Part shown: positions 1 through 64,000 of the stretch, in pieces
Position numbering within the stretch: position 1 is the first letter of the stretch
Layout of the letters: each line of letters starts with the position of its first letter
Assembly (NCBI GenBank): GCA_024232295.1
Contig: JAAEPT010000129.1
Span: 3,769 to 67,768, forward strand
DNA length: 64,000 nucleotides
Direction: 5' to 3'
Source of the DNA: Cytophagales bacterium
GTDB taxonomy: Bacteria; Bacteroidota; Bacteroidia; Cytophagales; JAAEPT01
Translations under genes and position numbers: made by a program
The notes under the pieces: model-generated
What the model was told of the DNA's origin: nothing
Databases searched by the model: none
The model's input: only the letters and a program-made list of their open reading frames with translations

Positions 1-1541
1 TGATAACCTGTGGTAAAAAGTAATTCGTCTTCCAAACTAGAGATACTTGCAAAAAATGGATTTCGAGCATAAAAATACATTAACTCATAACCTGTTTTCT
101 GTTCATGAAAATATTCTAAAGAGACAGGTAATGTTCCTACTGCAATACTTAGAGGATTAATTCCCAAAATGTACCCATGATAGTTAAACCATTTTTGTCC
201 ATAATGATGTCCATTTCTATTGGAAAATGGATTATGAAAACTAACATTTGATTTTTTGTATTTCCTTCTTTTTACTTTCTTAACAGCCTTATCTGCAATA
301 TTTGTCTTAGGTTTTAAGGTATCTACCACCATAGAATCTCCTACTTGTTTGGCAGGCATTAAGTCCCCCAAAACACGATCTTTGCTATTCTTATCAAAAA
401 CTGTCTTGTAATAGCCTGTTATTTTCCCTCGCTTATCATACAACTTCCAAATCCCCGTCTTCTGACCATTTTCAATTGTACCCTCAATTCTCTTTCTACC
501 AGAAGGATAATAACCTACATAAGTACCTGTATCTCCCTTAAAAACACATTCTCCTTCTTTTTTACCATCTTCATAAAAATACTCCCACTTCCCTTCATTT
601 TTACCATCTACCACTTTTCCTCTCACTTTCAAGGTCATATCTTCATAATACTCTTCATAGACTCCTTCCCCTTTCACAAATTCTGCCTTTGCTTTGAATG
701 TACCATCTTGATGATATAATTTCCATGAATTCTCCTTGGCTCCATCTTTATATTCACCTTCAGAACTTACTTCTCCAGATTTGTAATAATTCTTCCAAAC
801 TTCTTCTTTCTTTCCTGCCAAATAACTTCCTTCAGAGCTTACTTCTCCTGAAGTATAGTAATACTTCCAGCGTCCATTTTTAACACCTTTTCGCTCATAA
901 CCTTCAGAAGTCAAGTTTCCATCTGTATCATAATACTTCCACAAACCTTCACTAGTATTATCAACTACAGTACCTTCTGCCTTTTGATTACCATTCAAAT
1001 AGAACTCTTTATAAGACCCTCTCCCTTCATGATAGTTGGCAACTGCCTTTTTTTCTCCACTTTCATAAAAATAAGTCCATTCTCCTTGCTTTTGAGTATT
1101 CAAAAAACTTCCCTCTGACTTTTTCTTACCATTTTCAAAATAAAAAAACCAAACTCCTACTTTCCTTCCTTGCTCCAAACGACCTTTCTTTTCTACTCCT
1201 CCACTCTCGTAGAAATAAGTCCATTCTCCTGTATTATCACCCTCTAGTACAGCCTTCTTCTTTACTCCTCCACCTTCATAGAAGTAAGTCCACTCTCCTA
1301 CAGATTGATTGTTTTTAAACTGTCCTTTGGTAGATACATTTCCATTTTGAAAATAAAGCAAATATTCTCCCTCAATGACAGAAGGATTATTGGTCAAGAT
1401 ATGATACTCTGCTTTTTTCTGTGTTTTTGCCTCATCATACCACAATTCCACTTTCTTGTACTTTTTTGATCCCTGAGCAGATATCCATCCAGAAACTAAA
1501 CAACAAAGCACAAAAATTGAGGTTCGAATAAAATAAGGCAT
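1..1541 (-). CDS. Secreted MORN-variant (YwqK-like) repeat protein with probable C-terminal beta-rich domain; partial, runs off the left edge
   Basis: Manual translation from ATG at 1541: MPYFIRTSIFVLCCLVSGWISAQ (signal peptide), then repeats such as GEWTYFYEGG, GEWTYFYESG, GVWFFYFENG. The frame reads open in the segments I translated, including the last codons at the edge. Absent from the ORF track, probably because no stop lies in the window. Confidence 0.85.
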   Translation of the reverse strand, partial: MPYFIRTSIFVLCCLVSGWISAQGSKKYKKVELWYDEAKTQKKAEYHILTNNPSVIEGEYLLYFQNGNVSTKGQFKNNQSVGEWTYFYEGGGVKKKAVLEGDNTGEWTYFYESGGVEKKGRLEQGRKVGVWFFYFENGKKKSEGSFLNTQKQGEWTYFYESGEKKAVANYHEGRGSYKEFYLNGNQKAEGTVVDNTSEGLWKYYDTDGNLTSEGYERKGVKNGRWKYYYTSGEVSSEGSYLAGKKEEVWKNYYKSGEVSSEGEYKDGAKENSWKLYHQDGTFKAKAEFVKGEGVYEEYYEDMTLKVRGKVVDGKNEGKWEYFYEDGKKEGECVFKGDTGTYVGYYPSGRKRIEGTIENGQKTGIWKLYDKRGKITGYYKTVFDKNSKDRVLGDLMPAKQVGDSMVVDTLKPKTNIADKAVKKVKRRKYKKSNVSFHNPFSNRNGHHYGQKWFNYHGYILGINPLSIAVGTLPVSLEYFHEQKTGYELMYFYARNPFFASISSLEDELLFTTGY

Positions 1542-1640
1542 ACGCAAAGTAGGTTTATAATGAAAAGTACAAATTAAGAATTGAAAAAAGAAGTTAAAAG
1601 CCTATCTTACGTAAGATTAAAGAACCTTAAACCCTTTTCT

Positions 1641-3635
1641 ATGAATTTTATCAGAAATATAGTACTCTCTGTGCTTGTGCTCCTACAACTCTCACTAATT
1701 GCACAAACACCAGTTGCTAATTATGAAAACTATCAATGGGAAAAGAATCCCAAACTTCATAAACTTAGTGAAGAAGATAGCAAAAAGTTTGAACTTATCC
1801 TCAAAGAAAAAAGAAGTATTGAGTTTATTGATCAAGATGAATATGAATTTAGGCATAAAATTGTTCGTGTAAACTCGAATCGTGCCATTGAAAATAACAA
1901 CCGAATTTATCTTCCTTTGCGTCAAGGTGATTTATTAAAGTTTGCAAGAGCTCGTGTCATTACACCTAGTGGAAAAGTGCTAGAATTGGATAGTGATGAT
2001 ATCCAGACAGCCCAAGACCCTGAAAGCAAAAGAGTCTATAAGTATTTTGCCCTAAAAGGAATTGAGTTGGGTAGTGAAATTGAGCAAATCACTTATACAA
2101 GATCTTATTCAAACTTGGCTGGAAGCATTGTTTTCTTACAAGATGATACAGAGAAAAGAGATGTAGATTTTGAGTTGATCACTCCCAAACATATTGGCCT
2201 AAAGGTTAAACCAGTCAATGCTCCATCCATGACAATGGATAGTACAAGTATCCCTGAAAAAATAGTATGGAAAGTACACCTAGATAAAGTAGAAAAAGCT
2301 GAAAAAGAAGATTTTGCAGTCTTATTACCAAACCTAGTTCAAATCCATTATAAACAAGATAAATACAGCTTCAATTCTGGAGAATCAAGAATGTTTTTTA
2401 CTTGGCATGAGATTGTAGAAAGTGTATATCTGAGAGTCCACTGGTCAAAAAATCTTCCAAAAAAAGAACGCAAAGCACAGAAAAAAGACAGAAAACGAAT
2501 TAAAAAGTTTTTGAAAGAAGCTCCTTTGAAAACAGCAAAGTCTGAGAAAGAAAAAATTGCCATTGTTGAGCAATTTATCAAAGAGAGAATTCAAGTTGTT
2601 GATGCCTATAATACTGAACTATCAAATATTGAATTCATTTTGACAAATAAAGCAGCAAACTCAGTAGGTATCTCAAAACTTTATATGGGGATTTTTGAGC
2701 AATTAAAAATAAAGGCAAACATTGTATTAACATCCAATCGTGATGAAATCAAATTTGATAAGGATTTTGAAGGTTTTCATCAATTACAAAGCTATTTGAT
2801 TCACTTTCCAAACTCAGACTTATACATTTCTCCAACAGATAATTTCTCTCGTATGCAGCTTATTCCACATAACTGTACAGATAATGGAGCTGTATTTATT
2901 TATGCAGGAAACAATGATGATGCACCAAGTTATGAGTTTAAATACATTGAAGCACTGCCTGCTGAAGCAACAGTAGATGCTTTGAACCTAAAAATCGAAT
3001 TTGATGAAAATGATATTTCAACATTGAACATTGACATGAAGAGAGAGTTGACTGGTTATTATGCAAAAATTTACCAGCCTTATTTTGACTTCTTAGGAGA
3101 AAAACAACTCAAAGAAATCAAAAAATCAATGGTTCAATATATTGGGGATGATATAGAGATTGCAAATAGTAGTTTTGAAAATACAGGTTTGAACAATTTG
3201 ACAGTGAATCCACTCACTGTGAAAGCAACACTTAGCTCTACTAGTCATGTAGAAAAAGCAAAAGATAAATACTTATTCAGAATTGGGGATTTGATAGGGG
3301 CTCAAGCAGAAATGTACCAAGATAAAGAGCGAAAATTCCCTGTAGAAAATGATTTCAATCGTACTTATAATCGTGTGCTTTCTTTCAAAATACCAGAAGG
3401 ATACAAAGTTAACAACTTAGAAGATTTAAAGTTTAATGTAAGCTTAGCAGTAGAGGGTAAAACAAGTGCGATATTTGATTCAAAATATGTGGTGAATGGA
3501 GATGAAGTAACTGTAACAATTACTGAATACTACAAATCAATCACCTACCCAAAAGAATTATTTGAACAATATCGAAAAGTGATTAATGCAGCAGCAGATT
3601 TCAACAAAGTCATTTTGTTTTTAGAGAAAAAATAA
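1641..3635 (+). CDS. DUF3857 / transglutaminase-like fold protein, catalytic triad apparently lost
   Basis: Track ORF 1581..3635; the signal peptide begins at the ATG at 1641 (MNFIRNIVLSVLVLLQLSLIAQ). It shows the DUF3857-type N-terminus and typical C-terminus (FKIPEGYKV, YKSITYPKELF). ANS sits where active homologues have GDC. Confidence 0.8.
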   Translation: MNFIRNIVLSVLVLLQLSLIAQTPVANYENYQWEKNPKLHKLSEEDSKKFELILKEKRSIEFIDQDEYEFRHKIVRVNSNRAIENNNRIYLPLRQGDLLKFARARVITPSGKVLELDSDDIQTAQDPESKRVYKYFALKGIELGSEIEQITYTRSYSNLAGSIVFLQDDTEKRDVDFELITPKHIGLKVKPVNAPSMTMDSTSIPEKIVWKVHLDKVEKAEKEDFAVLLPNLVQIHYKQDKYSFNSGESRMFFTWHEIVESVYLRVHWSKNLPKKERKAQKKDRKRIKKFLKEAPLKTAKSEKEKIAIVEQFIKERIQVVDAYNTELSNIEFILTNKAANSVGISKLYMGIFEQLKIKANIVLTSNRDEIKFDKDFEGFHQLQSYLIHFPNSDLYISPTDNFSRMQLIPHNCTDNGAVFIYAGNNDDAPSYEFKYIEALPAEATVDALNLKIEFDENDISTLNIDMKRELTGYYAKIYQPYFDFLGEKQLKEIKKSMVQYIGDDIEIANSSFENTGLNNLTVNPLTVKATLSSTSHVEKAKDKYLFRIGDLIGAQAEMYQDKERKFPVENDFNRTYNRVLSFKIPEGYKVNNLEDLKFNVSLAVEGKTSAIFDSKYVVNGDEVTVTITEYYKSITYPKELFEQYRKVINAAADFNKVILFLEKK

Positions 3636-3650
3636 GGGGTTACAAATCAG

Positions 3651-3681
3651 AAAAGAGAACTACTTTTAGTTCTCTTTTTTT
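3651..3681. terminator. Bidirectional intrinsic terminator
   Basis: AAAAGAGAACTA-cttt-TAGTTCTCTTTT hairpin with A and T tails, between convergent genes. Confidence 0.85.
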
Positions 3682-3683
3682 GA

Positions 3684-4427
3684 TTATTCTAGAACAATAA
3701 TTTCTTCATCAGATGCTTTTTTCAACAAAGCAATAGTGGTATTTACTTCAAACTTTTTGAACAAGTTCTTTTTGTGATACTTTATCGTTTCTGTACTCAC
3801 AAAAAGCTCATCAGCTATTTTTTTATTACCATAACCCTTTACTAAACACTCCAATACCTCTTTTTCTCGCTCAGACACTGGAGTTTTCAAATCTTTTTCA
3901 ATTCGTTTCTTTAATTCTGTTAAGTCATGTCCTTCTATAAAGAAATCCCAACCAACTTTTTTTGATTTATCAAATTCAGTAATATCACTTAAAAATGAAA
4001 AATTACTGTAAGAATACCCTTTCTCATCTAAATCATAGACACCTGAATGACGCATTATTTTGAGATAAGTCCCATCAGTTTTTCTAATTCGGTAACTAAA
4101 ACGACTAACAAGTTTTCCCAAATTAGGGGTATCAAAACAATAACTCACCACTTCTTTGATCAAAAAAGATAACTTCTCTCTGTCTTCTGGATGTATCAAA
4201 TTTCGAGTAAGGTCTAGAAGAGTAATTTCGTCCTCTTTCCAACCCAAGAGTTTTTCCAAACCTTTGACATGTGAAACAGACTTATTTTTCCAATCTATCA
4301 CATAAAAAGCTTGTTTTTCTAGAAGATTAACGTCATTATCATCCTTCCATTTTGTATAAGTTGACTGATGATCTTGAAATTGAATGGCAGCTTTTTCAAC
4401 AAATTTTTCAAACTCCTCTTGTGTCAT
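3684..4427 (-). CDS. PAS-domain LuxR-family transcriptional regulator (LuxR solo, copy 1)
   Basis: PAS_3-like LIHPED...YRIRKTDGTY and C-terminal LuxR HTH (SEREKEVL...IADELFVSTETIKYHKKNLFKK). The ATG at 4427 overlaps the upstream TGA (TGATG); the track uses TTG at 4430. Confidence 0.9.
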   Translation of the reverse strand: MTQEEFEKFVEKAAIQFQDHQSTYTKWKDDNDVNLLEKQAFYVIDWKNKSVSHVKGLEKLLGWKEDEITLLDLTRNLIHPEDREKLSFLIKEVVSYCFDTPNLGKLVSRFSYRIRKTDGTYLKIMRHSGVYDLDEKGYSYSNFSFLSDITEFDKSKKVGWDFFIEGHDLTELKKRIEKDLKTPVSEREKEVLECLVKGYGNKKIADELFVSTETIKYHKKNLFKKFEVNTTIALLKKASDEEIIVLE

Positions 4428-5203
4428 CAAGCAAGGTCTTTCAGGTACTGAGATAATAAGTTATTGAAATCATTTACATTATCCATTTGAGGAGAATGAC
4501 TACCATCTTTGATAATGTGAATTTTTTGCTTCCACAAAGGAAGGTTAGGTAAGCTTTGGATATAACTCAAATTACACAAAGGGTCTTTCTCTCCAAGAGC
4601 AATGCAAACAGGAATGGTAGTATTTTGAAGTATTGTCACTTCATCAAGCAAATTCCCTAGTCCAACATCTTGTATAAGAGTACTTCTAAAAGCTCCATCT
4701 GTATTCTTGATACTTTCTTCTATTTGTGATAAATCTGTCTGTGACGTATAACTTTGTGCCAAAGAAGTAACTTGTTCATCTGTCAACTCAGGAAGAAAAA
4801 AAGAAGGAATGGCTGGATGTGGTAGAAATGAACTGCCTATATCTGGAGGTGAAGTCAAAGGAGGTACTCCAAAAATTAAAATGCCTACTACATTCTGGAT
4901 TTTGGACAAAGATTGTAATAATAAATGTCCTCCCAATGAATGCCCGACCAAGACAACTTTTGATAAATTCAATTCATTGATTGTGTTTGAAATACTACTT
5001 CTAATGCCATCTAATGTATAAAGCTGTGCATTCCTAATAGAATCTCCATGACCAGGCATATCCATACTTATCAAGCGATAATCTTGAAAAATTTCATCTG
5101 ATATTTGATGAATAAAAGAATTTTTATCACAAGAATTACCATGAACAAATACAATTGAAATATCAGATTCTACTTGGTTGTCAAAAATGCTAAGAGCTGT
5201 CAT
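4427..5203 (-). CDS. Alpha/beta hydrolase, AidH-like (possible AHL lactonase)
   Basis: HGNS oxyanion motif, DMPGHGDS, nucleophile elbow GHSLGGH, GVPP, TDG, acid in GEKDP, catalytic His in GSHSP. Confidence 0.85.
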   Translation of the reverse strand: MTALSIFDNQVESDISIVFVHGNSCDKNSFIHQISDEIFQDYRLISMDMPGHGDSIRNAQLYTLDGIRSSISNTINELNLSKVVLVGHSLGGHLLLQSLSKIQNVVGILIFGVPPLTSPPDIGSSFLPHPAIPSFFLPELTDEQVTSLAQSYTSQTDLSQIEESIKNTDGAFRSTLIQDVGLGNLLDEVTILQNTTIPVCIALGEKDPLCNLSYIQSLPNLPLWKQKIHIIKDGSHSPQMDNVNDFNNLLSQYLKDLA

Positions 5204-5303
5204 TATACCACTAATTAGTTGATGATGATTTTAAGGAAATTAATATAATCAAATTACAGTAAAGATGTGATAAAAATCACTATTTAAATGGGTATAACTA
5301 ATC

Positions 5304-5315
5304 ACTTACGTAAGT
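5304..5315. promoter_or_regulatory. Perfect 12-bp palindrome, candidate operator
   Basis: ACTTACGTAAGT in the divergent intergenic region. Confidence 0.35.
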
Positions 5316-5366
5316 TTTAATTTGTTATCTAAAATAAGTATTCTTTTTTTCATTTTTAATGACAAA

Positions 5367-5384
5367 ACTACCCTTTTGGGTAGT
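5367..5384. promoter_or_regulatory. Inverted repeat, candidate LuxR/NarL-type operator
   Basis: ACTACCC-TTTT-GGGTAGT, 70 bp upstream of the 5455 start codon. Confidence 0.5.
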
Positions 5385-5454
5385 AGTATCTAAATGATTT
5401 ATGTCGTAGTTTTGAGGGCTAAAAAAATAAATTTAAGAGTACTTCATTTGTATC

Positions 5455-7116
5455 ATGAAAACACGTGTATTAACATTCATCTTTTTTCTTTCAACATTTA
5501 CATTATTCTCTCAAACAGGATTTGATGATAAAATCCAAAAAACAGAGAAACAGCTAAAAGAAGCAGTACAAAATCAAAACTATGAAGAGGCTGCTAAACT
5601 AAAACAAGAGTTGGAAGTTTTACAATTGAAACAAGATTCTGTCATTGTGGCTCAGCAAAAGCTTCAAAAACAAAAAATCTCAATTCAGGAAATAGACATT
5701 GCCTTGGATGGTATTTCGCAAGAAATAGACAAAACACAACAAAAAATGCAGAGAGCAGCTCAAAATCAAGATTATCAAGCTGCAGCTCAATTCAAAACAG
5801 AAATTACTACCCTGACTGCTCAACAAGATTCTTTACAAGAAATCAAACAAAAGCAATTAGCCATCGCACAAAAAGAAAAAGAAGAATTTGAAGCAAAAAG
5901 AAATGAGTTGGCTTCAAAAATTTCAAACAAACAACAAGAAATGGATATGGCTGCTCAGAATCAAGACTATCAAGCAGCAGCAAAATACAAAACAGAACTA
6001 GAGGCTCTCACTGCTCAACAAGATTCTTTGTTACTTACACAACCTAATATTGTTGTAAATACACAACCTCAACCAAATACAAATACTGTAGCAAATAATA
6101 CCAGTCCAACAAATGGTACAGAAGCTACTGAAGAAAGAGTAGGAACAGAAGACCCTACAATTGTTAATAACACAAATACTCCTGTAATCATTAACGAAGC
6201 GACTAGTGAACCAATTGATTCAGCAAAATACAAACTATTAAGAATTCCAGATCAAAGAATGGTTGATAATGTTGGTTTCCAAATCAATGATTTGAATGAA
6301 AAAATCTCAATCGCTTATCAAGCTGAAAACTATGATCGTGTTGCAGCCTTGCAACAAGAAAAAGTATTGAAAGAAAAGATTAGAACTTCTATGCTGAATA
6401 AGGACTATAGTGAATTAGCTAACCTCCAAAAACAATATACTCAAGCAAAAAACAACTCTAAAAATTTCCCAGAAACTCAACGTGAGATCGAAATAAAAAG
6501 AGATATCAAAGAAGCAGAGATTGCTGCTGCAGAATTAGAAGCTCAGAACAACCAACCATCTACAGTAACAACAGACTCTGAGCCTGAACCAACAAATAAT
6601 ACAACAAATACAAATAACAATACTACTTATAATACTAATAACAATACAACAAACAATAACACTACTTATAATACCAACACCAATAACAACACAACAACAA
6701 ATAGTTATCAAAACAATACCAATCAAGACCCTAACAAAAAAATTGCTGAAGGAGGAATTGATATTATCACAAGAACGAATAATGATGCTACTGATGTAGG
6801 ATTGAAAATATGGGGAGGTAACAAAGGATTTTATTCTGCTATAGAATTTGGAGTATCAGAATACAATGAAGATGGGTACTTTTTCTATGATTTAGGATAT
6901 GCCTTATGTTCAAAAGATGTGTATTGGATGATTGGAACAAGACCTTACCTTAGATCTTTTTTATTTGATGATGGAGATGCAACAGCAACGTTCATTACAC
7001 AAGTTGGAGTTTACCATAAATATGTAGGGTTTTCTACAATGCTAGAAGTTAGTGCTGAAGGTGATGTTGGCTTTGATATTGGTCTTTCTGTACGATTTGG
7101 AAATACATTTAAATAA
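5455..7116 (+). CDS. Secreted coiled-coil protein with ~5 UvrB/UvrC(UVR)-like motifs and a probable small C-terminal outer-membrane beta-barrel
   Basis: Signal peptide; repeats LKEAVQNQNYEEAAKLKQEL, MQRAAQNQDYQAAAQFKTEI, MDMAAQNQDYQAAAKYKTEL and two weaker copies; Asn/Thr linkers; last ~125 aa show alternating hydrophobic strands ending GLSVRFGNTFK. Confidence 0.75.
   Translation: MKTRVLTFIFFLSTFTLFSQTGFDDKIQKTEKQLKEAVQNQNYEEAAKLKQELEVLQLKQDSVIVAQQKLQKQKISIQEIDIALDGISQEIDKTQQKMQRAAQNQDYQAAAQFKTEITTLTAQQDSLQEIKQKQLAIAQKEKEEFEAKRNELASKISNKQQEMDMAAQNQDYQAAAKYKTELEALTAQQDSLLLTQPNIVVNTQPQPNTNTVANNTSPTNGTEATEERVGTEDPTIVNNTNTPVIINEATSEPIDSAKYKLLRIPDQRMVDNVGFQINDLNEKISIAYQAENYDRVAALQQEKVLKEKIRTSMLNKDYSELANLQKQYTQAKNNSKNFPETQREIEIKRDIKEAEIAAAELEAQNNQPSTVTTDSEPEPTNNTTNTNNNTTYNTNNNTTNNNTTYNTNTNNNTTTNSYQNNTNQDPNKKIAEGGIDIITRTNNDATDVGLKIWGGNKGFYSAIEFGVSEYNEDGYFFYDLGYALCSKDVYWMIGTRPYLRSFLFDDGDATATFITQVGVYHKYVGFSTMLEVSAEGDVGFDIGLSVRFGNTFK
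6595..6722 (+). repeat. Asn/Thr low-complexity coding repeat (TNNNTTYN-like units)
   Basis: AAT/AAC/ACA-rich imperfect tandem repeats in frame within the 5455 CDS. Confidence 0.8.
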
Positions 7117-7124
7117 AAAATAAG

Positions 7125-10100
7125 ATGCGACTTATACAGATTAAACTTGCAATTATCTTTTTGTTTTTATTCACTTGTTCTTTTGCTCAAAGTGGAAAAA
7201 CTGAAAGAACTTCACTTCCTTTTAAAAACACAAAGCAAGCAGGGTATGGAGGTAAAATAGGTATTAAATATACTTTTCGTAGAACCCCATGTTGCATTGA
7301 AGCAGCAGTTCAATGTGATTATTCAAGAAGTTCTTTTGATTACTATTATTATAAGGGGAAAAAGTACTACCCTAAAGATTTAGGGCTTCAGAAATTTGAT
7401 TTTAACCCTAATAGAATTGATGTTTCAGCTAAACTGATGAGGAAAGGTAAACCTCCTAAATATCTCAAAAAGCTAACATTTACAGGAATTACAGATCGTA
7501 CATTTGCATCGCAAGTTAGTATCAATGATATTTTGTTACCAGCAGAAAAGAAACATCCAGTATCTTTTCTCAACAACTTTTTCCTAAAGGATTTTAAAAT
7601 TGTAAGCTATGGTTATCAATCTGATTACAAAATAGAACAACTCATTGAAAAAAAGCTAAAAAGTGGAAGTACTGGATCAAATAGTAACAATAATCAAGGA
7701 GGAAATAGTAATGGTAATAATAGAAATAACCATAGTAATAACTCAAGTACCACTGGGAATAAAAATGGCAAAACAAGTTGTAAGGCTTCTTTAACAATGA
7801 AGGAATCTTATAACTATTGTAAAAAATTCAGATACTATGCTAAGCCACATCCTGGTGCTTTTGCAGGGGGTGGGTCCAATGGTCCCCGTCATGTAGGTGT
7901 CAAAAAATTCACACTTTACTACAAGAAAACAACTACTATATATTGGGAAGAAAAGCAAATAAATGCTCGTGGGCTTGTCATGGATCGTGAAGGAAAACTA
8001 TATAATCTAGAGCCTTGTACAAAATATGACTACAAAGTAAAAATTGAATGTGAGGATGGTTCTTCTGTCACTACTCTTCCCAAAACTTTTACTACAAAAT
8101 GTTCTCCTGGACGATACATTCATAGCTATGAGGGGTATCGTAATGGATATGCAATCCTAAGAAGTAGAAGTAATGGTGACCAATGTTCTTATAATAAAAC
8201 AGAGACTTTGATTGTAAATGTCTACACCAAAAACGGATCTTATAATGAGACTATCTCCTTCAAACCAGGAGAAAAAGTAAAAATACCTATCTCTGTAAAT
8301 AGTACTTATTACTATAGAACAAAAGTAAAATTTGCTAATGGTAAGGTCTCTAAATACTCAAAGAAAAAAGGATTTTTTCAAGTAACTAGAGCAACTTCTG
8401 CTGCCAAAGTAAATAAGAATACTAAAAATAAAAATACAGCAAATAGTAATAACAACAATAACAGTAGTACGGGGTCTAAAAACCAGAGAGTATCCAATAG
8501 TAATTCGTCAAATAGTAGTAATAGCAGTAGTACTTCTACCTCTACTAGTACAAGCACTACCTCTCAGAAAAACAAAAATGCAAGAACTTCTTCTTCTACC
8601 TCTACTAGTAGTACAAGTAGTAGCTCCTCCTCTCCTTCTTATAGTTCTGGAAGTGGATCAGAACTAGAAACCACAACAATTGCAGTAGTTGTAATTGCTG
8701 CAGCAGCAGTAGGTACTTATGTAGCCCATTATTATTGGGGGAAAATGCTTTATACAGGAGAACCTCTCCCAGAAGGAAGTGAATATTCTGAACCTGGACC
8801 ATTATTTAGTGTATCGGGAGGACAATCACTAACCTTTATCAGTACACCTAATAATGAGCAATTGAATGGATTAAACTTTGATGTTAAATTAGAATACTCT
8901 CCTATTTATACTCCTTTTTTTGCCACAACTGTCAATGCAAATGGAGTAGCAGGTACTGGTTTATTATTTGGGAATGTACATGCAGGCTTTTCACTTGGTG
9001 CAAAAGTAATGGGAGGTATTCCAAATGTGAAAGTGTTTGGAGAATATGAACAAGGAGCTAGAGCAACAGCTCGTATTTATTATTCAAGTCCTATGTCTTA
9101 TGGCTTCCAAAGATATACTGGAGGATTACGCTTTTCATTTGGAGAAAATAATCATACACATATAGAACTTGGAGCAATGCTCGAAATTCAAGATGACCGA
9201 ACACAGTACCTAAATGATAATTACTTCATTGATAAAGCAGATTTAGGAGGAATGCTTTCTGTCTCAGTAGATAATGCAGGAGAATTCTTTGTTCAAGGCT
9301 TTCCTCGTTATTATACCAACTTAACTCAAGAAGAACGAGGTGAGAATTCACCAATGACGTACTTTGTAAATATTGGCTATAGAAGACGTTGGGACTACTT
9401 TCACAAGGGTTCTGAAAGAACAACAAAAGAGTTTAAACATCTACAAAACAAGAAGTTTATCTTCGGTATAGGACCTACAACAAGGTATCGCCTTTCTACC
9501 TTAAGAGAGCAAGAGAATGTATTTTCTGTTTCACCAGGACGTTCAATAAGTTTACTGTACATGGAAGGAGATATTCGATTAAACAAATATGTTCGTACAC
9601 AAGTTGGATTAGGGTTGATGCATGCAGGTTCTAATACAGGGCGTGTTGTTGTGAGAGATGTAGCAGAAGATCAAACTTTATTTAGTTATACTGACACTTA
9701 CTATAGTGGTAGCATATTTGACCCAAATAATGGAACTGAATACACAGAAAATTATACAATTGGAAAAGGAAAAGGAGATTCCTTCTCGATGAGTCATCAT
9801 TCAATTGCTGATATTCCAATTTCTGCTTCTGTAGGACTTCCTCTAAAAAACAAAACAATCTGGGCTAGAGTAGGTACAGGTATTAAAATTGGATTGAATA
9901 CAGTGACTAGTTTAGGTAGTATTGGAACACTTGCTGATTTAGAAGACGATTATGAATATACAGGAATATCAACCAATATTCATTATAACTTTGTAGGGTT
10001 CGGAATTGATGTTCCAACAAAAAGACATGGTTATAGAGCTTCTCTATCTTATGAGTGGGAAACAAACTCTGTACTTGATAGTTTTGCAACACAAAGTAGT

Positions 10101-10133
10101 GGATGGAATTTATCTTATTTTTGGATATTTTAA
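7125..10133 (+). CDS. Large secreted mosaic protein: FN3-like domains, Ser/Asn linkers, hydrophobic helix, one or two C-terminal beta-barrel-like regions
   Basis: Signal peptide; FN3-type LEPCTKYDYKVKIEC and STYYYRTKV; long S/T/N tracts; IAVVVIAAAAVGTYVAHYYW; amphipathic strands ending LSYFWIF with terminal Phe. Confidence 0.7.
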   Translation: MRLIQIKLAIIFLFLFTCSFAQSGKTERTSLPFKNTKQAGYGGKIGIKYTFRRTPCCIEAAVQCDYSRSSFDYYYYKGKKYYPKDLGLQKFDFNPNRIDVSAKLMRKGKPPKYLKKLTFTGITDRTFASQVSINDILLPAEKKHPVSFLNNFFLKDFKIVSYGYQSDYKIEQLIEKKLKSGSTGSNSNNNQGGNSNGNNRNNHSNNSSTTGNKNGKTSCKASLTMKESYNYCKKFRYYAKPHPGAFAGGGSNGPRHVGVKKFTLYYKKTTTIYWEEKQINARGLVMDREGKLYNLEPCTKYDYKVKIECEDGSSVTTLPKTFTTKCSPGRYIHSYEGYRNGYAILRSRSNGDQCSYNKTETLIVNVYTKNGSYNETISFKPGEKVKIPISVNSTYYYRTKVKFANGKVSKYSKKKGFFQVTRATSAAKVNKNTKNKNTANSNNNNNSSTGSKNQRVSNSNSSNSSNSSSTSTSTSTSTTSQKNKNARTSSSTSTSSTSSSSSSPSYSSGSGSELETTTIAVVVIAAAAVGTYVAHYYWGKMLYTGEPLPEGSEYSEPGPLFSVSGGQSLTFISTPNNEQLNGLNFDVKLEYSPIYTPFFATTVNANGVAGTGLLFGNVHAGFSLGAKVMGGIPNVKVFGEYEQGARATARIYYSSPMSYGFQRYTGGLRFSFGENNHTHIELGAMLEIQDDRTQYLNDNYFIDKADLGGMLSVSVDNAGEFFVQGFPRYYTNLTQEERGENSPMTYFVNIGYRRRWDYFHKGSERTTKEFKHLQNKKFIFGIGPTTRYRLSTLREQENVFSVSPGRSISLLYMEGDIRLNKYVRTQVGLGLMHAGSNTGRVVVRDVAEDQTLFSYTDTYYSGSIFDPNNGTEYTENYTIGKGKGDSFSMSHHSIADIPISASVGLPLKNKTIWARVGTGIKIGLNTVTSLGSIGTLADLEDDYEYTGISTNIHYNFVGFGIDVPTKRHGYRASLSYEWETNSVLDSFATQSSGWNLSYFWIF
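8460..8660 (+). repeat. Ser/Thr/Asn low-complexity coding tract
   Basis: SSNSSSTSTSTSTSTTS...TSSSTSTSSTSSSSSS; AGT/ACT/TCT-rich DNA. Confidence 0.75.
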
Positions 10134-10145
10134 ACAGAATAAATA

Positions 10146-11612
10146 ATGAAATACTTACCAATTTTCGCACTCATATTTCTTGTTTTAGGCTGTAAAAAAT
10201 ATGAAATAGAACCTGAACAATTAAAAATCAAAAGAATTACAGCAAATAATAATGATGATGATTATTCTTCTAGTAATAGTAATTCTGTGGTAGATCTAGA
10301 GTGGACAGCAGCAAGTAAAGTTAGTAAATTAAAATATACTACAAGCACCTCATTTCCATATCCGCAAAGTAATATTATTTACAATGAGAACAATGAAGCT
10401 ACTAGTATGCTTTATTATCCATCAACTGGAGGTACTCCAGTTGTTTATTCAATTTCTGTCGAAGACAATATCTACAGTATTGAAAGTGAAAATGAAAACT
10501 ATTCCAGCTATTACTATTCTATTAATGAAGAAGGTCAAATCTCTGGATTTATTGATAATTCATTGACACTGGTAAGATTTGAATATGAAACAGATGGAGT
10601 TATCATCAGTGTTTATGAAGATGACAGGTTTAAAACAAAATACAAAGCTTATTACACAACTAGAGAAATTCAAAACCCAATTAATCAACTACCTGTATGG
10701 TTGTATTATCAAGTAATTGCAGGTTCATTACCTAGTGGATCGTTATACAAACCTGGTTATCAACAATATAACATACATGATTTTTGGTATTTAATACTAG
10801 AAAAAACCGTTGATAAAGTTGAATACTACAAAGGAGGAGAATCATCTGATGATGTTGATTTTACAATTGGCTACACTATGGATATAGACTTCAATGATTA
10901 TTGTAGAAGTCTTGATTATTTTGATTACTCTACTTATCCTGAAAATATTTCCTTTAAATTTGATATGGTCAATCCTCAAACCTCAAATATTTCTAGCACA
11001 GATACAACTGAAGTTGGAGATGTGATTGTGGAAGAAGAGGAAGAAGAAGAGACAAATAATGATGGAGTAAGAGGGAAAGTAAGTGACGTAGAAGGAAACA
11101 GTTATGAAACTGTTCAAATTGGTGAGCAAATTTGGATGGCAGAAAACTTAAGGACGACAAAGTATAATAATGGACAATCCATCGAAATAGAAACAGATAA
11201 TTCTGATTGGAATCAAAGATCACTTAATAATGATTTGATGTGTTTCTATGATAACAATACAAGTAAACATGCCTTATACAATTTTAGAGTAGCAACCAAT
11301 GGCAATGTATGTCCTACAGGATGGAGTGTTCCCACAAAAAGTGATTGGGAAACTTTTAATAATTATACTGATGAAAAGAATAATGATTTCAACTTTAATA
11401 GTGTATTAGAAGAATCAAGATCTGGAGCTGGCTTTTTCTATAGCTATAATGCATCTCCTCAATACAAAAGTGAATATTGGTGGAGTCGTACAGGAAATGG
11501 TTCAAATACAGCTTATGCCAATAGACATTGGTCTCTGAATGGTCCTAACTTTGATTTAGGAAGTGGTTATAGTAGAGGTGATGGAAATCCTATCCGATGT
11601 ATTAAAGACTAA
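10146..11612 (+). CDS. Lipoprotein with C-terminal FISUMP (Fibrobacter succinogenes major paralogous) domain
   Basis: Lipobox LVLGC; FISUMP signature SDVEGNSYETVQIGEQIWMAENLRTTKY, ALYNF, CPTGWSVPTKSDW, terminal PIRCIKD. Confidence 0.9.
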   Translation: MKYLPIFALIFLVLGCKKYEIEPEQLKIKRITANNNDDDYSSSNSNSVVDLEWTAASKVSKLKYTTSTSFPYPQSNIIYNENNEATSMLYYPSTGGTPVVYSISVEDNIYSIESENENYSSYYYSINEEGQISGFIDNSLTLVRFEYETDGVIISVYEDDRFKTKYKAYYTTREIQNPINQLPVWLYYQVIAGSLPSGSLYKPGYQQYNIHDFWYLILEKTVDKVEYYKGGESSDDVDFTIGYTMDIDFNDYCRSLDYFDYSTYPENISFKFDMVNPQTSNISSTDTTEVGDVIVEEEEEEETNNDGVRGKVSDVEGNSYETVQIGEQIWMAENLRTTKYNNGQSIEIETDNSDWNQRSLNNDLMCFYDNNTSKHALYNFRVATNGNVCPTGWSVPTKSDWETFNNYTDEKNNDFNFNSVLEESRSGAGFFYSYNASPQYKSEYWWSRTGNGSNTAYANRHWSLNGPNFDLGSGYSRGDGNPIRCIKD

Positions 11613-11621
11613 ATGAAATTT

Positions 11622-11664
11622 AAAGCAAAACGAGGATTAAAACTAATCTTCGTTTTGCTTTTTA
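11622..11664. terminator. Intrinsic terminator between convergent genes
   Basis: AAAGCAAAACGAGGATTA-aaac-TAATCTTCGTTTTGCTTT followed by T-run; overlaps the GNAT stop codon. Confidence 0.85.
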
Positions 11665-12569
11665 GACCATTCCCATAATACTTTTTCTTCTTCTTTTGCC
11701 CCTAGCCTCTTTTTAAACAAATAGGTTCCTTCACTTATCTGTCCATTAATAGAGCTCGTTCCTGAATCCAGTATTTTGTATTGATTATTTTGAGCATATT
11801 CATAAACTTCTTTCAACAAAAAAACAATTGGGCTATACTGCCTATATTTAAGATCATCTCCCCAATAAAAAGTATACAAAATATCTGAATTGATGTGTAT
11901 ACAAACAGTTCCTGCAACCATTCGATTCTCAGAATCTTGGACAGTGAACAATTTATAATTATCTGGAAAGTATTCTATTGTCTCTCTTAATTCTTCTTTT
12001 GTCATGGAAATCTCATAACCTTTCTCATCTCTACATGCTTTGCACAACTGATAAATATGATCAAAATCTTTCATATCAGTTTCTGCAAAAGAAAATCCAG
12101 CCTTCTCACACTTATTCAATTTACTTCTTTGTGCAGGAGCAATTTTTTGTCGAAAAGACTCCTCATTTACTTCAAAATGAAAGTTGTAATCAATTATTTT
12201 TTTAGTAAAAAAGCACTCCTCCAAAACCGTGATTTTTTGTTTTAAATAAGAAACTGGAGGTGTCTTCCATAAAATTTGAGTAAACCCTTCTCTCTTTGCC
12301 CAATCAATAATAAACTCAATAAATTCTTTGTAAATCTTCCCTTCAAAAAATGAAAATGAAGCATAAGGTGTACTTCTAAGGACACCATTTTCTTTCAAAA
12401 GAATTATTCTTGAGATCACCTTTGTTTCTTTCATCGCAACAAAAGTAATCCTGTCTCTGTTATTGGTGTGAAATTCATGAAACTTGTCTGTGTTAAAAAA
12501 CAACTCTTCTCCGTCTATACTAAATTGCGGAGACGGTTCTTTACAGACTAAGTAACTGATTTCTTCCAT
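11643..12569 (-). CDS. GNAT/FemAB-like acetyltransferase domain protein
   Basis: RSKLNKCEKAGF, LYTFYWG, YKILDSGTS, GTYLFKKRLGA motifs of FemAB-like GNAT proteins. Confidence 0.8.
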   Translation of the reverse strand: MEEISYLVCKEPSPQFSIDGEELFFNTDKFHEFHTNNRDRITFVAMKETKVISRIILLKENGVLRSTPYASFSFFEGKIYKEFIEFIIDWAKREGFTQILWKTPPVSYLKQKITVLEECFFTKKIIDYNFHFEVNEESFRQKIAPAQRSKLNKCEKAGFSFAETDMKDFDHIYQLCKACRDEKGYEISMTKEELRETIEYFPDNYKLFTVQDSENRMVAGTVCIHINSDILYTFYWGDDLKYRQYSPIVFLLKEVYEYAQNNQYKILDSGTSSINGQISEGTYLFKKRLGAKEEEKVLWEWSKKQNED

Positions 12570-12700
12570 AAATTAAATATATTTAATCCCCACAAAGATA
12601 GAATTTATTAAGGCTTGTTCTTCTAAATTTTGTTTAGAATTGATATATTTACAAGAATTGAAAGTTAAATTTTTCTAATCTATTTAAAAATAATATAAAT

Positions 12701-13627
12701 ATGAAAGTTACTGTAGTAGGTGCTGGTGCTGTAGGTGCTAGTTGTGCAGAGTACATCGCTATTCAAAACTTCGCTTCAGAAGTAGTAATCGTTGATATCA
12801 AAGAAGGTTTTGCTGAAGGAAAAGCAATGGACTTAATGCAAACTGCTTCTTTATTGAAGTTTGATACTCAAATCACTGGTAGCACAAATGACTACTCTAA
12901 AACTGCTGGTTCTGATGTAGCGATTATCACTTCTGGTATTCCTCGTAAGCCAGGTATGACTCGTGAAGAGTTAATCGGTATTAACGCTGGTATCGTAAAA
13001 TCAGTTTCTGAACAATTAGTAAAGCATTCTCCTGATATTATTCTTGTTGTAGTATCTAACCCAATGGATACAATGGCTTACTTAGCTCACAAAGCTACTG
13101 GTCTTCCTAAAAACAGAATTATCGGTATGGGTGGTGCTTTGGATTCTGCTCGTTTCAAGTACAGATTAGCTGAAGCTTTAGAATGTCCTCAATCTGATGT
13201 TGATGGAATGGTAATCGGTGGTCACTCTGATACTGGTATGATTCCTTTGACTTCTATTGCTACTAGAAATTCAGTAAAAGCTTCTGAATTCTTATCAGCA
13301 GATACATTAGAAGAAGTTGCTAAAGCTACTATGGTAGGTGGTGCTACATTGACTGGTTTATTAGGAACATCTGCTTGGTATGCTCCAGGTGCTGCTTCTG
13401 CTGCAATCGTTCATGCAATTGCTACTGATTCTAAGAAAATGATTCCTTGTTCTGCATTATTAGATGGAGAATATGGTTTATCTGATCTTTCTATCGGTGT
13501 TCCTTGTATCATCGGAAAAGGTGGTATTGAGAAAATCGTTGAGATTGACTTAAACGATGCTGAAAAAGAAAAATTAGCTAACTCTGCTGCTGCAGTTCAA
13601 AAGACTAACGGTTTATTAGAGTTATAA
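12701..13627 (+). CDS. mdh: Malate dehydrogenase (LDH-like)
   Basis: GAGAVG, PRKPGMTREEL, VVSNPMD, LDSAR, IGGHSD, GTSAWYAP. Confidence 0.97.
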   Translation: MKVTVVGAGAVGASCAEYIAIQNFASEVVIVDIKEGFAEGKAMDLMQTASLLKFDTQITGSTNDYSKTAGSDVAIITSGIPRKPGMTREELIGINAGIVKSVSEQLVKHSPDIILVVVSNPMDTMAYLAHKATGLPKNRIIGMGGALDSARFKYRLAEALECPQSDVDGMVIGGHSDTGMIPLTSIATRNSVKASEFLSADTLEEVAKATMVGGATLTGLLGTSAWYAPGAASAAIVHAIATDSKKMIPCSALLDGEYGLSDLSIGVPCIIGKGGIEKIVEIDLNDAEKEKLANSAAAVQKTNGLLEL

Positions 13628-13650
13628 GATAATCTTATCTCATAAGAAAC

Positions 13651-13686
13651 AAAAAAGCCATGCTCTTTAAAAAGCATGGCTTTTTC
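13651..13686 (+). terminator. Intrinsic terminator of mdh
   Basis: AAAAAAGCCATGCT...AGCATGGCTTTTTT. Confidence 0.9.
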
Positions 13687-13797
13687 TTTGATTATCAAAA
13701 AGTTACAAATAGTTAACATTTTTTTAACTAGTCCCGTACACTATAGTAGATTTTTTGGACACACATATTACATTACAACAAACTAACCTAAAGGAGA

Positions 13798-14271
13798 ATG
13801 AAAAAAGTAGCATTAGGTTTACTATTAATCTTTGGCTTTTTATCTTTTGCAAAAAAAGGATATGATTATCGTAAACTGAATAAAAAAAGATTTGCTTGCT
13901 CAGCAGATTACAAACAACATGAAGAATTAGTATTGAAATGTGCAGATTTCATTCTATCAACTCCCATTAGTCAAGATGAACATAGAGAATGTGCCACCAA
14001 GTTTTTGATGAAATGGGCAAATGGTACTCCTGACTATCGTTTCGAGATTGACAAAACATTTGTAGACTTAACGAAAGGAAAAAATAGTGCAGAACTTGCT
14101 CCTCTTTATTTTGCCTGCCTCATCAAAACAGTGCTCACCCATGATAATATTTCTAAAGAGGAAATGAAAGAAAAAGCTCTTAATACATATCTTGATTATT
14201 GTGGGAACAGGAAGAATAGAGTAAAGAAAAATAAAACAGTAAAACAATTACTAAAACAACGTAAAGAATAA
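13798..14271 (+). CDS. Secreted hypothetical helical protein
   Basis: Signal peptide MKKVALGLLLIFGFLSFA; no family recognised. Confidence 0.75.
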   Translation: MKKVALGLLLIFGFLSFAKKGYDYRKLNKKRFACSADYKQHEELVLKCADFILSTPISQDEHRECATKFLMKWANGTPDYRFEIDKTFVDLTKGKNSAELAPLYFACLIKTVLTHDNISKEEMKEKALNTYLDYCGNRKNRVKKNKTVKQLLKQRKE

Positions 14272-14281
14272 TTTTTTTTAT

Positions 14282-14312
14282 AAAAGCTGATTTTGATGAA
14301 AGTCAGCTTTTT
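14282..14312 (+). terminator. Intrinsic terminator
   Basis: AAAAGCTGA...TCAGCTTTTTT. Confidence 0.75.
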
Positions 14313-14339
14313 TATTTTCATTTTTTCATTTTTATCCCC

Positions 14340-14347
14340 TATTTTTG
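14340..14347 (+). promoter_or_regulatory. Bacteroidota -7 promoter element
   Basis: TATTTTTG matches TAnnTTTG and ends 4 nt before the ATG at 14352. Confidence 0.55.
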
Positions 14348-14351
14348 TAGC

Positions 14352-14717
14352 ATGCTACACAATAGACATTTAAAGATTTATGGTTTGCTCTGCCTTTTGG
14401 TAGTCAACATCTTTGCATTGTCTATTATTACCCTAGATTTTCGCCTCAATCAGGATTTTTACATTGAGAATTTCTGTATCAACAAAGCAGAACCTCAGCT
14501 TCAGTGTCATGGTAAATGTCACTTGAAAAAGAAGTTGGAGAAGACAGAAAAAGCAGAAAACTCTATTCCTTCATTACAATTAGAATTTACAGAGCCCATC
14601 TATTTAGAATTAGAAATAAACAATACAATTTCCTCTTTTCTAAAACACCAAGGGCATTATCATATTTTTTACTCTGAATTATCTCCTCACGGAGTATTCC
14701 ACCCTCCTACCTGTTAG
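14352..14717 (+). CDS. Small Cys/His-rich membrane protein, putative metal-responsive leader ORF
   Basis: N-terminal hydrophobic helix, CINKAEPQLQCHGKCHL motif, C-terminal VFHPPTC. Confidence 0.8.
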   Translation: MLHNRHLKIYGLLCLLVVNIFALSIITLDFRLNQDFYIENFCINKAEPQLQCHGKCHLKKKLEKTEKAENSIPSLQLEFTEPIYLELEINNTISSFLKHQGHYHIFYSELSPHGVFHPPTC

Positions 14718-14773
14718 TGTTTACATACTCATTCATTTGAACTTAAATATGTATCACTTAATGATTTCTATTT

Positions 14774-15847
14774 ATGAAACACATAATAGGTTTGTGTGTG
14801 CTTTGTTTTCTGACAATAGCATGTACAGATCCTGAGAATGAAACAGTAATAGGTTATCAACTTGAGTATCCTGCTTATTTTCCACAAAAGAATGACATAC
14901 CAGTAGACAATTTGATGCAAGAAGATAAAGTTGAATTGGGTAGAATGCTTTTCTACGAAAAAATGCTTTCTGCTGATTCTAGTCTTTCTTGTGGTTCTTG
15001 TCACCAACAACAATTTGCTTTTAGTGATTCAGCACAGTTTAGCAAAGGAATTGAAGGAAGAAAAGGAGATCGTAACTCTATGGCAATTGTCAATTCATTA
15101 TTTGAAAAAAGCTTCTTTTGGGATGGACGAGCAAATAGCTTGGAAGAACAAGCGTTGGATCCGATCAAAAACCCTTTAGAAATGGATTTATCAATTGAAG
15201 AAGCCATTACGCGTCTCAAAGGAAGTGAAAAATATCAGGAGCTATTCACAAAATCTTTCGGAGAATCAGGAATTACAAGGGACAACCTAGCCAAAGCAAT
15301 TGCTCAATTTGAACGTACATTGATTTCTGGAACATCTCCTTATGACCTTTATAAACAAGGAAAAGGAAGTTTGACAGAACAAGAAAGACGAGGTGAACAA
15401 TTATTCTTCACACACCCTGAACCAAGTGTAGGTCTTAGGGGTGGAAATTGTGGTGATTGCCATAGCGGACCTTTGACAACCAATCGTTTATTTTCTAACA
15501 ATGGACTAGACATAGAAAGTATTGATTTTGGACTTGAAAGAGTAACTGGTTCAGCAAAGGATCGAGGTAAGTTTAAAATTCCTACTTTGAGAAACATAGC
15601 ACTTAGTGCTCCTTATATGCATGATGGTAGGTTTGGGACTTTGAAAGAAGTTCTTGATCACTATAATGAACATATACAACAAACACCAAACTTAGACTTG
15701 CTAATCATTGATGCTACAAATGAAGTAAATGGTACAAGTCTGGAATTAACGGAACAAGAAAAGGAAGATATCATTGCCTTTCTTCATACATTAACAGATA
15801 AAGAATTTATAGAAAATCCTGCATTTGCAGACCCTAACAAAAATTAA
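14774..15847 (+). CDS. Di-heme cytochrome c peroxidase, MbnH/MauG-like lipoprotein (copy 1)
   Basis: Lipobox TIAC; CGSCH and CGDCH; FFWDGRA; FKIPTLRNIALSAPYMHDG. Confidence 0.92.
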   Translation: MKHIIGLCVLCFLTIACTDPENETVIGYQLEYPAYFPQKNDIPVDNLMQEDKVELGRMLFYEKMLSADSSLSCGSCHQQQFAFSDSAQFSKGIEGRKGDRNSMAIVNSLFEKSFFWDGRANSLEEQALDPIKNPLEMDLSIEEAITRLKGSEKYQELFTKSFGESGITRDNLAKAIAQFERTLISGTSPYDLYKQGKGSLTEQERRGEQLFFTHPEPSVGLRGGNCGDCHSGPLTTNRLFSNNGLDIESIDFGLERVTGSAKDRGKFKIPTLRNIALSAPYMHDGRFGTLKEVLDHYNEHIQQTPNLDLLIIDATNEVNGTSLELTEQEKEDIIAFLHTLTDKEFIENPAFADPNKN

Positions 15848-15849
15848 TA

Positions 15850-16560
15850 ATGAAAAAAATAATTAAATATTTCGTAATCGCTTTAGTTAGCATTTTTGCT
15901 CTTACATCTTGTACAGAAGAAGATGTAGTTACAGATGGAACAGTAGTTTTAAAAATTAGTAATGTAGCAGATGATGCTCCACTAGTACTTGACAAAAATT
16001 ATACAAATGCTAATGGTGATCAATTCTCGATCGAAAACATTAAATACTATTTGAGTAATGTAACACTTACCAATGAAGATGGAACAACATATGAAGTACC
16101 AGATAGCTATCACTTAATTGATAACATTTCTGAAGATATTACACTAACTGATATTCCTTTGGGAACATACACTGATATTTCTTTCTCTATTGGTGTAGAT
16201 GCAGTAGCAAATAGCAGTACTGCTCAACCGGGAGATTTAGACCCAAGTAATGAAATGGCTTGGAACTGGGATACAGGATACAAATTCTTCTTGCTTGAAG
16301 GAAGATATATCAGCAAAAGTGATGAAGAAGGTACTTTCACTTTCCACATTGGAAAAAACGCTAATTATAAAACATTGAAATTCACAAAGACAATCACAAT
16401 AGAAGAAAATTCAACTATTGAATACAACTTCGAAGGTGATGTACAAGCTGTATTTAGTGGACCAAACACAATCAACCTAGAGACTACAAATAGTGCTCAT
16501 GGTGAGACTGGTGGTGATATTGCAGATAATTATGCAAGTAATTTCTTTACCTTAAAATAG
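15850..16560 (+). CDS. MbnP-family copper-binding lipoprotein
   Basis: Lipobox LTSC; KYYLSNVTL; FSIGVD; WxW motif EMAWNWDTGYKF; FHIG; flanked by MbnH-like genes. Confidence 0.88.
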   Translation: MKKIIKYFVIALVSIFALTSCTEEDVVTDGTVVLKISNVADDAPLVLDKNYTNANGDQFSIENIKYYLSNVTLTNEDGTTYEVPDSYHLIDNISEDITLTDIPLGTYTDISFSIGVDAVANSSTAQPGDLDPSNEMAWNWDTGYKFFLLEGRYISKSDEEGTFTFHIGKNANYKTLKFTKTITIEENSTIEYNFEGDVQAVFSGPNTINLETTNSAHGETGGDIADNYASNFFTLK

Positions 16561-17540
16561 TGCAAAAGAGATTCTATTATTTGTTAATGATAATATTAGG
16601 ATTTGCTTCTTCTTGTGCAGAGCCAGAAGAAGTAGATCCTAAATTTGTGATTGATGTACCAAGTCACTTAGGAGAAATGCCCGTAAGGGCAGAAAATCCT
16701 CTAACTTTGGGAGGAATTGCATTGGGAAAAAAATTGTTTTTTGACCCTTCTCTTTCTTCAAACAATCAAGTTTCTTGTGCTACCTGTCACCTACCTTCAT
16801 TAGCCTTTTCTGATGGTGTATCTTTATCAGACAAAGGAGTTTCTGGAGAACAAATGATAAGAAATTCTCCAGCTCTCTTCAACTTAGCTTGGCATCAAGG
16901 ATACTTCTGGGAGGGTGGAGCAAATGACCTAGCCTCTCAAGCATTTGGACCTCTCACTCACCCTGATGAGATGGGAAGTAACCTGAATGAAATCCTAGAA
17001 AAACTAAGAGGAAATACTGAATATGTAAATCTATTCAAGGAAAACTTTCCTCAAGGAATTAGTTCACAAAGCTTGGCGTTCGCTTTGGAACAATACCAAT
17101 TAAGCCTTATTTCTGCTGAAAGTCCTTATGATGATTATATTACAGGAAAAAGTATTCTCTCAGAGGAAGAAGTAGAAGGTCTAAAAATATTTACAGAAAA
17201 ATGTGGTAGTTGTCATGAAGGAAATCATTTTTCTGACTTCAAATACCATAGAAATGGAATTGATAGTGTATGGAATTATGCTAGTTTAGAAGATGCAAGA
17301 TGGGGACGTTTTCGTATCACCTTCGACAGCACAGATATTGGAAAATACAAAACACCAAGTCTTAGAAATATTACACTAACAGCTCCTTATATGCATGATG
17401 GTCGCTTTCAAAATTTGGAAGAAGTATTGACTCATTATCAAACACAATTCTCAATAACAGAACAAGAAAAATCAAGAATTATCAAATTCTTAGACACACT
17501 GACCGATGAAAAATTCATTCAAAAACATAGTCAAAATTAG
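16560..17540 (+). CDS. Di-heme cytochrome c peroxidase, MbnH/MauG-like lipoprotein (copy 2)
   Basis: Lipobox ASSC; CATCH and CGSCH; KYKTPSLRNITLTAPYMHDG; GTG start overlapping the upstream TAG. Confidence 0.92.
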   Translation: MQKRFYYLLMIILGFASSCAEPEEVDPKFVIDVPSHLGEMPVRAENPLTLGGIALGKKLFFDPSLSSNNQVSCATCHLPSLAFSDGVSLSDKGVSGEQMIRNSPALFNLAWHQGYFWEGGANDLASQAFGPLTHPDEMGSNLNEILEKLRGNTEYVNLFKENFPQGISSQSLAFALEQYQLSLISAESPYDDYITGKSILSEEEVEGLKIFTEKCGSCHEGNHFSDFKYHRNGIDSVWNYASLEDARWGRFRITFDSTDIGKYKTPSLRNITLTAPYMHDGRFQNLEEVLTHYQTQFSITEQEKSRIIKFLDTLTDEKFIQKHSQN

Positions 17541-26558: not shown

Positions 26559-26888
26559 ATGTCATCATCAAATAGAACAAAGCCAAAGGCTTCTATCATT
26601 ACAAGAGATGTTAATGAAATCTCTAAAAACTCTGGCAACATCTATAAATCTGTTTTTGTAGCAGGAAAAAGAGCTCGTCAGATTGCTACGAGAACAAAAG
26701 ATGAATTGAACAATAAGCTTCAAGAATTTGCTTCAACTGTAGACAACTTGGAAGAAGTACACGAAAACAGAGAGCAAATTGAAATTTCTAAGCACTATGA
26801 AAAGCAACCAAAGCCTTCTATGCTAGCATTAGATGAGTATTTGCATGATGAGCTTATTGTTACAAAAAAAGGAAGTATTGAAGATTAA
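26559..26888 (+). CDS. rpoZ: RNA polymerase omega subunit (Bacteroidota type)
   Basis: GNIYKSV...KRARQI...LEEVHENREQIEISKHYEKQPKP. Confidence 0.9.
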   Translation: MSSSNRTKPKASIITRDVNEISKNSGNIYKSVFVAGKRARQIATRTKDELNNKLQEFASTVDNLEEVHENREQIEISKHYEKQPKPSMLALDEYLHDELIVTKKGSIED

Positions 26889-26914
26889 TCACAATCTCTC
26901 AATGCACATAAATT

Positions 26915-27478
26915 ATGCTTGAAGGAAAGAAAATCATATTAGGTGTTTCGGGAAGCATAGCAGCATATAAAAGTGCCTACCTTGTAAGAGGTTTGGTCAA
27001 AAAAGGAGCAGAAGTAAAAGTCATCATGACTTCTTCTGCTTCTTCGTTTATTACCCCCCTTACACTATCTACTTTATCCAAAAACCCTGTATACATTGAC
27101 TTTGTAAAGAATAATGCAGGAGAATGGACAAATCACGTAGGTTTAGGACTTTGGGCAGATGCTTTTATGATTGCTCCCCTTTCTGCCAACACACTTGGTA
27201 AAATGGCAAATGGTCTTTGTGACAATTTATTACTTGCTACTTATTTATCTGCAAGATGCCCTGTTTTGGTTGCTCCTGCAATGGACTTAGATATGTATCA
27301 ACATCCAAGTGTTCAAAACAACTTAGAAAAAATTCAATCTTATGGTAATATTGTTCTGGAAGCTCAACATGGAGAGCTTGCTAGTGGTCTTGTAGGACAA
27401 GGTCGTATGGCGGAACCAGAAGACATTGTTACTTTTCTAGAAAAATTTTTCAATTCATCTGATGAATCTACAAAATAA
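26915..27478 (+). CDS. coaC: Phosphopantothenoylcysteine decarboxylase (CoaC half)
   Basis: GVSGSIAAYKS, FITPLTL, NHVGLGLWAD, APAMDLDMY, GELASGLVGQGRM. Confidence 0.93.
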   Translation: MLEGKKIILGVSGSIAAYKSAYLVRGLVKKGAEVKVIMTSSASSFITPLTLSTLSKNPVYIDFVKNNAGEWTNHVGLGLWADAFMIAPLSANTLGKMANGLCDNLLLATYLSARCPVLVAPAMDLDMYQHPSVQNNLEKIQSYGNIVLEAQHGELASGLVGQGRMAEPEDIVTFLEKFFNSSDESTK

Positions 27479-28106
27479 AAATATTGTCATTACAGCAGGA
27501 CCTACACATGAACCGATTGACCCTGTTCGCTTCATTGGAAACCACTCTAGCGGAAAAATGGGCTATGAACTAGCTAAAGTTTGTGTAGAAAAAGGAGCCA
27601 ATGTAACGTTAATTAGTGGACCAAGCTCATTATCTGCTCCTGAAGGTTTAACTTTTGAAAAAGTACAATCTGCACAAGATATGTTTGAAGCTGTAGATAA
27701 AGTATTTGAAGAAGCAGATGTTTTTATATTTGCTGCTGCTGTTGCTGATTATACCCCGAAAGTAAAAGCTGACCAAAAGATCAAAAAGAATTCTGATTCG
27801 TTCACTATCGAATTGGTGAAAACAATTGATATAGCCAAAAATATAGGACAGCGTAAAAAAGCAAATCAGCGTTCAGTTGCTTTTGCCTTGGAAACAAACA
27901 ATGAATTAGAAAATGCAACAAAAAAGTTAAATTCAAAAAATGTAGACTTTGTAGTTCTTAATTCTTTACAGAATAAAGGAACTTGTTTTGGTACAGATGC
28001 AAACAAAATCATTATTGTAGAACACAATAAAACTACAGAATTTGACATTAAATCTAAAGTTGAAGTCGCTCAAGACATTATCTCTCATTTAGAAACTATT
28101 CAATAA
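27462..28106 (+). CDS. coaB: Phosphopantothenate-cysteine ligase (CoaB half)
   Basis: ITAGPTHEPIDPVRFIGNHSSGKMG, AAAVADY, FALET. Confidence 0.93.
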   Translation: MNLQNKNIVITAGPTHEPIDPVRFIGNHSSGKMGYELAKVCVEKGANVTLISGPSSLSAPEGLTFEKVQSAQDMFEAVDKVFEEADVFIFAAAVADYTPKVKADQKIKKNSDSFTIELVKTIDIAKNIGQRKKANQRSVAFALETNNELENATKKLNSKNVDFVVLNSLQNKGTCFGTDANKIIIVEHNKTTEFDIKSKVEVAQDIISHLETIQ

Positions 28107-28110
28107 AATC

Positions 28111-29016
28111 ATGAAATTTGTCTATACACTATTTGCACTTTTTTCCCTTTCGATTGGGGCAATAGCACAAGAACTTAACTGCTCTGTTTTGGTTGATGAT
28201 GAACCTGCAGCTAATACTTCTGGACGTATTGACAAAGAAATTACTGCTGATTTGCAGAATGCTCTCTATGACTTCATGAACTCTCGTAGATGGACAGAAG
28301 ATGAGTTTGAAACAGAGGAAAGAATAAACTGTAACTTGGTGATTTCAATCACAAAAATGCCTTCTTTAGGTAAGTTTGAAGCCAATTTCCAATTCCAATC
28401 AAGTAGAACTATTTATGGAACAGACTATGAATCCCCTATTTTTAGTTTTATTGACAAATCAATCACATTTGATTATGCTGTTGGTCAAAATTTAGATTAT
28501 AATGAAAATGCTTATGTATCTAACTTGACTTCAATCCTCGCATTTTATGCCTACATGACCTTAGCCATTGACTATGATTCTTTTTCTGAATTAGGAGGAA
28601 CAAGTTACTATGCCAAAGCATTAGACATTGTGAATACTGCTCAAAGTTCTGGCTTGCCAAATTGGACAAGAGGAAACAATACAAACAATCGTTATTGGTT
28701 GGCTGATAATGCAACTAATCCTCAATTAGAAGATTTTAGAAGAGGGTATTATAACTATCATAGATTAGCTATGGATCAACTCGCAGCAAAACCAAAAGAA
28801 AGTCAAGAATTGATTATCAAAGTTTTAGAAACTATCTCTAAAACTCAACAAGTTTTGCCAGTGAGTATCTTTATGGTTTCGTTTCTATCAAGTAAGGATG
28901 CTGAGCTAATTAATATTTTTAAAAATGCTTCTCCTGAAAATAAAAAAAAAGCCGTAAATCTATTGAGAAGAATAGACCCTACAAATGCCAATAAATACCA
29001 ACAAATTCTAAGGTAA
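28111..29016 (+). CDS. DUF4835 family protein (PorD-like, T9SS-associated)
   Basis: AQELNCSV, FMNSRRWT, ERINCN, NLTSILAFYAY; conserved position after coaBC. Confidence 0.88.
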   Translation: MKFVYTLFALFSLSIGAIAQELNCSVLVDDEPAANTSGRIDKEITADLQNALYDFMNSRRWTEDEFETEERINCNLVISITKMPSLGKFEANFQFQSSRTIYGTDYESPIFSFIDKSITFDYAVGQNLDYNENAYVSNLTSILAFYAYMTLAIDYDSFSELGGTSYYAKALDIVNTAQSSGLPNWTRGNNTNNRYWLADNATNPQLEDFRRGYYNYHRLAMDQLAAKPKESQELIIKVLETISKTQQVLPVSIFMVSFLSSKDAELINIFKNASPENKKKAVNLLRRIDPTNANKYQQILR

Positions 29017-29071
29017 GAATTTCATATCGTTTGAAAGTTTCTTTACTTTGCAATTACTAAAAAAATTAGAC

Positions 29072-29296
29072 ATGGGAAAAATCTTGATTCGTATCTATCC
29101 CGAAGAATTTGCCAGCAAAGCACCTACTCTGATTGATAAATCAATAGATGTAGTTTGTAAAAATGGTACAGTAATTCATGGTCTTCTTGTATCTTGCGAG
29201 AATGAATCATTAACTTTACGCAACAACCATTATCGTAGAAAACACACAGCAAATTTTTCAGAAATTTCAGAAATCGTGATAGACCAAGAAAAGTAA
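29072..29296 (+). CDS. Small hypothetical protein with Sm/LSm-like pattern
   Basis: IDVVCKNGTVIHGLLVSCENESLTL...ISEIVID; TAATG coupling to recN. The track starts at TTG 29048. Confidence 0.75.
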   Translation: MGKILIRIYPEEFASKAPTLIDKSIDVVCKNGTVIHGLLVSCENESLTLRNNHYRRKHTANFSEISEIVIDQEK

Positions 29297-30954
29297 TGTT
29301 AGCACACCTTAGTATTCAAAATTACGTCTTAATTGATGAACTTTCCTTTCACCCTTCTTCTCAGTTTAATATCATCACTGGAGAGACAGGAGCAGGAAAA
29401 TCGATTGTATTAGGAGCTCTAGGCTTATTGTTGGGAAACAGAGCTGATACCAAAGTACTTTTTAGTGAAGACAGAAAATGTGTAATTGAAGGAGAATTTG
29501 ATATTTCTTCTTATCAATTGCAAAGTTTCTTTGAAGAAGAAGATATTGATTATGATCACACTTGTTTATTGCGTAGAGAAATCAATAAAAGTGGAAAATC
29601 AAGAGCATTTATCAACGATACACCTGTACGCCTAGATGTCATCAAAAAACTAGGAAATCGTCTTTTGGATATTCACTCTCAACACCAAACATTATTACTT
29701 AATACAGAGAGTTTCCAAACAGAGATATTGGATACTTTTGCCAGTAACCAAGGACTAATTGATGATTATCAAGAAGTTTATCAAGCATACAATAAAGTAC
29801 AGAGAGAATATAACGAACTTTTAAATACTTCTCATTCTGCTCAAAAAGAATTGGATTTCAATCAATTTTTATTGAATGAGTTGTTGAGTGCAGAATTGGT
29901 AGATGGCGAACTAAAAGCACTAGAGGAAGAAAATGAAATCTTAGAAAACTCTGAGACTATCAAAGCAAACTTACATAATGTAAGCCAAGCTCTTGTTCAA
30001 AGTGAGGAAAGAGCCATTACTAACAATCTTTACGAATCTGTTAGATTACTATCAGAAATTAGTAATTACTCTGCTGAATATGAAAACCTGCATGAACGTC
30101 TTAATAGTGCAGTTATTGAAATTGAGGACATTGCAAACGAAATAGAAAGGGCAGAAAATAATACTGATTTCGATTATGAACGCCATGAGTTTATTAAAGA
30201 TCGAATCAATATTTTATTTCAATTAACTCAAAAACACCATGTAAATACTGTGGGTGAGTTAATTGCGATTCAAGAAGAACTAGAAGAAAAGGTAAATAAG
30301 GTACTACACTTTGATGAATACTTAGCCAAAAAAGAAGCTGAGCTAAGTGAAAAGTTAAAAATTGCTGAGCAAAAAGCAGAGAAATTAAGTGAAGCACGTC
30401 AGACAGTTATTCCTAAAATTGAAAAACAAATTCAAAAGTTATTACATGAATTAGGAATGCCTAATGCTCGTCTTGTGATTCAGCGAGAAGATTGTCCACT
30501 TACTGCAATGGGAAAAGATCATATTTCTTTTCTATTTAGTGCCAATAAAGGAATGGAACCTGAGGAATTGAAAAGTGTAGCTTCTGGTGGTGAATTTTCA
30601 AGATTAATGTTTAGTATCAAATACATTTTGGCTGATAAAATGGCAATGCCAACAATTATTTTTGATGAGATTGATACTGGTATTTCTGGAGAAATATCCA
30701 TTAAACTGGGGAAAATGATGCGAAAAATGGCAGATAATCACCAAGTAATGTGCATTACACATCAACCCCAAGTAGCAGGACAAGGAGATTCTCATTACTT
30801 TGTTTACAAAGATAACTCTCAAGAACGAACAGTTAGTTCACTTAGAAAACTAAGTCAAGAAGAGCGTTTAAAGGAAATTGCCCAAATGATTGGTGGAGAA
30901 AAACCAAGCGAAACTGCCTTACAAAATGCAAAAGAACTATTAAGTATTTCTTAA
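29296..30954 (+). CDS. recN: DNA repair protein RecN
   Basis: TGETGAGKS Walker A, SRAFIND, ASGGEFSR, IFDEIDTG, CITHQPQVA. Confidence 0.98.
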   Translation: MLAHLSIQNYVLIDELSFHPSSQFNIITGETGAGKSIVLGALGLLLGNRADTKVLFSEDRKCVIEGEFDISSYQLQSFFEEEDIDYDHTCLLRREINKSGKSRAFINDTPVRLDVIKKLGNRLLDIHSQHQTLLLNTESFQTEILDTFASNQGLIDDYQEVYQAYNKVQREYNELLNTSHSAQKELDFNQFLLNELLSAELVDGELKALEEENEILENSETIKANLHNVSQALVQSEERAITNNLYESVRLLSEISNYSAEYENLHERLNSAVIEIEDIANEIERAENNTDFDYERHEFIKDRINILFQLTQKHHVNTVGELIAIQEELEEKVNKVLHFDEYLAKKEAELSEKLKIAEQKAEKLSEARQTVIPKIEKQIQKLLHELGMPNARLVIQREDCPLTAMGKDHISFLFSANKGMEPEELKSVASGGEFSRLMFSIKYILADKMAMPTIIFDEIDTGISGEISIKLGKMMRKMADNHQVMCITHQPQVAGQGDSHYFVYKDNSQERTVSSLRKLSQEERLKEIAQMIGGEKPSETALQNAKELLSIS

Positions 30955-30969
30955 TAGTTCTTTTCAGTT

Positions 30970-31055
30970 TATTAGCATTTTTCTCTTCTTTCCATGAAAT
31001 TGTATAGGCAATGTTCGTTATCACAGAGAAAGTAATGACGAGAAAAATGCTAATA
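30970..31055. other. 86-nt structured inverted-repeat element
   Basis: Perfect 16-bp terminal inverted repeat TATTAGCATTTTTCTC / GAGAAAAATGCTAATA around a 54-nt interior with further pairing. Confidence 0.55.
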
Positions 31056-31087
31056 TTTTATAGATGTATTGAAAGAAAACTGCTCAC

Positions 31088-31702
31088 TTAAAATGGTCTT
31101 GCATATGGATACTCTCCTATTTTTTCCAATTTATAATATCTATTAAGACCTGAAATCCCTACATCTTCTGCTTGTCCTAAATCAATATAACCTTCCTCTG
31201 TTACAATTTCATCAGGCAATACAATATGCTGGATTTCTCCAATTACTAGGATTGTTCCATTTAATTCAATAGGAACACTTTGTACAAATTTCATCCCTAA
31301 CTTCACATTACTTTCCTTTACAAAAGGAGCTTTAAAATCAAATAGATACTCTTCAGTCAATTCACACTTATCAAATTCAGAATCTTCTTTTGGAAACTTT
31401 GCAGAAGTCAAATGAGCTTTCTCTGTAAAGCCTTCATGAACATGATTAATAGTATAATAACTATTCTCCATAATGTTATTATAAGTGTCTCTCCTGACCT
31501 CTCCTGTAGGACGAATGATAAAACCAATCAAAGCAGGATTACTTCCCAAATGTATAATTGAGCTAAAAATTGCTACATTTGGAAAACCATCATCGGAGAT
31601 TGTACCAATTAGATTGGCTGGTTTAATACCTGTAATAGAATTGATAATATTCAATCGCTTGACATGAACTAGTTCATGAATATCTTCTTTTGTTAAGTGC
31701 AT
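31088..31702 (-). CDS. Flavin reductase-like (DIM6/NTAB) protein
   Basis: INSITGIKPANLIGT, NVAIFSS, RDTYNNI, APFVKES. Confidence 0.9.
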   Translation of the reverse strand: MHLTKEDIHELVHVKRLNIINSITGIKPANLIGTISDDGFPNVAIFSSIIHLGSNPALIGFIIRPTGEVRRDTYNNIMENSYYTINHVHEGFTEKAHLTSAKFPKEDSEFDKCELTEEYLFDFKAPFVKESNVKLGMKFVQSVPIELNGTILVIGEIQHIVLPDEIVTEEGYIDLGQAEDVGISGLNRYYKLEKIGEYPYARPF

Positions 31703-31705
31703 TAT

Positions 31706-32803
31706 TTAATATTGTTTTAATTCTTTTCTACATTTTTTCCAAAAAGCAAAGAAAGAGGGATAATATCCTTTTACGCTGAACAACCAATCTCTACTCTCCT
31801 CTACTCCTCGATAATTCCCATTCAAAGGATGTTCTTTGTAATAAATATCACCCCTCATATCATATTCTTGAATAAGTTCATTAAACTCACCTATATAAAT
31901 CTGAATACCCTTAATATTGTTTGCTAAATCTAGCATAAACTCTATAGAATGAGGAGAAACTGGATATTTTTCAAATACAGAAGGCTCCAATAAAAGAACA
32001 CGATTGGCTTCTAATTTATCTTTCCAAGCGGGATCCAAATTATAGAAGTTATAAATACAAGTTGGTAAACTCGAATCAACTTTTATTTCCTTTTTGGATG
32101 GTAAAGAAGTCGATAATGAAGGATCAACAATTTCTTCCAGTTCTTTTGGAATCCCCATTGTATCAAAATCATCATAAGAAACATTCAAGAAAGTACGCCA
32201 CTCGCGAGTATAGCAGAACTTATTGATATTTTGCTGATTTGCATAATATTTCTTATTGCTATTTGCTCCTACTACCCACTGCCAACTCAAAGCATTACTT
32301 GCCCAATCAGCATCCAACAAATGATAATACATCCATTGAGCAGGAACTTTCCAATGCGATTGTCCGATATTACAAGCAATAGAAGCAATATACATTCGAA
32401 CATGATTGTGCAAATAGCCAGTTTTATAAAATACTTCTATTGCTTCATCAATTGCCTGTATATTTGTTTTAGCATCAACAATAGCCTTCGGCATTTGATA
32501 ATTCTGAACATTTTGTTGTATTGATTTTAAATCAGAATCAATCAAATTGCCTTTATTAATCCATACTTGTTGCCAATAGTCTCTCCATGCAAATTCTTGA
32601 ATAAACTTTTCAATAGAATAAACATCAACACCTGTTTTTAGTACTTGTCCCAAAACTTGTTTTGTAGAAATAACTCCACGTGATATATAAGGAGATAATT
32701 TTGTTACATCACCATCAATATAGTTGCGTGTTTTTGCATACTTTACAGGCTCAATATTCTCCAGTTTCTCTAAGATTGACTGATAATTTGTCTCCCAATT
32801 CAT
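31706..32803 (-). CDS. Photolyase-family protein with FAD domain first (NewPHL-like)
   Basis: TKLSPYISRG, FAWRDYW, YLHNHVRMY, LLDADWASNALSWQW in the N-terminal half; alpha/beta-like C-terminal region. Confidence 0.88.
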   Translation of the reverse strand: MNWETNYQSILEKLENIEPVKYAKTRNYIDGDVTKLSPYISRGVISTKQVLGQVLKTGVDVYSIEKFIQEFAWRDYWQQVWINKGNLIDSDLKSIQQNVQNYQMPKAIVDAKTNIQAIDEAIEVFYKTGYLHNHVRMYIASIACNIGQSHWKVPAQWMYYHLLDADWASNALSWQWVVGANSNKKYYANQQNINKFCYTREWRTFLNVSYDDFDTMGIPKELEEIVDPSLSTSLPSKKEIKVDSSLPTCIYNFYNLDPAWKDKLEANRVLLLEPSVFEKYPVSPHSIEFMLDLANNIKGIQIYIGEFNELIQEYDMRGDIYYKEHPLNGNYRGVEESRDWLFSVKGYYPSFFAFWKKCRKELKQY

Positions 32804-33069
32804 CTTTTTGAAATTTTATTCATGCTAATATTTCGTTGCCTAGAGCATTTGAATCGATTAATCTCTGGATTTCTCTTTTTTAAATGCTTTTGACTAACAC
32901 CACTATGCACTCTCTTTCTCCATAAATTGAAACTACTCCTTTTCAAGTGTTTACGCATTAGTTGTATGACTTCTTTTTCGGGCAAACCAAATTGAAATTC
33001 AATTGCCTCAAAGGGAGTTCGATCCTCCCAAGCCATTTCAACAATACGATTTAAATCATCTCCATTCAT
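32800..33069 (-). CDS. TIGR03643 (DUF2805) family protein
   Basis: RIVEMAWEDRTPFEAIEFQFGLPEKEVIQLMR...SFNLWRKRV. Confidence 0.92.
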   Translation of the reverse strand: MNGDDLNRIVEMAWEDRTPFEAIEFQFGLPEKEVIQLMRKHLKRSSFNLWRKRVHSGVSQKHLKKRNPEINRFKCSRQRNISMNKISKR

Positions 33070-33095
33070 TTCGATGAAAATTAATTAAACAGGCA

Positions 33096-33266
33096 CTACC
33101 CTTTCTTCAACTCTTGAATCTGTTCAGCAACCTTTTCTGCTTCTGCATATTTTGCATCTGCAGCAGCACGGTCAACTGTCGACAATTTATGTGACTCTTG
33201 CATCAATTTTTGATACTTTTCTTGTAAAACTTCTACTTGAGACTTTTTCTTAAAAAAACCAAACAT
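33096..33266 (-). CDS. Lacal_2735-family small helical protein (56 aa; below the track cutoff)
   Basis: Manual translation MFGFFKKKSQVEVLQEKYQKLMQESHKLSTVDRAAADAKYAEAEKVAEQIQELKKG*. Confidence 0.85.
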   Translation of the reverse strand: MFGFFKKKSQVEVLQEKYQKLMQESHKLSTVDRAAADAKYAEAEKVAEQIQELKKG

Positions 33267-33271
33267 AATTT

Positions 33272-33967
33272 TTATACTTTTAATGTTGAAACTCCTCCGT
33301 CAATGTGTACAATTTGTCCTGTCATCCATGTCGCTTTTCTCAATAAAAATGCAGCACACTCTGCTAAGTTTTCTGCACTTCCTATCTGCTTTAAGGGATG
33401 ACGATTTGCATTTGCCTGTTTTTTATCTTCTGTACTTAATAGTTTTCCAGCCAATGGTGTATCTGTAATAGATGGTGCTATTGCATTTACACGAATTACT
33501 GGAGACAATTCAGCTGCCAATGCCTTTGTAAGCCCTTCAATAGCTCCTTTTGAAGCAGCAACTTGTGCATGAAATGGAAAACCTGTCTGAACTGCCACAG
33601 TAGAAAACAGAACTACTGAAGCATTTTTCGATTTCTTTAATTTTGTAAGGGAAGCTTGTAATATTTTTGTAGCTCCTATTACTTGTAGTTGATAATCATT
33701 CACAAAATCTTGTGGTTTGATTCGAGCAAAAGGCAACAAGTTGATACTACCAACACAGTAAATAACTCCATTTAGAGTATCAGGTAAAAAGTCTAAGTTA
33801 TACTGATCTTCCAACACATCTAACTGATGATAAGTAATCTGTGGGTGACTAGAAACTGTCTCGTTATTGCAATAAGTTGCATAAACACGATGTCCTTCTT
33901 CTGCTAACAAATTGGCCAAAGCTTTTCCTATCCCTGAAGAAGCTCCAACTACTAAGTAATTTTCCAT
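33272..33967 (-). CDS. Short-chain dehydrogenase/reductase
   Basis: GASSGIG, FSTVA, catalytic-position HAQVAASK (H in place of the usual Y), IRVNAIAPS. Confidence 0.93.
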   Translation of the reverse strand: MENYLVVGASSGIGKALANLLAEEGHRVYATYCNNETVSSHPQITYHQLDVLEDQYNLDFLPDTLNGVIYCVGSINLLPFARIKPQDFVNDYQLQVIGATKILQASLTKLKKSKNASVVLFSTVAVQTGFPFHAQVAASKGAIEGLTKALAAELSPVIRVNAIAPSITDTPLAGKLLSTEDKKQANANRHPLKQIGSAENLAECAAFLLRKATWMTGQIVHIDGGVSTLKV

Positions 33968-34081
33968 ACTTCTTTAACAGAAGCATAGAATTGATTGTTG
34001 AGAATTATTCAAAATAGAAAGTAAGACAGAAAATTATTAAAATTTAGTTGCTTTTTGTTTTTCTCGAACAAGCCCTATTTG

Positions 34082-34089
34082 TATATTTG
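34082..34089 (+). promoter_or_regulatory. Bacteroidota -7 promoter element for fabI
   Basis: TATATTTG, 34 nt before the ATG. Confidence 0.55.
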
Positions 34090-34123
34090 ATTTTTATAAT
34101 ATGCTTAAAAATAATTTTATATA

Positions 34124-34948
34124 ATGGCTTATAACTTACTAAAAGGAAAGAGAGGTATCATCTTTGGTGCTTTGGATAGTAGTTCAATTGCTTGGAAAGT
34201 AGCTGAAAAAGCACACGAAGAAGGAGCAGAATTTGTATTATCAAATGCACCTTTGGCAATGCGTATGGGAGCTATCAATGATTTAGCAGAACAATGTAAT
34301 GCACAAGTTATTCCTGCTGATGCAACTTCTATCGAAGACTTAGAAAAGTTAGTAGATGGAGCTGTTGAAGCTTTAGGTGGAAAAATTGACTTTGTATTAC
34401 ACTCTATCGGAATGAGCCCTAATATTCGTAAGAAGAAGCCTTATGAAAGCTTAAACTATGATTGGTTTCAAAAGTCTTTGGACGTTTCTGCATTGTCTTT
34501 CCACAAAGTAATGAATGTTCTTTATGCTAAGGATGCAATGAGTGATCAAGGTTCTATCTTAGCTCTTTCTTATATTGCTGCACAACGTGTATTCCCAGAT
34601 TATACTGATATGGCTCAAGCAAAAGCTTGTTTAGAGTCTATTGGTAGAAGCTTTGGATACAAATTTGCAAAGAAAAATGGTGTTCGTGTAAATACAATCT
34701 CTCAATCTCCTACAGTAACTACTGCTGGTAAAGGCATTGGAGGATTCAATGCATTCATCGATTTTGCAGAAAAAATGTCTCCATTAGGAAATGCTACTGC
34801 TGATGATTGTGCCGACTACTGTATCACACTATTCTCTGATTTGACAAAGAAAGTAACAATGCAAAACTTAATGCATGATGGTGGTTTCTCTTCCACTGGT
34901 ATTACAGGAGAGATCATTGAAGCATTAGAGCAAGGTTCTGCTGAGTAA
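34124..34948 (+). CDS. fabI: Enoyl-ACP reductase
   Basis: SIAWKVA, LHSIGMS, SYIAAQR, YTDMAQAK, RVNTISQSP, DGGFS. Confidence 0.95.
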   Translation: MAYNLLKGKRGIIFGALDSSSIAWKVAEKAHEEGAEFVLSNAPLAMRMGAINDLAEQCNAQVIPADATSIEDLEKLVDGAVEALGGKIDFVLHSIGMSPNIRKKKPYESLNYDWFQKSLDVSALSFHKVMNVLYAKDAMSDQGSILALSYIAAQRVFPDYTDMAQAKACLESIGRSFGYKFAKKNGVRVNTISQSPTVTTAGKGIGGFNAFIDFAEKMSPLGNATADDCADYCITLFSDLTKKVTMQNLMHDGGFSSTGITGEIIEALEQGSAE

Positions 34949-34970
34949 ATTTCAAATAAAAAATAAAATT

Positions 34971-35007
34971 AAAAAAGGTGTTTCTCTTTCGAAAAACACC
35001 TTTTTTT
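34971..35007. terminator. Bidirectional intrinsic terminator
   Basis: AAAAAAGGTGTTT...AAACACCTTTTTTT. Confidence 0.9.
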
Positions 35008-35008
35008 G

Positions 35009-35335
35009 TTACTTCAATTTTTCATTATTTTGATGGCGTTCCCTGTCACGCTTTGTCTTTTTATCAAGATTCTTTTTCAAAGCCTCTGTCAAGTCAATCC
35101 CTGTCTGATTTGCCAAACAAATTAATACAAATAAGACATCAGCCATTTCATCAGCCAAATCTACATCTTTATCAGATTCTTTGAATGATTGTTCGCCATA
35201 CTTTCGAGCAATGATACGAGCAACTTCCCCTACTTCTTCAGTCAAAATTGCCATATTTGTTAGTTCATTATAATAACGAACACCTACATCATTAATCCAA
35301 TCATCTACAATTTTTTGTGCTTCTTCTATTGTCAT
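35009..35335 (-). CDS. MazG-like nucleotide pyrophosphohydrolase (YpjD type)
   Basis: LTEEVGEVAR, DEMADVLFVLICLANQTGIDL. Confidence 0.93.
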   Translation of the reverse strand: MTIEEAQKIVDDWINDVGVRYYNELTNMAILTEEVGEVARIIARKYGEQSFKESDKDVDLADEMADVLFVLICLANQTGIDLTEALKKNLDKKTKRDRERHQNNEKLK

Positions 35336-35481
35336 TTTTATAAAAATTACTTTGTGATGGTAAGTTACTACTTTTCATAAAAGTCGTAAAACTGTGCTAT
35401 AACTTTTTAATTTTATGTAACTTGCAGATCACACCAACAAACTAACTGTATAAACAGAAGAAAACAGATCAAAACACCAGT

Positions 35482-37470
35482 ATGAGCATCTATATACATT
35501 TACGTTCTTTTATCTTATCATCCTTATTATTAACAACCTCTATTCTATCAGCACAAGAGAACGACACCACTTCAATAAGTGGAGATGATTTTTTTGAAAT
35601 TAGTCTGGAAGAATTGATGAATATTAAAGTGGAGGTAACCGGAGAAAATCAGCTCTCTTTAAGAGAAACACCTGGGATTATCACAGTTATTACAGAAAAA
35701 GAAATTCAAAAATCTGGAGCTCGTGATCTAGTAGACTTACTACGTACGGTACCTGGATTGGACTTTGTTGGAGACATTGAAAATACTGTTGGATTGGGTA
35801 TCCGAGGAAATGTTTCTATGGAAGGAAAAATCTTAGTATTGGTAGATGGACTTGAAATGAATGAAACAGGTTATGGAACAGTAGTGTTTGGTAATCGTTT
35901 TATGACAGAAAACATCAAAAAAATTGAGATTATTCGTGGACCAGGTTCTGCTGTATATGGTGGTTTGGCTGAATTAGCTGTAATCAATATCATTACAAAA
36001 GATACAGAAGGAGCTTATGCTTCTACTACTGGAGGGCTTTCTAATAGTGCTTTGTCTAGAGCAAATGCTCAAGTTGGTTATGGAACCAAAATTGGTGAAG
36101 TAAAAATCAATTTTTCTGGTTCTTATAGTGAAACAAATAGGAGTAATGAAACAATTGACTATGCCACAAACTATATTGATGATGAAAACGGAGCTCCAAT
36201 TTCACAAAACTATGCAGATAGCTCAGTGATTAGAAATGTTGATTTAAACTTGGGAATCAACTATAAAGGCTTATCAATTAGAGGTATTTACCAAGATCAC
36301 TCTGTTCAATATAACTATGACAGTGGAGATTGGGTAAAATTTGGTGGAACTTATTTGGGGGCTAAATATGATTGGAAAATCAATGAAAAATTAAAAATTA
36401 CTCCATTAGTTACTTGGAAACACGTACTGCCATGGACTTACTCAGGTAATTTATCTGGAGACTCTCATTATTATACTAACAGAAATTTCCGTTCTACTCA
36501 AAAAATAACTGCTTTATACAAAATACATGATGATATTACCATTACACTAGGTGGAGAATCTTATCAAGATCAAGCAGTATTCCCTGATGATTCTTTGGTA
36601 TTTTCAAATGGTGAAAGTTCTATTTCTTATTATAATATTGGAGCTTTTGGTGAGGTAGCTTGGGCAAATAGAATTGCAAACTTTACATTAGGAGCTAGAT
36701 ATGATCATCACAATCAATTTGGTGGAGCATTTGTACCAAGATTTGCCATTACAAAAGCATTTGATAAATTACATTTCAAAGGATTAGTTTCTCGTGCTTT
36801 CAAAGCTCCAGTTATCAATAACTTTGAATTAAACCCTAATATTAAACCAGAACTTACAACAGTTGCTGAGTTAGAGATTGGGTATAAATTAGGAGACAAT
36901 TGGGCATTGATTGCAAATGCTTTCTACACAGATATTGAAGACCCTATTTTATACATTTATGATGGAGAAACTTTCGAAGAAGATTATCAAAATTTAACAA
37001 GAGCTTCTACTATTGGTACAGAATTATCAATTAGAACCCATCAATCATGGGGAAATATCAATGCTAATTATTCTTTCTATTATAATAACAATACAGAAGC
37101 AGCTGGTTATCTTAACGAATTGGATGAAACATTATTAAATGCATTCCCTGCTCATAAAATTTCAATAACATCACAGATTAATATTGGAGAAAAATTCACT
37201 ATTTCACCAACGTTAATTTATAACAGTAAGAAAGTTGGGTATTTCTATCAAGATGAATATTGGGAAAATTATGCTGCTTATGAGTATGATCCTACTCTAA
37301 TTGCAAACCTTGTTTTATTCTATCAAGTTACAAAAGGATTGAATATTTCTGCAGGAGTATATGATATTTTAAATCAGCGATTTGTAGCAGTAAATGCATA
37401 TGATGCTGGATATTATGGAACACCTTTTATGGGAAGAGAATTTACATTAAAAGCGATGTACAAATTCTAG
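35482..37470 (+). CDS. TonB-dependent receptor
   Basis: ISLEELMNIKV, plug motif TPGIITVITEKEI, IEIIRGPGSAVYG, PELTTVAE, terminal GREFTLKAMYKF. Confidence 0.93.
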   Translation: MSIYIHLRSFILSSLLLTTSILSAQENDTTSISGDDFFEISLEELMNIKVEVTGENQLSLRETPGIITVITEKEIQKSGARDLVDLLRTVPGLDFVGDIENTVGLGIRGNVSMEGKILVLVDGLEMNETGYGTVVFGNRFMTENIKKIEIIRGPGSAVYGGLAELAVINIITKDTEGAYASTTGGLSNSALSRANAQVGYGTKIGEVKINFSGSYSETNRSNETIDYATNYIDDENGAPISQNYADSSVIRNVDLNLGINYKGLSIRGIYQDHSVQYNYDSGDWVKFGGTYLGAKYDWKINEKLKITPLVTWKHVLPWTYSGNLSGDSHYYTNRNFRSTQKITALYKIHDDITITLGGESYQDQAVFPDDSLVFSNGESSISYYNIGAFGEVAWANRIANFTLGARYDHHNQFGGAFVPRFAITKAFDKLHFKGLVSRAFKAPVINNFELNPNIKPELTTVAELEIGYKLGDNWALIANAFYTDIEDPILYIYDGETFEEDYQNLTRASTIGTELSIRTHQSWGNINANYSFYYNNNTEAAGYLNELDETLLNAFPAHKISITSQINIGEKFTISPTLIYNSKKVGYFYQDEYWENYAAYEYDPTLIANLVLFYQVTKGLNISAGVYDILNQRFVAVNAYDAGYYGTPFMGREFTLKAMYKF

Positions 37471-37490
37471 TTTCAAAAAGCAAAATCACA

Positions 37491-37530
37491 AGAAAAGAGA
37501 TATTTTTACTGACAAAATATCTCCTTTTTT
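37491..37530. terminator. Intrinsic terminator between convergent genes
   Basis: GAGATATTTT...AAAATATCTC with flanking A/T runs. Confidence 0.75.
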
Positions 37531-37534
37531 ATTG

Positions 37535-38464
37535 CTACACAAAGCAACTTTCTAGCCCCTCCTTTATTTCTTCTTTCTTAAGATTTTTACCAATAAAGAC
37601 AACCTTAGATAAGTGTTCATCAGTTTCCCAACTACTTCCTCTCCCCATCACATAATCTTTTCCTACAGACTGTAAAATTATCTTTTGTGTTTGTCCTTCA
37701 ATAGCTAATATTCCTTTCACACGATAAATACTTTCTGCATTTAGCAGCAGCATTATATTTAACCAATTTCCAAGTTTGTTAATATCAAATGCTTTTGTGA
37801 AAGTAAAAGAATAAGAGTGAATGTGATGTTTACTTACCAATTGCTCTTCAACTTTTTTAACTTTATAAGCTGATAAATTCAAGATATCTGTTGTTTCAAC
37901 TTTTGAAAAATTGGTGTATTCCTTTTCTGCGAAAGGGTTAATCTCTTCCAACAATTGCTTACAGTTTGTCAAAGTATCTTTAGAAACATCATCTGTTTTA
38001 TTCAATAAAATTAGATCTGCAAAACCCAATTGTTTTTGAACAAGAGATTCTTGTTGGAGTCTACTTTCTAGAGTAGTCGCATCAGCTAACGCTACCACTC
38101 CATCAACAGAGAACATCCCTTGAAAATGAATATCATTGATGATACTCCCAACCACAGAGCTGGGATCTGCTACACCTGTTGTTTCAATCAAAACATGTTC
38201 GAATTCATAATCTTGCACTAACAATTTATTGAGTGTTTTCTTCAAATCATCATTTAAAGAACAACAAACACAACCATTAGATAGTGCAAAAATTCCATCT
38301 TTTGCATAAGTTACTAATTCATCATCGATACTCATGGAACCAAATTCGTTTTCAATGATTGCGAACTTAGTATCTGGATATTTTTCAAATAAATGGTTTA
38401 ATAAAGTTGTTTTTCCTGCACCCAAAAAACCAGTAAGTACAGTAATTGGTATATTTTTTCTCAT
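37535..38464 (-). CDS. COG0523/CobW-family GTPase metallochaperone
   Basis: TGFLGAGKTT, NEFG, GCVCCS, IETTG, LNKTD, YRVKG. Confidence 0.95.
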   Translation of the reverse strand: MRKNIPITVLTGFLGAGKTTLLNHLFEKYPDTKFAIIENEFGSMSIDDELVTYAKDGIFALSNGCVCCSLNDDLKKTLNKLLVQDYEFEHVLIETTGVADPSSVVGSIINDIHFQGMFSVDGVVALADATTLESRLQQESLVQKQLGFADLILLNKTDDVSKDTLTNCKQLLEEINPFAEKEYTNFSKVETTDILNLSAYKVKKVEEQLVSKHHIHSYSFTFTKAFDINKLGNWLNIMLLLNAESIYRVKGILAIEGQTQKIILQSVGKDYVMGRGSSWETDEHLSKVVFIGKNLKKEEIKEGLESCFV

Positions 38465-38475
38465 TTATTTCTCAT

Positions 38476-39984
38476 TTAAACAAGACCATATAAGACATCC
38501 ATTACTTGTGTCATAGCATAAGTATCAAGTGTACAATAATCTTTTAAATCTTGCAACAACTTCTCTTCATCTCCTTCAAACATTCCTTCTGCCCATTGAG
38601 CATAAGCAAGGCTTGCCATCAAACCATTTTGTAAATTTAAACCTTTATAATCCATATTTGGAATCAAAGCAGGAAGAACAGCTTTCATAGAATGTAAGCC
38701 TTTCATTTCTGGAGTGTAAATGTATTTTTGAGCAAATGGCTCTACCAAATCAACCATTTTGTTCATTAATTCCTCAATTGCTATTCGGTAACGAGGAAAA
38801 ACTTGTATTAGATAATTGAGATAATACTTTTCAAAACTAACATCATAAACTAAGATTGTCTTTGCTTCCTTAGTATCTTTTAAGAGTTTCTCTAGCAAAA
38901 CTAACCTTACATCACGCTCATCATTAGGAAGATGAAGAAAATCAATGTGTGAAAGCTCTCCTCCTCTTTCTTGTTGAGTATGTATGGAATACTGGAAAAC
39001 ACATTGTTGCAAAGGACTCATTCCTTTTTCCCTTGGTAAAAAAGGTTGATAAGATTCAAAGTCTAAATAAATTAATGGATATTGAATACTTTGAAGAAAA
39101 GCAATCATTTCCTTTTGTTTCAAATAACTCCGACCAGTTGTACTCGATTTAATCTGTAACTTTTGATTCTCGGAAAGATTAAGTTTTAATTCATTTTCAC
39201 TTTCCAACAACTGCTCCATTGTTTCAACCCCTTCGTGATATAAATTAAATTTATCATACTGTTGAGACCCTACTAAATCAAATACAGAATTTTCTGGTAC
39301 ATTTTTCCAACAATAAGACTTAATTCTACATTCATAAGGAACTAAACATCTTTTATTAATTTCAACTTCGGGAACCTCTTCCTTTTGAAGGACTTTAGTA
39401 TACCTCTTCATTTGGCGAGCTACCCAAGATGAAGCTTCCTTTATTTCTTGAAATTTAGAAACACGTTTAAAGCATTGAGTCAAAATAAGTTTTTCACCTC
39501 GATAGTACTCTTTATTAAGCACAATAAATGAAAAATCATTTACATAAGCCTTAACTTCTTTAAGCACATTCCACTTAAAAGCAGCAAATGTGATTCCTCC
39601 TTTGGTCACTTTTGTTCCTGCTTTTACTTCATAAGCAGTCCAAGAACCTCTTCGCCAAACCATAATATCAATCACAACTACTGCATTATTTGCAATAAAA
39701 ACAGCATTGTAAAGTACTTTGTGTTTTAGCTTAATTAGTTTTTCTGTTTTCTCAGCAGATTGCTCATAACTATCACAACCTTCCTGAGCATCCACTCCTT
39801 TAGGAAATAGTTTTTGAGCTAATTTACGAAGGTAAACTGTTCTTTTTTTGATGGCTCTTTGCTCGTCAGAAACTTCAAAATGTTTATTGGACAAATCTCC
39901 TTTATTTAAAAGAAATAATTGTTTTGTACACTGAAGTCCTTTCGCAAAAGAGGAACGAGATAATGTATATTCTTTTTGATTCAA
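38476..39984 (-). CDS. DUF2779-domain nuclease (Cas4/AddB-like N-terminus plus RNase H-like C-terminus)
   Basis: LSRSSFAKGLQC; D...EVK; RCLVPYECRIKSYCW; YLDFES; YDVSFEK; YCTLDT. Confidence 0.85.
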   Translation of the reverse strand: MNQKEYTLSRSSFAKGLQCTKQLFLLNKGDLSNKHFEVSDEQRAIKKRTVYLRKLAQKLFPKGVDAQEGCDSYEQSAEKTEKLIKLKHKVLYNAVFIANNAVVVIDIMVWRRGSWTAYEVKAGTKVTKGGITFAAFKWNVLKEVKAYVNDFSFIVLNKEYYRGEKLILTQCFKRVSKFQEIKEASSWVARQMKRYTKVLQKEEVPEVEINKRCLVPYECRIKSYCWKNVPENSVFDLVGSQQYDKFNLYHEGVETMEQLLESENELKLNLSENQKLQIKSSTTGRSYLKQKEMIAFLQSIQYPLIYLDFESYQPFLPREKGMSPLQQCVFQYSIHTQQERGGELSHIDFLHLPNDERDVRLVLLEKLLKDTKEAKTILVYDVSFEKYYLNYLIQVFPRYRIAIEELMNKMVDLVEPFAQKYIYTPEMKGLHSMKAVLPALIPNMDYKGLNLQNGLMASLAYAQWAEGMFEGDEEKLLQDLKDYCTLDTYAMTQVMDVLYGLV

Positions 39985-40000
39985 TAGAATACTTCTTTCT

Positions 40001-40786
40001 TTATAAATTCCATGTTGTATTTAGCTCTGCCAAATAGTGGTGAGCAGTCATATCATACTGACAAGGCACAATAGACACATAATTATTCTGGACAGCCCAT
40101 TCATCAGAATCTTCTGCATGGTCAAAATTTTCAAACTCTCCAGACATCCAAAAATAGCGTTTCCCCATAGGATCATGTCTTTCATCAAATTTTTCTAACC
40201 ACCTTGCCTTAGCCTGTCTACAAATGCGAATTCCCTTGATTTCCTCTTCTTGTTTGGGAGGGAAATTCACATTCAAAGTAAGTCCTTTTTGTATTTTTTT
40301 ATCCAAAGCCTCTTTGATAATTTGATGGATATAAGGCTCTATATGACTTAAGTCTGCACTATGATCATAATCACAAAGACTAAAACCAATGGAAGGATGT
40401 CCTTCTATAGCTGCTTCAATAGCTGCTGAAATAGTTCCAGAATAAAGTACTGATACAGATGTATTACTTCCATGATTAATACCACTTAATACCAAATCAG
40501 GAGCTTCGCCTTTTAGTACATGATGTTTTGCTAGTTTCACACAATCAGCAGGTGTACCAGAGCACTCATATGCTTCTACTCCATCATACAAATCAACAGG
40601 TTCCAAACGCAGCACATGTCCTATTGTAATAGCATGTCCCATAGCAGATTGTGGTTTATTTGGGGCAACTACCACAACATCACCATAGTTTTTGGCAATT
40701 TCGATCAATAGACGAATACCATTAGAGGTAATTCCATCATCATTCGTCACTAATATTTTCGGTCGATTCATCTTGTTCTTGTGCAA
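40001..40786 (-). CDS. surE: 5'/3'-nucleotidase SurE
   Basis: LVTNDDGI, QSAMGHAIT, GTPADCV, SGINHGSN, YSGT. The start may be at 40771. Confidence 0.97.
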   Translation of the reverse strand: MHKNKMNRPKILVTNDDGITSNGIRLLIEIAKNYGDVVVVAPNKPQSAMGHAITIGHVLRLEPVDLYDGVEAYECSGTPADCVKLAKHHVLKGEAPDLVLSGINHGSNTSVSVLYSGTISAAIEAAIEGHPSIGFSLCDYDHSADLSHIEPYIHQIIKEALDKKIQKGLTLNVNFPPKQEEEIKGIRICRQAKARWLEKFDERHDPMGKRYFWMSGEFENFDHAEDSDEWAVQNNYVSIVPCQYDMTAHHYLAELNTTWNL

Positions 40787-41444
40787 TTAATTTTTCAAAG
40801 TAACCAAAGATACTAATCATTTGTTCTTTGGGGGTATATGAATAACGATATTTATTTTTCTTCATAAAACGTTTCATATCTGCCTTGTAAAGACCAAAAA
40901 ATTTATATAGACCTTTCCTACTATTTCGAAGTGGAATTAAGTACAAACTACCTTTAAGTAAATAATAATAATCATAACCCAATTCATAATCCCGAATCGC
41001 AAAACCTTGACTTGCCATAGCTGCTTGTCGACTCAGCTGAATACGTTCTCTTGTAAACAAGGTATAAATCCCTCCCACTGACAAAACTTCAAAATACATC
41101 TCAATTTGATATTCTTCAGAAATATAAATACGTTGGGTAGAAAAATGTCTCTTAGTATGACTGAGAGAATCTATAAAATCAAAAGATCGAACATCTTTTG
41201 GATAAAAAGCCTTTTGTTTACCATCTTGTTGATACAAAAGAATATTTTCAGGTAAGTTATAAAAGAGTAAACCTTTTAATGTATCTCCCTTCTTAAAAAT
41301 AATTTCTCCCTGATGCCAAAGATCAGAAGAAAATAGTTGTTCGTCTTGCTGGGCAAAGGAAAAAATAGAAAAACAAAAAAAAGCAACAAAGCCAAGTCCT
41401 TTGAACTTGGCATTTATTACTCTTTGAATCTTTGACAATATCAT
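40740..41444 (-). CDS. Secreted hypothetical protein
   Basis: Signal-like FFCFSIFSFAQ; WHQGEIIFKKGDTLKG pattern seen in Bacteroidota hypotheticals; exact start uncertain. Confidence 0.75.
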   Translation of the reverse strand: MILSKIQRVINAKFKGLGFVAFFCFSIFSFAQQDEQLFSSDLWHQGEIIFKKGDTLKGLLFYNLPENILLYQQDGKQKAFYPKDVRSFDFIDSLSHTKRHFSTQRIYISEEYQIEMYFEVLSVGGIYTLFTRERIQLSRQAAMASQGFAIRDYELGYDYYYLLKGSLYLIPLRNSRKGLYKFFGLYKADMKRFMKKNKYRYSYTPKEQMISIFGYFEKLIAQEQDESTENISDE

Positions 41445-41462
41445 GTCATATATTGTATTAAA

Positions 41463-42671
41463 TTAACCTTTTAAAATATCATGTCCCATCTTATCACGTT
41501 TCGTTTTAAGATAGTTTTCATTGTGTTCGTTTGGAGCAATTTCAATTGCTACATTATCCACAATTTCTAGTCCATAGCCCATCAATCCAACACGCTTTTT
41601 AGGGTTATTACTTAACAAACGAATTTTGCTTACTTCCAAATCACGTAAAATTTGAGCTCCTACACCATAATCACGCTCATCACTCTTGAAACCTAAAGCT
41701 TCATTTGCTTGAACAGTGTCCATTCCCTCTTCTTGTAAGTTATATGCTTTTAGCTTGTTCACTAAGCCAATGCCCCTACCTTCTTGATTCATGTATACAA
41801 TAACACCTTTTCCCTCTTTTTCAATCATCTGCATAGCAGATTGTAATTGAGGACCACAATCACATCTACAAGAGCCAAAAATATCACCAGTTATGCAAGA
41901 AGAGTGAACTCTTACCATAATTGGCTCATCAGATTCCCATGATCCTTTAGAAAGAGTCATGTGAATATCACCAGTATTAATTTGTTTATAGGCAGTTAAA
42001 TCAAATGTTCCCCACTCTGTAGGTAACTTTACAGTTGTTTGCTTTTCAATTAGTGATTCTTTTTCCAAACGATATTCAATCAAATCTTTGATTGTCACTA
42101 ATTTCAAATCAAAACGCTCTGCTACTTTTTTCAAATCTGGAAGTCGAGCCATTGTCCCATCTTCATTCATGATTTCAACCAATACTCCAGCAGGAGTCAA
42201 ATTAGCTAAACGAGCAAAATCTACGGCTGCTTCTGTATGTCCTGCTCTACGCAATACACCACCTTTTCTTGCTTTCAATGGAAAAATATGACCAGGTTTA
42301 CCCAAACGAGCAGGATCAATATTAGGGTTTGCTAATGCTAATATTGTTTTGGCTCTATCACTTGCAGAAATACCAGTAGTACATCCATCACCAATCAAAT
42401 CAACAGACACAGTAAATGGTGTTTCGAAAGCTGCTGAGTTTTTACCCACCATCATTTCTAAGCCCAATTCATTACAACGTTCTTCTAAAATAGAAGCACA
42501 AATTAAGCCTCGTCCATGAGTAGCCATAAAGTTTACAATTTCGGGAGTTATTTTTTCTGCTGCACAAATAAAATCCCCCTCATTCTCACGATCCTCATCA
42601 TCTACAACAATGATTACTTCTCCATTACGAATAGCTTCAATAGCTTCTTCAATTGTATTTAATTTACTCAT
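41463..42671 (-). CDS. ribBA: Bifunctional DHBP synthase / GTP cyclohydrolase II
   Basis: [56 protein letters not shown]. Confidence 0.98.
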
Positions 42672-43856
42672 TTACTGAAATCTTTGAGTTGGTGTCCAAA
42701 TATTATTTTCTACGCCCTTCATATATTTAAAAAAACCAACTAGCAAGGCTAAGTTCATTAAATAGAAGTGACTAATAAAACGAAATCCAAAAATATGGAT
42801 CTTCAATTTTTGTAATAAAGTATCCCAAATAGGAATACTCATCAATATTAACTGAGCGTACAACAAATAACCGTATAAAGAAGTTTGGTAATACGCTAAA
42901 ATTCCGCTAGAAATTATCGCAAGTAAAATACAAAAGGGTCCTAACCAACGAAGTACCTTATGTGATAGAAAGGAAAAACCTAGCCCTTTATAGAAAGGGA
43001 AAAGTGTTTTTTTGAAGCGTCCCAAGTTTTGGAAGTTTCCAATAGAAATACGAACCTTTCTACGAAATTCCTCAGAAGCTTTATTACTAACATCTTCATA
43101 ACAAATTGCTTCTAATTCATTAATTGCCTTTTTTCCTTTTTCAAGTACCACAAATGTTAAGAAGAAATCATCTACAATAAAACCTTTTGGTACTGTAACA
43201 AAAGAAGCTGAACGCATAGAATACACACCTCCAAATGCACCCATCATACTTCCCCATAATATACCTTCTTGGTACTTCATAATATTTTCTCTTTGCAAGT
43301 ATGTTTTCTCTTGGTGAGAAATACCATCTTTTTTGAGAGCTTGATTGAGAATATTTCCACCTACCAAGTGAATTTCTTCATTCTTATAATGTTTTACCAA
43401 CTGATAAATAGTTTCTTTATCAAAGAAAACATTTGCATCAGTCATAATGAATACTTCTCCTTTAGCAAATTCAGCTAACTTATTTATAATTCCTATTTTA
43501 CCTGTTCTTCCCTCAAACACATTTAGTTTCAGTTGAGGGTATTTTTGTTGATATTCTTTAATAATTTCTTCTGTTCTATCAGAAGAAGCATCAGAACCAA
43601 TCCAAAATTCTATTTTATCAAGTGGATATGAGGTATCAAAAGTACTTTTTATCTTTTCTTCAATTACTAATTCTTCATTGTAAGCAGCTAATAAAATTGA
43701 TACTTTAGGTAAGTCATTAATATTATTTAAAGCATAAATTTCTTCATTTTGTTTTTTACCCTTAGCGAGAATTGACAAAATAATAGGAAAGAACACATAA
43801 GTTTGAAACAAACCCAGTACTGCTATCCAAAATACTATATTTAGCAAAAGAACCAT
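42672..43856 (-). CDS. GT2 glycosyltransferase (IcaA/HmsR-like, membrane)
   Basis: [40 protein letters not shown]. Confidence 0.92.
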
Positions 43857-43857
43857 T

Positions 43858-45060
43858 CTACTTTTCTATTAGTTTTTGATAATAAGCTAATAATTCTGCG
43901 GTTTTTGCAGTATTACTATAGCAGTCTTGAATAAGGAAATTTGCTTCTGTTCCTATCTTCTCTTGCTTTGCTCTATCATTTAGCAAAGTTACCAATTCTC
44001 TTACAAATTCTTGTTGAGTATCAGCAATTAATATATTTTTTTTGTGAGTACATTTTATTCCTTCAGCTCCGATAGATGTTGTAATAATTGGTTTACCTAA
44101 TGACATTCCTTCTACAATCTTGATACGCATCCCACTTCCAGACTTTAAGGGCACTACCATAATACTCTTGCTGTTCATAAAATCAATAGCAGATGGAACC
44201 TCTCCTATAACTTTCACATTCGGTATTTGATTATATTCATAAACCCATTCAGGAATATCTTTACCTGCAATAAAAAACTGAGCATTAGGCACCTCTTTCA
44301 ATACCTCTTCCCAAACTTCCTCTACAAACCAAGTAACTGCCTTTTGATTGGGGAGCCAATTTAATGAACCTAAATGATAAACTGTTAGAGGTTCATTTTG
44401 AGAAAAATCAGGTTTGAATAAATTAGTATCTACTCCAGTAGAAGAAACAAAACTTTCTGAAACCCCCCAATCTTTGAAATGCTTTTCATCAATGTCAGTA
44501 ATGGGAACAATTGCATCAAATTTTGGTAAAGTAGCTAATTCATATTCCTTCAATCGTTTAGTTAACAAATTTAAATATTGCTTCTTTGGAAAGCGAGAAT
44601 CATCTGCCAAACGAGCCCAAATCAAATGTTCAACATTGTGTTGTCTTAGAACTAATTTACTTTTAGGAGCATATTTACGAGCAGTATCTACATACATAGA
44701 GACAAATAAACCTTCAAAATGAATGATATCATACTCATTTTTTTGTAGTAACTCCTTTAACTTTTGATGAAAATCATCAATATCAAAACGAGAAATATTA
44801 TAAGATTCCTTTGAAAAAAGATTCAAAAAAGCATCTAAAGGACGTACTGAGGCATCCAAAGGTACAGTATAAAAATCGCCTAATTTTTTAAAATCAGTTG
44901 GTAATGTTTCTGGATCTACATAATGTTTTACAGTGTTAAAGCTCAACATTGTAAGTTCACATCCATGTTCATGAAAGCCCTTTGCCATATTGTACATAGC
45001 AATTGCTCCACCATCATGAGGAGGATATGGAACACGAAAACATAATTGTAATATTCTCAA
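43858..45060 (-). CDS. GT4 glycosyltransferase
   Basis: PYPPHDGG, HNVEH, GSLNWLPN, GSGMRIKIVEGM. Confidence 0.93.
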   Translation of the reverse strand: MRILQLCFRVPYPPHDGGAIAMYNMAKGFHEHGCELTMLSFNTVKHYVDPETLPTDFKKLGDFYTVPLDASVRPLDAFLNLFSKESYNISRFDIDDFHQKLKELLQKNEYDIIHFEGLFVSMYVDTARKYAPKSKLVLRQHNVEHLIWARLADDSRFPKKQYLNLLTKRLKEYELATLPKFDAIVPITDIDEKHFKDWGVSESFVSSTGVDTNLFKPDFSQNEPLTVYHLGSLNWLPNQKAVTWFVEEVWEEVLKEVPNAQFFIAGKDIPEWVYEYNQIPNVKVIGEVPSAIDFMNSKSIMVVPLKSGSGMRIKIVEGMSLGKPIITTSIGAEGIKCTHKKNILIADTQQEFVRELVTLLNDRAKQEKIGTEANFLIQDCYSNTAKTAELLAYYQKLIEK

Positions 45061-45063
45061 AAT

Positions 45064-46125
45064 TTATTTCTTTAAATAATTCTCTCTAAACTTAGTTAAT
45101 TGTTCTGGTACTCCCAACAAAATTAGAATATCATCAGGCTGTAATACTGTACCAGATGTAGGATGTAACACAAATTCTTTCCCTCCTTTTCTATACCCTA
45201 AAACACTTACTCCAAGGTGTGTTCGAATTTGCATATCTGCAAAACTCTTACCTTGATATTCGTCTGCCAACTCCTCATAAGTAAACTCTTCCAATTGTAA
45301 TTCGACTGTTTCATCTACTCCATTAATCATATCCATAAAAGCAATGACATGAGGTTTTTGTACCAATGTTGCCATGTGTTGTCCACCCATTACATCAGGC
45401 ATTACAACATGTTCTGCTCCTGCTCTTAATAGCTTTTGCTCTGAAGAAGCACGAGAAGCACGAGCCACAATTTTAATATCTGGATTAAGCTCCTTTGCTG
45501 TCAAAGTTACAAAAACATTCACAGCATCATCAGGCATAGAGGCAATTAATGCTTTAGCCTTAGCCACATTTGCTCGTTCTAATAGTTTTTCATCACTTGC
45601 ATCTCCTATTAAGTAAAAGGTGTTTGTCTCATCATCATAGCGTTTATTAAACACTTCTTCTGAAGAATCAATTACCACAAAATCTACTCCATCTTTTCGA
45701 AGTTCTTCACAAGCACGAAAACCATTACGCCCATAACCACATACAATCACATGATTTTCTAATTTTGAAATTGAACGACCACTCATATATCCATCAAAAA
45801 TTTCTCTTAATTCTCCTTCAAATAAATAGGTTGAAACTACCGATAAAAAGTAAGCAAATATACTTAAATTAAATAGTATATAAAATGAAGTAAATACTTG
45901 CCCTGATGATGACAAAGGACGAACTTCTCCAAAACCTACCGTAGAAATTGTCATCACAGTCATATAAAAAGCTTCTCTAAGACTGTAACCTTCTACCAAT
46001 ACAAAACCTGAAGTTCCAATTACAATACTTAATACAAGTAAAATAATGGCTCCTACTAGTTTTTCTAATCGTTGAGGTATTCTGGAAAATCTTCCTCTTC
46101 CTTTTCTTTCAATCTTTGCCTCCAT
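45064..46125 (-). CDS. Potassium channel (2TM pore with TrkA-N/C domains)
   Basis: TISTVGFG pore motif, VCGYGRNG, IVARA, RCK C-terminal domain. Confidence 0.93.
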   Translation of the reverse strand: MEAKIERKGRGRFSRIPQRLEKLVGAIILLVLSIVIGTSGFVLVEGYSLREAFYMTVMTISTVGFGEVRPLSSSGQVFTSFYILFNLSIFAYFLSVVSTYLFEGELREIFDGYMSGRSISKLENHVIVCGYGRNGFRACEELRKDGVDFVVIDSSEEVFNKRYDDETNTFYLIGDASDEKLLERANVAKAKALIASMPDDAVNVFVTLTAKELNPDIKIVARASRASSEQKLLRAGAEHVVMPDVMGGQHMATLVQKPHVIAFMDMINGVDETVELQLEEFTYEELADEYQGKSFADMQIRTHLGVSVLGYRKGGKEFVLHPTSGTVLQPDDILILLGVPEQLTKFRENYLKK

Positions 46126-46130
46126 TATCC

Positions 46131-48059
46131 CTAAGCGATTACATTTCCCAGTAGTTTACTAATTTGCATTTCAATTTGTTTATGTTTAATAAACTGTTGT
46201 TGCAAATTAGTAATCTCCTCTATCTCTTGTGTGCTTGCTAATGCCTTTTGAATTTTCTTCAATTGATAACGGGCATTTCTCCACTTGAGTCGCAGAATAA
46301 CTTTATAAGCTATTTTCCCTAAAGCTTCTTGTTCATTCATCACTACAATTTCATGTTTCTCTCTCCAGTTCTTACTAATTTCATGACGTTCCATCAGTGA
46401 CTTGGCAATAAAACTTTGTAGTCTTTTATTATTTTCTTTGAGCAAATCATTTGCTGATAATAATATTCCATCACCATAAGCTTCTTGAAAAGCTTTAACA
46501 ATTTCCGAACAAGTTTCATCCTCAAAGTTAATTTCTTCTATCTCTTTCAAAACATACATTGCAAAATAAACACCTTCATCAATTTCAATATCACCATAGT
46601 TTAATAATAAACGTACAATTTCTTCTTCTTGGAAAATTAGCTGCTTAAAATCTTTATCTTGATTTGGTTGAGATTGTGTAGTTGTTGTATTGGGTGTTTT
46701 ATTTTGTTGTAGACTTAATTGTCTAGTAGTTTGTCTTTCAAGTTCATTTCTTGTTCTATGAAAGATTTTCTCATATTCCTGCACCAAAATATCATAGTTG
46801 ATATTTAGTAATTGACTACTTTGTTGTAAAAAAATAGTTCTCTTAATACCATCTGGAATTTTGGCAATTGATTCCAAAATCTGTTTGGAAACCTCAGCTC
46901 TTAGGATAGGGTCATTTTCTGTTCCTTCCAAAAACAATTCAGTCTTAAAACTCAAAAAGTCTTTTTGGTTCTCTTGAATATGTCTCTTAAAAGCATCTCC
47001 ACCTATTTTCTGAACATAAGAATCTGGGTCTTCTCCTTCTGGAAAACTAACAGCACTTACATTTAAGCCTTCTTGAAGAATAAGATCAATTCCTCGCATA
47101 GAAGCTTTAATTCCTGCCTTATCTCCATCATATAGTACTGTAATGTTCTTAGTATAGCGAGAAATCAAACGAATTTGTTCTACTGTAAGGGCTGTACCTG
47201 AAGAAGCCACTACATTTTTGATTCCTGCCTGATGCAATGAAATGACATCTGTATAACCCTCTACCAAAAAACAACTTTCTTCTTTTCGAATTTCGTTCTT
47301 TGCTTGAAAGATACCATAAAGAATATTACTCTTATGGTAAACTTCTGTTTCGGGAGAATTTAAATATTTGGGTTGGTTTTTCTCATTAGATAATGTTCTT
47401 GCACCAAAGGCAATCACCTTTCCTGTAAGATTGTGAATCGGAAACATTACCCTTGCACGAAAACGATCATAAACTTTACCACCCTCTTTAACAGTGATGA
47501 GTCCTGCTTTTTCTAGGTAATCTAATTTATATTTTTTTGCCTCAGCAGCATTTTTTAAATCATCCCAAGCATCTAAACTATACCCCAAGTCAAATGATTT
47601 GATGATTTCATCAGTAAAACCTCTTTCTTTGAAATAAGAAAGTCCTATCATTTTACCTTGCTGATTTTCATGCAAGTTTTTCTTGAAATGATTTTTGGCA
47701 AAGTTAAGAACGATAAAAATACTATCTCGCTCTGTTTGTTGCTGTAGTTCTTCAGGAGACATTTGCTCCTCTTCTTCAACAGCAATCCCATATTTTCCTG
47801 CCAAAAACTTAATTGCCTCAATGTAACTAATGCCTTCAACCTCCATAATAAAAGTGATGGCATTCCCTCCTTTTCCAGAGCTAAAACATTTAAAAATTCC
47901 TTTGGCAGGGCTTACTACAAAAGAAGGTGTCTTCTCAGTCGTGAAAGGACTCAATCCTTTTAAATTTTGTCCAGCTCTACGCAACTGTACAAAATCACTC
48001 ACAACCTCTACAATATCGGCTGCTTCAAAAACCTTATCAATGACTTCCTTCTTTACCAT
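46131..48059 (-). CDS. dnaG: DNA primase
   Basis: Zn finger region (GLSPF...FKCFSSG), FRARVMFPI, KYLNSPET, VEGYTDV, YDGDKAG. Likely start MVKKEV at 48059; the track start at 48098 lies inside a terminator hairpin. Confidence 0.97.
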   Translation of the reverse strand: MVKKEVIDKVFEAADIVEVVSDFVQLRRAGQNLKGLSPFTTEKTPSFVVSPAKGIFKCFSSGKGGNAITFIMEVEGISYIEAIKFLAGKYGIAVEEEEQMSPEELQQQTERDSIFIVLNFAKNHFKKNLHENQQGKMIGLSYFKERGFTDEIIKSFDLGYSLDAWDDLKNAAEAKKYKLDYLEKAGLITVKEGGKVYDRFRARVMFPIHNLTGKVIAFGARTLSNEKNQPKYLNSPETEVYHKSNILYGIFQAKNEIRKEESCFLVEGYTDVISLHQAGIKNVVASSGTALTVEQIRLISRYTKNITVLYDGDKAGIKASMRGIDLILQEGLNVSAVSFPEGEDPDSYVQKIGGDAFKRHIQENQKDFLSFKTELFLEGTENDPILRAEVSKQILESIAKIPDGIKRTIFLQQSSQLLNINYDILVQEYEKIFHRTRNELERQTTRQLSLQQNKTPNTTTTQSQPNQDKDFKQLIFQEEEIVRLLLNYGDIEIDEGVYFAMYVLKEIEEINFEDETCSEIVKAFQEAYGDGILLSANDLLKENNKRLQSFIAKSLMERHEISKNWREKHEIVVMNEQEALGKIAYKVILRLKWRNARYQLKKIQKALASTQEIEEITNLQQQFIKHKQIEMQISKLLGNVIA

Positions 48060-48078
48060 AGCAAATTCAAAATTAAAC

Positions 48079-48118
48079 AAAAAAGTCACCTTAATCAATT
48101 GATTTAAGGTGACTCTTT
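48079..48118 (-). terminator. Intrinsic terminator of the aminotransferase gene
   Basis: AGTCACCTTAA...TTAAGGTGACT with a U-run on the minus strand. Confidence 0.85.
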
Positions 48119-48147
48119 CATATTATTCCCTTCAAAGAAGGTTGCTT

Positions 48148-49452
48148 TTATACACTCTCACAAAATTCAATTACAGCATTTTTGATTTTTGTAAAAGTAG
48201 TTGCTAACAATTCTTTATTTTCTTCTAATAATGTTACTCTAAACCCTTTCAGCTCAGAGTGGAAAGATGATAATGGAACCACACAAACTCCTTGAGTAGC
48301 CAATAAATAATACACAAATTGCTTATCTAATGACATTCCTGGTTGAATCCATTCATCCAATAATTGCTGAACTTCTGGCTTATCTACTTTAAGATATTGT
48401 CCTTCTTTCAAAGCTCCTTCCTTAAATACAATGGTATTGTAGAAAGCCCCAAACGTTTCATTGAATGTTAAGTAAGGAATATCTTGAAGAATCTCAGTAA
48501 TAATTCTACTTCTTTGTCCAATATCCTCATTCAAATCTTTGCGATAAGTACCAAATGCTTCATGCCCTAATAATTTAGGAATGGCTTTTTGAGGTAATGT
48601 AGTAGAACAAACCTCAATCATTTTGGCATTATCCAATGTATTGCACAAATCATTGAATTGAGCATCTTTATCGCGGTTATAGAACTCCATCCAACCACAA
48701 CGAGCACCTGGCCAAGGTAATTCTTTAGAAATTCCTTTCATTGCAATACCTGGAACATCTCCAATAAACTCAGCCAAAGGAAGAGCTTCAGCTCCATTAT
48801 AAGTGATATTACTATAAATCTCATCACTAATAATGAATAAATTAAACTCTTTGGCAATAGCTACGATCTTCTCTAAAACCTCTCTTGGATAGACCATACC
48901 TGTTGGATTATCTGGATTAATAATCAAGATTCCTACAATATTTGGATTGTACTTTACATTCAAATACATCTGTTCCAAATCTGGATACCAAGAGTTATTT
49001 GGGTCAAGACGATATGTTAGAGGTTCTGTGTTTGCATGGGCGGCTTCTGCTGAGGAATGAGTAGAATAAGCTGGAGAAGGACCAATAACACGAGATGTTG
49101 CTGTTAAGTATTGATATACTTTACTAATTGCATCTCCTAATCCATTGAAAAACAAAATATCATTGGCACTAATTTGCACTCCACCCAAAGCATTTGTCTT
49201 TTCTGCTAAGAACTCACGAGTAGTAAGTTCCCCTTTAGAATGACAATAACCATAAGTAGTATCATCTTGCACCAAGTCTGTAATGACTTCCTTCATCCAA
49301 ACAGGAATCTTCGCATTTTTCTGAATAGGATCACCAATGTTTTCCCAATAAATGCGTTGCCCTGCCTGTTCTACTAAATCTGCTTTCTTGACAATATCAC
49401 GAATTTCATATTCCAATTCGTTTGCACCATCTCTCAATAATCGCTTTCTCAT
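48148..49452 (-). CDS. PLP-dependent aminotransferase class I/II (AlaA-like)
   Basis: NIGDP, INPDNPTG, SDEIY, GISKELPWPGARCGW. Confidence 0.93.
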   Translation of the reverse strand: MRKRLLRDGANELEYEIRDIVKKADLVEQAGQRIYWENIGDPIQKNAKIPVWMKEVITDLVQDDTTYGYCHSKGELTTREFLAEKTNALGGVQISANDILFFNGLGDAISKVYQYLTATSRVIGPSPAYSTHSSAEAAHANTEPLTYRLDPNNSWYPDLEQMYLNVKYNPNIVGILIINPDNPTGMVYPREVLEKIVAIAKEFNLFIISDEIYSNITYNGAEALPLAEFIGDVPGIAMKGISKELPWPGARCGWMEFYNRDKDAQFNDLCNTLDNAKMIEVCSTTLPQKAIPKLLGHEAFGTYRKDLNEDIGQRSRIITEILQDIPYLTFNETFGAFYNTIVFKEGALKEGQYLKVDKPEVQQLLDEWIQPGMSLDKQFVYYLLATQGVCVVPLSSFHSELKGFRVTLLEENKELLATTFTKIKNAVIEFCESV

Positions 49453-49565
49453 GCAAAAAACACGTCTTTTTATTTTCGCTAAAGTAATAATTAATTTTGG
49501 AGAAAGCGAAAGAAATAATTTTCATAATTCAGATAACATGAATAAATTGACTCGTATATTCTATT

Positions 49566-49823
49566 ATGAAAGAGAAGAAGGGATACATACTTATTTGCAA
49601 AGCAGGTAAATGCAAAAAAAAGGGAAGTAAAGATTTGATAAAGTCTGCTCAAAAATTCGTCAAGAAAAAGGAGCTAGAAGAATGTGTTTTTGTAAAAGAA
49701 TCAAAATGCTTAAATCAATGTAAAAAAGCTCCTGTTGTTTGTTTAAGTTCACCCAAAACTTGGCTTTACAAACAAGACAAAAAAAGCTTAAAAAACAGCC
49801 TTAAAGATAATTTTTGTTCATGA
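49566..49823 (+). CDS. Thioredoxin-like [2Fe-2S] ferredoxin domain protein
   Basis: ICKAGKC (Cx4C) and CLNQCKKAP (Cx3C). Confidence 0.85.
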   Translation: MKEKKGYILICKAGKCKKKGSKDLIKSAQKFVKKKELEECVFVKESKCLNQCKKAPVVCLSSPKTWLYKQDKKSLKNSLKDNFCS

Positions 49824-50449
49824 AAATAAATCGATTAGAAAAAGAATGGTTTGAAGTAGGGAAACAATATACTGATGATATTGACTTCTTGAAAAATGAA
49901 TGGTTTAATATCATAGCCTTATATAATGAAGAACATAGAGCTTATCATAACATTCATCATATCTTAGCCCTTTACCAACATACACAAAGTATTAAAGACC
50001 AAATTAATAATTACCCAGTATTCTTCTATACACTTATTTTTCATGATGTAATTTATAGTACAAAGCAGAAAAATAATGAAGTAAAAAGTGCTAAATATGC
50101 AGAACAATTCCTTCAAAAGATTCAGTTTCCCAATACTGACAGAGTATTTGCAATTATTCTACATACAGCTGAGCATCATATCAGAAAAGAAAATGAAGAC
50201 TTTGACACAAAAGCATTCTTGGATATGGATTTGGCAATTTTGGGAAGTGACTTAGAAAACTATCAACAATACACCCAACAAATCAGAGAAGAATGGAAAC
50301 ATATTCCTTCCTTACTTTATAAAATAGGAAGAAAAAAAGTACTAAAATCCTTTCTTAATAGTAGTGAAATTTATCGCTTACCACTCTTTCAAGAAAAGTA
50401 TGAAAAAGTGGCAAGACAAAATATCTTGGAAGAAATTGAAAGATTGTAA
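49814..50449 (+). CDS. Predicted metal-dependent HD phosphohydrolase (COG4339-like)
   Basis: YNEEHRAYHNIHH, FHDVIY, NEVKSA, FLDMDLAILG, IREEW, ARQNI. Confidence 0.9.
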   Translation: MFMKINRLEKEWFEVGKQYTDDIDFLKNEWFNIIALYNEEHRAYHNIHHILALYQHTQSIKDQINNYPVFFYTLIFHDVIYSTKQKNNEVKSAKYAEQFLQKIQFPNTDRVFAIILHTAEHHIRKENEDFDTKAFLDMDLAILGSDLENYQQYTQQIREEWKHIPSLLYKIGRKKVLKSFLNSSEIYRLPLFQEKYEKVARQNILEEIERL

Positions 50450-50460
50450 GGAATAAAATT

Positions 50461-51213
50461 ATGACAAATGATGAATTTGAAAAAGAAATAGAAGCCCTAT
50501 CTAATTCCATAAAAAGTAATCATATTTTATTCAAGAAATGGGAAAACTATGATTCCATAATACTTTTAGAAAAACAGGCATTTTATACAGTAAATTGGTT
50601 GACAAAGAAACTTGATTTTGCAAAAGGTTTTGAAAAACTGTTGGGATACAATAGTCAAGAATTATCATTATTAGATATAAGTCACAATCTTATACATCCA
50701 GAAGACCAAGCCAAAATAGCACTGGTTATTAAAGAAACAGTACATTACTGCATAAACAATCCTATACCTAAAGAAGGAATGCAACTTCGCATTAGTTATC
50801 GAATGAGGAAGGCAAATGGATCGTATATAAAAGTGATGAGACATACAGGTTTGTATGAAAAAAATGATAAAGATCAGTTAACTACTAACTATTCTTTTTT
50901 GAATGATATCTCCAACTTTGATACTTCTACAAAAATGAGATGGGAGATGTTTTTAGAGGGCAAGGATCAAGATATGGAGAAATTAAGAAACAAAATACAA
51001 GAGATCTTGGAAACTCCCCTTAGTGTAAGAGAAAAAGAAGTCTTGAGTTATATTGCACAAGAATACACAAATCAAGAAATCTCAAACAAATTATTCATCA
51101 GTGTAGAGACAGTAAAATACCACAAAAAGAATCTATTTAAGAAATTTGAAGTATCATCTGTCTTAGGTTTACTCAAAAAAGCATCAGAAGAAGGTATTAT
51201 TGAACTATATTAA
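50461..51213 (+). CDS. PAS-domain LuxR-family regulator (copy 2)
   Basis: LIHPED, YRMRKANGSY, LuxR HTH SVREKEVL...SVETVKYHKKNLFKK; colinear with 3684..4427. Confidence 0.9.
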   Translation: MTNDEFEKEIEALSNSIKSNHILFKKWENYDSIILLEKQAFYTVNWLTKKLDFAKGFEKLLGYNSQELSLLDISHNLIHPEDQAKIALVIKETVHYCINNPIPKEGMQLRISYRMRKANGSYIKVMRHTGLYEKNDKDQLTTNYSFLNDISNFDTSTKMRWEMFLEGKDQDMEKLRNKIQEILETPLSVREKEVLSYIAQEYTNQEISNKLFISVETVKYHKKNLFKKFEVSSVLGLLKKASEEGIIELY

Positions 51214-51223
51214 AAATAGAAAA

Positions 51224-51763
51224 TCAATAACCTTCTTCCTCCTCTTCTTCCTCCTCACTTGGTGGAGCAATAAAAATGTAATAAAAAGCCAATACAATTA
51301 TAAAAACAACAGCTAAGAATGTATTAGTAGTATCATCAAATGATGAGTTTGATTGATGTCCATTAGATAAATTATTATTTGTATTACTATTATTATAAGT
51401 ATTACTCTGTTTATTGTTATCACGTCCTTTTTTGTTATTATTTGATTCAGGATATGATTGCGGTTCTGGTACTTCATCACCTGTTAGCTTCCCCTCTTTT
51501 GGAAGATCAAAGTTAGTTGTAAAAGACTGAACAGGTATATAAGGGTTTTCAACAAAAGAAGCTGTATCATTTTTTGTCAATTTATAGTATTGTTTACTAC
51601 ATATTTTTTCCGACACATATTCATCTTTAATGATTTGTTTCGCTGAGCTATTTTCTGATTTTAAGTAAGAACTCTTTGTATATAGAGCCTTAAATGAATA
51701 TACTTTGGGCTTTTGACAAGAAATCAAGACCAAAGCAAATAAAATAGGTACAATTACTTTCAT
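51224..51763 (-). CDS. Lipoprotein with low-complexity linker and C-terminal TM helix (tandem copy A)
   Basis: True start MKVIVPILFALVLISC at 51763 (the track extends to 51844); Asn/Ser tract; FLAVVFIIVLAFYYIF; poly-Glu tail. Confidence 0.8.
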   Translation of the reverse strand: MKVIVPILFALVLISCQKPKVYSFKALYTKSSYLKSENSSAKQIIKDEYVSEKICSKQYYKLTKNDTASFVENPYIPVQSFTTNFDLPKEGKLTGDEVPEPQSYPESNNNKKGRDNNKQSNTYNNSNTNNNLSNGHQSNSSFDDTTNTFLAVVFIIVLAFYYIFIAPPSEEEEEEEEGY

Positions 51764-51780
51764 ATATTTCTTTTTTAAAT

Positions 51781-52268
51781 CTAATCTTCTGGATGTATAA
51801 ATACATAATACAAGCCAATTAATAAACCAATAAGAAAACCACACGCATAACTCACATCTCCATTGTCTACAGAATTTGAACTGGATGTACTAGAAGCAGA
51901 AGTTGTAGTACTTGTGATGTTATTATTATTATTTGTACTTCCTACCTTTCTTCTATCTTTTCCCTCCTTTCCATTGTTGTTATTTTGTTCAGGGTCTGAT
52001 TGTGGTTCTGGCTCTACTCCAGACTCTTCCTCTACTACTTTTTCTTTCTCTGGAGGAGGATCAGGATTGAAAGATGAAGTTGCCATAGAAGAGGTATGAT
52101 ACTCTTTTTCTTGTTTCTCTTCTACTGAACCTTCATTTTCAATAATTCTCTTTACTGGGCGTTCTGAATCTGAATAAGAAGCTACTGTATGTAATTCAAT
52201 GAATATGTTTTAGGTTTTTGACAAGAAGCCAAGACTAAAACGCATAAAATAGGTACAATTATCTTCAT
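51781..52268 (-). pseudogene. Frameshifted tandem paralog (copy B) of the lipoprotein
   Basis: ATG 52268 gives MKIIVPILCVLVLASCQKPKTYS then TAG at 52182-52184. The continuation (ELHTVASYSDSERPVKRII...MATSSFNPD...YYVFIHPED) is in another frame; adding 1 nt near 52198 restores a 162-aa ORF. Confidence 0.8.
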
Positions 52269-52369
52269 ATATTTTTGTTTATTAAAAATCAAAACGGCTA
52301 TTTACAAATAGTCTGCCAAAACTTTTTTTACTAACTTTGATTATCATAAAATTTTATATCAATCACAGC

Positions 52370-54292
52370 ATGAAAAGAATATTATTTTATCTAACTGCTT
52401 TATTTCTTGTTAGCTCAACAGCTTTTGCTCAACAAAGCTTACTAGCAAAACTCAAAGAAAAGTATCCAAATAGCAACGAAATCACTTTAAACAACAATCA
52501 CACTATTACAATTGATGTGGATGAAACTGGACTTGTTATCTATGATGATATTTATGAAGAAAGAATGTTGCTGAAATACACTGGAGGATTGAAGAAAAAA
52601 ACGATTCAATACAATTCTTTTTCAAGTATTGAAGAAATCAAGGCATATACTTTAGCAATGAATAAAAAAGGAAAGTACAAAAAAATAAAAGTGAAAAAGT
52701 TTCAGAACAAGGACATATTGGATGATATGATTTTTCATGATGATACCAAAGAATTATCCTTCTACTTTCCAGAGCCTGCAGAGGGTGCAAAAACAGTGAT
52801 TGCTTATAAACAGCATGAAAAAAATCCTCGCTTCCTCAACTCTTTTTTTGTAGGTGACTTTGTTCCAACACTTGAAACAAAATTCACAATCAAAGTCAAT
52901 CCAGCAGTAGATATTGCTTTTCAATACTTCAATCTTGAAAAAAAAGATATTACATTAAATAAAACAGAAGATAAAGAATGGATTACTTATGAATGGACAC
53001 AATCAAGCATTCCTGCTGCACCCTATGAAGCAAGTGCTCCCAATCCTCGTTATTATCTAAAACACATCATACCTTATATAAAAAGCTTTAAAAATAAAGA
53101 AGGAGAAACTGTTAACTTGCTTAGAGATGTAGGTGATTTGTATGCTTGGTATGCTGATCTATTAGAACAAATGCCAAAAAAAGATACCAAACAATTACAA
53201 GCAATCACAGACTCATTGGTTCAAGACAAAACAACAGAAATGGAAAAAGTGAAAGCTGTTTTCTACTGGGTTCAAAATAATATTAAGTATGTCGCTTTTG
53301 AAGAAGGAATGGGTGGATTTATTCCTCGTAATGCTGTGGATGTTTGTGAAAAGCGATATGGTGATTGCAAAGACATGGCAAATCTAACTTCTAGGATGTT
53401 ACAGATGGCAAATATTCCTTGTTTTCATACATGGATTGGGTCAGATGATATTCCCTATACTTATGATTTACCTACTCCTGCTGTGGATAATCACATGATT
53501 GCAACTTATATTGATTCTCTAGGAAAACATCATTTTTTGGATGCCACTGGTCAATATTATAGTGCCTCTCTTCCTACTCATTTCATTCAAGGACAAGAAG
53601 CTCTTATCGGTGTTGCAAAAGATAGTTTTATTGTATCAAAAGTACCTGTGATGCCTGCTAATAGAACACTTTATGAAGACAATTTAGAAATACAGATTAT
53701 TGACAATAAAGTTGTTGGTATAGGAAAAGCAGCATTTACGGGTTACAAAAAGACAGCTTTAGTTCACCGCCTAAATGGAGAAAGCAATCAGGAGAAAAAG
53801 GATTTTTTTATTTCATATTTAAGTAAAGGGAATAATACATTTGAAATCAAGCAATTGAATGATAAAAATATTCAAGATCGAGACTTGCCTTATTTGGTTA
53901 ATTATGATTTTGAATTGGAAAATTATGTTCGTCAAAATGGTGATGAATTATACATTAATCTGAACTTGGATAAACCTTTCAAGAAAAAATTCATTAAAAA
54001 AGATAGGAAATTACCTATTCAAAGAAGCTATCAACAAGGTTATGTTTTCAATGTTAATTTAGAAATACCGAAGGGTTATACAGTAGATTATCTGCCCAAA
54101 GACAATGAAGGCAAAAATAAACTTATGAACTACAAAAGCACATATACTCAAAAAGAAGGAAAAATCGAACTAAACTTGGCAATAGAAAGCACACATCTTT
54201 TGCTTTCTCCACAGGATTTTGATACTTGGAACAAAGAACTTAGGAAACTAGTAGAGACTTATAGTGAAGTAGTTGTTTTGAAAAAACAATAA
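52370..54292 (+). CDS. DUF3857 / transglutaminase-like cysteine protease with intact triad
   Basis: Signal peptide from MKRILF; NNIKYVAFEEGMGGFIP; GDCKD (Cys), NHMI (His), LDAT (Asp). Confidence 0.9.
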   Translation: MKRILFYLTALFLVSSTAFAQQSLLAKLKEKYPNSNEITLNNNHTITIDVDETGLVIYDDIYEERMLLKYTGGLKKKTIQYNSFSSIEEIKAYTLAMNKKGKYKKIKVKKFQNKDILDDMIFHDDTKELSFYFPEPAEGAKTVIAYKQHEKNPRFLNSFFVGDFVPTLETKFTIKVNPAVDIAFQYFNLEKKDITLNKTEDKEWITYEWTQSSIPAAPYEASAPNPRYYLKHIIPYIKSFKNKEGETVNLLRDVGDLYAWYADLLEQMPKKDTKQLQAITDSLVQDKTTEMEKVKAVFYWVQNNIKYVAFEEGMGGFIPRNAVDVCEKRYGDCKDMANLTSRMLQMANIPCFHTWIGSDDIPYTYDLPTPAVDNHMIATYIDSLGKHHFLDATGQYYSASLPTHFIQGQEALIGVAKDSFIVSKVPVMPANRTLYEDNLEIQIIDNKVVGIGKAAFTGYKKTALVHRLNGESNQEKKDFFISYLSKGNNTFEIKQLNDKNIQDRDLPYLVNYDFELENYVRQNGDELYINLNLDKPFKKKFIKKDRKLPIQRSYQQGYVFNVNLEIPKGYTVDYLPKDNEGKNKLMNYKSTYTQKEGKIELNLAIESTHLLLSPQDFDTWNKELRKLVETYSEVVVLKKQ

Positions 54293-54360
54293 TGATTATT
54301 CTTTATAGAGAATAAAAATGCTGTATTTTTGCTGATTATCATTAGGATTGAGTAACACAC

Positions 54361-55758
54361 ATGAAACAAAAAAAACCATCAGTACCTAAGGGAACAAGAG
54401 ATTTTGGTCCTGTACAAATGGTCAAAAGAAATTACATCTTTGACACAATTAAAACTACTTTTCAAAAGTTTGGTTTTATGCCTTTGGAAACTCCTTCTAT
54501 GGAAAATCTTTCTACATTAACTGGAAAGTATGGTGATGAAGGAGATCAATTATTATTCAAAATCTTAAACTCTGGTGATTATCTTACTCATGGTGAGAGA
54601 AATAACAAACAAAGAGTTAGTCAAGAAGATTTGGACCAAGGAGAAAAGCATCTTTTGAAATTAATTTCTGACAAAGGATTACGTTATGATTTAACAGTTC
54701 CTTTTGCCCGTCATGTTGTGATGAATCATAGTGAAATTGCTTTCCCTTTCAAACGCTTTCAAATCCAACCTGTTTGGAGAGCTGACAAACCTCAAAAAGG
54801 AAGATATAGAGAATTCTATCAATGTGATGCTGATGTAGTAGGTACAGATTCTTTACTTTGTGAATCTGAAATTGTGTTGATGATTAATGAGGTATTAGGA
54901 AATTTAAACATTTCTGACTTTGCCATCAAAATCAATAATCGTAAAATCTTATCTGGAATTGGGGAGGTAATCAATACCCCAGAAGGAAAAGAAACAGATT
55001 TATTTGTTGCAGTTGATAAGTTAGACAAAATCGGAGTTGATAAGGTATTAGGAGAATTAAGAGGAAAAGAGTTTCCAGAAGATTCGTTAGAAAAACTACG
55101 TCCTTTATTAAGTCCAGAAGGTGGAAATGCTGAACGTATGGAAACCATGAAAACTTTATTAGCTGATTCTGAAATTGGTCTCAAAGGAATTGAAGAATTA
55201 GAAGAAGTTTTTGATTATGTAGCCAATTTTGGATTAGAAGATCATCACTTAGATTTTGACTTTACACTAGCAAGAGGTTTATCTTATTATACAGGAGCTA
55301 TCTTTGAGGTAAAGGTAAATAATGTAAGTATTGGTAGTATCAGTGGTGGTGGTCGTTATGACAACCTTACTGGTGTATTTGGATTAGAAGGTGTGTCAGG
55401 TGTTGGTTTTTCTTTTGGTGTAGATAGAATCTATGATGTATTAGAAGAATTGAATCTTTTCCCAGAGAATCAAAACATCACTACAGAAGTAATGTTTGTA
55501 AATTTTGATAAGGAAAGTGAAAAATATTGTTTATCTGTATTAAGTAAATTGAGAAATGCAGGAATCAAAAGTGAACTGTATCCAACAAGTGCTAAAATGA
55601 AAAAACAAATGACTTATGCGAATAAGAAAAATATTCCGTTTGTCATTATGGTTGGTTCAAATGAAATAGAATCTGGACAACTTACCTTAAAGGATATGAA
55701 CTTAGGTGAGCAACATTCTCTAACAGTTGAGCAAATCATCGAAAAATTATCTAACTAA
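54361..55758 (+). CDS. hisS: Histidine--tRNA ligase
   Basis: PKGTRDF, LRYDLTVPFAR, GRYREFYQCDAD, LARGLSYYTG, GGGRYD. Confidence 0.98.
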   Translation: MKQKKPSVPKGTRDFGPVQMVKRNYIFDTIKTTFQKFGFMPLETPSMENLSTLTGKYGDEGDQLLFKILNSGDYLTHGERNNKQRVSQEDLDQGEKHLLKLISDKGLRYDLTVPFARHVVMNHSEIAFPFKRFQIQPVWRADKPQKGRYREFYQCDADVVGTDSLLCESEIVLMINEVLGNLNISDFAIKINNRKILSGIGEVINTPEGKETDLFVAVDKLDKIGVDKVLGELRGKEFPEDSLEKLRPLLSPEGGNAERMETMKTLLADSEIGLKGIEELEEVFDYVANFGLEDHHLDFDFTLARGLSYYTGAIFEVKVNNVSIGSISGGGRYDNLTGVFGLEGVSGVGFSFGVDRIYDVLEELNLFPENQNITTEVMFVNFDKESEKYCLSVLSKLRNAGIKSELYPTSAKMKKQMTYANKKNIPFVIMVGSNEIESGQLTLKDMNLGEQHSLTVEQIIEKLSN

Positions 55759-55813
55759 AATAAATACAGCTCATAACATTATGGTATGGGCTGTTTCTTT
55801 TCCCCAACACATC

Positions 55814-57589
55814 ATGAGAGTATTATTTTTCAGTATCCTACTATTACTTTCTTGGTCAATACAAGCACAACAAAAACAATGTTTTGAAGCAATAGAAACA
55901 GTAGGTTGTGCTCCTTTTACTGTTCGCCTTACAAATTGTGGAGAAAGCAAAAATCCAATTTATATTTTTGATGGTGAAGCAAATGATTTGTCAAAGGCAA
56001 TACAAGATACTTTCTTTACTTATACAGAAGCTGGTATCTATGATATTCATCAGTTAGTAGGAACAACTACTATAGAAACTTTTACAAAAACACAATACAT
56101 TCGAGTAGTAGATAACCCCACTCCTGCTTTTGAAACATATAGCTGTGAAGGAAGAAAAGTCACAGTAGAAATTACAGAGAATTACTATGATGAGTATATT
56201 ATTGATTTTGGTGATGGTTCTGAAAATGTGACCATTGAAGGAAATTCAAGCCATACCCATACTTATTCAGATACTTTAATTAAAACCATAACAGTAAGGG
56301 GGAATTATGAAGAAGTAATTTGTGATAATAGTGTAAGTAAAGAGGTTTTACCCATCACAAAATTGATTGCTCCTACCATTCTTTTTGCAAAAAACAATGA
56401 TAATCAAACGTTAGAAACAGAGCTATTTGGAGTATCTTATTTATCTTATGCTTCCAGCATAGATTCTTTTTCTTTGGATGGTAGCTTTACACACATTACC
56501 CCAATTGATAGTAGAGAATGTGTTTACTTTTCAGGCTATGATGTTTGTGGTAATCAAGACATCAGTGATTCGATTTGTGCGTTTTCTTTGGAAAGTGAAA
56601 GTATTAATAATGAAATAAAATTAACATGGGATGATTATCCTCAAAGTAAAAACTTAATCAATTATGAGGTTTATCGTGATGGAGAAAAACTAGCAGAAAC
56701 CAATACAACCTCTTTTGTTGATACAGAAATTAGTTGTGGCACAAACTACAATTATGAAATTAGAACCATACTTACTACTGGTTTTTATAGTATATCAAAT
56801 TCAACTTCACTGCAAGCAATTTCCACAGATACTCCTCCTCAAGTCACAAATTTAATTTCAACTTATCAAGATAACTCAATTTTAGTTTCTTGGGATACAC
56901 TCAAAACAGCAGAAACAATTCGAATTCATCAACAAGAGTCTATTTTAACAACAGAAGATAAAAGTCAATTTCTTGATAATAATATCACTAATACAATTTC
57001 TTGCTACAAGATTTCTTACACAGATATTTGTGGAAACTTATCAGATACAAGTTCTCAAACATGTCCTAGTCTGCTAACTAAAAGTGTTACTTCAGAAGGG
57101 ATTGAACTTATTTGGAATCCTTACATCGGAACAGAAAATATCAACTACACACTTTATTGGTTGGACGAAGAAGGAAGTATTTTAAAAAGTAATGAATTAA
57201 GCACAGAAACATCATTTTTAGATAATGAGTGGATCGATTCCCAAGAGTACTTTTATCAAATAGCTGTTGATGTTAATGATCAAGAGTTTAGTTATTCTAA
57301 TTTAGTAAAACATAGACAGAATAGTCGTGTTTATTTTCCGACAGCCTTCTCTCCTAACAATAATGGGGAAAATGATGTATTTCGTCCAATTGGAAGTTTT
57401 ATCCAAACCTATACAATTACTATTTATAATCAAGAAGGCACCCTCATCTATCAAGGAACAGATGAAGGATGGGATGGAAAATACAAGCAAAAATTAGCTC
57501 CCATAGGAGTTTATGTGTATTTTGCTGAAATTTTGGACGAAGAAAATCAAAAGATTCAAAAACAGGGAACAATCACAATTGTCCCTTAA
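55814..57589 (+). CDS. T9SS type B (gliding-motility CTD) cargo with PKD/FN3-like domains
   Basis: Signal peptide from MRVLFF; GCAPFTV; IDFGDG (PKD); C-terminal FPTAFSPNNNGENDVFRP...GWDGKY...GVYVY...QGTITIVP. Confidence 0.9.
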   Translation: MRVLFFSILLLLSWSIQAQQKQCFEAIETVGCAPFTVRLTNCGESKNPIYIFDGEANDLSKAIQDTFFTYTEAGIYDIHQLVGTTTIETFTKTQYIRVVDNPTPAFETYSCEGRKVTVEITENYYDEYIIDFGDGSENVTIEGNSSHTHTYSDTLIKTITVRGNYEEVICDNSVSKEVLPITKLIAPTILFAKNNDNQTLETELFGVSYLSYASSIDSFSLDGSFTHITPIDSRECVYFSGYDVCGNQDISDSICAFSLESESINNEIKLTWDDYPQSKNLINYEVYRDGEKLAETNTTSFVDTEISCGTNYNYEIRTILTTGFYSISNSTSLQAISTDTPPQVTNLISTYQDNSILVSWDTLKTAETIRIHQQESILTTEDKSQFLDNNITNTISCYKISYTDICGNLSDTSSQTCPSLLTKSVTSEGIELIWNPYIGTENINYTLYWLDEEGSILKSNELSTETSFLDNEWIDSQEYFYQIAVDVNDQEFSYSNLVKHRQNSRVYFPTAFSPNNNGENDVFRPIGSFIQTYTITIYNQEGTLIYQGTDEGWDGKYKQKLAPIGVYVYFAEILDEENQKIQKQGTITIVP

Positions 57590-57601
57590 AATAATACGCT
57601 T

Positions 57602-57928
57602 ATGTTTGATATGAACAACATTATGGGCAAAGTGCAAGAAGCCCAAGCAAATTTACAAAAGGCACAAGCAGAGTTGGTGAATGAGACAACATCAGCAGAA
57701 TCTGGAGCAGGAATGGTCAAAGTAACTGTAAATGGACACAGACAGCTTATTGACTTAGAAATTGATCCTGCTCTTCTTAAAAAAGAAGATCAAGAAATGG
57801 TACAAGACTTAGTAATTGCTGCTACAAACAAAGCCATGGAACAAATTGAAGTTCAAATCAAAGAAAAATTAAGAGAGAGTACAAACGGATTAATTCCAAA
57901 CATCCCTGGAATGAACTTTGGATTCTAA
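57602..57928 (+). CDS. ebfC: YbaB/EbfC nucleoid-associated protein
   Basis: SGAGMVKVTVNG, IDPALL, DLVIAATNKA. Confidence 0.95.
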   Translation: MFDMNNIMGKVQEAQANLQKAQAELVNETTSAESGAGMVKVTVNGHRQLIDLEIDPALLKKEDQEMVQDLVIAATNKAMEQIEVQIKEKLRESTNGLIPNIPGMNFGF

Positions 57929-57939
57929 AAAAAAACTAC

Positions 57940-58962
57940 ATGAAAGATATTGCAATTGTCATTCTAAATTGGAATGGAAAAAAACACTTGGAGGAATTTC
58001 TTCCAAGTGTTATAAAACATAGCGAAGATGCTAGAATTATTGTTGCAGACAATGGCTCTACTGATGATTCCATTCATTTTTTGACCAATAGCTTTCCCTC
58101 TGTAGAAATCATTAAACTATCAGAAAACTTCGGCTTTTGTGGAGGTTATAATCGAGCTTTACAACAAGTAGATTCCAAATACTATGTGATTCTAAATTCT
58201 GATGTAGAAGTTACCCAAAATTGGCTTTCTCCTTTACATCAATTATTAGAAAACAATCAAAATAATGCTGCATGTCAACCTAAAATCAAAGCTTATGAAA
58301 ATAAGGAATACTTTGAACATGCTGGAGCTGCAGGTGGCTTTATTGATTATTTAGGTTATCCATTTTGTAGAGGACGAATTTTTGAAGAAGTTGAAAAAGA
58401 TACCGGACAATACAATGAGACCATTCCTATTTTTTGGGCAACAGGAGCCTGTTTATTTATTCGTTCAGAAATATTTCATGAACTAGGAGGTTTTGAAGAA
58501 GATTTTTTTGCCCACATGGAAGAAATAGATCTTTGTTGGAGAATTAAAAATACTGGCAAAGAAATTTATTATGTAGGAGCGAGTGAAGTTTTTCATTTAG
58601 GAGGAGGAACACTACATAAAAGTAATCCTCACAAAACGTTTCTTAATTATCGTAATGGATTAGTTTTATTAATCAAAAACACTCATTCATCAAAACTCAT
58701 CTCAACAGTATTTTTTAGGATGGTATTAGATGGTATATCTGCTGTTTTCTTTCTACTCAAAGGATTTCCTAAAGACTCTTGGGCTGTGTTCATGTCACAC
58801 ATGAATTTATATCGATATTTGAAAAAGTGGAGTTCCAAACGAAAAAATAATACAGCCAAACCACAGGAGACACATCCAGAAATTTCTCAAAAATCAATTG
58901 TTTTTCAGCACTTTCTATCTGAAAAACGAATATTTAAGGATATTTTTGAGTCAAAAAAATAA
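57940..58962 (+). CDS. GT2 glycosyltransferase (rhamnosyltransferase-like)
   Basis: ILNWNG, DNGSTD, GFCGGYN, LNSDVEV, WATGACL, HMEEIDLCWR, HLGGG. Confidence 0.93.
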   Translation: MKDIAIVILNWNGKKHLEEFLPSVIKHSEDARIIVADNGSTDDSIHFLTNSFPSVEIIKLSENFGFCGGYNRALQQVDSKYYVILNSDVEVTQNWLSPLHQLLENNQNNAACQPKIKAYENKEYFEHAGAAGGFIDYLGYPFCRGRIFEEVEKDTGQYNETIPIFWATGACLFIRSEIFHELGGFEEDFFAHMEEIDLCWRIKNTGKEIYYVGASEVFHLGGGTLHKSNPHKTFLNYRNGLVLLIKNTHSSKLISTVFFRMVLDGISAVFFLLKGFPKDSWAVFMSHMNLYRYLKKWSSKRKNNTAKPQETHPEISQKSIVFQHFLSEKRIFKDIFESKK

Positions 58963-59089
58963 CCGATACCCACAAAAAACAAAAAAGTTTCGTTTTTCTT
59001 AAAAAAAGTTAAAACTTTATTGTAATAATCACATCAAACAAATAAATTCGCCAAATAGACATTAATTACGCTTGACTAAAAATTAGACA

Positions 59090-60889
59090 ATGGGCTTAAA
59101 TAAAAAAATTGTAATCTCTGCTACAGCAGCAGGATTAGTTGCTTTATCTGGTTGTAACAATATGAGTCAGATGGTAAAAATGGCCGAGGAACAAGAACTA
59201 AAAGCCACTCCATCTCCACTAGAACTGCATGGTGATTCTGTAATCTTCACATTAAGTGCGAAATTACCAACAAAAATGTTGAAGAAAAACAGATTGTATA
59301 CACTAAAAGCATCTTATGACTACGGTGATACAACTGATTTTGATCATGTACAATTTACAGAAACTGAATTCCCTAACCAAGATGTAGAAGAGCCAAGTCT
59401 AGAGCGTAGATTTAGTTTCTATTATTCTACTCCAGAAATGGATGAAGGAGAATTGTCTTTGATTGGTATTGCTTCTAACTTAGAAAAAACAAAATTCAAA
59501 GAAACTCCTAAGTATGTTGTTACACAAGGTTTGATTACAACTTCTCGTTTGGCTAAAAATTCTTATGAAGTATTTTATGCTGAGCATGGATACGATAATT
59601 CAGAAGAATTAATTCCTACACGTGTTAAGTTCAACTTTGACAAAGGAAGACATACTTTAAAGAACTCAGAAATTGAGGGAGCAGATGGTAAAGAATTAGT
59701 AGCATTCATTGCTTCTAAAAATAAAACAAAAACAGTTACAATTATTGGTTCTCACTCTCCTGAAGGATTAGAGAGTATCAACTCAAAGTTAGCTGAAAAA
59801 CGTGCTGAAGTAATCAAAAATTTCTATTCTAAGAAAATGAAATTGTATGATTACAAAGGATTAGCTGATAGCATTAAATTTGAAGTAAAAGCAATCTTCC
59901 AAAACTGGGATGCTTTCAAAAAAGCAGTAGAAGCTAATGAAAATTTAAGCAGTGAAGATAAAACACAAATCAACTCTATCATTTCTGGTAGTGGAGATTT
60001 TGTGGAACAAGAAAAGCAATTAGCTAAACTTCCTTGTTATAAAACGTTAACTTCAGAGATCTATCCTTCTTTACGTACTTCAAAAACTGAGATTTGGAGT
60101 GTAAAGCCTAAGAAAACTGATGCTGAAATTAGCATCTTAGCAAATAGTATTGCAAAAGGAACAATCTCTGCTGATACACTTTCTTTTAAAGAATTGATGT
60201 ACTCTGCAACTTTAACTCCTTCATTGGATGATAAAGAAGCAATTTATACTGCGGCTACAAAACAAGGTCAAAAGTGGGAAGCAAATAACAACTTAGGAGC
60301 TGTTATCTTAGAAAAAGCATTAAAGGCACCTAAAACGCAAAGAAAACCATTATTTGAGAAAGCTTTAGTTCAATTTGAGCAAGCAAACACAAAACAAGAG
60401 ACTGCAATTGCATCTCACCATATTGGTGTTTGTAAAATGTTCTTAGGAGATAGAGAAGCTGCTATTGAAGCATTCACAAAAGCTTCTGAGTTAGGAAGCA
60501 ACAATACAGAGCTAGTAAAAGCAATTAGTGGAGGAAAAGGAGCATTAGAAATCCGTTATGGTAATTATGCTTCTGCTGTTAGTGATCTATCAAATGCTGG
60601 TAGTGATGTTGATAATGCTTTATTCAACTTAGGATTGACTTACTTATTACAAAAGAAATTTTCTCAAGCTGAGCAAACATTAGAAGGAGCTATTTATGTA
60701 AATAAAGAAGATGCTTTGGCTCACTATTGTTTAGCGATTGTAGGAGCAAGAACAAACAGAGCAGATATGGTTGCTTTGAAATTAGCTCAAGCAATCAAGT
60801 TAGATCCATCTTTAAAAGAAAAGGCAATCAAAGACTTAGAATTCGCTTCTTTCAAAGAAACTGAAGCATTCAAACAAGCAGTAAAATAA
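59090..60889 (+). CDS. Lipoprotein with OmpA-like central domain and C-terminal TPRs
   Basis: Lipobox LSGC; NFDKGRHTL, SHSPEG, LAEKRA (OmpA-like); TPR-like ANNNLG, LFNLGL, AHYCLAIVGAR. Confidence 0.85.
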   Translation: MGLNKKIVISATAAGLVALSGCNNMSQMVKMAEEQELKATPSPLELHGDSVIFTLSAKLPTKMLKKNRLYTLKASYDYGDTTDFDHVQFTETEFPNQDVEEPSLERRFSFYYSTPEMDEGELSLIGIASNLEKTKFKETPKYVVTQGLITTSRLAKNSYEVFYAEHGYDNSEELIPTRVKFNFDKGRHTLKNSEIEGADGKELVAFIASKNKTKTVTIIGSHSPEGLESINSKLAEKRAEVIKNFYSKKMKLYDYKGLADSIKFEVKAIFQNWDAFKKAVEANENLSSEDKTQINSIISGSGDFVEQEKQLAKLPCYKTLTSEIYPSLRTSKTEIWSVKPKKTDAEISILANSIAKGTISADTLSFKELMYSATLTPSLDDKEAIYTAATKQGQKWEANNNLGAVILEKALKAPKTQRKPLFEKALVQFEQANTKQETAIASHHIGVCKMFLGDREAAIEAFTKASELGSNNTELVKAISGGKGALEIRYGNYASAVSDLSNAGSDVDNALFNLGLTYLLQKKFSQAEQTLEGAIYVNKEDALAHYCLAIVGARTNRADMVALKLAQAIKLDPSLKEKAIKDLEFASFKETEAFKQAVK

Positions 60890-60917
60890 GCCTTTTTAGC
60901 AAGCAAATTATATCAAG

Positions 60918-60949
60918 AAAGCCTACTCAATATTGAGTAGGCTTTTTTT
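60918..60949 (+). terminator. Intrinsic terminator
   Basis: Palindrome AAAGCCTACTCAAT/ATTGAGTAGGCTTT followed by a T-run. Confidence 0.9.
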
Positions 60950-61006
60950 GTAAAATCCCTTTCTTCTTATTACTTTTACAAGGATAATCCTAATAAAGAA
61001 TCAATC

Positions 61007-61984
61007 ATGAGAGAAATACAATTTAGAGAAGCTCTTCGTGAGGCCATGAACGAAGAAATGAGACGTGATGAAAACGTCTTTCTTATGGGTGAAGAAGTAG
61101 CTGAATATAATGGAGCCTACAAGGTAAGTCTTGGTATGCTTGACGAGTTTGGACCAAAGAGAGTATTGGATACCCCTATTGCTGAATTAGGATTCTGTGG
61201 TATTGGTATTGGAGCAAGTATGAACGAGCTTCGTCCTATTGTTGAGTTAATGACTTTTAACTTTTCTTTGGTTGCTATTGATCAAATTATCAACAGTGCT
61301 GCAAAGATGAAATCTATGTCTGGTGGTCAATACAATTGTCCAATTGTATTTAGAGGACCAACAGGTAATGCAGGTATGTTAAGTTCTCAGCACTCTCAAA
61401 ACTTTGATAGCTGGTTCGCAAACACTCCTGGATTAAAAGTAGTAGTTCCTTCAAATCCTGCTGATGCGAAAGGGTTATTAAAGTCTGCAATTCGTGATAA
61501 TGACCCTGTTATTTTCATGGAATCAGAAGTAATGTATGGAGACAAAGGTGAAGTTCCTGAAGGTGAATACTTAATTCCATTAGGAGTTGCTGATGTTGTA
61601 AAAGAAGGTACTGATGTTACAATCGTTTCTTATGGTAAATTTGTAAAAATTGCGAAAGAAGCTGTAGCTCAATTAACAAAAGAAGGTATCAATGCTGAGT
61701 TAATTGATTTACGTACAATTCGTCCATTAGATTACGAAACAATCGTAAACTCTGTAAAGAAAACAAACAGATTAGTCATTTTAGAAGAAGCATGGCCAAT
61801 TGCTGCAATGTCTTCTGAAATTTCTTACCACGTTTCTAAATATGCATTTGATTACTTAGATGCACCAGTTCATCGTGTAAACTGTAAGGATGTACCTCTT
61901 CCTTATGCTCCTACACTAATTGATGCAGCATTACCAAATGTAGAAAAATTAATCACTGAAGTAAAAGCTGTGCTATACAAATAG
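61007..61984 (+). CDS. pdhB: Pyruvate dehydrogenase E1 beta subunit
   Basis: MGEEVAEYNGAYKV, DTPIAE, CPIVFRGP, SQHSQ, IDLRTIRPLD, DVPLPYA. Confidence 0.97.
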   Translation: MREIQFREALREAMNEEMRRDENVFLMGEEVAEYNGAYKVSLGMLDEFGPKRVLDTPIAELGFCGIGIGASMNELRPIVELMTFNFSLVAIDQIINSAAKMKSMSGGQYNCPIVFRGPTGNAGMLSSQHSQNFDSWFANTPGLKVVVPSNPADAKGLLKSAIRDNDPVIFMESEVMYGDKGEVPEGEYLIPLGVADVVKEGTDVTIVSYGKFVKIAKEAVAQLTKEGINAELIDLRTIRPLDYETIVNSVKKTNRLVILEEAWPIAAMSSEISYHVSKYAFDYLDAPVHRVNCKDVPLPYAPTLIDAALPNVEKLITEVKAVLYK

Positions 61985-62007
61985 TCATATAACTCAGTCA
62001 CAATATC

Positions 62008-62041
62008 AAAAGCCCTTGCATTTATTTGTAGGGGCTTTTTT
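62008..62041 (+). terminator. Intrinsic terminator of pdhB
   Basis: AAAAGCCCTTGCA...TGTAGGGGCTTTTTT. Confidence 0.85.
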
Positions 62042-62173
62042 GTTTAAAAATAATATTTCTCTCATATTGTTATCCATCTTTTTATATTCAGAATAATATT
62101 AGTAACATAAATCATAACAAAACTTAAATTTCATTAAAATACAATTTAGTCAATCTATTGACATTAAGTTAGA

Positions 62174-63223
62174 ATGAAGAACTCTCTAATTTTTATATTA
62201 ATCACCTTGATTTGCAGTTCAATTTATGGACAAACAAGATTGATTTCATACCCAATAAACATTCCAGTTCAAGATAGTTTGGAAGTCTCATTAACTGATA
62301 TTGAAAAATCAGACTACACTTTTTATTTTCGACTTTTATTAGGTGGACAAATAGTTGATATATACAGTCAAGATAATCAAACTTATGAGGGAAAAATCAT
62401 CAACTTAATTAAATAATATAACCGAATAGAAATTGAAGATGAGTACCAAACAAAAGCTACAAAACTGTATACTGAAAATGTACTAATTGAAAATTCAAAA
62501 GCAACTTCTTTAGCCCATCACATCATTAAATCTAGTCAGATGTCAATCCCAACTGATACCTTAATTGAAACTTGGAAAAAATGGTATCTACATTGTGGAA
62601 GTCTACAGTTTGAAATAAAGGATGATACAAAGTATTTCACACAGTCATTTCATTGCCCTTGGAGTCAACCAGATTCTGTTGAATTTAAGGAGGTGATTCT
62701 TTCAAATTATAACTTATTGAGTCAAGAACTTAATTTGGATAGTATTTATCAAAGTTTTTGATCACGGCTTCCAAAAGGTAACACATATTCTCAAAGTGGG
62801 TATAGAATGACATATATACTGACAGATGACCAAGAAGCAGCTTGGAACAAAGACAAATCTAGAAGAGAATATCTAAAATCAATTAAAGATACAGTTTACA
62901 AGTATTTAAGCTTCAAAATTGATAGTCTTCAAGCTACTTTTGACTTTGCAAATTACACTTGTTGTGATAGCTATTATCTGACTTTTGGAAAAAATGGAAA
63001 ACTTAAAAACATTGAGATTAGCCCCTATGTAAAGTCAAAAATAAGTGATGGACTAGTTTTGTATGTAGAAGATAGAATTAAAATCAGAAGATGTAAGAGG
63101 CAGATTAAAAGAATATTCAAAAAGATAAATCTTAGTACCTTTAATTTAAACCATGAGGTTTATAGAACATTCAATTTTAGTTTAGATAATGAATGGATAA
63201 TAACAGATAACACAATTTATTAA
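62174..63223 (+). pseudogene. Secreted hypothetical protein gene interrupted by two in-frame stops
   Basis: Track ORFs 62174..62416, 62540..62761 and 62807..63223 share one frame; the only breaks are TAA 62414-62416 and TGA 62759-62761. Confidence 0.8.
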
Positions 63224-63688
63224 AATAACGTGAGCTAAGGATTAGAGTAAAAATAAAGGATTGATTTATAGATATTTGTAATTTTAAGACACTATCCATT
63301 AAAGTGTGTAAGTAAAATTACACTCTTATTTTCAGAGTTTAACCCTATTCTCAAATATTATTAAAAATTGATTTAAAATCAAGCTCCAATTATGAGTGGG
63401 TATTGTTCATTTTTTAGTTGCTTTGTTTACTGCAAGATAAACAGATTTTAAAACAGCTTGGTATGTTGGAAAGTTTTTAGATATTGGATTGATTTGAAGT
63501 CAGCAAAAAATGCATCTGAAAAAGCAATGAAATCAGAAAAATTAATTCCAATTTTTAGTACAATAGACCAAAATGAAATTATATTTCAACACTTTGAAAT
63601 ATTCAATAAAATAGAAAAATAAGATATAATAAAAAATGGATTGACCTTAATAAAAGTCAATCCATTTTTTACTAATATTTAAAAAATC

Positions 63689-64000
63689 TTACTCTTTAAT
63701 CACTTTAAAACTGTAATAATCTTCATCATCATACACAGACAATAAATACATTCCAGCTTTCTGAGCCTCTAAATTAATAACTTCTGTATTAGATTTAATT
63801 TCACCTGATGTTATTTCATTACCCAAAACATCAATGATAAAATAAGTCATTCCTTGCGAATTATTAACAGAAATATTACCTGAAGTTGGGTTAGGATATA
63901 CATTAATCACTGTATTTAGTTCAGCCACATCATTTGTAATAACTAAATTTTGATCATTATAAGCCTGCTGAATATCTATTGAAGAAGGAATTTTTGCAGT
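63689..64000 (-). CDS. C-terminus of a T9SS type A cargo protein (partial, enters from the right edge)
   Basis: Frame is open from 64000 (TAKIPSSIDIQQAY...); VYPNPTSG...GMYLLSV...SFKVIKE is the Por secretion tail. Confidence 0.92.
   Translation of the reverse strand, partial: TAKIPSSIDIQQAYNDQNLVITNDVAELNTVINVYPNPTSGNISVNNSQGMTYFIIDVLGNEITSGEIKSNTEVINLEAQKAGMYLLSVYDDEDYYSFKVIKE

Follow-up and report, generated by a model that had tools for sequence, protein, structure and literature searches.

A conserved pairing of an AidH-family hydrolase with a PAS-LuxR regulator in Bacteroidota and allied phyla as a probable chemical-signal sensing unit

The alpha/beta-hydrolase AidH from Ochrobactrum sp. 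T63 is a proven broad-range AHL lactonase, in which Tyr160 hydrogen-bonds the lactone ring oxygen and the product hydroxyl, and replacement of this residue strongly cuts the activity (PMC3532132). The AHL lactonases described from marine Bacteroidota, MomL, Aii20J and MzmL, all belong to the metallo-beta-lactamase class, and for MzmL a signal peptide is predicted (PMC11112094). The hydrolase RsbQ forms an adjacent-gene sensing module with an N-terminal PAS domain in Bacillus subtilis and 45 relatives, which involves physical contact and has varied outputs, listed as PPM phosphatase, histidine kinase and GGDEF, with no LuxR HTH among them (PMC3183031). An N-terminal PAS domain and a C-terminal LuxR-type HTH are combined within one cytoplasmic protein in VqmA, the DPO receptor of Vibrio cholerae, and in the uncharacterised protein 3CLO of Bacteroides thetaiotaomicron. 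VqmA is not known to act with a partner hydrolase. In the PAS4-LuxR solos of Photorhabdus, a PAS domain reportedly replaces the AHL-binding domain, and a cognate LuxI is said to be missing. Finally, hydrolase-fold enzymes serve as receptors or together with receptors, passing the signal on by protein contact, in the plant D14/KAI2 systems, where the partners are F-box/SMXL proteins, and in Pseudomonas PqsE-RhlR (8DQ0), where PqsE has a metallo-beta-lactamase fold and the partner is a canonical LuxR.

The locus analysed here combines features of several of these systems. It lies in a window of 64,000 nucleotides of contig JAAEPT010000129.1 from a Cytophagales bacterium, and all positions below refer to this window, which holds the following features.

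3649..3680, both strands: bidirectional intrinsic-terminator hairpin with a 12-14-bp stem and flanking T-runs on both strands
3684..4427, minus strand: PAS_3 + GerE (LuxR-type HTH) one-component regulator, 247 aa from the ATG at 4427; GerE 62.9 bits, PAS_3 23.6 bits; 3CLO profile match 4e-25; Foldseek matches 3CLO, VqmA and EL222
4425..4429, minus strand: TGATG stop/start overlap, read from the sequence and the translations
4427..5203, minus strand: AidH-family alpha/beta-hydrolase gene (product P0001), 258 aa; Abhydrolase_6/1; AidH E 5e-29; AF2 pLDDT 97; Foldseek TM 0.93 to AidH
5204..5454, no strand assigned: divergent intergenic region between the hydrolase operon and an exported-protein operon, with an 18-bp hairpin/palindrome at 5367-5384
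50461..51213, plus strand: paralogous PAS-LuxR regulator, 48% identical to the regulator at 3684..4427 and its closest relative, 46 kb from the hydrolase

Both open reading frames of the pair are present, at 4427-5203 and 3684-4430 on the minus strand, and the TTG at 4430 is merely the earliest start taken by the ORF finder, the regulator starting with the ATG at 4427. The TGA of the hydrolase (4429-4427) and this ATG (4427-4425) have base 4427 in common, giving TGATG within the minus-strand junction ...CTT GCT TGA TGA CAC AA, which confirms the hydrolase-regulator overlap claimed in an earlier note on this DNA. The hairpin downstream ends both this operon and a convergent DUF3857 gene. In the upstream intergenic region no promoter was located and no conserved operator was found, and Rfam, which was searched for riboswitches and other RNAs, gave no match of any weight in the hydrolase-regulator region. 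The palindrome upstream of the hydrolase is perfect (ACTACCCTTTTGGGTAGT) and has exactly one other copy in the genome, at C33:89712, upstream of the gene for a protein with CBM9 and a T9SS tail. At other loci, G/C-core palindromes near the cassettes are flanked by A- and T-runs and are equally common where PAS-LuxR is missing (0.162 vs 0.164 per kb); these are therefore ordinary terminators, and ACTACCCTTTTGGGTAGT, which itself looks like a hairpin of the terminator type, is unsupported as an operator of the regulator.

The kinship of P0001 with AidH (PDB 4G5X, 4G8B, 4G9E; PMC3532132) is clear. All motifs listed in the earlier note are present in the noted order (VHGNS 20-24, DMPGHGDS 48-55, GHSLGGH 87-93, GVPP 112-115, TDG 168-170 and LWKQKIHII...GSHSP 223-238) and each pairs with its AidH counterpart when the two proteins are aligned by phmmer. 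AidH is the top PDB sequence match, at an E-value of 5e-29 with the next match at 2e-10, and in Foldseek the P0001 model matches AidH with a TMq of 0.92-0.93 and an rmsd of 1.8 A, all other matches being at or below 0.81. In reverse, the best match of AidH in the source genome is P0001, and AidH nests within the tree of P0001 homologues. The claimed AidH homology thus holds by E-value, fold, reciprocal match and tree placement, and P0001 does not group with BioH or with RsbQ (1WOM), which reaches an E-value of only 2e-7. The two proteins share the family, the core, a five-helix cap, a Ser-His-acid triad, the HGNS and G-x-S-L-G-G-H motifs and a hydrophobic tunnel, and metal-independent chemistry is expected for P0001. 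The predicted triad is Ser89-His236-Asp207, with HGNS as oxyanion motif, and the corresponding residues are S102 (S89), H248 (H236), E219 (D207), N33 (N23) and L103 (L90) of AidH. The triad serine and histidine are invariant among 85 family sequences, Asn23, His93 and Phe126 are conserved, and the tunnel residues of P0001 are conservatively hydrophobic relative to AidH. P0001 lacks a signal peptide and is a cytoplasmic enzyme.

What does not carry over from AidH is the evidence for its substrate. P0001 and AidH are only about 25% identical, and in the tree AidH joins L089 from Rhizobiaceae (branch value 99), whereas P0001 falls into another clade, rich in Bacteroidota (96), so that, judged from sequence, P0001 is a distant paralogue and not an orthologue of AidH. 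The position of Tyr160 is occupied by Leu148 in P0001, is never tyrosine in the 84 other family members, where it is L/F/W/V/M/I, and is valine even in L089, the sister of AidH. In addition, the position of Trp101 of AidH is histidine in 83 of 85 sequences, P0001 included, Glu219 is replaced by aspartate, and the family-invariant Glu188 is glutamine in AidH. Because Tyr160 is replaced throughout the family, an AHL specificity of P0001 is unsupported, and the same holds, given the low identity and the position outside the AidH subclade, for the designation as a quorum-quenching lactonase in the earlier note.

The regulator is a protein of about 250 aa with an N-terminal PAS fold and a C-terminal GerE/LuxR HTH. 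Its PAS_3 score of 23.6 bits is slightly below the Pfam cut-off of 25.6, but the fold is confirmed by the AF2 model (pLDDT 93.7) and its Foldseek matches to PAS domains, and the best match in both sequence and fold is 3CLO. The regulator is only 15-20% identical to VqmA and 3CLO, and nothing points to DPO as ligand. The autoinducer-binding domain (PF03472) gave no match at E-values up to 0.1, PAS_3 and GerE being the only domains, which bears out the proposal that a PAS domain stands in place of the canonical ligand domain. This is also the likeness to the Photorhabdus solos, from which the regulator differs in PAS subfamily and in phylum. The LuxI profile (PF00765) found no match in the 95%-complete source genome, but control genomes were equally silent. 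At the end of the PAS domain lies a DIT-type motif, SDIT at 147-150; the hydrolase-linked regulators of related loci likewise bear D-I-T/S, and D148 is nearly invariant. An assignment of the domain to the RsbP-PAS class had to be rejected, since that class lacks the DIT motif (PMC3183031).

Related hydrolase loci were gathered from an alignment of eight sequences, and in 39 of the 83 homologue loci (37 distinct) a PAS-LuxR homologue adjoins the hydrolase. These loci belong to Bacteroidota, Ignavibacteriota and Balneolota and include the nearest relative, P0050; L089, the nearest relative of AidH among the fetched loci, differs in that no regulator adjoins it, while P0001 is locked to its PAS-LuxR partner. 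With H for the hydrolase and R for the regulator, the gene orders are H>R, H>R>R, H>R>R>R, R>H, R>H>R and convergent. The regulators often occur in two or three tandem copies, many 4-nt overlaps are seen, and 16-19 of the 32 same-strand junctions between hydrolase and regulator in the related loci have an overlap or a gap of at most 5 nt. In five loci the two genes are convergent, an arrangement in which co-transcription is impossible. Conserved transporter or further catabolic or pathway genes were not seen beside the hydrolase in the homologue loci. With about 37 distinct loci conserving the pair, the functional link between hydrolase and regulator is far stronger than the author of the earlier note could know. 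Our literature search found no description of this pairing in Bacteroidota; the conserved combination of hydrolase and PAS-LuxR regulator is what is new here.

The linked regulators form a clade of their own (SH-aLRT 96), which was found only in hydrolase-bearing genomes, although these regulators were sampled via the hydrolase loci and the comparison carries this ascertainment bias. The only two unlinked members of the clade come from the two hydrolase-bearing genomes of the sample, the paralogue at 50461..51213 belongs to the clade, and in 16 relatives that lack the hydrolase the regulators that match best fall outside it. Among 61 relatives the hydrolase is patchy, being found in two, whereas about 20 have members of the wider PAS-LuxR family, and therefore PAS-LuxR proteins do not in general need a hydrolase.

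In other phyla, the hydrolase has other neighbours, namely tandem XRE regulators, Pkinase/AAA_16 STAND proteins, AAA_16-GAF-HisKA_3 proteins, histidine kinases, response regulators (HD-GYP, sigma-54) and a dCache cyclase, and signal-transduction proteins are strongly enriched among its neighbours across phyla. In two Halobacteriovorax-like sequences, which share 82% identity over 536 aa, the hydrolase is fused to an XRE regulator, with GHSLGGH, the acid and the histidine retained, and in sister genomes of the fusion carriers the two genes are separate and overlapping. The fusion belongs to the XRE branch and not to the PAS-LuxR branch; it lends indirect support to a possible physical interaction between hydrolase and PAS domain. 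A sensor domain common to the partners was considered and rejected, as the C-terminal domain of the XRE proteins is not PAS-like (hhalign probability 3%).

Because the pair recurs across Bacteroidota and allies, it is probably a so far undescribed chemical-signal sensing unit, rather than a proven case of quorum quenching. As its mechanism we tentatively favour a two-part sensor, located in the cytoplasm, whose ligand would be a small hydrophobic lactone or ester, in parallel to RsbQ-RsbP, and would give this reading a probability of about 0.42. The hydrolase, with its intact triad, hydrophobic acyl tunnel and AidH-shaped cap, would bind and cleave the compound, and the regulator would be made in fixed proportion to it through translational coupling. 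The regulator would then receive the result, either as the acid or alcohol product in its PAS domain or by direct contact with the enzyme, and would alter transcription via its HTH; the targets may be the neighbouring exported or T9SS-secreted proteins. Perception and consumption of the signal would thereby be one act, as in Bacillus RsbQ-RsbP and plant D14/KAI2. The homology, the fold and catalytic residues, the conserved adjacency, the hydrolase-tied regulator clade, the exchange of partners between phyla and the fusion are observed, while the class of ligand, the way in which information flows, a contact between the proteins and the genes that respond are inferred in this scheme. The likeness to RsbQ-RsbP consists in a hydrolase gene directly beside a gene with an N-terminal PAS domain, here in 37 distinct loci, in a module that is tied to different outputs by lineage, and in a triad-bearing hydrolase that presumably supplies the signal. 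The differences are that the hydrolase is of the AidH and not of the RsbQ type, that the PAS domain is a PAS_3 with DIT, in contrast to the RsbP class with its conserved F-alpha helix, that the output is a LuxR HTH, that the phyla are Bacteroidota, Ignavibacteriota and Balneolota, and that the other partners of the hydrolase are not PAS proteins. With D14/KAI2 there is only a distant fold similarity (Foldseek TM 0.75-0.78).

The main rival, and the other of two live mechanisms, is that the PAS-LuxR protein binds an ester or lactone, foreign or self-made, on its own and induces its own operon, and that the hydrolase destroys the signal for turnover, reset or interference and has no part in perception. 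It would fit the activity of AidH, the closest characterised relative (PMC3532132), the direct binding of signals in the PAS domain by PAS-LuxR proteins such as VqmA, and the full ligand-type domains of the regulators, which are PAS here and GAF or others in other phyla. The PAS domain here is moreover an ordinary PAS_3 with DIT that could bind a ligand by itself, as VqmA does, the PAS-LuxR family is wider than the hydrolase, the fusion lies in the XRE branch, and the unrelated sensor domains of the partners equally fit an ordinary recruitment of local regulators, all of which count against the two-part sensor. However, signal destruction by the hydrolase does not easily account for the conserved fusion with XRE or for such heavy signalling partners as STAND kinases, hybrid kinases and a cyclase, and it leaves unexplained why there are two or three regulators per hydrolase and why five loci are convergent. 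We regard this mechanism as possible but rather doubtful. The diversity of partners, the hydrolase-tied regulator clade and the conserved fusion favour the hydrolase as part of the sensor.

Many alpha/beta hydrolases show some lactonase activity, and P0001 might, like AidH, open the homoserine-lactone ring of acyl-HSLs from neighbouring Proteobacteria, with the regulator sensing AHLs. Fold and cap, triad geometry, oxyanion residues and the hydrophobic tunnel all agree with this, but the low identity outside the AidH subclade, the exchanges at the positions of Tyr160, Trp101 and Glu188, the regulator without AHL-binding domain, and the fact that the known AHL lactonases of marine Bacteroidota belong to another enzyme class (PMC11112094) make it improbable. 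Still less can be said for an ordinary metabolic enzyme of the esterase/lipase type beside a local transcription factor, where adjacency would reflect operon-level control of a detoxifying or catabolic step and no signalling. The homologues do have generic public names ('alpha/beta hydrolase', 'pimeloyl-ACP methyl ester carboxylesterase') and every NCBIfam match of P0001 is far below the family cut-off; yet the lack of conserved transporter or pathway genes alongside, the enrichment of signal transduction among the neighbours across phyla, the recurrence of one specific regulator clade and the patchy distribution speak against it, and we think that this reading is very unlikely.

The two-part sensor could also be a special case of a wider scheme, which we offer as a speculation that may well not hold. 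AidH-family hydrolases would then be a portable enzyme-based input module, which together with the dedicated PAS-LuxR clade of Bacteroidota, Ignavibacteriota and Balneolota would form a hydrolysis-dependent receptor for a diffusible ester or lactone, and which elsewhere would be wired to XRE regulators, sometimes by fusion, to STAND kinases and to two-component systems. Under this scheme bacteria would have a counterpart to D14/KAI2 signalling of plants, and the receptor for cell-cell or host signals that is missing in Bacteroidota would have a candidate.

Chemical communication in Bacteroidota is poorly understood, and AHL-like activities have been reported in this phylum without LuxI/LuxR genes. 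The hydrolase/PAS-LuxR cassette provides a concrete and testable receptor candidate, and its culturable carriers include Algibacter luteus CGMCC 1.12213, Zobellia amurskyensis KMM 3526, Flagellimonas algicola AsT0115 and an Arenibacter strain. The two-part sensor, if true, would carry the RsbQ-PAS concept, in which a hydrolase assists the sensor, over to a second family of hydrolases and to outputs that bind DNA. AidH, a quorum-quenching tool and the one characterised member, sits in a family that is mostly wired to signal-transduction proteins, and therefore its natural role may lie in perceiving or turning over a signal instead of in interference.

The main new result of this analysis is the conserved pairing of an AidH-like alpha/beta hydrolase (P0001) with a PAS-LuxR regulator (P0002), of which literature searches found no account. 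In the window's genome (~33% G+C, 2.9 Mb, 162 contigs, 95% complete), which the relatives retrieved would place in or close to Flavobacteriales, both genes lie in one operon that is closed by a hairpin:

4427-5203, minus strand: AidH-like hydrolase P0001, an ORF of 258 aa
3684-4430, minus strand: regulator ORF of 248 aa, with its biological start at the ATG at 4427
3649-3680, T-runs on both strands: hairpin closing the hydrolase-regulator operon, stem of 12-14 bp

On the minus strand the junction reads GCT TGA TGA CAC, and the stop codon of the hydrolase shares one base with the start codon of the regulator, which bears out the TGATG overlap described in the earlier note.

The hydrolase family comprises 298 clusters (50% identity, E <= 1e-30) among 1.84 billion representatives; homologues are at most 42% identical to P0001, and the distribution is patchy, with 2 of 61 related genomes carrying the gene. 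All four of the closest homologues whose contigs were examined adjoin one or two PAS_3-GerE genes. For a broader comparison, 83 loci were used, many of them from MAGs and 80 obtained by scanning 185,579 species genomes, and regulators were detected with an iterated profile of the N-terminal 178 residues. A regulator homologue directly adjoins the hydrolase in 39 of these loci (37 distinct), which include some from Flavobacteriaceae (Algibacter, Zobellia, Maribacter, Arenibacter, Aquimarina, Flagellimonas, Pricia) and also from Weeksellaceae, Hymenobacter, Bacteroidales, Ignavibacteriota and Balneolaceae. With H for hydrolase and R for regulator, the gene orders are H>R (13 loci), H>R>R (9), H>R>R>R (2), R>H (5), R>H>R (3) and convergent H> <R (5), and 16-19 of the 32 same-strand junctions show an overlap or a gap of at most 5 nt.

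P0001 matches only generic alpha/beta-hydrolase families in Pfam, and every match to NCBIfam equivalogs (BioH, MenH, PcaD and others) is far under the cut-off. When all PDB sequences were searched, the AHL lactonase AidH (4G5X) was an outlier as best match (E 5e-29, residues 16-256), followed by a second match at 2e-10 and by RsbQ at 2e-7. The AlphaFold2 model, for which 44 homologues were used, has very high confidence (pLDDT 97), and the top eight Foldseek matches are AidH chains (TMq 0.92-0.93, rmsd 1.8 A), with the remaining hydrolases, including KAI2 and D14, at TM 0.69-0.81. Conversely, AidH residues 26-268 retrieve the P0001 gene as top match in the window's own genome (8e-34; runner-up 2e-12). 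In a maximum likelihood tree of 85 family members and three own-genome outgroups, AidH falls within the family, in a mostly proteobacterial group beside a Rhizobiaceae MAG protein (support 99), and P0001 in a Bacteroidota-rich clade (96); this tree and that of the regulators were made with a quick method, with SH-aLRT as sole support measure. The comparison and phylogeny proposed in the earlier note thus identify AidH as the closest solved relative, and by sequence and fold the name "AidH-like" is correct at the family level, but AidH is distant (~25% identity, other clade) and not an orthologue. P0001 has no signal peptide and is therefore predicted to be cytoplasmic.

The motifs listed in the earlier note were all found in P0001, each aligned to its AidH counterpart. 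Judged by the residues that the structural study of AidH (PMC3532132) singles out, P0001 keeps Ser102, His248, Asn33, Leu103, His106 and Phe138 and has Asp in place of Glu219, and conservative exchanges keep the tunnel hydrophobic (M77L, M144I, M188L, F189I, F192V, F221L). P0001 very probably works as a serine hydrolase, on a substrate that carries a hydrophobic chain. In AidH, Tyr160 holds both the oxygen of the lactone ring and the hydroxyl of the product, and activity drops strongly without it (PMC3532132). This residue is Leu148 in P0001, Val in the sister protein of AidH and Tyr in none of the 84 other sequences; the Trp101 position is His in 83 of 85 sequences, and a family-invariant Glu188 is Gln in AidH. 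As the head-group pocket is thus unlike that of AidH, AHL specificity cannot be deduced from the relationship, and the assignment of P0001 as an AidH-type AHL lactonase fails on both Tyr160 and orthology.

P0002 combines a GerE/LuxR HTH (62.9 bits) with a PAS_3 domain slightly under the Pfam cut-off (23.6 bits) that ends in the widespread D-I-T/S motif. It contains no AHL-binding domain, and the presence of PAS instead, as noted earlier, is confirmed by its AlphaFold2 model (pLDDT 93.7). A search for LuxI (PF00765) gave no match in the window's genome, and none in the control genomes either. A profile of 44 regulator homologues matches 3CLO, an uncharacterised PAS-LuxR protein from Bacteroides thetaiotaomicron, at 4e-25; 3CLO also leads the structure matches, before VqmA (the DPO quorum-sensing receptor of Vibrio) and EL222 (LOV-HTH) and then many isolated PAS domains, and the architecture is of the VqmA/3CLO type.

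The wider PAS-LuxR family occurs in ~20 of 61 relatives. A tree was built from 43 regulators linked to the hydrolase and 20 that are not; 31 of the linked set group in one clade (96) with only two unlinked members, namely the window's paralogue at 50461-51213, which is sister to P0002 (100; 48% identical), and a protein of genome G006. G006 and the window's genome are exactly the two hydrolase-bearing genomes sampled, and the best-matching regulators of 16 hydrolase-free relatives fall outside. In this tree the linked regulators, though sampled via hydrolase loci, are a dedicated clade, with clade-specific conserved PAS positions (Gln39, Tyr42, Glu67, Lys116, Lys123, Arg126, Ser141, Ser144, Trp160). 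Since the paralogue belongs to a clade tied to hydrolase genomes, P0001 may serve it too, like the tandem copies in other loci. Its gene (plus strand) begins 11 nt after a 211-aa ORF (49814-50449) that has His/Asp-rich motifs (HNIHHILAL, IFHDVIY) and no Pfam or PDB match. Each PAS-LuxR gene of the window lies near a DUF3857 protein (1581-3635; 52337-54292, the latter also with a transglutaminase core), and a hydrolase-free PAS-LuxR gene of a same-family genome (L109) adjoins a transglutaminase-like gene, which may be a recurrent association. At L095:1354-2954 (genome G044), another regulator, sister to the Hymenobacter linked regulator, is convergent to an unrelated YbfF-like Abhydrolase_1 hydrolase, possibly a case of non-orthologous partner replacement.

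Where no PAS-LuxR gene adjoins the hydrolase (44 loci), other signalling proteins are enriched among the 78 immediate neighbours scanned with Pfam: HATPase_c (7), HTH_3 (6), AAA_16 (5), Response_reg (5), SAM methyltransferase (4), GerE (3), GAF_2 (3) and Sigma54_activat (2). No recurrent transporter or second catabolic enzyme was found among the hydrolase neighbours. Eight Bdellovibrionota loci have tandem pairs of ~280-aa XRE regulators, SAR324, Spirochaetota and Catalimonadaceae have Pkinase-AAA_16 or AAA_16-GAF-HisKA_3 giants, and Magnetococcales an HD-GYP response regulator, a dCache cyclase and a PAS hybrid kinase. Hydrolase and first XRE regulator (HTH_3) form one reading frame in the Halobacteriovorax MAG L074 (3956-5581), and likewise in the independent Halobacteriovorax-like database protein P0189; in sister genomes the genes are separate with a 4-nt overlap. 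Both fusions have GHSLGGH, acid and His intact, and as they are 82% identical across 536 residues, an assembly error is unlikely. The ~200-aa C-terminal domain of the XRE partners, which has no Pfam match or PAS similarity, may be ligand-binding. About half of these partners (e.g. L034, L043:1747-2649, L092:2857-3774) carry C-x-H/F-x-G-x3-C near the C-terminus, which is absent from the first copies of L075 and L080 (L080:4822-5667). A Thalassomonas sp. (L071:3884-5746) encodes a 620-aa fusion of the hydrolase with a zinc alcohol dehydrogenase. In several Bdellovibrionota and other loci (L064:4754-5551, L050:4763-5605, L073:4803-5612, minus), a UbiE/COQ5-type SAM methyltransferase is convergent to the hydrolase, which by analogy to BioC/BioH or PhcB logic hints at a methyl-ester substrate.

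Genes beside the cassette are suggestive candidates for regulator targets. In other loci those that come after it often encode T9SS-tail proteins (12 loci), GBD_T9SS_assoc (7), DUF5723 proteins (6) or TPR histidine kinases (7), and in the window there is:

5455-11612, divergent from the cassette: three-gene operon for an exported UVR-repeat protein, a 1002-aa protein and a Fib_succ_major lipoprotein

No operator of the hydrolase-regulator pair was found. A perfect 18-bp palindrome, ACTACCCTTTTGGGTAGT, was considered for this role and behaves as a terminator hairpin. The 2.9-Mb genome has just two copies, both with the same AAAA flank, one in the divergent intergenic region (5367-5384) and one between sugar-transferase and CBM9 plus T9SS-tail genes (C33:89712-89729). 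It probably is such a hairpin, though a run of 22 identical bases is more than this reading explains.

For the mechanism we favour, at a probability of about 0.42, a bipartite sensor, in which the hydrolase would bind and cleave a signal and the result would be handed to the regulator as product or conformational state. In its favour are the hydrolase-XRE fusion, a hydrolase that stays constant while its partner types change, the regulator clade dedicated to it, the several regulators per hydrolase and the absence of pathway genes. In RsbQ-RsbP, the hydrolase is encoded immediately upstream of an N-terminal PAS domain, which is joined to a variety of outputs and makes contact with the hydrolase (PMC3183031). 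The pair would work similarly, yet it is no member of the RsbQ-PAS module, as hydrolase family, PAS class and output all differ. That the regulator itself binds the signal and the enzyme clears it appears somewhat unlikely, although the known AidH activity, VqmA-type direct sensing, an own ligand-type domain in every partner and the PAS-LuxR proteins that function without hydrolase outside the linked clade speak for it. This and the bipartite sensor can both hold, since receptors of the D14 type likewise break down their ligand. AHL-specific quorum quenching is improbable for a non-orthologue with Leu148 and a different head-group pocket, and a plain metabolic esterase is less probable still. 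The hydrolase and PAS-LuxR pair is a testable candidate signal receptor of Bacteroidota and casts a new light on what AidH-family enzymes may do in nature.

Follow-up and report, generated by a model that had tools for sequence, protein, structure and literature searches.

UVR motifs are known as helical hairpins that serve as cytoplasmic docking elements, in the handover between UvrB and UvrC and in the regulation of ClpC, and the hairpins of UvrB and UvrC pair into four-helix bundles. Long amphipathic α-hairpins also do the work in Skp/OmpH and Spy/CpxP, which are exported and ATP-independent. The protein considered here is encoded by a 553-residue open reading frame at 5455–7116 on the plus strand (stop codon included) of the window, i.e., the whole 64,000-nucleotide stretch of DNA from a marine Cytophagales bacterium that was analysed. 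As for the UVR motifs of UvrB, UvrC, ClpC, and the BFN-type nucleases, its repeats share the core A-x4-[DN]-[YF]-x-x-A-A within a predicted helix-turn-helix, but unlike in those proteins the copies are located behind a signal peptide and are arranged in tandem, with three to five copies per protein. A further difference from canonical UVR motifs concerns the second helix, where the A-A-x-x-R-D signature is absent and the three clear copies read AAKLKQE, AAQFKTE, and AAKYKTE. Because the Arg of the R-D pair is thus replaced by Lys in the exported copies, which also lack the Asp, their pairing behaviour may differ. In Skp, the hairpins are inserted in a small β body from which they project, whereas disordered linkers separate the hairpins from the β domain in the present protein, which lacks a sequence match to either Skp/OmpH or Spy/CpxP. 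Among the papers covered by our literature search, none was found that deals with exported or periplasmic UVR domains.

Gene and export signal

The open reading frame at 5455–7116 is a real gene under purifying selection. Its Met1 is the sole possible start 5' of UVR copy 1, with no ATG, GTG, or TTG among codons 2–25, and the N-terminus is the only part of the protein with strongly hydrophobic 19-residue windows. The end of the predicted signal peptide, MKTRVLTFIFFLSTFTLFS followed by QTG, agrees with the Q-rule for cleavage of Sec signal peptides in Bacteroidetes (PMC5837995; PMC10653852). The genome itself obeys this rule, since the pair [ASGCT]Q is present in the c-region of 54% of its open reading frames with signal-peptide-like N-termini, compared with a background of 12%. 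Both the signal peptide and the adherence of the genome to the Q-rule are in line with the original prediction that the protein is exported. The positions of all features are listed in Table 1.

Table 1. Features of the UVR-array gene, its product, and the surrounding DNA, in coordinates of the window.
Feature	Residues	Coordinates	Strand	Remarks
Palindrome ACTACCCTTTTGGGTAGT		5367..5384		perfect, 18 bp; divergent intergenic region, 70 nt 5' of ATG
Promoter-motif match TAGTTTTG		5407..5414	+	ends 40 nt 5' of ATG; pattern match only
Sec/SPI signal peptide	1–19	5455..5511	+	predicted cleavage between S19 and Q20 (Q-rule); no lipobox Cys
UVR copy 1	25–57	5527..5625	+	33.6 bits scanned alone
UVR copy 2	89–120	5719..5814	+	30.4 bits scanned alone; duplicate of copy 3
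UVR copy 3	155–185	5917..6009	+	23.3 bits scanned alone; duplicate of copy 2
Linker 1	197–262	6043..6240	+	T/N/P-rich; predicted disordered, pLDDT about 29
Second helical module	267–365	6253..6549	+	two degenerate UVR-like hairpins (cores at 292 and 317) and an extra helix; pattern match and AF2
Linker 2	366–430	6550..6744	+	Asn/Thr tract, disordered; in part from imperfect tandem DNA repeats 6597–6700
C-terminal β domain	431–553 (123 aa)	6745..7113	+	8 predicted strands; 13.8% Gly, 17.9% aromatic
1002-residue exported orphan		7125..10133	+	8-nt gap; OMP-like C-terminal half ending in YFWIF
Lipoprotein with C-terminal FISUMP domain		10146..11612	+	12-nt gap

So far, the protein has been seen in a single draft genome. 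A search with the complete sequence against 5.8 billion proteins was swamped by low-complexity words and returned only the query, and the query was likewise the sole sequence returned when residues 21–200 were searched alone, or when the C-terminal tail was compared with 1.84 billion representative proteins. Nothing real was found in the genomes of 40 relatives, the tail gave no real match in its own genome or in 200 genomes of the order, and a search of genome contigs with the protein was also empty. By these sequence comparisons the UVR-array protein is an orphan (a singleton), and its 1002-residue neighbour, with which it is probably co-transcribed, is likewise without a relative. Two candidate relatives were discarded: a weak match in G175 that maps to the central part of a FISUMP protein and is spurious, and a second one (C120) that corresponds to a cytoplasmic protein.

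The UVR array

The Pfam UVR profile (PF02151) matches the complete protein in three stretches with 57.4 bits (E = 9.4e-16), and each of copies 1–3 exceeds the curated gathering cut-off of 21.5 bits also when scanned alone. A motif pattern search detects five N/D-Y cores, at residues 42, 106, 171, 292, and 317, of which four belong to full copies and one to a half copy. Of the roughly five copies that had been proposed, three can thus be regarded as bona fide UVR motifs, whereas copies 4 and 5 (residues 263–340) are degenerate and have no match in a Pfam scan. In ten composition-preserving shuffles of residues 21–375, no UVR match was obtained at E ≤ 10. A profile built from UVR units of the exported type recovers the C-terminal hairpins of UvrB (3uwx_B, 2d7d_B, and 2nmv_B) and the ClpC M-domain when searched against the PDB.

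In the AF2 model, the three copies are predicted to form helical hairpins composed of residues 21–39 and 43–72, 77–103 and 107–168, and 107–168 and 172–193, with pLDDT values of 74–91. The turns are assigned to residues 40–42, 104–106, and 169–171, which places them at the N-x-D/N-Y core of each motif. A Foldseek search with the model of the whole protein gave no significant match (none at E ≤ 0.001). Judging from the Pfam scores and the predicted helix-turn-helix structure, the UVR motifs of the protein are genuine, and the proposal that the repeats score and fold as UVR hairpins is upheld as far as models allow. The second helical module is predicted to contain helices at residues 267–291, 293–314, 318–336, and 342–365, and the two linkers that flank it are both of low complexity and prone to slippage.

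Copies 2 and 3 had also been described as duplicates at the DNA level, and this agrees with a 104-nt repeat (5731–5834 and 5926–6029) that is 79% identical. When the two copies are compared, dN/dS is 0.22 with a pS of 0.49; they are old duplicates that have been maintained by purifying selection. Each of the two is followed by the sequence LTAQQ, which conforms to an LTxxQ pattern.

Exported UVR arrays in Bacteroidia

When 121 genomes from the order, 300 from its class, and 400 from the phylum were scanned, the UVR matches listed were UvrB-, UvrC-, ClpC-, or BFN-sized cytoplasmic proteins. This also applies to the genome of the present protein, where the other UVR proteins are cytoplasmic and no further exported one was found, so UVR–UVR pairing of the array would have to be with itself. 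A strictly cytoplasmic occurrence of UVR motifs, as assumed in the original prediction, does not hold for a second, unrelated family of exported UVR-array proteins in Bacteroidia (P0002–P0017; locus L029). This family comprises 16 clusters, whose proteins carry two to four UVR copies after a signal peptide, and in the six members that were inspected the array is positioned directly behind the signal peptide. Export of UVR arrays is consequently not unique to the protein described here.

The two groups of proteins have a similar N-terminal organisation, in which a signal peptide ending in F[ASG]Q is followed by tandem UVR units with the same Lys-for-Arg variant, and then by a low-complexity linker. 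Their arrays can be aligned with an E-value of 7e-9 and 30% identity. The C-terminal parts are unrelated, with a β-rich and an α/β domain in the second family compared with the eight-stranded, barrel-like tail in the present protein, and no homology outside the arrays was detected in searches with the whole protein or the tail. The gene contexts also differ, and the 16 clusters of the family contrast with the singleton status of our protein. Among the family members, no conserved gene context was found that could give a hint of function. Two further candidates for exported UVR proteins were rejected: a 410-residue reading frame (L046), which is an over-extended frame of a BFN nuclease, and a 1049-residue reading frame (L025), in which the match is located inside a SPOR-repeat protein.

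The C-terminal domain

As for the transmembrane domain of OmpA, OmpX/Ail, and the OMP_b-brl families (PF13505 and PF13568), the tail is predicted to have eight amphipathic strands with short turns on one side. It also resembles the small outer-membrane (OM) barrels of OmpA and OmpX/Ail in being rich in Gly and aromatic residues, and in that one face of its last strand is entirely hydrophobic. In OmpA-type barrels, however, an OmpA-like domain follows at the C-terminus, whereas the tail is preceded by an N-terminal extension of 410 residues. When the tail was modelled alone, AF2 returned eight strands of 9–12 residues each at modest confidence (pLDDT 60, pTM 0.43), and the faces of the strands alternate, which fits the approximately eight amphipathic strands expected. 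The connecting turns are 2, 2, 4, 3, 9, 2, and 4 residues long, corresponding to predicted periplasmic turns of 2–3 residues and outer loops of 2–9 residues. Thus, as in barrel-type domains, the predicted strands are even in number, amphipathic, at least nine residues long, and joined as nearest-neighbour hairpins with short periplasmic turns. The last strand, VGFDIGLSVRF, exposes VFILVF on one face and GDGSRG on the other, and the one or two residues that remain after the last aromatic residue are seen also in known barrels of the same genome.

The composition of the tail is likewise barrel-like. Its content of Gly and aromatic residues, and its uncharged hydrophobic faces, are within the range of OM barrels from its own genome and above that of soluble CTD sandwiches. 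The coverage by transmembrane-β-like segments is 26.8%, which can be compared with 26–50% for known barrels of the genome, at most 24% for type-B CTDs, and a mean of 9% for type-A CTDs. Residues 541–548 (DIGLSVRF) agree with the β-signal consensus zeta-x-G-x-x-[aromatic/hydrophobic]-x-[aromatic/hydrophobic] (PMC10945584), a motif that does not discriminate in this genome, where 1.3% of all open reading frames contain it but, under the strict pattern, none of the eight known barrels does.

Such a fold is favoured by the strand pattern and composition only, and not by comparisons with known barrels. A Pfam scan of the tail produced no family at E ≤ 10, including the barrel families PF13505 and PF13568, and searches of NCBIfam and of PDB sequences (phmmer) gave nothing relevant. 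Alignment with eight barrels of the same genome by hhalign resulted in a probability of 0.3. In a Foldseek search of the tail model against the PDB, no match was obtained at E ≤ 0.001 (best E 0.037, TM ≤0.56), and the weak matches are often OM barrels, among them the transmembrane domain of OmpA (1qjp), Ail, OmpG, and BamA. With 123 residues, the tail is about 60 residues shorter than the small barrels of the genome (about 180 residues) and unusually small for a natural eight-stranded barrel. An OM barrel, as originally suggested, is thus a plausible but unproven interpretation of a fold that is itself a prediction. An anchor of the trimeric-autotransporter type was dismissed, considering that the tail has eight strands instead of four and is preceded by a disordered linker instead of a coiled coil, and that the Foldseek match to Hia is partial and spans 60 columns. 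The tail and the 1002-residue neighbour gave no match to each other by BLASTP.

Proposed architecture and alternative interpretations

The interpretation that we prefer, tentatively and at slightly less than even chances, is a Sec-exported, OM-anchored protein in which the tail is a minimal eight-stranded barrel and the UVR region is a periplasmic, self-pairing scaffold or spacer. In this lineage-specific envelope protein, the signal peptide would be cut between S19 and Q20, and the first part of the mature chain would be a rod of ~175 residues in which the three genuine UVR α-hairpins are linked by long helices. The two decayed hairpins would be part of another helical module, ~100 residues long, and two disordered N/T-rich tethers of ~65 residues each, together with the 123-residue tail, would complete the protein. 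The tail would be inserted in the outer membrane with both ends in the periplasm, and the UVR arrays would hang into the periplasm on their flexible tethers. Because the hairpins of UvrB and UvrC pair together, and the other UVR proteins of the genome are cytoplasmic, the arrays would most likely self-pair, either within one molecule or between neighbouring ones. The result would be a coiled-coil scaffold or spacer anchored to and located under the outer membrane, and expressed with two downstream envelope proteins. What we infer in this model is that the tail inserts in the outer membrane and that the arrays face the periplasm and pair with themselves, and the same applies to any connection with the neighbouring proteins.

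A UVR motif at work in the cell envelope would extend the known role of the motif beyond the cytoplasm, and would provide the poorly understood periplasm of Bacteroidota with a simple, modular coiled-coil connector. The ~120-residue tail would rank among the smallest natural OM barrels, and as such, on a long periplasmic tether, would be of interest for OMP folding and design. The practical weight is limited by the protein being a singleton from one draft genome, with partner proteins that are orphans too. A wider proposition, which we consider possible but doubtful, is that tandem UVR arrays represent an unrecognised extracytoplasmic interaction module of Bacteroidota that was recruited on at least two occasions to a position behind a signal peptide, and that is here placed on an eight-stranded barrel of ~120 residues, as a self-pairing scaffold serving a lineage-specific surface apparatus of the same operon.

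The most serious alternative to an OM-anchored scaffold is a soluble protein, periplasmic or released, in which the tail is a soluble β-sandwich or a small ligand-binding β-barrel, with UVR rods that serve for oligomerisation or as spacers. This is rather unlikely, but it would be in agreement with the lack of any barrel-family match and the short length of the tail, and an alternation of hydrophobic and polar residues in strands is found in soluble β proteins too. The second exported family, where UVR arrays are joined to apparently soluble globular domains, could be seen as a precedent. On the other hand, the barrel-like composition and hydrophobic faces of the tail argue against a soluble domain, as does its predicted topology, in which every strand is joined to its nearest neighbour in a hairpin and the turns on one side are very short.

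It is improbable that the protein is instead a T9SS cargo with a novel, unrecognised CTD, and with the UVR rods displayed on the surface or released. The layout is typical of such cargo, with a signal peptide, modules, a low-complexity linker, and a C-terminal β domain of ~100 residues, and some Flavobacterium T9SS cargoes have CTDs that belong to neither TIGR04183 nor TIGR04131. The genome is also very rich in T9SS cargo, but the same search that identifies 111 CTDs above cut-off in it, 84 of type A (TIGR04183/PF18962) and 27 of type B (TIGR04131/PF13585), finds none in this reading frame, and TIGR04183, TIGR04131, PF18962, and PF13585 do not match at E ≤ 1 or E ≤ 10. Furthermore, the composition of the tail is outside the CTD ranges, and no gene of the PorP/SprF type is present 3' of the reading frame.

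A yet smaller chance is given to the possibility that the UVR likeness is a convergent feature of a coiled coil rich in Gln, Ala, Lys, and Glu, in a fast-evolving orphan that has no specific docking role. The orphan status, the decay of copies 4 and 5 past recognition by Pfam, the slippage-prone linkers, and the replaced R-D pair would all be compatible with convergence. It is difficult to reconcile, however, with three copies that each score above the curated cut-off while shuffled sequences never match, with the recovery of UvrB and ClpC in the reciprocal profile search, with a dN/dS showing that the motif is kept at the protein level, and with the recurrence of the same variant motif in the second exported family. 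Finally, a periplasmic holdase or assembly factor similar to Skp or Spy, with hairpin arms that cradle unfolded clients such as the 1002-residue OMP-like protein, is highly improbable, since the tight operon with this large orphan is gene order in a single genome only, and the flexible amphipathic-helix arms and LTxxQ sequences are not accompanied by any Pfam match at E ≤ 1 to OmpH/Skp, LTXXQ/CpxP, or chaperone families, including PF03938, PF07813, and PF13801.

Gene context

Returning to the locus, the genes at 7125–10133 and 10146–11612 are probably co-transcribed with the UVR-array gene, as suggested by their spacing (Table 1). A UVR-like core was found in neither of the two products, and docking of the array to them, which had been proposed, would be pure inference.

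Upstream of the gene, the promoter-motif match corresponds to TAnnTTTG, the −7 motif of Bacteroidetes sigma-A promoters. The 18-bp palindrome in the same intergenic region is a candidate operator and, with the genes on both sides transcribed away from it, is ruled out as a terminator. An adjacent gene encodes a PAS-LuxR protein. Only two copies of the palindrome exist in the 2.94-Mb genome, and the second of these is located on contig C33, 59 nt 5' of a gene that encodes T9SS cargo.

UVR repeats and protein export

The 553-residue product of the target ORF is a new architectural variant of the known UVR motif family and is itself a singleton orphan. Against the Pfam UVR model (PF02151) it scores 57.4 bits (E 9.4e-16) over three stretches, and copies 1, 2 and 3, when excised and scanned singly, reach 33.6, 30.4 and 23.3 bits, all above the 21.5-bit cut-off. 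UVR was never matched in 10 composition-preserving shuffles of aa 21–375. The original prediction counted about five copies, but the segment assigned to copies 4 and 5 (aa 263–340) gives no Pfam match at E≤10; it contains N-Y and D-Y cores, and further hairpins are predicted there by AlphaFold2. With a profile of exported-type UVR units, the best natural matches in the PDB are UvrB C-terminal peptides and the ClpC M-domain.

As had been proposed, the repeats are predicted to fold as helix-turn-helix hairpins, with turns at aa 40–42, 104–106 and 169–171 (AlphaFold2, pLDDT 74–91; single-sequence input, as for the tail modelled alone, below). A single 62-residue helix is common to copies 2 and 3, and aa 77–193 are therefore predicted to form an elongated rod. 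The DNA-level duplication of these two copies is borne out, extending over 104 nt at 79% identity. In the 35-codon core, pS is 0.49, pN 0.15 and dN/dS 0.22, so that the duplication is old and the motif has been preserved at the protein level, which in turn argues that the ORF is translated. ATG 5455 is the sole start codon 5' of the first repeat, and the surrounding region has a G+C content of 30–33%. LTxxQ is a pattern seen in periplasmic proteins of the CpxP/Spy type, and the pentapeptide LTAQQ after copies 2 and 3 fits it; Pfam gave no support, and the likeness may be a coincidence.

The signal peptide placed ahead of the UVR motifs also holds. No window of the protein outside the N-terminus is strongly hydrophobic, and MKTRVLTFIFFLSTFTLFS|QTG combines a basic n-region and a 14-residue h-region with no lipobox. 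Gln at +1 conforms to the Bacteroidetes Q-rule (PMC5837995, PMC10653852), which the genome obeys: [ASGCT]Q occurs in the c-region of 54% of its ORFs with signal-peptide-like N-termini, versus a background of 12%. Putative O-glycosylation sequons, defined by the Bacteroidota motif (PMC8550257), hint weakly that the protein is extracytoplasmic. D-S-[VL] lies just past each of copies 1–3, at the same position each time (n=3); in aa 21–196, three sequons are observed versus 0.42 expected, two of them deriving from the copy 2/3 duplication.

Features of the target locus and its surroundings in the window
Feature	Window position	Strand	Remark
MORN-repeat exported protein	3–1547		flanks the cluster
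Perfect 18-bp palindrome ACTACCCTTTTGGGTAGT	5367–5384		divergent intergenic, between AidH/PAS-LuxR pair and target
Target ORF	5455–7116	+	553-codon open frame
D-S-[VLA] sequon	5635–5643		aa 61
LTAQQ after copy 2	5815–5829
D-S-[VLA] sequon	5827–5835		aa 125
LTAQQ after copy 3	6010–6024
D-S-[VLA] sequon	6022–6030		aa 190
D-S-[VLA] sequon	6217–6225		aa 255
Asn/Thr linker repeats	6597–6700		periods 12, 24, 39
1002-aa ORF	7125–10133	+
FISUMP lipoprotein	10146–11612	+	flanks the cluster

The C-terminal tail

A phmmer search with the tail (aa 431–553) against 1.84 billion representatives found no relative, and its own genome holds no paralogue. No genuine match emerged from 200 order genomes, nothing from Pfam at E≤10, and no match from PDB sequences or, by hhalign, from eight barrels of the same genome. 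Modelled alone with AlphaFold2, the tail forms eight consecutive strands of 9–12 residues, joined by turns of 2–9 residues (pLDDT 60, pTM 0.43). Foldseek gave no match to this model at E≤0.001; its list of weak matches is rich in outer-membrane barrels (among them EspP-in-BAM, invasin, OmpA TM, Ail, OmpG, LptD and F. johnsoniae BamA). Gly makes up 13.8% and aromatics 17.9% of the tail, and strands with an uncharged hydrophobic face cover 27%; composition and coverage fall within the range of the recognised OMP_b-brl domains of the genome (coverage 26–50%). The last strand, DIGLSVRF, conforms to the β-signal consensus (PMC10945584), a motif that is non-discriminating in this genome.

Strand pattern and composition favour the proposed C-terminal barrel, no family, PDB or hhalign match does, and we give a small outer-membrane barrel roughly even chances. 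A soluble β-domain, for which the same blank searches speak and against which the barrel-range composition counts, appears unlikely. A novel T9SS signal is improbable. The genome does have this system, with 84 type-A and 27 type-B matches to C-terminal sorting domains (CTDs) above cut-off, but the models that find these 111 elsewhere do not match the target ORF, and the coverage of the tail exceeds that of the type-B CTDs (≤24%) and the type-A mean (9%). Imperfect tandem repeats make up part of the DNA that codes for the Asn/Thr linker preceding the tail, and suggest that the linker may vary in length by slippage.

Model and occurrence

UVR hairpins are known to pair mutually. In the model with the best support, the protein would be anchored in the outer membrane and its UVR rods would extend into the periplasm via two flexible linkers of ~65 aa each, with the arrays self-pairing within one molecule or between molecules. 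Self-pairing would be the most economical mode, because UVR hairpins pair together and the genome has no other exported UVR protein, its remaining UVR carriers being only a ClpC/ClpB-type AAA+ protein, UvrB and UvrC. Docking to the two downstream products, as originally put forward, finds no support beyond gene order; neither product contains a UVR-like core. The observation underlying the original prediction is confirmed, and its interpretation supported in part.

Among the UVR matches listed for 121 genomes of the order, the ORFs have the sizes of UvrB, UvrC, ClpC or the ~200-aa BFN nuclease. Profiles of the target's own repeats matched almost only BFN-type proteins in 300 class and 400 phylum genomes, where no other ORF had four matches. 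The class search did yield a 511-aa protein with two UVR motifs (37.6 bits; genome G406, L029:331–1866, minus strand) and the signal peptide MKKSLFILLMSLSFCSFA|QK. It belongs to a Bacteroidia family of 16 clusters (P0002–P0017; ~300–520 aa), and NCBI lists one of its members as 'UvrB/UvrC motif-containing protein'. All six members inspected have a signal peptide and 2–4 tandem UVR copies, followed by a β-rich domain (precomputed PF26012 in some) and an α/β domain. These globular domains are unrelated to the C-terminal part of the target, whereas the UVR arrays of member P0014 and the target align (E 7e-9), and in both Lys replaces the canonical Arg-Asp pair. Gene context is not conserved in the family. 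Since this second family exists alongside the target, UVR-array export is rare but recurrent in Bacteroidia. A literature search found no paper on exported UVR arrays, and the family is undescribed.

Gene neighbourhood

The 1002-aa ORF begins 8 nt past the target and the FISUMP lipoprotein ORF 12 nt past the 1002-aa ORF, and because of these short gaps the three probably form one operon. The cluster is absent from the closest relative with right-flank synteny (FemAB-like gene, mdh at 88% identity, mbnH block). The nearest matches to the genome's Mdh are from MAGs of uncultured Flavobacteriales and Cytophagales. The 1002-aa protein is an orphan too, unmatched in 12 family and 200 order genomes. 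Its last 463 residues, preceded by a 20-aa hydrophobic helix, are OM-barrel-like in composition (Gly 11%, aromatics 14%, TM-β-like coverage 26%) and end in ...SSGWNLSYFWIF, with a β-signal-like motif.

The target shares a 251-nt divergent intergenic region with the AidH-like/PAS-LuxR pair. The palindrome is located there, and the exact 21-mer AAAACTACCCTTTTGGGTAGT from the palindrome region has just two copies across the 2.94-Mb genome, the second at C33:89712, with a T9SS-cargo gene starting 59 nt downstream. We regard the palindrome as a candidate operator at which a shared regulator would act. For a genome of 2.9 Mb, the complement of T9SS cargo is very large.

In another genome (G175:C91, locus L012), a FISUMP-domain protein adjoins a MORN-repeat exported protein. 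As both types also flank the target's cluster, they may be loosely associated.

Follow-up and report, generated by a model that had tools for sequence, protein, structure and literature searches.

To our knowledge, the only demonstrated cases in which a nascent leader peptide exerts copper control are CruR and CutF, both from Proteobacteria and both members of DUF2946. In CruR, the double substitution C90S+C93S reportedly abolishes the copper response while basal expression is kept. CruR (Bp2923) of Bordetella pertussis (DUF2946/PF11162) is the leader of a copper-uptake operon that is repressed by copper (PMC9426467), and its arrest has been demonstrated in vitro (PMC12992588). CruR homologues precede genes for TonB receptor/PepSY_TM, MbnPH-like, SCO and PCuAC proteins (PMC9426467), and the Cys-to-Pro-Pro spacing in DUF2946 is fixed at 45 aa, within 1-2 residues (PMC9426467, PMC9973294). 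CutF of Rhodobacter capsulatus, a DUF2946 protein with CxxxC, PPP and a cleavable Sec signal, governs a detoxifying multicopper oxidase that is turned on by copper; a stem in the cutF-cutO spacer hides the downstream start, and its opening by a ribosome on the Pro motif has been proposed (PMC9973294; bioRxiv 10.1101/2025.02.05.636593). More broadly, the RAPP-like arrest peptides (SecM, ApdA, ApdP and the RQH classes) share the core [R/H/Q]-[A/G]-P-P, arrest once the Pro-Pro occupies the P and A sites, are freed by pulling force on the nascent chain, and for the most part monitor the Sec or YidC pathways; the motifs for which arrest has been demonstrated are RAPP, RGPP, HAPP, QAPP and the PPP of CutF (PMC10987492, PMC12992588).

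The idea of such leaders in Bacteroidota is not wholly new. Ozturk et al. 2023 catalogued 'CutF-like' proteins of Bacteroidota on bioinformatic grounds, in a list that was grouped into 29 clusters and is 19-40% Bacteroidota, with TonB-like and PCuAC neighbours (PMC9973294). The published filters ask for a length below 150 aa, a Pro-Pro among the 15 C-terminal residues, a signal at the N-terminus and a gene on the same strand at most 1 kb downstream (PMC9973294). The leader that we describe here, P0001, which was compared with that list by these filters alone, falls within all of them, with 121 aa, a Pro-Pro two residues from the end, a hydrophobic helix and a 56-nt spacer. It lies in a stretch of 64,000 nt from a Cytophagales bacterium (the window), where the following features were located:

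14282-14311, +: 13-bp terminator-like hairpin with a T-run behind it, closing the upstream 157-aa gene
14316-14319, +: TTTC resembling a -33 element (one mismatch to TTTG), ~20 nt upstream of the -7 box
14340-14347, +: Bacteroidota -7 promoter box TATTTTTG (TAnnTTTG), ending 4 nt 5' of the ATG
14352-14717, +: leader ORF P0001, 121 aa, a member of an unnamed Bacteroidota family
14370-14441, +: codons of the single N-terminal hydrophobic helix (residues ~7-30 by hydropathy, with basic residues before it)
14475-14522, +: Cys motif C42-x9-C52-H-G-K-C56-H57, a putative periplasmic copper site
14523-14696, +: linker, not conserved in sequence and constrained in length
14697-14708, +: F116-H117-P118-P119 with the invariant P118/P119, the proposed ribosome-arrest site
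14709-14727, +: 5' arm of a predicted helix, comprising the last two leader codons, the stop codon and 10 nt past it
14715-14717, +: stop codon TAG, two codons past the Pro-Pro
14773-14791, +: 3' arm of the same helix, holding the AUG (14774-14776) and first codons of the first mbnH-like gene
14774-15847, +: MbnH-like di-haem peroxidase lipoprotein (CCP_MauG, TIGR04039-like), the first gene past the leader
15850-16560, +: MbnP-family copper-binding lipoprotein (PF20243)
16560-17540, +: second MbnH-like di-haem peroxidase
17506-18552, +: exported protein of 348 aa, unmatched in Pfam, NCBIfam and PDB

The preliminary description of this DNA had reported the 121-aa ORF with its membrane helix, C-x9-C-HGK-C-H and terminal HPP-T-C-stop, a TAnnTTTG ending 4 nt before the ATG, and a distance of 56 nt to the first peroxidase free of terminators. 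All of these are present: the leader stop ends at 14717, the next ATG begins at 14774, and a scan of the 56-nt spacer between them returned no terminator-like site. For what it had called the mbnPH operon, the order is corrected from mbnP-mbnH to mbnH-mbnP-mbnH-barrel. The last of these genes, that for the 348-aa exported protein, probably encodes an outer-membrane barrel, and its homologues (local cluster 1) recur in operons headed by the leader family.

P0001 has the translation MLHNRHLKIYGLLCLLVVNIFALSIITLDFRLNQDFYIENFCINKAEPQLQCHGKCHLKKKLEKTEKAENSIPSLQLEFTEPIYLELEINNTISSFLKHQGHYHIFYSELSPHGVFHPPTC. Its N-terminal signal was judged from hydropathy, by which the helix is the sole strongly hydrophobic segment of the protein, and a comparable N-terminal helix is present in 146/160 homologues. 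We infer that it is a signal anchor with a predicted topology that leaves the N-terminus inside and the C-terminus outside. The AlphaFold model (pTM 0.44) has a helix at residues 3-32 and consists of helices and coil only, without a globular domain; pLDDT is ~80-93 in the N-terminal half and ~60 in the 60-aa segment between the cysteines and the Pro-Pro. A search of solved structures gave no PDB match for the family. The cysteines are arranged C42-x9-C52-x3-C56, with no CXXC, and a spacing of 62 residues separates Cys56 from the Pro-Pro of the C-terminal F116-H-P-P-T-C-stop.

The family to which P0001 belongs is large. It comprises 4057 representative clusters (50% identity; E <= 1e-3) and is present, with 1-3 copies each, in 146/401 Bacteroidota genomes, about a third of those sampled, across marine, soil and gut lineages; the genome studied here has one copy. 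Neither Pfam nor any NCBIfam model, HYC_CC_PP included, matches P0001 or 110 homologues (E <= 0.1 for NCBIfam), and hence these genes are called 'hypothetical' or missed. Across the 110 aligned homologues the mean column identity is 22%, and the only invariant columns are C42, C52, C56, P118 and P119; near-invariance extends to N44, P48, G54, L58 and K60, and at least 90% of members keep F116. Strict conservation of a C-terminal HPP had been put forward earlier as the mark of such a family: its Pro-Pro part stands as invariant, and its His is found in ~60% of members, the residue otherwise being P, R, Q or K, with tails such as FRPP, FQPP, FKPP, SPPP and DHPP and some PPP forms (FVPPP, SPPP). 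The Pro-Pro lies inside the last 17 residues at 140/141 genomic loci and in 161/165 database proteins, 1-8 residues from the stop codon. The tail past it is not conserved in sequence; at 87% of the 141 loci it is 2-4 aa long. A C-terminal recognition signal, for a protease or as a PDZ ligand, was considered and is unlikely, since a motif-to-end distance that varies from 1 to 8 aa together with variable tails argues against recognition of the C-terminus itself. The distance from the third cysteine to the Pro-Pro is constrained despite the non-conserved linker: its median is 67 aa, and 90% of 298 sequences fall in the range 64-70 aa.

These features parallel those of CruR. Both are encoded by the small first gene of a copper-uptake operon, carry an N-terminal export or membrane segment and invariant cysteines, maintain a fixed Cys-to-Pro-Pro spacing over a poorly conserved, probably unstructured linker, and have a region of C over G within the ORF; in P0001, as in CruR, the Pro-Pro stands 2-3 residues ahead of the stop. 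The downstream genes, too, are drawn from the same set (TonB receptor with PepSY_TM, MbnPH-like, SCO and PCuAC). However, the sensor is C-x9-C-x3-C rather than the CXXC of CruR, the tail is (I/V)FHPP in place of RAPP, with F-H and not R-A before the Pro-Pro, the spacer is 56 nt in the window against 162 nt for cruR, and the Cys-to-Pro-Pro spacing is ~67 aa (62 in P0001) against 45, which would place the cysteines outside the translocon and not, as in CruR, at the tunnel exit. Membership of the family in DUF2946 can be rejected: a PF11162 profile search of 151 Bacteroidota genomes found matches elsewhere and none at leader-family loci, true RAPP/RGPP DUF2946-like ORFs being present in Bacteroidota at those other sites, and hhalign gave a probability of 0.4% between the family and RAPP-type DUF2946-like ORFs. 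The earlier proposal of a Bacteroidota analogue of DUF2946 is thus supported by Pro-Pro conservation and operon context, as an analogue and not a member.

With the wider RAPP-like class the family shares a C-terminal x-x-P-P on small proteins, exported or membrane-bound, whose genes lie ahead of their known or presumed target. The F-H-P-P of P0001, however, falls outside the [R/H/Q]-[A/G]-P-P pattern; FHPP is not among the demonstrated arrest motifs, and the residue after the Pro-Pro in the family is not a known strong staller. CutF differs in its CxxxC, PPP, control of an oxidase and DUF2946 affiliation, as against the C-x9-C-x3-C, FHPP, uptake genes and non-DUF2946 affiliation of P0001.

At 136/141 family loci a same-strand gene starts within 400 nt downstream (median gap 102 nt), and members stand first in operons for copper-uptake or copper-chaperone proteins, in keeping with the position 5' of metal-uptake genes anticipated in the preliminary description. 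The first downstream gene encodes a TonB-dependent receptor in 48 loci, followed in 10 of these by PepSY_TM; elsewhere, the leader precedes MbnP and then MbnH (27 loci), a YtkA-like protein and then a receptor (22 loci), or a barrel-like protein and then SCO1 and PCuAC (12 loci). In nine genomes, two leader copies lie 2-4 kb apart, each first in its own sub-operon, which is the pattern expected of a cis-acting element.

Taken together, we consider it likely, judging from sequence, that this family represents a convergent copper-sensing ribosome-arrest leader of the CruR/CutF kind, predicted to control the mbnH-mbnP-mbnH-barrel operon in cis. The chief alternative is that P0001 is a stable, membrane-anchored periplasmic copper-binding protein acting in trans as a chaperone, thiol-redox partner or assembly factor for MbnP/MbnH, the receptor or SCO1/PCuAC, with FHPP as a structural or ligand motif whose His may bind copper. 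The three invariant cysteines and conserved His just beyond the membrane anchor, the strict co-occurrence of the gene with copper-handling genes and the higher pLDDT of the N-terminal half are all compatible with such a protein; likewise, the fixed length could mean a folded unit, and invariant Cys and Pro fit a small, stable copper binder. We nevertheless regard it as unlikely, because the segment from the cysteines to the Pro-Pro is not conserved, is modelled at low pLDDT and has no globular fold, the Pro-Pro lies at a varying distance from a C-terminus with variable tails, nine genomes carry separate copies at the front of adjacent sub-operons, and the leader is always first in its operon, often with a predicted leaderless mRNA. 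Moreover, the analogues CruR and CutF are rapidly degraded, and no function is known for either in its mature form (PMC9426467, PMC9973294).

On the 5' side of the leader, the upstream hairpin and T-run end at 14311, so that ~40 nt remain for the leader promoter; on this sequence layout the hairpin is the 5' limit of the predicted leader transcription unit. With the -7 box (consensus as in PMC7366714) just 4 nt from the ATG, the leader mRNA is predicted to be leaderless or nearly so. As such, TAnnTTTG is unremarkable in the AT-rich window (112 matches vs 101 +/- 11 expected). Its position, however, is enriched: an in-frame start codon follows the end of a box by 3-8 nt at 41/141 family loci (29%) against 19/928 neighbouring genes (2%; odds ratio ~20, p = 9e-25). 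The leaderless layout suggested earlier for this one locus is enriched in the family as a whole, and the position of the predicted box next to the start codon is a family trait, one that distinguishes the 29% of the family that have it from CruR. The two closest relatives are not leaderless, with the box ~28 nt upstream of the ATG, and two RNA runs from the same sample yielded nothing from the leader locus.

At the other end of the leader, the predicted helix between 14709-14727 and 14773-14791 (folding z-score -2.5 to -2.9) would mask the start of the first mbnH-like gene. With Pro118 or Pro119 at the P site, the first 10-13 nt of its 5' arm (14709 to 14718-14721) would lie under the ribosome, and folding prediction raises the unpaired probability of the mbnH AUG from 0.05 to ~0.5 with the ribosome on the Pro-Pro, whereas it stays at 0.05 with the ribosome set 30 nt further upstream. 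The predicted fold resembles the arrangement proposed for cutF-cutO, where a ribosome stalled at the Pro motif is suggested to open a stem over the next start. The stem of cutF-cutO type is not conserved across the family, though: the start codon is predicted to open strongly at ~11% of family loci, compared with 3% among control gene pairs (Fisher p = 0.007), while the mean change in start accessibility family-wide is no different from that of control gene pairs (p = 0.66), and no AUG-hiding helix was found in the two closest relatives (z about 0). We accordingly rejected it as a family feature and retain it for a subset only.

A more widespread feature is base composition. The last 200 nt of the leader ORF in the window hold 21% C and 12.5% G, and C exceeds G in this region in 94% of members, as opposed to 31% among other ORFs (p = 7e-52). 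This bias retains significance when third codon positions are taken by themselves; it lies mostly at codon positions 1 and 2, and may hence merely reflect the Ser/Thr/Pro-rich linker. That the C-rich, G-poor linker serves as a Rho-loading region is thus suggestive only. The genome encodes both Rho and EF-P.

Under the favoured reading as an arrest leader, transcription would begin at or beside the leader ATG, as the promoter box suggests, to give a leaderless mRNA. The N-terminal helix would insert co-translationally, bringing the three-Cys motif to the periplasm: with the ribosome at F-H-P118-P119, the 62 residues between Cys56 and the peptidyl-transferase centre would, by their geometry, suffice to span both the exit tunnel (~30 aa) and the translocon (~17 aa) and to expose the Cys site beyond the membrane. 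Slow formation of the Pro-Pro peptide bond would then pause the ribosome two codons before the stop, and the paused ribosome would keep the downstream genes on, in the window by melting the helix that masks the mbnH AUG and, family-wide, possibly by shielding the C-rich, G-poor stretch from Rho. Copper bound to the cysteines would alter the pulling force on the nascent chain and with it the length of the pause. By the logic of CruR, copper would release the pause and turn the operon off, and this sign is the likelier one because the downstream genes are uptake genes. The opposite sign, as in CutF, would have copper prolong the stall and turn the genes on, with MbnPH handling copper excess instead of acquisition; the PPP tails of part of the family and the start-hiding stem of the window recall CutF and the cutF-cutO spacer (PMC9973294, bioRxiv 10.1101/2025.02.05.636593), but the downstream genes encode TonB receptors, PepSY_TM, SCO1, PCuAC and MbnP, not efflux pumps or oxidases, and the equivalent Bordetella operon is copper-repressed (PMC9426467), which makes this version improbable. 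Least probable of all is a plain translational-coupling leader with no metal sensing, whose translation would do no more than open the downstream start region or keep Rho off constitutively, with copper control residing elsewhere, for instance in a transcription factor at the promoter: any ribosome at the leader stop is predicted to open the window helix, and the Cys motif is the only copper-responsive element considered, but this leaves three invariant exported cysteines, the fixed Cys-to-Pro-Pro spacing and the invariant Pro-Pro unexplained, and the helix is not general in the family.

A bolder form of the arrest-leader hypothesis can be offered, which we find possible yet on balance doubtful: that the family constitutes a second, independent and Bacteroidota-specific class of arrest peptides, combining extra-translocon sensing by the Cys site, a pause of the first ribosome on a leaderless mRNA and a new FHPP core. 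Bacteroidota do not use Shine-Dalgarno sequences. In such a scheme, the Cys site, ~67 residues from the peptidyl-transferase centre, would sense periplasmic copper beyond the translocon, and the leaderless mRNA would make the very first ribosome, just behind RNA polymerase, pause on F-H-P-P. That ribosome would decide whether Rho loads on the C-rich, G-poor 3' part or, in loci such as that of P0001, whether the next start codon is unmasked, and FHPP would act as a new arrest core for Bacteroidota ribosomes.

The significance of these observations is that a family unrelated to DUF2946, with the architecture of CruR and CutF, precedes the main predicted copper-uptake genes of Bacteroidota. If the proposal is true, it would account for the regulation of copper import in those Bacteroidota that carry the family, bring in a new arrest motif together with a new spacing between sensor and ribosome, and provide a natural case that ties leaderless initiation to attenuation. 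Defining the family would also allow better annotation of thousands of operons.

Two smaller points concern the terminal motif itself. P0001 carries the sole C-terminal HPP in this genome's proteome; a depletion of HPP throughout that proteome was also considered, with 9 occurrences observed vs 16 expected, counts too few for a conclusion. The Phe-His codons of the window are UUC CAC and form no UUUCAU-type pairing with the next start; at another family locus (L172) they read UUUCAU, which in reverse complement is AUGAAA (Met-Lys), and base-pair with the beginning of the gene that follows.

The 121-aa leader ORF had been described as a candidate metal-sensing ribosome-arrest leader, and every detail of that preliminary description is correct at the locus, including the TAnnTTTG element placed 4 nt before the ATG. 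The features, with strand where assigned, are as follows.

12701-13627: mdh, upstream of the 157-aa gene
13798-14271, + strand: upstream gene for a 157-aa lipoprotein-like protein without a family match, between mdh and the leader
14282-14311: 13-bp hairpin with a T-run, at the end of the upstream gene
14340-14347, + strand: -7 promoter box TATTTTTG, a canonical Bacteroidota TAnnTTTG, ending 4 nt before the ATG
14352-14717, + strand: leader ORF, 121 aa
14774-15847, + strand: MbnH-like di-haem peroxidase, first gene after the leader
15850-16560, + strand: MbnP (PF20243), second gene after the leader
16560-17540, + strand: second MbnH-like enzyme, third gene after the leader
17506-18552, + strand: 348-aa exported protein without a Pfam, NCBIfam or PDB match, fourth gene after the leader

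The hairpin and T-run confine the promoter to 40 nt containing the -7 box, and a scan of the 56-nt spacer between the leader stop and the next ATG (14774) found no terminator-like site, as had been claimed. The leader has a basic N-terminus (MLHNRHLK), its sole strongly hydrophobic stretch (residues ~7-30 by hydropathy), the cysteine motif F-C42-INKAEPQLQ-C52-HGK-C56-H57 with LKKK next, a charged helix, a linker and the end V-F116-H-P118-P119-T-C-stop. Its closest relative, at 48% identity, likewise stands in the order mdh / leader / mbnH / mbnP / mbnH / 348-aa gene; the 157-aa gene at 13798-14271 is missing from this otherwise syntenic locus.

The leader ORF and 110 homologues matched no Pfam or NCBIfam model, and no PDB chain matched the family profile. 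An exhaustive HMMER search (E <= 1e-3) recovered 4057 representative clusters at the 50% identity level, whose members are nearly all 105-135 aa long, and the family profile detected a gene in 146 of 401 Bacteroidota genomes and 71 of 179 genera, usually in 1-3 copies and once in the window's own genome. Across 110 aligned members mean column identity is 22%; the sole invariant residues are C42, C52, C56, P118 and P119, with N44, P48, G54, L58, K60 and F116 kept in >=90%, and the position after the third cysteine is variable (H, Y, Q or F). Of 160 members, 146 have one hydrophobic helix at the N-terminus, with the first cysteine ~15 residues beyond it.

The consensus tail is (I/V)-F-H-P-P. The four-residue core reads FHPP at 60 of 141 genomic loci, FRPP at 19, SPPP at 15 and DHPP at 11, the rest being other variants. 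The expectation of strict C-terminal HPP conservation thus holds for the two prolines, which are invariant and fall among the 17 C-terminal residues in 140/141 loci and in 161/165 proteins from the database (the exceptions are mostly truncated entries), but not for the preceding histidine, found in 61% of the 298 sequences with both motifs. Two to four residues follow the prolines in 87% of loci. In the same 298 sequences the distance from the third cysteine to the first of the two prolines is 64-70 residues in 90% (median 67, range 51-73; 62 in the window ORF). In CruR, changing the corresponding spacing by five residues impaired regulation (PMC9426467), and the authors of the CutF work estimate that ~30 residues fill the ribosomal tunnel and ~17 cross the membrane (PMC9973294). 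From this geometry, 62-67 residues would put the cysteine site entirely beyond the translocon with the ribosome at the Pro-Pro pair.

We fetched 140 family loci phylum-wide and called their ORFs; the downstream gene products were grouped by clustering and annotated through cluster representatives. With the window included, 136/141 loci have a same-strand gene <=400 nt from the leader (median gap 102 nt), and the anticipated position 5' of metal-uptake genes is borne out by the copper-gene operons that follow. A TonB-dependent receptor comes first in 48 loci, with PepSY_TM next in 10; MbnP then MbnH follow in 27; a YtkA-like lipoprotein then a TonB receptor in 22; and a barrel-like protein, then SCO1/SenC, then PCuAC in 12. 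Nine genomes carry a same-strand pair of family genes separated by 2-4 kb (e.g., G051:C12:527290/531061 and G339:C1:3118577/3122173), each gene at the head of its own sub-operon, typically one before a YtkA-like gene and TonB receptor and the other before MbnP-MbnH.

The main rival explanation, that the leader acts in trans as a stable copper-binding protein anchored in the membrane, is unlikely in view of these data. The linker between the cysteine motif and the prolines is not conserved in the 110-member alignment and appears unfolded: AlphaFold2 with the family alignment gave only helices and coil there (pLDDT ~60) and no globular domain in the whole leader (pTM 0.44). The tail after the prolines varies in sequence, the leader is invariably first in its operon, and one copy per sub-operon is what one would expect from a leader acting in cis, not from a protein shared in trans.

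Promoter placement also bears on the leader's position in the transcript. In 41/141 family loci versus 19/928 neighbouring genes, the end of a -7 box is 3-8 nt from an in-frame start codon (ATG, GTG or TTG; odds ratio ~20, p = 9e-25), and in a further 33 loci the box lies 9-45 nt upstream. In Bacteroides thetaiotaomicron only ~3.7% of mRNAs have a 5' UTR <10 nt, the commonest UTR being 23 nt (PMC7366714). Together these figures indicate that the leaderless layout proposed for the window is, as judged from promoter sequence, a family trait, which confirms that the transcript begins with the leader gene. Not all members share this layout: in the two closest relatives the box lies ~28 nt upstream. 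Members with a box 4-6 nt upstream often start with GTG or TTG (e.g., TAATTTTGCACGGTGAAAAAA), which predicts leaderless initiation on non-AUG codons and would be unusual. A second TAnnTTTG (TAGGTTTG) at 14787-14794 (+ strand), just past the mbnH start codon, is probably fortuitous since the motif is common in the window (112 matches, about the number expected by chance).

Given this anatomy, conservation and context, together with a predicted RNA helix, we consider it probable that the ORF is a leader that acts in cis and responds to copper. Its nascent chain would be anchored in the membrane with its three cysteines exposed to the periplasm, and the ribosome would pause on F-H-P-P, two codons short of the stop. 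Copper binding would alter the force on the chain and hence the length of the pause, and a paused ribosome would keep the operon on, in the window by unmasking the mbnH AUG and elsewhere perhaps by excluding Rho. As the controlled genes are uptake genes, the polarity is more likely that of CruR, with copper turning the operon off, than that of CutF.

Folding of 14694-14800 predicts that 14709-14727 (Thr and Cys codons, stop codon and the next 10 nt) pairs with 14773-14791 (the mbnH AUG and first codons), with a z-score of -2.5 to -2.9 versus dinucleotide shuffles; this 3' arm also contains the second TAnnTTTG. The same arrangement has been proposed for cutF-cutO. By partition function the AUG has an unpaired probability of 0.05, which rises to ~0.5 when a ribosome is placed with its footprint centred at Pro118 or Pro119 and stays at 0.05 when that footprint is moved 30 nt upstream. 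The two closest relatives have no significant structure at this position (z ~0), and the mean effect on start accessibility at 107 family loci is no different from that at 159 control gene pairs; strong predicted opening of the start occurs at 11% of family loci versus 3% of controls (Fisher p = 0.007). What the proposed pause brings about downstream is probably not the same at every locus. At L172, the locus of a relative, the Phe-His codons UUUCAU (967-972) pair with the next gene's start (1053-1058); UUUCAU is the perfect reverse complement of AUGAAA, the Met-Lys codons with which signal peptides usually begin. This may be a coincidence, and such pairing is inapplicable to the window, whose Phe-His codons are UUC CAC.

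C exceeds G over the final 200 nt of the ORF in 94% of family loci versus 31% of other ORFs (p = 7e-52; family means C 23.1%, G 16.2%), mostly at codon positions 1 and 2, with a smaller significant bias at position 3 (p = 6e-5). The Rho-loading site of cruR was mapped to a similar region (PMC9426467); by this analogy, the C-rich region is suggestive of a Rho-loading site. The window's genome encodes Rho and EF-P.

The closest known systems are CruR, whose arrest has been demonstrated in vitro (PMC12992588), and CutF. The window ORF satisfies the filters for 'CutF-like' proteins, an operationally defined class of which 19-40% were reported to come from Bacteroidota, with TonB-like and PCuAC neighbours (Ozturk et al., PMC9973294). 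The downstream repertoire of DUF2946/cruR in Proteobacteria matches that of the family, comprising a receptor with PepSY_TM, Sco, PCuAC and MbnPH-like genes (Roy et al., PMC9426467), and DUF2946 likewise keeps a fixed spacing over a poorly conserved segment, but of ~45 residues as against the family's median of 67. Homology was rejected: 151 Bacteroidota genomes searched with PF11162 yielded one match above cut-off and a few weak ones, all away from family loci, and profile-profile comparison of the family with the DUF2946-like ORFs gave a probability of 0.4%. The resemblance, as far as sequence comparison can tell, is therefore one of architecture and context. These DUF2946-like ORFs (weak matches, loci L173-L179) end in SRAPP or RGPP, with ~47 residues from CxxC to the prolines in the one counted. 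Three genomes with such matches (G013, G040, G138) also hold the FHPP family at different loci, so that DUF2946-like leaders coexist with it and two unrelated kinds of Pro-Pro leader are possible within one genome.

All available comparative tests support reading the ORF as an xHPP analogue of these leaders. The type of architecture is already known from CruR and CutF; what appears to be new is a convergent, Bacteroidota-wide counterpart of the DUF2946 leaders, distinct in its sensor motif, spacing, putative arrest core and leaderless tendency. Full-text literature searches found no paper mentioning FHPP or characterising a Bacteroidota leader of this type.

Homologues of the 348-aa protein (17506-18552) are ~320 aa long and carry an N-terminal patch rich in cysteine (such as CDC or CDACGC). 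Among the proteins encoded downstream in leader-headed operons, their cluster is the second largest. The homologues directly follow the leader in 26 loci, with SCO1 and PCuAC next in 12 of these, and take third place in 18, mostly behind MbnP-MbnH. This protein is a candidate outer-membrane copper channel.
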